Positions 1-15,499 of a stretch of DNA of 15,499 bases are shown piece by piece. Source of the stretch: Armatimonadota bacterium (GTDB lineage Bacteria; Armatimonadota; Armatimonadia; Armatimonadales; Armatimonadaceae); assembly GCA_043754515.1 (NCBI GenBank), contig JAYUUO010000075.1, positions 1 through 15,499 of the forward strand. Direction: 5' to 3'. The notes under the pieces are model-generated. The model was not told where the DNA came from and made no database searches. It saw only the letters and a program-made list of their open reading frames with translations. A program made the position numbers and the translations under genes. Positions within the stretch are counted from its first letter, which is position 1; each line of letters starts with the position of its first letter.

Positions 1-1
1 C

Positions 2-88
2 GAGTTCAGTCGAAGGCCGGAACAGGAGTACGTCTCGGAGTTAGGCGACGTGACCTATTTCGATCTTGCCCCCGATCCGGCGGGATAA
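2..88 (+). CDS. Possible 3' end of a gene entering the window (EFSRRPEQEYVSELGDVTYFDLAPDPAG*)
   Basis: Open frame from the window edge to TAA at 86-88 with protein-like composition. No recognisable family. Confidence 0.3.
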   Translation, partial: EFSRRPEQEYVSELGDVTYFDLAPDPAG

Positions 89-614
89 CGGCGGGCGCGG
101 TTCGCGAGCGGCGAAAGTGGCGTTTCGCCATCGTGATGGCATTCGACATCGCGGTGGTGGGATAAACCGAAAACGGACGCATTCAGGCAGGCACTGATGC
201 TCGGTGGTACATCCACCCTATTTAGGAATCTGCCTGTGCGGAAGCGGCAACATTTTCTAGACGGAGCGACCAGATAAAAAAGCAATCAGGGCTTACTTCC
301 CCGGTTTGTCGGCCGCGACTATGAGCCGCGAACCCTCCGCCATCAGAGCCGCCCGCTGTTTCGAGGAACGCGCTGATTCGGCAATGAACACGCACACGTC
401 AACCGGTGCCCCGTTGTGCGCGTGACCTGTGCCCGTAGACTACTCCTTCAACCCACCCATTGTGACCACGTGCGCCGTGGAATGTGGAAGGTGCTTGTTG
501 AAGTGGCCGAAGAAGGTAAAGGGATGGTTACAAGTTCACACAGGCATGAAAGCATGGGGTATGACAACGGCGAAGGGCACGGGAGGAAATAGGAACGCCA
601 CGCATAAACCGAAA

Positions 615-688
615 TGGCCTCGGAGGGACTCGAACCCCCGACCCTCTGTTCCGAAGACAGATGCTCTAATCCGCTGAGCTACGAAGCC
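615..688 (-). tRNA. tRNA-Arg, anticodon TCG (CCA not encoded)
   Basis: Reverse complement folds as GGCTTCG TA GCTC AGCGGATTA GAGC A TCTGT CT-TCG-GA ACAGA GGGTC GGGGG TTCGAGT CCCTC CGAGGCC A. The A20 Arg identity element is present. Anticodon at 652-654. Confidence 0.95.
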
Positions 689-751
689 AGAACCAATGTA
701 CTTATGGACAGGAAAGGCGTGATCGTCTCCCTAATGACATGAACCGCCCGT

Positions 752-781
752 AGTATACCCCGACTTTTTAGCCGGCGTCAA
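752..781 (-). promoter_or_regulatory. Sigma70-type promoter for tRNA-Arg
   Basis: Minus strand TTGACG-N18-TATACT (-35 at 776-781, -10 at 752-757), about 65 nt upstream of the tRNA 5' end. Confidence 0.7.
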
Positions 782-805
782 CTCACCAGACGCCAACTTC
801 CCGTC

Positions 806-1900
806 CTACTCGTCCTCTTCCGCCGCCTTGCGCTTCAGACTCGTGTGCGCGTCCGGCTCCGTCTTGTCGTCGCGCTCGCCCTGGTAGATCGGCTGATACA
901 GGCTTCCGCCCTCGTAGTAGTACAGGTACTTGATCTCGACCAGCGACCCGACGGCGGGGATCGCGAAGTTCGGCAGGATGGTCACGTTCCCGACTTTCAC
1001 GCACGCGTCCGCGCCCGGCTCCGTCAGCACGCCCACCTCCGCGCTACGCTTCCGGTCGCTGATCCCCAGCACCCGGCACGTCGCCGACTGCGTGAACTTA
1101 AACTTGCGCTGGTTGCCGCCCGACGCCGGCCGCCCCGCCCGGTACGGCGCGTCGAGCCGCTTCAGCACCACGCCCTCGCCGCCCGCGTTGCGGATCCGCT
1201 CCAGATGTGCCGCCTTGTCCGCCGCGCCCGCCGACGTTTCCACGAGCCGCAGGTACGCGCCGTCCGAAAGACCCGCGGCCAGCGTTCCGACCCGCTCCCC
1301 GTAAGTCACGTCGTTCAGAGAAGCGCCCGCCCACCGCGTCGTGTCGAACGCGTAGTAGACCGCGCCGATCAGTTCGCCGTCCAACACCGAGTCGTCGGGC
1401 AACACGGCCAGCAGGGCGTCGTGCAATTCTTGCGGTAAGGCGACGAGCAAGCCCTTGCGGTTAGAGCCGGATGCCGCGCCGTTCTGCTTTTGTAGCATGA
1501 TGCGCTTGCCGTCGAACTTGGTTTGTAGCACCCAATCATCGCCCGCGAGGAGCGCGGCGAGTTCGGCGTCCGTGGCGTCATTTAGCAGTTGCGGCACGTT
1601 GCCGGAAAGTCGCCCGGCGTCCTCCGTCCCCGCGAAAAGTTGCCCGCCCTCCTGGGCGGTGTAGCCCTTGCTTGTCTTTTCCTCGACCAGTTTGTCGAAA
1701 ATCGCCTTCGCCTTTTCCCGCGCCACTGGGGACGCGGTTTTGGTGCCCGCTTGCAGAGCCGACCCGCGCCGCCCGTACGAGAACCGCACGACGTAGCCGT
1801 CCCCGTCGGCGTGTATCGAGGCGTTATAGATCTTGTCGGAGCCGCCGTCGCGGTAGTAGAGGTTGGTGGTTTCGATGGGAGCGTCTGTCGGGTTCGTCAT
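806..1900 (-). CDS. WGR-domain ATP-dependent DNA ligase (WGR + adenylation domain + OB fold)
   Basis: N-terminal WGR-like domain (SDKIY...YGRRG...KLVEEKTSKGY). Nucleotidyltransferase motifs I (QTKFDGKR), III (LDGEL), IIIa (YYAFD), IV (GEGVVLK) and V (RKFK). C-terminal OB-like region (VEIKY...LYQPIYQGERDDK). Confidence 0.9.
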   Translation of the reverse strand: MTNPTDAPIETTNLYYRDGGSDKIYNASIHADGDGYVVRFSYGRRGSALQAGTKTASPVAREKAKAIFDKLVEEKTSKGYTAQEGGQLFAGTEDAGRLSGNVPQLLNDATDAELAALLAGDDWVLQTKFDGKRIMLQKQNGAASGSNRKGLLVALPQELHDALLAVLPDDSVLDGELIGAVYYAFDTTRWAGASLNDVTYGERVGTLAAGLSDGAYLRLVETSAGAADKAAHLERIRNAGGEGVVLKRLDAPYRAGRPASGGNQRKFKFTQSATCRVLGISDRKRSAEVGVLTEPGADACVKVGNVTILPNFAIPAVGSLVEIKYLYYYEGGSLYQPIYQGERDDKTEPDAHTSLKRKAAEEDE

Positions 1901-2080
1901 GGGTCAATTACTTTCGGGCGGGAGGGTCATTGTTTAGATCGTCGGTTCGGGAAGGTTCGTGGCCTGTCCTCTCCCCCTGATTCTAACGCCTCCGACACTC
2001 CACCGACCCCGAGCGTTACGGAAAATCCGATCATGCCGATGAAGAAAAGCCGCGCGACGTGGCATATCTCGGAAGAAATA

Positions 2081-2165
2081 TCGGCGAGGCGGGGGTCGAA
2101 CCCGCACGGGCTTTCAGCCCACTGGACTCTCATTCCAGCGCGTCTACCAATTACGCCACTCGCCG
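2081..2165 (-). tRNA. tRNA-Leu, anticodon GAG, long variable arm, atypical anticodon loop
   Basis: CGGCGAG TG GCG TAATTGGTAGA CGC G CTGGA AT-GAG-AG TCCAG TGGGCTGAAAGCCCGT GCGGG TTCGACC CCCGC CTCGCCG A. Has A73; no encoded CCA. Confidence 0.9.
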
Positions 2166-2170
2166 ACGGA

Positions 2171-2196
2171 GCGCGTTGCCGCGAAAAGCAACGCGC
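2171..2196. other. Spacer hairpin between tRNA-Leu genes
   Basis: Perfect 9-bp inverted repeat GCGCGTTGC-N8-GCAACGCGC. Confidence 0.6.
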
Positions 2197-2198
2197 GA

Positions 2199-2272
2199 TG
2201 CTCTCTCGCGGATTCGAACCGCGACTAAACCCATCTTAAGCGGGTTGCCTCTACCAGTTGGGCTAAGAGAGC
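2199..2272 (-). tRNA. tRNA-Leu, anticodon TAA, short variable loop (74 nt)
   Basis: GCTCTCT TA GCC CAACTGGTAGA GGC A ACCCG CT-TAA-GA TGGGT TTAGT CGCGG TTCGAAT CCGCG AGAGAGC A. Anticodon at 2236-2238. Confidence 0.88.
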
Positions 2273-2285
2273 GTGAAAGTTTAAG

Positions 2286-2359
2286 TGCCGCGAGCGAGAT
2301 TCGAACTCGCACCACACAGGGTCTAAGCCTGCTCCCTCTACCAATTGGGGTACCACGGC
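2286..2359 (-). tRNA. tRNA-Leu, anticodon TAG, short variable loop (74 nt)
   Basis: GCCGTGG TA CCC CAATTGGTAGA GGG A GCAGG CT-TAG-AC CCTGT GTGGT GCGAG TTCGAAT CTCGC TCGCGGC A. Anticodon at 2323-2325. Confidence 0.88.
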
Positions 2360-2367
2360 ATGATGAC

Positions 2368-2413
2368 AAACAAAAAAGCCCCGCTCTTCCCGGTTAAAGG
2401 GAAGGCGGGGCTT
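2368..2413 (-). terminator. Intrinsic terminator (attenuator 3:4 hairpin) directly upstream of the tRNA-Leu cluster
   Basis: Minus strand AAGCCCCGC-CTTCCC-TTTAACC-GGGAAG-A-GCGGGGCTT followed by TTTTGTTT, ending 8 nt before the first tRNA. Confidence 0.85.
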
Positions 2414-2439
2414 GCGAAAAACCGGTCGTCCGAACGGCG

Positions 2440-2514
2440 TTACGAAGCGATCCCTCCCCTATCTTTCAGGAGAAGCAGTTGGCTAAGCAACAAGTAGTTA
2501 TTCCGGGCGTTCAT
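2440..2514 (-). CDS. Leucine-rich leader peptide MNARNNYLLLSQLLLLKDRGGIAS (24 aa)
   Basis: ATG at 2514 preceded by SD-like TAAGGAAGG. Seven Leu codons within nine consecutive codons (TTG TTG CTT AGC CAA CTG CTT CTC CTG). The stop lies 26 nt before the terminator stem. Confidence 0.8.
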   Translation of the reverse strand: MNARNNYLLLSQLLLLKDRGGIAS

Positions 2515-2607
2515 GCCTTCCTTATCGGCACGATAGTCCTCGTTGCTAAACGGGGACGCGCCTTTTTTTTCGCGAGCCGCCCGGATTATGATATGCTCGA
2601 AGACGAG

Positions 2608-2814
2608 ATGAACCCTCCGCCGCGCCCGTTCACGCCGCAAGACCCTGATCCCGCCGCTTCGCCCTGTACACGGGTGTGTACGCTGGATGAAAACAACGTC
2701 TGCCTCGGCTGTGCGCGTAGTCTGACCGAGATCACGCGCTGGTCCGCCATGACCGACGCCGAGCGACGCGCGGTGGTAGCGCGGCTCCGGGTCAACTCAC
2801 CAACCGGAACCTAG
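2608..2814 (+). CDS. DUF1289-family small Cys-rich (predicted Fe-S) protein
   Basis: Signature SPCxxVCxLD...CxGCxRSLxEIxxW..M...ER. Start chosen at ATG 2608 (alternative 2593). The ORF-track extension to 2479 overlaps the leader on the opposite strand. Confidence 0.85.
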   Translation: MNPPPRPFTPQDPDPAASPCTRVCTLDENNVCLGCARSLTEITRWSAMTDAERRAVVARLRVNSPTGT

Positions 2815-2868
2815 AGACGGATAGTCCCGCGATAGTACGACGGGGCGGAGCACGGGCGACAATATTTC

Positions 2869-4227
2869 ATGAATTATCCGGGACAACTCGGTACTACTAC
2901 ATACGAGCCTACTGCACTTCCCGCCCCGCCGTCGGACGATCCGACACAGCCCACCCCGCCGAAAGGCGCGACTAAAGCGGGGCTACTCGCGACACTGGGA
3001 CCGGGCCTGATCACCGGCGCGTCGGATGACGACCCGAGCGGGATCGCGACCTACTCGCAGGTCGGGGCGCAGTTCGGATACGGGATGCTCTGGGTGATGC
3101 TGTTCTCGTACCCACTTATGTGCGGAATTCAGGAGATCAGCGGGCAGATCGGGCGTGTCACTGGGCGCGGTATCGCGGGCAACTTGCGCAAGTTCTACCA
3201 CCCGGTTTTCTTATATAGCATCGTTTTCCTCGTTCTCGCGGCCAATATCATCAACATCGGCGCGGACGTCAACGCGATGGGCGCGGCGATGAAGCTACTG
3301 GTCGGCGGCCCCGTCCTGGCTTGGGCCACCCTGTTCGCCGTTATCGTTCTGCTACTCGAAGTGTTCTTGCCTTACGAGAAATACGCACGATTCCTCAAGT
3401 GGCTTTGCGCCGTGCTGTTCGCTTACGTCGCCACCGTTTTCGTGGTACATGTCCCGTGGGGTGCCGCGCTGAGGGCGACCGTGATCCCGTCGTTCACCTG
3501 GTCCACAACGTTCGTGACCAGCATCGTCGCGGTACTCGGCACGACCATCTCGCCGTACCTATTCTTTTGGCAGGCGCAGGAGGAGGTCGAGATCGAACGC
3601 GCGAACCCCCGCGAACGGCCGCTACGCCGCGACCCAAGCGATGCGGGCTCAGAGTTGCATCGCATCCGGGTGGACACGTATGTCGGCATGGCGTTCTCGA
3701 ACCTGATCGCCTTTTTCATCATCCTGACCGCCGCCGTCACACTCAACAAGCACGGCATCACTGATATACAGACCGCGACCGACGCCGCGAAGGCACTGGA
3801 GCCGGTCGCGGGCCGGTTCGCGTTCCTGCTCTTCTCACTCGGGATCATCGGGACGGGGCTGCTGGCGGTGCCTGTGCTCGCCGGTTCCGCCGCGTACGCG
3901 GTCGGGGAGACGCTACGCTGGCGCGTCGGGCTGAACAACGACATTCCGCACGCACGCCGCTTCTACGGCGTGCTGGCGGCAGCGACGTTTCTGGGACTCG
4001 GCATGAACTTCGTACATCTGGACCCGATCAAGGCACTGTTCTGGTCCGCGGTTATCAATGGCGTGGTCGCGGTGCCGATCATGTTTCTGATGATGTTTAT
4101 GGCGAGTAATGACAAAGCAATGGGGCGGTTCACCTTGAACACGCGCCAGAAGGTATTAGGCTGGGCGGCGACCGCGGTGATGACAGCCGCCGCGATTGCG
4201 CTGTTCGCCACCTGGGGCAAAGGATAA
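2869..4227 (+). CDS. NRAMP-family (MntH-related) divalent metal transporter
   Basis: LGPGLITGASDDDPSGIATYSQVGAQFGY (TM1), GRVTGRG, GTTISPY (TM6) and roughly 11 hydrophobic segments. Confidence 0.88.
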   Translation: MNYPGQLGTTTYEPTALPAPPSDDPTQPTPPKGATKAGLLATLGPGLITGASDDDPSGIATYSQVGAQFGYGMLWVMLFSYPLMCGIQEISGQIGRVTGRGIAGNLRKFYHPVFLYSIVFLVLAANIINIGADVNAMGAAMKLLVGGPVLAWATLFAVIVLLLEVFLPYEKYARFLKWLCAVLFAYVATVFVVHVPWGAALRATVIPSFTWSTTFVTSIVAVLGTTISPYLFFWQAQEEVEIERANPRERPLRRDPSDAGSELHRIRVDTYVGMAFSNLIAFFIILTAAVTLNKHGITDIQTATDAAKALEPVAGRFAFLLFSLGIIGTGLLAVPVLAGSAAYAVGETLRWRVGLNNDIPHARRFYGVLAAATFLGLGMNFVHLDPIKALFWSAVINGVVAVPIMFLMMFMASNDKAMGRFTLNTRQKVLGWAATAVMTAAAIALFATWGKG

Positions 4228-4234
4228 ACAGACG

Positions 4235-4864
4235 ATGAATGTCACGCAAAGCGGCGAGCAAATAACCGCCGGTCTGCCTACTCCGACCCCGATCACGCAC
4301 GCCCCCACGACTAAAAAGCCGGTATGGGAGCGACTACGATTGTCCGGTCGCGTGATCGAGCCCATGTCTACCATACAGAACGCGCAGGAGGAGTACGAAA
4401 AGACGCTCTCCCCGCTGGATCGGTTCGCCGTCCGCATCACGGAGAAGGTCGGGTCGTTCGGCTTCTTTCTACTGATCTTTGGTTGGACGGTGCTCTGGAC
4501 GGGCTATAACATCCTGGCGAGCGACGTCAAAGGGTTGCACTGGAAGGCGTTCGACCCGTTCCCGGCGTTCGTCGCCTACCTGCTTATTAGCAACGTGATC
4601 CAGATTCTGCTGATGCCGCTGATCCTGATCGGCCAGAATCTGCAATCGCGGTTCGCAGACAAGCGGGCGCAACTCGACTACGAGGTGAACCGCATCTCCG
4701 AAAAGGAAGCGGCGGCGAACCTGCGGCACATGGATCACCAGACGAGGCTACTACTGCTGTTGATCAAGCACGCCAACATCGAGATTCCAGAGGAGGAGTT
4801 GCTCGCGATCGAAGCGACTATGCGCGAGGAGGAAGAACTGGAGAACACCGACCCGACGGAGTAA
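4235..4864 (+). CDS. DUF1003-family membrane protein
   Basis: DRFAxRITExVGS...W..YN...FDPFP...PLILIGQN.Q...D.RA.LDYEVN pattern. ATG 4235 follows AAGGA and lies 7 nt after the transporter stop; an alternative start further downstream is possible. Confidence 0.8.
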   Translation: MNVTQSGEQITAGLPTPTPITHAPTTKKPVWERLRLSGRVIEPMSTIQNAQEEYEKTLSPLDRFAVRITEKVGSFGFFLLIFGWTVLWTGYNILASDVKGLHWKAFDPFPAFVAYLLISNVIQILLMPLILIGQNLQSRFADKRAQLDYEVNRISEKEAAANLRHMDHQTRLLLLLIKHANIEIPEEELLAIEATMREEEELENTDPTE

Positions 4865-4900
4865 GCATTCGGGCGTACGACGCGCCGTGGTTCTAAACCC

Positions 4901-4921
4901 GGCGGTGATCCTGTCGCCGCC
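4901..4921. terminator. Hairpin between convergent genes, possible terminator
   Basis: GGCGGTGA-TCCTG-TCGCCGCC, 8-bp stem with no U-tract. Confidence 0.3.
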
Positions 4922-4933
4922 GCGGCTACGAAC

Positions 4934-5578
4934 TTATGGAGCCGCCACCGCGTGAACGTCCACCGTGATCGGATGCTCCTGCTTCGTAGCCAGAAACAGG
5001 AAGCGCGGGACGGGGATCGCATACTCCTGAAGCCGCACGGTGAACCGGGCGACGATGTGAAGACTATCGCGCCCCGTCACCCGGTCTCGCTCGCGGGTCA
5101 CGGTCACGGCGGGGCTGATCGCGCGGCTCACCCCGTGGAGTGTCAACACCCCGCGCAACGTTCCCGACACCGGCTGGTTCTCCCGGAGCACCGGCGCAGA
5201 GGCTTTGACGGGCAGGTTCAGCGCGGTGAGAACGAACGACGCGGTCGGGAATAGGTCCACATTCAGATGCTTACGGCGCATGTTCGAGTCGCGCGATCCG
5301 TTTCCGGTCGCGAAGGACGCGGGGCGAATGGTAAAAAACGCGATCGGATGCGAGGCGAAGTTGTCCGGGTCAACCCGCGCCTCGCCGCTGATCTGATCCG
5401 TGTTACCGCCGTACTTCTCCGTGTTCGTGCGCGCCTCGAAGCGAACACTCTGTCCCGCCCCCGGCGCGATCTGGTACGTCACCGGCGCGGCTCGCGGGGC
5501 GGCGATGGGCACGCTCGCGACTAACAATACGAACAGCGCGACTAATCGCGTCCGTTTAGGACACATAACAAGGCTCAC
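4934..5578 (-). CDS. YceI-family secreted lipid/polyisoprenoid-binding protein
   Basis: Signal peptide. Motifs SFATGNGSRDSNMRRKHLNVDLFPTASF, GVLTLHGVSR and RLQEYAI. Start uncertain (GTG 5578 or ATG 5566). Confidence 0.85.
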   Translation of the reverse strand: MSLVMCPKRTRLVALFVLLVASVPIAAPRAAPVTYQIAPGAGQSVRFEARTNTEKYGGNTDQISGEARVDPDNFASHPIAFFTIRPASFATGNGSRDSNMRRKHLNVDLFPTASFVLTALNLPVKASAPVLRENQPVSGTLRGVLTLHGVSRAISPAVTVTRERDRVTGRDSLHIVARFTVRLQEYAIPVPRFLFLATKQEHPITVDVHAVAAP

Positions 5579-5591
5579 GGCGAACTCGTTT

Positions 5592-6314
5592 CTAACGTTG
5601 CGCTTTCACCACGGCGTCTTGGGTACGCCGTACCGGGGTCGGTGGAAAGAAAGTATGCCGCAACCGACGCCCGCCCAGCACGGAGAGCGACGTCTGCTGG
5701 AAAGCGATGTCATCCAGCCCGAAGTCGTTACCGTAAGACTCGGTGTTCTGGTTGATGATGTAGATGTCAGCGAGCGTGCTGTTTCCCGAGTTCCAGACCG
5801 CCTCGAAGACGCCCCAAACGCCCGGCGTTTTCGAGGCGACAAAAATCGGCCCGATCAGTATGCCGTTGACGCGGAATTGGAGTTGCGCGGGGCTGACTTC
5901 GTCCGGTGTCCATGTCGAGACCCAGGCCGAGAAGTAGTAATTCGTGAACGGTTTGACGGTGACACGCTGCCCCCATACCATCTGATCCGGTACGCCGGAG
6001 CCATTAACGAGAAGAAACGCCCCTTTATCGTCGCCGGTCGTGTGGTCATAGTAGTCGAAAATACCCGCGCCCGCGCTGTTCAGGACGGCGGGACGGCGCG
6101 TGCTATGGGCCACCGTGAAAACACCCGCCGGAACTAGCGCGTCGGCTACAGGCTCGACGTACTTATAGCCGTATAGGAAGTCGGCGTTCCCCGCGCTGAA
6201 GTCACCGTTAGCGACGAGGTTCTGCGCGTTAGCGGTGGCGGCGAAAGGCGCGGCGACTAGCAGCGCGAGCGCGCCCACCATAGCGGCTAACACGTGAGGA
6301 TAATGCGACGACAT
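5592..6314 (-). CDS. Secreted protein with a beta-sandwich/carbohydrate-binding-like domain
   Basis: Signal peptide ending ATANA-Q. The NLVANGDFS start and GNDFGLDDIAF end resemble domains common in PEP-CTERM-type surface proteins. Confidence 0.7.
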   Translation of the reverse strand: MSSHYPHVLAAMVGALALLVAAPFAATANAQNLVANGDFSAGNADFLYGYKYVEPVADALVPAGVFTVAHSTRRPAVLNSAGAGIFDYYDHTTGDDKGAFLLVNGSGVPDQMVWGQRVTVKPFTNYYFSAWVSTWTPDEVSPAQLQFRVNGILIGPIFVASKTPGVWGVFEAVWNSGNSTLADIYIINQNTESYGNDFGLDDIAFQQTSLSVLGGRRLRHTFFPPTPVRRTQDAVVKAQR

Positions 6315-6467
6315 ACGATGAACGAACCTTCCCTGAGCAGCGGACGGTTACCGCCGCACGCACAGTATATCCGCATTCGCCGTGATCGTATTTGCCGATC
6401 GAAGTGCCCCCGGCACGCACCGGGCATGCCGGGGTTTCATTTGCCGTTCAATATGAGGACGCGATGG

Positions 6468-6836
6468 CTACACAGTAAGCGTGCTGGCGATGTCGTTGAT
6501 CTTGTGCCGCGACAGGGCGAGGTTCGCCTTGGTCTTTTCCAGCGCGACGTAGACGAACAGGCCCGCCGAGCCCTTGCCCTTGAGCGGGCGGATGATGTGG
6601 TACTGGGTACCGAGCGTGATCAGGATGTCCTCGATCTCGTCGTTCAAGCCCAGATCCCCCATCGTACGCATCTTAGCCCGTACGACCTCGGTGTTGCCCG
6701 CCGCCGCTACATCCAGGTTGAGCGTGCCGCCGCCGGCTTGTCCCAGGCTCATGCCACTGTCAAGGTCAACGATAGCCGCGCCGATAGCGCCCGGCAGTTG
6801 CATAACCGCCGCGAGTGAGTTCGTCAGGTTTGCCAT
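6468..6836 (-). CDS. Roadblock/LC7-like small protein (122 aa)
   Basis: GAIGAAIVDLDSGM...AAAGNTEVVRAK...IEDILITLGTQYHIIRP...LFVYVALEKTKANLALSR. Start trimmed to ATG 6836 after purine-rich GGAAAG. Confidence 0.8.
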   Translation of the reverse strand: MANLTNSLAAVMQLPGAIGAAIVDLDSGMSLGQAGGGTLNLDVAAAGNTEVVRAKMRTMGDLGLNDEIEDILITLGTQYHIIRPLKGKGSAGLFVYVALEKTKANLALSRHKINDIASTLTV

Positions 6837-6963
6837 TATACTTGTTCTTTCCGTGCCGGATGAGACCGGCCCGTGGTTATTCACGCCGTAGCGCGCCGTC
6901 AGAGTTTGCCCGTGCAAACACCAGGTAACACTCCGAATTCCGTGGGTACGGATGGAGTCTCTT

Positions 6964-7530
6964 TCAAACGTCGCGGTACTCTTCCTCCGCGCTGATGCCG
7001 AGGATTTTCATTGCCACGTCTTCACGCATGAATGGCGGCAACTCCTCGTCACTCTCCTCGGCTGGGAACTTCCCACTCCTGCCGAATAACTTATTGCTCA
7101 CACACCCGAGGCTGAGGGCGCGGATCCGGGCCGCTTCTAAAATATCGTCCGCATCCGGCTCGCTGATCATATTTCCCTCGATCTCGGCGAGTTTACGCCG
7201 TGCCATCACGAGGTTCGCGGTTTGGCGGTCCAACACCAGGTACATGAACAGGTGCGGAGCCTCGGTGCGATTGTGGATCAGGCGTATCAGGTGGTAGTGC
7301 CGATCAAGGGTGATCAGAATGTCTTCGACGCTCTCGTGGTAATGATCCTCCACCATGCGAAGTTTGGCGCGGAGCATTCGCGCGTTGACCAGTGCCGCTG
7401 CCTCCAGCGCGCCAGATGCCGCGGTACCACTACGCTCGAGACACTCGCCGCTCTCGACATCCACGATTGATGCGGTGAGCGCACCTACCTGGGTCATAAC
7501 TGCTTCGACCGCATACCGCAAAACTGTCAT
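6964..7530 (-). CDS. Roadblock/LC7-like paralog with a ~65-aa acidic C-terminal extension
   Basis: Aligns by eye with the neighbouring gene (IVDVESG, RAKLRM, EDILITL..HYHLIR, LFMYLVLD...ANLVMAR). Strong SD AGGAGG. Confidence 0.8.
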   Translation of the reverse strand: MTVLRYAVEAVMTQVGALTASIVDVESGECLERSGTAASGALEAAALVNARMLRAKLRMVEDHYHESVEDILITLDRHYHLIRLIHNRTEAPHLFMYLVLDRQTANLVMARRKLAEIEGNMISEPDADDILEAARIRALSLGCVSNKLFGRSGKFPAEESDEELPPFMREDVAMKILGISAEEEYRDV

Positions 7531-7755
7531 ACCCTCCTACTCCCTCCCACGGGGTCAATCATATGATGGTGACCGAGCGCAGGCAACCCTAATCGGCTGA
7601 TTTACAAGGTATATAACGGGTCTTCATCTTTTTTTCGTTAGGGCGTTTTCGATATATATGCTAGTGTCTCAAAAAACTAGTATATATACTGGCATTTGGC
7701 GACCGGGTAACGCCACGGCATCCCGCGAACTTTCCGCCCTAAATCAGACTTTGCC

Positions 7756-7784
7756 TTGACAGCCGCGCCCGCCCGTCCTACAAT
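7756..7784 (+). promoter_or_regulatory. Sigma70 promoter of smc
   Basis: TTGACA-N17-TACAAT, 33 nt upstream of the ATG. Confidence 0.8.
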
Positions 7785-7817
7785 CGCGTTAGCAACGCCA
7801 CCCGCCGCGCTCCCGCC

Positions 7818-10800
7818 ATGCGTCTCAAACGTCTCACCCTCCACGGCTTCAAAACGTTCGCCGACAAGACCGAAATTTCCTTCGCCCCCGGCGTCACCGC
7901 CATCGTCGGGCCGAACGGTTCCGGCAAATCGAACCTGCTCGACTCTCTCCTCTGGGTGCTCGGCGAACAGAAAAGCTCCGCCCTCCGCGCCGCGAAATCC
8001 TCCGACGTCATCTTCGCCGGTTCCGGCAGGCGTAAGCCGATGGGTATGGCGGAAGTTTCGCTTACCGTGGATAACGAAGATCGGTTCCTGCCGCTCGACT
8101 TCAGCGAGGTGACGGTCACGCGCCGCGCCTATCGCAACGGCGAGACGGAGTATCTGCTCAACAAAACCCAGTGCCGACTTAAAGACATCACCGATCTGTT
8201 TCTTGATACCGGCGTCGGGCGCGGCGCGTACGCCATCGTGAACCAGTCGGAGGTAGACTCGATCCTGTCCGCCCGCCCCGAGGACCGCCGCGAACTGTTC
8301 GAGGAGGCCGCCGGGATTAAAAAGTACCGCGTCAAGAAGCGCGAGGCGCAACGCAAATTGGAGGCGACCGATGCCAACCTGGTGCGCATCCATGACATCG
8401 CATCCGAAGTGGACGCTAATATCGGACCGCTCGCCGCGCAAGCCGCGTCCGCCCGCCGCTTCGCCGAACTGAGCGGACGGCTACGTGAGATCGAGGTCGC
8501 GCAACTCGCCGCCGACTACAAACGGCTCGCCGAGGAGATCGCCGCCTTGCGTGAGCAGGCCGATGCCGCGGACGCCGAAGCCGTTACCGCCCGAGGCGTC
8601 GCCGCCGAGAGCGAGGCGCAAACCGCCGAAACAGGACGCGCCATCGCGGACGCGGAGGCGAGTATGGACACCGTGCGCACCGCCCAACAGGCGGCGATGA
8701 CGCGTACGGAACGCGCCGAGGGGCAGATCGCGCTGTCCGCCGAGCGGCGGGCGTCCGCGCTTAAAACGGTGGGTACGGTCGAGACCGACGTCGCCAATTT
8801 CGGGCGCGAAAAGGAGCGGTTTCAGGAAGAGGCGCGTACTCTAACCGAAGCGACGAAAGAGGCCGACAGCGCGGCGGCAACGGTCGGGCGCGACCTGATA
8901 GTCGCCGAAACCGCCGCCCAGGAAGCGGCCCGCGCACTTGCCGAACTCGGGCGCACCGCAGTCGGTGCGGAAGCCGACTACCTCGCCCTCGCCCGCAAAC
9001 TCGCCGCCCAGAAAGCCGAATGGGAATCGCTACGCGCCCGGATCATCGCGCGGGACGCAGAAGTCACCGACGCCGAAGCGCGCGCGGCTCGACAGGATGC
9101 GGAGGCGGGCACGGCGGGCGAGGAGCTTCATCTCCTCGGCGCGGCGACCGAGACAGCGAAAGCGATACTGGCGGAAACGCGGCGCGTGCTGACCGAGGAG
9201 CGGGAACCGGCGCGGCTGTCGGCGGGCGACGCGGTGACACAGACGGGTGACGCTCGACAGTCTCGGGAGCGGCGTCTCGCGGAACAGGGTGCGCGGCTCC
9301 GTGTCCTGGAGGAGACGGAATCCGCGCTCGAAGGCTACTACGTCGGCGTCAAATCGGTGACGAAGGCGATATCGAGTGGCAAACTATCCGGGCGGTACGA
9401 GCTGGTCGCCGACGCCCTGCGGGTTCCGGCGCACCTCGATACCGCCATCGAAATCGCGCTCGGCGGGTCCCTCCAGGACATCATCACCGACACTGAAGCC
9501 GAGGCGAAAGCGGCCATCCGCTACCTGAATGACACGCGCGGTGGCCGGGCGACGTTCCTGCCGCTCGACGCCCTGCGGCCCCCTGAAGTGCCCGACGCCC
9601 TGCGCAAGGCAGCAAAGCAGTATTCTGGCGTGCTCGGCTCCGCAGCGGACCTAGTCGGGTTCGACGCCGACGTCCGCGCCGCCGTTCACGTGCTTCTGGC
9701 ACGGGTTCTGATCGTGGACGACCTGGACACGGCGACGCGGATGTCGCGGCAACTGGCGCGTGAGTTCGGCAAGATCGTCACGCTCGAAGGCGAGGTCGTG
9801 GTGCCGTCCGGCGCGATAACAGGCGGAGCGCAGGGCAAGCCGGGTCCGAACCTGCTCGGGCGCAAGCGCGAGGTGGGCGAACTAACAGACTCGGTGAAAG
9901 CACTCCGCGCCGAAGTTGACCGCCTGAAAGCATCCGAAGCGAATGCTCGCGCCGCCGAGACCGCCGCGCGGCAGGCGGTCCGCGATGCCGAAGCCGCCGT
10001 GCAAGCCGCCCGCGACGCCGCCGCCGACGCCGAACGCCGGGCGCAGTCGAAACGCGCGGATGCCGAACGGCTCGCCCGCGACGCCGCTACCCTGCGCGAG
10101 CGGGCCAAACAGCTCCGTGATTCGGTCGCGGCGGATCGCGCCCGCGAGGCGAACCTATCCGCCGCTATCACGGACGCGGGCACCGCCGACGAAGGCGCGC
10201 GGACGAGCCGCGAGGAGATTCAGAAGCGGCAGGCGTCGCTCGCGGTCGCCCGCGACGAGGCGCAGGCGCGGGCGCGGAAGCTGTCCGGCGAACTCGCGAC
10301 GCTCAAGGAGCGCGCCCGAACCGTGGCCCGAGACGCCGAACGCGCCCGCGAGAACGCGTTACGGGCGACGATCTCCGCCGAGGAGCGCACGCGCCGCGCG
10401 GACGAAGCCCGCGCCCTGATCGAGCGTGAGGACGCCGGGGCGACCGCGCGGGTCACGGAGCGGGATACAGCGCGGGCGGCACTGTCCGAAAGCACAGGCA
10501 ATCTGGAGATATGGCGGGCACGACGGCAGACACTACTGGCCGAGAACTTCGCTCTGACCGAGCGGATCAAGACCGCCAACATCGGCGCGACGGACGCGGC
10601 GGCACGTTCGGCGGCGGCACGGCAGAAGTCCGCACGCGTCGAGACTCAGGCCGAGCAGTTCGCGGAGCGGCTTTTCGCCGAGTATGAACTGTCGCCCGAG
10701 GACGCGGTGACACAAACCGGCGGGGCACCGGTCGAGAAAGACGTCGCGCTGGAGATAGCACGGCTCCGGCGCGAGATCAAGGCGCTGGGCGTGATCAACA

Positions 10801-11459
10801 GCGGCGCGGTGGAAGAGTACGAGCGGATCTCCGAACGCTCCCGCTTCCTGACCGAGCAACGCGCCGACCTGCTTGCGGCGAAGGAGCGGCTCGCCGCCGC
10901 CATCGCCGAGATTGACGAGAGCACGCGCGGCGTGTTCACCGAAACGTTCCAGGCGGTCGGCGTCGCGTTCGGGAAACTGTTCGCGCGGCTGTTCGGCGGG
11001 GGCACCACGGAACTGGTGCTCACGAACCCCGAGGACATTCTGGAAACGGGCATCGAGATCTTCGCCGAACCGCCGGGCAAGAAGCGTCAGTCACTCGCGC
11101 TACTATCAGGCGGCGAACGGGCGTTAACAGCGACCGCGCTCCTGTTCGCGTTCTTAGAAGTGCGCCCCGCCCCATTCTGCGTACTAGACGAGGTGGACGC
11201 GCCGCTCGACGGCGCGAACGTGGAGAAGTTCGCCGAGCTGTTGCGCGACTTCGGGCGGGACACGAGCGGCGGCGAGGGGGGAAGCGTGGGATCGCAGTTC
11301 ATCGTAATCACGCACAACGCGACCACGATGGAGGCCGCGCCGCTCTGGTTCGGCATCACAATGCAGGAGCCGGGTGTGTCGCGCGGCATCTCGCTGAAGG
11401 TACCCGAGCAGGGCCTGGCAGAGCCGCTCGACGGCGGCGACGGAACAGGGATCAAGTAG
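7818..11459 (+). CDS. smc: Chromosome segregation protein SMC
   Basis: Walker A GPNGSGKS, long coiled coils, hinge (GGRATFLPLD...VTLEGEVVVPSGAITGG), signature LSGGE, Walker B LDEVDAPLD and QFIVITH. Confidence 0.97.
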   Translation: MRLKRLTLHGFKTFADKTEISFAPGVTAIVGPNGSGKSNLLDSLLWVLGEQKSSALRAAKSSDVIFAGSGRRKPMGMAEVSLTVDNEDRFLPLDFSEVTVTRRAYRNGETEYLLNKTQCRLKDITDLFLDTGVGRGAYAIVNQSEVDSILSARPEDRRELFEEAAGIKKYRVKKREAQRKLEATDANLVRIHDIASEVDANIGPLAAQAASARRFAELSGRLREIEVAQLAADYKRLAEEIAALREQADAADAEAVTARGVAAESEAQTAETGRAIADAEASMDTVRTAQQAAMTRTERAEGQIALSAERRASALKTVGTVETDVANFGREKERFQEEARTLTEATKEADSAAATVGRDLIVAETAAQEAARALAELGRTAVGAEADYLALARKLAAQKAEWESLRARIIARDAEVTDAEARAARQDAEAGTAGEELHLLGAATETAKAILAETRRVLTEEREPARLSAGDAVTQTGDARQSRERRLAEQGARLRVLEETESALEGYYVGVKSVTKAISSGKLSGRYELVADALRVPAHLDTAIEIALGGSLQDIITDTEAEAKAAIRYLNDTRGGRATFLPLDALRPPEVPDALRKAAKQYSGVLGSAADLVGFDADVRAAVHVLLARVLIVDDLDTATRMSRQLAREFGKIVTLEGEVVVPSGAITGGAQGKPGPNLLGRKREVGELTDSVKALRAEVDRLKASEANARAAETAARQAVRDAEAAVQAARDAAADAERRAQSKRADAERLARDAATLRERAKQLRDSVAADRAREANLSAAITDAGTADEGARTSREEIQKRQASLAVARDEAQARARKLSGELATLKERARTVARDAERARENALRATISAEERTRRADEARALIEREDAGATARVTERDTARAALSESTGNLEIWRARRQTLLAENFALTERIKTANIGATDAAARSAAARQKSARVETQAEQFAERLFAEYELSPEDAVTQTGGAPVEKDVALEIARLRREIKALGVINSGAVEEYERISERSRFLTEQRADLLAAKERLAAAIAEIDESTRGVFTETFQAVGVAFGKLFARLFGGGTTELVLTNPEDILETGIEIFAEPPGKKRQSLALLSGGERALTATALLFAFLEVRPAPFCVLDEVDAPLDGANVEKFAELLRDFGRDTSGGEGGSVGSQFIVITHNATTMEAAPLWFGITMQEPGVSRGISLKVPEQGLAEPLDGGDGTGIK

Positions 11460-11519
11460 CCGTGGGGTGCTGAAATCGCGGCGGGACCCGTCCGTGCGCA
11501 TGGCGACATCTGGCCCGGC

Positions 11520-11572
11520 CCTTCGCTGGTCGGGCTCCGGGCTATGGGCGCGCGGAGCCCGACTAGCGAAGG
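11520..11572. repeat. Long intergenic inverted repeat (20-bp stem)
   Basis: CCTTCGCTGGTCGGGCTCCG-N13-CGGAGCCCGACTAGCGAAGG, 19/20 Watson-Crick pairs plus one G-U. Confidence 0.75.
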
Positions 11573-11668
11573 CCTCCCTCTACACGTTCCAGGCGGCGTA
11601 AGCGGAGGAGCAGGCAGTGCTCCCCGCGAGAACCTGACCCCTCGTAAAACCCGCATCCGCGAAACCAT

Positions 11669-11698
11669 TTAACGAACCCGATGATCCGGCGATATAAT
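11669..11698 (+). promoter_or_regulatory. Putative sigma70 promoter upstream of rsgA
   Basis: TTAACG-N18-TATAAT (perfect -10 at 11693-11698). Confidence 0.55.
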
Positions 11699-11746
11699 AG
11701 GCAATGACAAATAATCTCCTTGCCTTGACCGGAAAGCCGGGTCTGT

Positions 11747-12718
11747 TTGAGTAGCGGCGTCGTCGTGCGAGCCGGACGCGGTTTGTATACCGTGCAGACC
11801 GATACCGGGCGGGTCTTTCCGTGCAAACTACGCGGCAACCTGAAGAAGAACCTGACCTATCCCGAGTCAACGAATGTTCGGCACCGCGTCGAGGAAGCCA
11901 AGAAACGGCGCGAAACGAACCCACTCGCTATCGGGGATCGCGTCGAGATCGAGGTGGACGAGTCGGGGACGACGGGCGTGATCGAGTCCATCGCCGAGCG
12001 GACGTCCGCGCTGACCCGCCGCTCCGGGAACGAGCGCGAGCGTCAGACTATTGTCGCCAATCTGGACCTCGCCATCGTCACGTTCGCCCTGCGCGACCCG
12101 CAGGTGGACACATGGAAACTGGACCGCTTTCTGGTGCTCGCCGAGGACGCGGACGTTAACGCGCTGATCGTGATGAATAAGACCGAACTCGCCGACGAAG
12201 CCGCTCTAGAAGGAATAGCCGCCGACTACCGGCGCATCGGGTACCCGGTGCTGGGAACCTCCGCGCGAACCGGAGCGGGCATTGAGGCGTTGCGCGACCA
12301 ACTCAAAGGCAAGATCGCTGCGTTCTGCGGGCCGTCCGGCGTCGGCAAATCCTCGCTCCTCAACGCCCTGCAACCGGGCCTGAAACTCAAGACCGCAGAG
12401 GTCGGCGAGATAACACACCTCGGGCGGCACACAACGGTCGCGGCGGAACTGATCCCACTCCTTTTCGGCGGCTGGGTCGCGGACACGCCGGGCCTGCGCC
12501 AAGTCGAGTTCTGGGATTTGCCCGTCGAGGATGTCGCGTTCTGCTTCCCCGAAATGGAGCCGCTGATGGGCCGTTGTAAGTTCGCGGACTGCCGCCACCG
12601 CACGGAACCCGGTTGCGCGATCCGGGCGGCGGTCGAGAGCGGCGCGATCAGCGAGCGGCGGTACCTGTCGTATATCCAGATGACCGAGCCGGCTACGCAC
12701 GCGTCCGACCGCGCCTGA
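11747..12718 (+). CDS. rsgA: Ribosome small subunit-dependent GTPase A
   Basis: N-terminal OB fold (AIGDRV), circularly permuted GTPase (NKTE, GPSGVGKSS, GRHTT, DTPG) and zinc finger CKFADCRHRTEPGC. TTG start. Confidence 0.95.
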   Translation: MSSGVVVRAGRGLYTVQTDTGRVFPCKLRGNLKKNLTYPESTNVRHRVEEAKKRRETNPLAIGDRVEIEVDESGTTGVIESIAERTSALTRRSGNERERQTIVANLDLAIVTFALRDPQVDTWKLDRFLVLAEDADVNALIVMNKTELADEAALEGIAADYRRIGYPVLGTSARTGAGIEALRDQLKGKIAAFCGPSGVGKSSLLNALQPGLKLKTAEVGEITHLGRHTTVAAELIPLLFGGWVADTPGLRQVEFWDLPVEDVAFCFPEMEPLMGRCKFADCRHRTEPGCAIRAAVESGAISERRYLSYIQMTEPATHASDRA

Positions 12719-12816
12719 GTGGGGGCTGAGGGCAGGCACCATTCCGGGTAAATATTACGTGGTACCTGCCGGTGGCCTCTTCGCTTCCGGTTTTCCTTCC
12801 GGTACAATCCGGGACA

Positions 12817-15192
12817 ATGGCTCTCAAAAAATCCGAACTCTATTCCAGACTGTGGCGCAGTTGCGACGCCTTGCGGGGCGGAATGGATGCCTCCCAGTAC
12901 AAGGATTATGTACTGTCTCTTCTTTTCGTGAAGTACGTTTCCGACAAATACGGCAACGACCCCGATGGCGCGCTTATCGTGCCACCGGGCGGTAGTTTCG
13001 CCGATATGGTCGCGCTCAAAGGCACTAAAGAGATCGGCGACCGGCTCAACAAAGTGCTCGGCGAACTGGCGAAAGCGAATGATCTTCAAGGCGTGATTGA
13101 TGCCGCCGACTTCAACGACGCGGAGAAACTCGGCAAAGACAGGGCGATGGTGGACCGCCTGACGAACCTCGTCAGTCTGTTCGAGGATCTCGACTTCAGC
13201 CGCAATCAGGCCGGGGGCGATGACCTGCTGGGTGACGCTTACGAGTTTTTGATGCGCCACTTCGCCACCGAATCCGGCAAGTCGAAGGGGCAGTTTTACA
13301 CGCCCGCCGAAGTGTCGCAGGTGATGGCGCGGGTAATCGGCCTCGGCGCGGCGACCGCCACGAGCCAGACGATTTATGATCCGACGTGCGGCTCCGGGTC
13401 ACTCCTCTTGAAGGCGCATGACGAGGCGCAGACGCGCACCGGCCACAACCTTGCAATTTACGGGCAGGAGATGGACAACGCGACCGTCGCGCTCGCCAAG
13501 ATGAACATGATCCTGCATAGTTGCCCGACCGCCGAAATCTGGCAGGATAACACGCTGTCACACCCGCATTGGGCAACCGGGCCGGACTTGAAGCGGCACG
13601 ACTTCGCGCTCGCCAATCCCCCATTTTCTACGAAGGCATGGGCGAGCGGCATTGACCCCTTGCGCGATACGTGGGGGCGGTTCGCCTTCGGCGTGCCGCC
13701 CGCGAAGAACGGCGACTATGCGTTCCTGCTCCACATCCTCGCGTCGCTCAAATCCACGGGCAAGGGCGCGGTGATCCTGCCGCACGGCGTTCTGTTTCGC
13801 GGCAATGCCGAGGGAGGCATCCGCGCCAATATCGTGCGGAACGGCTACATCAAGGGCATTATCGGCCTGCCCGCGAACCTGTTTTATGGCACGGGCATTC
13901 CGGCGTGTATCATCGTTCTGGACAAAGCGGGCGCACAGGCGCGGGACGGCATATTTATGGTGGACGCGTCGCGCGGCTTCAAAAAGGACGGCAACAAGAA
14001 CCGGCTCCGCGCCCGCGATATTCACAAGATCGTGGACGTGTTCACCCGCGAGGCCGAAGTTCCCGGCTACTCCCGGCGCGTGCCGCTGGACGAGATAGTG
14101 CGCAACGGTTTCAACCTGAACCTGCCGCGATACATTGACGCGAGCGACCCGGAGGACATACACGATATCGGCGCGCACTTGCACGGCGGGATTCCGGCGC
14201 GGGACGTGGACGCCCTCGCGCCGTTCTGGGACGTATTCCCCGAAGTGCGCGAAGCGGTGTTCGTCGAGTCGCGCCCCGGCTACCTCGAAGCGCGCGTGCC
14301 GGTCGGCGAGGTCAGAGCAGCGATCTTCTCGCACCCACAGTTCCGCACGTTCCACTACGAAATTATGGCGATTTTCGACGCGTGGAAACTGGCGACCGCG
14401 CCGAAACTCCTGGCCTTGCAAAAGGGCGATGCTCCGAAGCCGTTCGTGGAGTCGGTGTCGGAGAGTCTGCTCACGGCGTTTCTTTCGGCGCGGCTCGTTG
14501 ATGCGTATTCGGTGTATCAACATTTCATGGACTACGCCGCCGAAACCCTGCAAGACGACGTGTACCAGATCGCGCAAGCCGGTTGGCGCGGCGTAATTGA
14601 CGGCGCGGCGAACACCGAACTCATCCCCGCCCCGCTCGTGATCGCGCGGTACTTCGCGGGCGAGCAAGCCGAAATCGAGCAGTACGCGGCGGTGCGTGAT
14701 GCCGTGGTTCGCGCCCTGGAGGAACTGGATGAGGAGTACGGGGGTGAGGACGGTCTGTTATCGGAGGCGAAGCCGGACGTAAACAAGAAGCCGACGAAGC
14801 AGACCCTTACCGCGCGGCTCAAAGTCATCGGGCACGACAAAGTGTACGCCGACGAGCGCACAATTCTACTCGGTTACGCGGAGCGACTGACGGAACTGGC
14901 CACGGCAAGCAAAGCGGTCGCCGAGGCTCAGAAGTGTCTCGACGACGCCGTGGGCGCGAAGTACGCCGCGCTGACCGAGGACGAAGCACGCGAGTTGGTG
15001 GTACGGGATAAGTGGCTCCCGGCGATCGAGGCGGGCGCGACGCAGGAGCTGGATCGCGTGTCGCAAACCCTGACCGGGCGCGTCAAGCAACTCGCGGAGC
15101 GGTACGCGACGGCTCTGCCGGAGTTGACCGCGAATGTGGCCGCGCTGTCGGCGCGGGTGGACGCGCATTTGTCACGGATGGGAGTGCAGTAG
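12817..15192 (+). CDS. hsdM: Type I restriction-modification methyltransferase subunit M (long C-terminal form)
   Basis: MALKKSELYS..W..CD.LRGGMDASQYKDY N-terminus, GQFYTP, IYDPTCGSGSLL, ANPPF (m6A motif IV) and PHGVLFRG. Start trimmed to ATG 12817, 8 nt after TACAAT (12803-12808). Confidence 0.95.
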   Translation: MALKKSELYSRLWRSCDALRGGMDASQYKDYVLSLLFVKYVSDKYGNDPDGALIVPPGGSFADMVALKGTKEIGDRLNKVLGELAKANDLQGVIDAADFNDAEKLGKDRAMVDRLTNLVSLFEDLDFSRNQAGGDDLLGDAYEFLMRHFATESGKSKGQFYTPAEVSQVMARVIGLGAATATSQTIYDPTCGSGSLLLKAHDEAQTRTGHNLAIYGQEMDNATVALAKMNMILHSCPTAEIWQDNTLSHPHWATGPDLKRHDFALANPPFSTKAWASGIDPLRDTWGRFAFGVPPAKNGDYAFLLHILASLKSTGKGAVILPHGVLFRGNAEGGIRANIVRNGYIKGIIGLPANLFYGTGIPACIIVLDKAGAQARDGIFMVDASRGFKKDGNKNRLRARDIHKIVDVFTREAEVPGYSRRVPLDEIVRNGFNLNLPRYIDASDPEDIHDIGAHLHGGIPARDVDALAPFWDVFPEVREAVFVESRPGYLEARVPVGEVRAAIFSHPQFRTFHYEIMAIFDAWKLATAPKLLALQKGDAPKPFVESVSESLLTAFLSARLVDAYSVYQHFMDYAAETLQDDVYQIAQAGWRGVIDGAANTELIPAPLVIARYFAGEQAEIEQYAAVRDAVVRALEELDEEYGGEDGLLSEAKPDVNKKPTKQTLTARLKVIGHDKVYADERTILLGYAERLTELATASKAVAEAQKCLDDAVGAKYAALTEDEARELVVRDKWLPAIEAGATQELDRVSQTLTGRVKQLAERYATALPELTANVAALSARVDAHLSRMGVQ

Positions 15193-15279
15193 GCTTTGGG
15201 TGTTGGGTTAACGAGGTGTGTGGATTCGGCGGCTTGCTCTACATCGCCCGAAAGTTGTGTGTCCGTTGCCTGAAACAGA

Positions 15280-15303
15280 GAAAGCCGCCCGGAGGCGGCT
15301 TTC
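15280..15303. terminator. Bidirectional terminator-like hairpin downstream of hsdM
   Basis: Perfect GAAAGCCGCC-CGGA-GGCGGCTTTC with short U-runs on both strands. Confidence 0.55.
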
Positions 15304-15499
15304 AGAGCGCACGTCGTAACGTCCGCGGGTACTGACTCAGTGTACCGTAAGTTTGACGATTGTCAACGACGTGGGGTTGCTATTCGGAGATCGCGCGTCG
15401 TCGCCGCGCCGCGCTACCCCGGACCGGGGAGCCGGTGAAGCTTCGCCCGCCTCGTCGGACTCCCACCCCCCTAACCCCCCTCCCTCAATCCTTGAGAGA

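What the first reader, a model, noticed from the sequence alone, without database searches (positions are those of the whole stretch)
2081..2525. Leucine leader-peptide attenuator controlling a tRNA-Leu operon
Seen (minus strand): SD, then a 24-aa ORF with 7 clustered Leu codons, then an intrinsic terminator, then three tRNA-Leu genes starting 8 nt later. The RNA has the textbook alternative pairings. CUUCUCCU (within the Leu codons) pairs with AGGGGAGG (1:2). AGGGGAGG can instead pair with CCUUCCCU in the terminator 5' arm, helped by GCUUCG (2443-2448) with CGCAAGC (2410-2416) (2:3 antiterminator). Otherwise the 3:4 terminator forms. Established: this architecture regulates trp/his/leu biosynthetic operons and pheST. 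Inference: here ribosome stalling on Leu codons switches on tRNA genes themselves, a feedback loop supplying backup tRNA-Leu when Leu decoding fails (tRNA cleavage or modification by toxins, hypomodification, or starvation). I do not know of a described cognate-codon leader attenuator controlling tRNA genes, but I cannot search the literature.
Basis: partly seen in the sequence, partly recalled or inferred. Interest (0 to 1): 0.92.

Follow-up and report, generated by a model that had tools for sequence, protein, structure and literature searches.

The report
Leader-peptide attenuator gating spare tRNA-Leu genes
A tiny leucine-rich reading frame and a switchable transcription stop sit directly in front of three extra leucine tRNA genes, so the cell probably makes these spare tRNAs only when ribosomes read leucine codons slowly, a control known for amino-acid synthesis genes but not described for tRNA genes.

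Summary
On the minus strand lie a promoter-like pair of words (2551-2523), a 24-codon ORF with 7 Leu codons (2514-2440), a strong hairpin plus U-run (2413-2365) and, 8 nt later, three tRNA-Leu genes.

- **Homologous leaders:** same-genus and same-family genomes have them before Leu-only tRNA clusters. Leu is kept through synonymous changes while the rest of the peptide diverges.
- **Other arrays:** another array in this genome (Trp-Pro-Met-Phe) and arrays across Armatimonadota have leaders spelled in the amino acids of their own tRNAs. Only 1 of 20,000 permutations reached the observed match.
- **Folding:** a ribosome held on the Leu codons frees a segment that pairs with the terminator's 5' arm. 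A ribosome at the stop codon does not.

Caveats:
- There are no expression data.
- The antiterminator is only modestly better than shuffles.
- Matching is at amino-acid level, not anticodon level.
- The Shine-Dalgarno word is not conserved, so the mRNA is probably leaderless.

I found no published account in nine literature searches. This scan has noted the same kind of system before on other DNA.

The parts
2545..2551 (-). -35-like 7-base word of the leader promoter, preceded by an A-run (2565-2572)
   Evidence: Invariant in the 4 Leu-type homologues. With the -10-like word it occurs 8 times in the genome against about 1 expected, twice before tRNA arrays.
2523..2527 (-). -10-like 5-base word, 17 nt after the -35-like word and 8 nt before the ATG
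   Evidence: Invariant in the alignment. The same word pair precedes protein genes whose ATG lies 7-11 nt downstream. A leaderless start is inferred from this.
2440..2514 (-). Leader ORF, 24 codons plus stop, 7 Leu
   Evidence: Homologous ORFs occur in G002, G004 and (ambiguous frame) G003.
2485..2493 (-). Leu codons 8-10 (first regulatory run)
   Evidence: Leu in all three clear homologues, with synonymous differences.
2467..2478 (-). Leu codons 13-16 (second run); 2467-2475 is also segment 1, the pyrimidine-rich strand
   Evidence: Pairs with segment 2 in the free fold. The 1:2 helix is recovered by RNAalifold.
2452..2461 (-). Segment 2, the purine-rich strand inside the 3' end of the ORF. 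It can pair with segment 1 or with segment 3.
2397..2405 (-). Segment 3: the distal part of the terminator 5' arm that pairs with segment 2 in the antiterminator
   Evidence: In the nascent-RNA fold with a ribosome on Leu codons, 11 of 15 arm bases are sequestered, at -24.6 to -26.6 kcal/mol for stalls at Leu codons 8-15 (8 of 15, -16.3, at codon 16).
2365..2413 (-). Intrinsic terminator: hairpin 2413-2376 and U-rich tail
   Evidence: -28.5 kcal/mol. It is conserved with compensatory changes in homologues; 7 of 21 consensus pairs show double changes.
2285..2359 (-). tRNA-Leu(UAG), 75 nt, short variable loop
   Evidence: (53.8 bits).
2199..2272 (-). tRNA-Leu(UAA), 74 nt, short variable loop
   Evidence: (55.1 bits).
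2080..2166 (-). tRNA-Leu(GAG), 87 nt, canonical long variable arm
   Evidence: (52 bits).
806..1900 (-). WGR plus ATP-dependent ligase domain ORF downstream on the same strand. It may be co-transcribed; this is uncertain.
   Evidence: Pfam and NCBIfam. Only 1 of 13 homologous loci elsewhere has tRNA genes nearby.
614..689 (-). tRNA-Arg(UCG) further downstream on the same strand. It may be the last member of the unit; this is uncertain.
   Evidence: The only other Arg(UCG) gene in the genome ends the C219 array.
2608..2814 (+). Divergent DUF1289 gene that bounds the intergenic region

Best explanation
This is a ribosome-mediated (leader-peptide) transcription attenuator that gates a cluster of three supernumerary tRNA-Leu genes.

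Transcription starts at a promoter just upstream of the ATG, probably giving a leaderless mRNA. A ribosome translates the 24-codon leader while RNA polymerase moves on.
- **Leu codons read fast:** the ribosome reaches the end of the ORF and covers the purine-rich segment 2. The terminator hairpin forms and transcription stops 8 nt before the first tRNA.
- **Ribosome lingers on the seven Leu codons:** segment 2 is free and pairs with the terminator's 5' arm. The terminator cannot form, polymerase reads into the tRNA genes, and RNase P presumably cuts them out.

The tRNAs made then speed up Leu decoding and shut the switch again, which is negative feedback.

Shown here: the parts, their conservation, the amino-acid match and the folding potential. 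Inferred: translation, the kinetic switch, the feedback and the physiological trigger.
For: 1. **Anatomy** is as described.

2. **Spare genes.** The genome has canonical Leu tRNAs for UAG, UAA, GAG, CAG and CAA elsewhere. The window's three are at most 71% identical to any other tRNA in the genome.

3. **Homologues.** Leu-only tRNA clusters in G002, G003 and G004 carry the same promoter words, ORF and terminator. Leu is the conserved residue: 5 all-Leu columns, 4 of them with synonymous codon differences, against 16 of 24 variable columns.

4. **Same logic with other amino acids.**
   - In this genome the Trp-Pro-Met-Phe array on C160 is preceded by the same promoter words, a 38-codon ORF with 14 of 37 residues W/P/M/F (background 12%, P = 7.5e-5) and a terminator.
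   - In genus g6, arrays coding 7-9 amino acids have a leader with 29 to 40 of 41 to 47 residues from the set found in each locus (P 6e-5 to 2e-9). It carries an in-frame 6-codon indel, and 7 of 12 variable columns stay within the set.
   - More leader types occur in other families of the phylum.

5. **Objective test.** For 23 array starts I took the longest ATG ORF ending 50-135 nt before the first tRNA, giving 14 leader families. Mean z was 2.05 for true pairs against 0.57 for cross pairs. Only 1 of 20,000 permutations reached the observed value.

6. **Within-genome control.** Of 51 tRNA blocks, only C75 and C160 combine a U-run with an enriched ORF. The five housekeeping Leu tRNA genes have none (P 0.13-0.79).

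7. **Folding.** I folded the nascent RNA up to the terminator loop.
   - With a ribosome on Leu codons, an antiterminator of -24 to -34 kcal/mol forms at most stall positions (weaker, -13 to -20, at the last Leu codon). It takes 10-15 of the 15-18 arm bases there, in all 4 homologues.
   - With the ribosome at the stop codon, only -1 to -5 kcal/mol remains.
   - The same dependence on ribosome position appears in 8 of 10 representative leaders of other types. In the other 2 the script picked the wrong hairpin.

8. **Lineage precedent.** A covariance model built from the four Leu-type leaders also finds a Phe/Tyr/Trp-rich leader plus terminator in two g6 genomes. In G021, the one checked, it sits directly before a DAHP synthase gene. 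So this lineage uses classical leader-peptide attenuation.
Against: - **No expression data.** No RNA run holds the locus. Translation and termination are therefore unproven.
- **Weak shuffle control.** Dinucleotide shuffles of the segment upstream of the terminator arm give z of only -1.4 to -2.3. Between 0 and 13 of 300 shuffles match both energy and arm coverage for the four Leu-type leaders. For C160, at the pre-set stall codon, the test was not significant (43 of 300). Purine-rich against pyrimidine-rich composition alone gives much of the pairing.
- **No column-wise covariation.** It could not be shown for the antiterminator because the helices shift register between homologues.
- **No anticodon-level match.** 203 of 261 in-set codons are readable by the adjacent tRNAs, against 206 expected from synonymous usage. 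The sensor therefore does not single out the array's own anticodons.
- **G003 is ambiguous.** The aligned frame has only 4 Leu, and an overlapping frame has 7.
- **One leader type is not enriched.** The G055/G065 type fails under the block definition used (P 0.13 and 0.35).
- **Physiological puzzle.** Amino-acid starvation would also open the switch, and extra tRNA would not help then.
Confidence: 0.8

Rival explanations
1. It is a general translation-stress sensor. The leader works like antibiotic-inducible leaders (erm or cat type): any slowing of ribosomes opens the terminator, and the Leu codons are not the specific signal.
For: Matching is not at anticodon level. The one studied tRNA array, in Anabaena, is induced by general impairment of translation (PMC8421152, abstract and passages read).
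Against: Leader composition tracks the amino-acid set of each array, and different arrays have different leaders (1 of 20,000 permutations). In the Leu type, Leu is the conserved feature. A non-specific sensor would not need this.
Confidence: 0.1
2. The terminator is a constitutive, leaky stop or insulator. The short ORF is either a small protein of its own or untranslated, so the tRNAs are made by fixed partial read-through without regulation.
For: No expression data exist. The antiterminator is only modestly better than shuffles.
Against: This does not explain why leaders list the amino acids of their arrays. It does not explain why Leu is kept by synonymous changes while other residues drift. 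It also does not explain why in-set residues sit upstream of the strand that pairs with the terminator arm.
Confidence: 0.07
3. It is a chance arrangement. The Leu codons are a by-product of a pyrimidine-rich pairing strand read in frame.
For: Leu codons 13-16 overlap segment 1, which must be pyrimidine-rich to pair with segment 2.
Against: Leu codons 8-10 lie outside segment 1 and are conserved. Leaders of other arrays are rich in Trp, Pro, Met and Phe, or in Gln, Asn, Arg, His, Ser, Cys, Asp and Glu, which such a strand cannot explain.
Confidence: 0.03

Closest known systems
Leader-peptide transcription attenuators of amino-acid operons (leu, ilv, thr, his, trp, pheA leaders of enterobacteria; named from established knowledge)
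   Same: A short ORF with a run of cognate codons, alternative 1:2, 2:3 and 3:4 pairings, and an intrinsic terminator before the regulated genes. The multi-amino-acid leaders of the larger arrays resemble multivalent ilv and thr leaders.
   Different: The regulated genes are tRNA genes, not biosynthetic enzymes. Leaders can list up to nine amino acids. The mRNA is probably leaderless. There is no similarity to any Rfam leader family.
pheST (pheM leader) attenuator of E. coli (recalled, not read here)
   Same: A leader-peptide attenuator that controls a component of the translation apparatus for the cognate amino acid.
   Different: It controls an aminoacyl-tRNA synthetase, a protein, not the tRNA itself.
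T-box riboswitches
   Same: They sense the state of a specific tRNA and switch between a terminator and an antiterminator.
   Different: A T-box binds uncharged tRNA directly and has no translated leader. No T-box match was found in the window.
[quoted passage not shown]
   Same: Supernumerary tRNA genes in arrays, silent unless translation is impaired, and linked to an RNA ligase (rtcB there; an ATP-dependent RNA ligase beside arrays here).
   Different: The Anabaena array is controlled at the promoter by direct repeats and a repressor. That paper does not contain the words leader, attenuat- or terminator. Here control is by a translated leader plus a terminator.
Phe/Tyr/Trp-rich leader before DAHP synthase in the same bacterial family (found here)
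   Same: The same architecture, recognised by the covariance model built from the tRNA-Leu leaders (32-34 bits).
   Different: It regulates an amino-acid biosynthesis gene, which is the classical target.

Membership tests
Leader-peptide (ribosome-mediated) transcription attenuator | Short ORF at the 5' end of the transcript that is translated | tested here: inconclusive
   The ORF is present and conserved in frame, with synonymous Leu changes and an in-frame 6-codon indel in the g6 type. Translation itself cannot be tested with these tools, and no RNA run was found.
Leader-peptide (ribosome-mediated) transcription attenuator | Cluster of regulatory codons cognate to the regulated product | tested here: met
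   7 Leu in 24 codons before three tRNA-Leu genes. The match holds across 14 leader families (1 of 20,000 permutations). It is at amino-acid level only.
Leader-peptide (ribosome-mediated) transcription attenuator | Intrinsic terminator between the leader and the regulated genes | tested here: met
   Hairpin of -28.5 kcal/mol plus U-run ending 8 nt before the first tRNA. It is conserved with compensatory changes.
Leader-peptide (ribosome-mediated) transcription attenuator | Mutually exclusive antiterminator whose formation depends on ribosome position | tested here: inconclusive
   It forms in folds of all 4 homologues when the ribosome is on Leu codons and is lost with the ribosome at the stop codon. 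Shuffle controls are only modest, z -1.4 to -2.3. Column-wise covariation could not be scored.
Leader-peptide (ribosome-mediated) transcription attenuator | Regulated genes encode amino-acid biosynthesis enzymes or aminoacyl-tRNA synthetases | tested here: not met
   The downstream genes are tRNA genes.
Rfam leader families (Leu, His, Thr, Trp leaders and others) and T-box | Match to the curated covariance model | tested here: not met
   No match at gathering score. At E up to 10 on 2355-2620 only unrelated families appear, at most 19.6 bits against cut-offs of 40-60.
[quoted passage not shown] | Supernumerary tRNA genes, added to a full housekeeping set | tested here: met
   Every anticodon of the window block has a second, divergent copy elsewhere in the genome.
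[quoted passage not shown] | One long array of about 20 or more genes, spread by horizontal transfer | tested here: inconclusive
   Here there are blocks of 3, 4 and at least 14 genes on three contigs of a fragmented assembly. An integrase flanks the C160 block. Linkage between the blocks is unknown.

The most novel reading that the evidence does not exclude
Armatimonadota, and by this scan's earlier notes other bacteria, phages and archaea, carry a demand-driven tRNA reserve. Each block of spare tRNA genes is headed by a 'barcode' leader peptide that lists the block's amino acids. A shortage of any one of those tRNAs, for example after cleavage by anticodon nucleases of toxins or defence systems, switches the whole block on. 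Adjacent ATP-dependent RNA ligases repair the damaged pool. This would be a previously unrecognised, widespread branch of translational quality control and of the tRNA arms race.
Probability: 0.3. Interest if true: 0.92.

Novelty: new variant of a known kind. Interest (0 to 1): 0.85.

Why it matters
Control of bacterial tRNA genes is usually described as growth-rate and stringent control at promoters. A codon-sensing attenuator would show that cells can measure the decoding speed of particular amino acids and respond by making the tRNAs themselves.

It would also give the puzzling supernumerary tRNA arrays a regulatory logic: silent unless needed. And it offers a simple, testable reporter, namely leader, terminator and tRNA, for tRNA depletion by starvation, toxins or phage defence.

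The leaders additionally act as a built-in annotation. Their composition predicts which tRNAs, including atypical ones such as the short-arm tRNA-Leu, are treated by the cell as decoders of a given amino acid.

Tried and rejected
- **BLAST of the leader DNA (2360-2620)** against 40 relatives found only the window itself. The homologues are too diverged for BLAST and were found through the tRNAs instead.
- **Sigma-70 consensus promoter scan:** 0 sites in 1800-3000. A lineage-specific word pair was used instead.
- **Column-wise pair counting** on the MAFFT alignment was abandoned, because helices shift register between homologues.
- **Anticodon-level matching** of leader codons to the adjacent tRNAs showed no enrichment (203 of 261 against 206 expected), so I make no such claim.
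- **The WGR-ligase ORF as a conserved partner of arrays** was rejected: only 1 of 13 homologous loci has tRNA genes nearby.
- **RNA evidence:** no RNA holder is listed. One run holds 0.04 of the sampled words.
- **Rfam:** no leader or T-box family matched.
- **Literature:** nine full-text searches found no account of a leader-peptide attenuator before tRNA genes. The library covers open-access PMC and bioRxiv only, so subscription papers could have been missed.
- **Statistics script with typed peptides:** I redid the statistic from coordinates.
- **** failed on a wrong start coordinate, which I corrected.
Full report
**What is there**

The window is a whole 15,499-base contig (C75) of a 5.1-Mb, 313-contig assembly that is 92.7% complete. 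Records of its relatives are titled as Armatimonadales or Armatimonadota genomes. On the minus strand, in order, lie:

- an A-run, a 7-base -35-like word (2551-2545) and a 5-base -10-like word (2527-2523);
- an ORF from the ATG at 2514 to the stop at 2442-2440, with 24 sense codons and Leu at codons 8-10 and 13-16;
- a hairpin at 2413-2376, followed by a U-rich tail to about 2365;
- three tRNA genes with Leu anticodons starting at 2359: UAG, UAA and GAG.

A DUF1289 gene starts divergently at 2608, so 2360-2607 is the whole control region. Downstream on the same strand are a WGR plus ATP-dependent ligase ORF (1900-806) and a tRNA-Arg(UCG) gene (689-614).

**The tRNAs are spare copies**

The genome holds 77 tRNA genes. 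Among them are canonical 81-86-nt Leu tRNAs for UAG, UAA, GAG, CAG and CAA on other contigs. The window's three are at most 71% identical to any other tRNA in the genome. Two of them (74 and 75 nt) fold as ordinary cloverleaves but lack the long variable arm of bacterial tRNA-Leu. Two more blocks of spare tRNAs exist:

- Trp-Pro-Met-Phe on C160;
- at least 14 genes on the 3.2-kb contig C219.

**The same design recurs in this genome**

The C160 block is preceded by the same promoter word pair. It has a 38-codon ORF (810-926) in which 14 of 37 residues are Trp, Pro, Met or Phe, against a 12% background (P = 7.5e-5), and then a hairpin with a U-run.

The C219 array starts 6-7 nt after a hairpin with a U-run, but its leader is cut off by the contig end.

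Of the 51 tRNA blocks in the genome, only C75 and C160 combine a U-run with an ORF enriched in cognate residues. The five housekeeping Leu genes do not (best ORFs P 0.13-0.79). Two Arg tRNA genes have Arg-rich upstream ORFs (P below 0.01) but no U-run, which I read as GC-rich noise.

**Homologues**

BLAST of the two short tRNAs found matches in 16 of 71 genomes of the order (E up to 1e-3) and in 23 of 401 sampled genomes of the phylum (E up to 1e-4). Almost all the matches lie in tRNA arrays.

Leu-only clusters in G002 and G003 (same genus) and G004 (same family) are preceded by the same promoter words, a 23-24-codon ORF, a terminator and a U-run that abuts the first tRNA.

- In the three clear homologues, 16 of 24 peptide columns vary.
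- Five columns are Leu in all three, and 4 of these 5 use different synonymous codons.
- This is the pattern expected if the identity of the codon as Leu, rather than the peptide or the RNA sequence, is under selection.
- G003 is ambiguous: the aligned frame has 4 Leu and an overlapping frame has 7.
- The purine-rich word before the ATG in the window is not conserved. The ATG lies 6-9 nt after the -10-like word.

The promoter word pair occurs 8 times in the genome, against about 1 expected. Two of those sites precede tRNA arrays and six precede protein-coding or other ORFs, two of which have the ATG 7 and 11 nt downstream. From this I infer a general promoter type of this lineage and leaderless or near-leaderless mRNAs.

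**Leaders list the amino acids of their arrays**

- **Genus g6:** arrays coding Glu, Asp, Asn, Arg, Ser, Gln, Leu, Cys and His are headed by a 42-48-codon ORF. In G008, 40 of its 47 residues belong to that set (background 42%, P = 2e-9). The first 31 residues after the second codon are all in the set.
- **Among five g6 genomes:** the leader differs by an in-frame 6-codon indel, and 7 of 12 variable columns stay inside the set.
- **Other leader types:** they precede Tyr-Asp-Asn-Gln-Ala-Leu, Leu-Asn-Asp-Arg-Ser, Gln-Asn-Leu and His-Arg-Leu-Trp-Phe blocks in other genera and families.

I listed all 61 ATG ORFs of at least 15 codons within 330 nt upstream of array starts (44, 17).

- In one search, the 13 most enriched are all U-run-adjacent ORFs ending 53-130 nt before the first tRNA.
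- In one search, six of the seven most enriched are of this kind. The exception is a 57-codon ORF with no U-run (P = 0.012).
- One leader type (G055, G065) is not significant under my block definition (P 0.13 and 0.35).

I then applied a fixed rule: the longest ATG ORF ending 50-135 nt before a tRNA that has a U-run. This rule picks the wrong frame at least once (z -2.4 for G004). It gave 23 array starts in 14 leader families. Mean z was 2.05 for true leader-array pairs, against 0.57 for cross pairs. Only 1 of 20,000 permutations reached the observed mean.

**Limits of the match**

Under strict wobble rules, 203 of 261 in-set leader codons can be read by the adjacent tRNAs, and 206 are expected from synonymous codon usage. 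The match is therefore at the level of the amino acid, not the anticodon.

For the window the test is empty, because the three tRNAs read all six Leu codons. Three things weaken the test: unannotated tRNA-like sequences in array gaps, loci cut at 3 kb, and possible four-way reading by U34.

**Folding**

The free 171-nt leader folds at -62.5 kcal/mol (z = -2.26), with the 1:2 hairpin and the terminator. RNAalifold on the four homologues recovers both helices, and 7 of 21 pairs keep pairing through changes on both sides.

Attenuation is kinetic, so I folded the nascent RNA up to the terminator loop and masked everything up to 11 nt past the A-site codon.

- **Ribosome on Leu codons:** segment 2 pairs with the terminator's 5' arm in all four homologues. 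The energy is -24 to -34 kcal/mol and 10-15 of the 15-18 arm bases are paired at most stall positions. At the last Leu codon it is weaker, -13 to -20 kcal/mol with 6-9 bases. The terminators themselves are -20 to -33 kcal/mol.
- **Ribosome at the stop codon:** only -1 to -5 kcal/mol remains.

C160 behaves the same way for stalls at codons 18-25, and so do 8 of 10 representatives of other leader types. In the other two the script took the wrong hairpin. In these leaders the in-set residues lie upstream, and the last 10-15 codons, which carry the pairing strand, are mostly out of set.

The control is sobering. I made dinucleotide shuffles of the free upstream segment.

| Leader | z (range or value) | Shuffles matching both energy and arm coverage (of 300) |
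|---|---|---|
| Four Leu-type leaders | -1.4 to -2.3 | 5, 3, 0, 13 |
| C160 at the pre-set codon | -1.04 | 43 (not significant) |

Column-wise covariation of the antiterminator could not be scored, because the helices shift register. The structural evidence is therefore consistent but not strong by itself. The comparative codon evidence carries the case.

**This lineage uses classical attenuation too**

A covariance model built from the four Leu-type leaders was searched over the 71 genomes of the order.

- It found the four training sequences.
- It found a related leader before a YqeY-like gene in G010 (47 bits).
- It found a Phe/Tyr/Trp-rich leader plus terminator in two g6 genomes (32-34 bits). 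In G021, the one checked, this leader sits directly before a class I DAHP synthase gene.

**Comparison with what is known**

The mechanism is that of leader-peptide attenuators of amino-acid operons and of pheST; these are named from established knowledge and were not read here. The target is new.

No Rfam family matches the leader. The one experimentally studied tRNA array, the Anabaena trn operon, is silent, is induced when translation is impaired, and is co-regulated with the ligase rtcB. However, it is controlled by promoter repeats. The words leader, attenuat-, terminator, uORF and 'small ORF' do not occur in that paper (PMC8421152, searched; abstract and passages read). A later paper names a repressor, TrcR (PMC10272220, search listing only).

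Nine full-text searches found no description of a leader-peptide attenuator before tRNA genes. The library holds open-access PMC and bioRxiv only.

This scan has noted the same kind of arrangement before on other DNA: bacteria, phages and an Asgard archaeon. In all, 336 notes hold my search words, and none is from this genome or its close relatives. I did not examine those loci.

**Function**

The shown facts fit a negative-feedback supply of spare tRNAs. What triggers the switch in nature is inference. Two observations hint at tRNA damage rather than starvation:

- An ATP-dependent RNA ligase of the DRB0094 family directly follows the C219 array. Its homologues lie within about 1.5 kb of two or more tRNA genes in 9 of 25 loci of the order, counting this genome.
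- The C160 block is flanked by an integrase and a Septu PtuA/PtuB pair. Papers on phage tRNAs countering tRNA-cleaving defences exist (PMC10264068, PMC11555353; search listing and first lines of the abstracts only).

Neither observation shows a link.

**Verdict**

I give confidence 0.8 that this is a codon-sensing attenuator of spare tRNA genes. It is a new variant of a known kind.

Noticed in passing
window 2199-2272 and 2285-2359 (minus); also loci L003-L018 and L034-L050: tRNAs with Leu anticodons but only 73-79 nt, with no long variable arm, a 3-bp D stem and A73. They recur in tRNA arrays across the phylum, while the housekeeping Leu tRNAs of this genome are 81-86 nt. Whether LeuRS charges them is unknown.
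   Followed up: partly
G000 contig C219 (L032) 171-1205, minus: An ATP-dependent RNA ligase (TIGR02306, DRB0094 family; 173 bits against a cut-off of 151) directly follows the array of at least 14 tRNA genes. Homologues lie within about 1.5 kb of two or more tRNA genes in 9 of 25 loci of the order, counting this genome, and some sit inside arrays.
   Followed up: partly
G000 contig C160 (L033 1396-2535 minus; L076 362-2667 plus): The Trp-Pro-Met-Phe block is flanked by a phage-type integrase that overlaps the end of tRNA-Phe, and by Septu PtuA/PtuB homologues. PtuA appears split over two overlapping ORFs. This may be a small defence island integrated at the array.
   Followed up: partly
G000 contigs C219 (1574-1660), C138 (11927-11999), C170 (60-147); loci L013-L017: Odd tRNA calls: tRNA-Cys(GCA) of 84-87 nt with a long extra arm inside arrays of several genomes, a 73-nt tRNA with anticodon CUA (called Pyl by ARAGORN), and an 88-nt tRNA-Lys(CUU).
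   Followed up: no
G021 locus L083 (reverse strand 1501-1636 of the locus) and G042 locus L082: A Phe/Tyr/Trp-rich short ORF plus terminator directly before a class I DAHP synthase gene (Pfam checked for G021 only). This is a classical aromatic leader-peptide attenuator in Armatimonadota, found with the model built from the tRNA-Leu leaders.
   Followed up: partly
G010 locus L081 (reverse strand 1501-1645 of the locus): A leader related to the Leu type (47 bits), with a terminator, sits before a YqeY-like gene and has no tRNA genes nearby.
   Followed up: no
G000 contigs C30, C39, C59, C88, C115, C183: The promoter word pair of the leaders occurs 8 times in the genome against about 1 expected. 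At C115 and C88 the ATG of a long ORF lies 7 and 11 nt after the -10-like word, which suggests leaderless mRNAs are common here.
   Followed up: partly
window 2536-2557 (plus): An inverted repeat flagged as terminator-like on the plus strand overlaps the -35-like word of the leader promoter. It is not conserved in the homologues.
   Followed up: no
G000 contig C219, gap between tRNA-Arg(GCG) and tRNA-Asn (about 1977-2470): By eye, the 500-nt gap holds tRNA-like sequences with long extra arms that ARAGORN did not call. Similar uncalled stretches lie in gaps of g6 arrays. I did not verify this.
   Followed up: no
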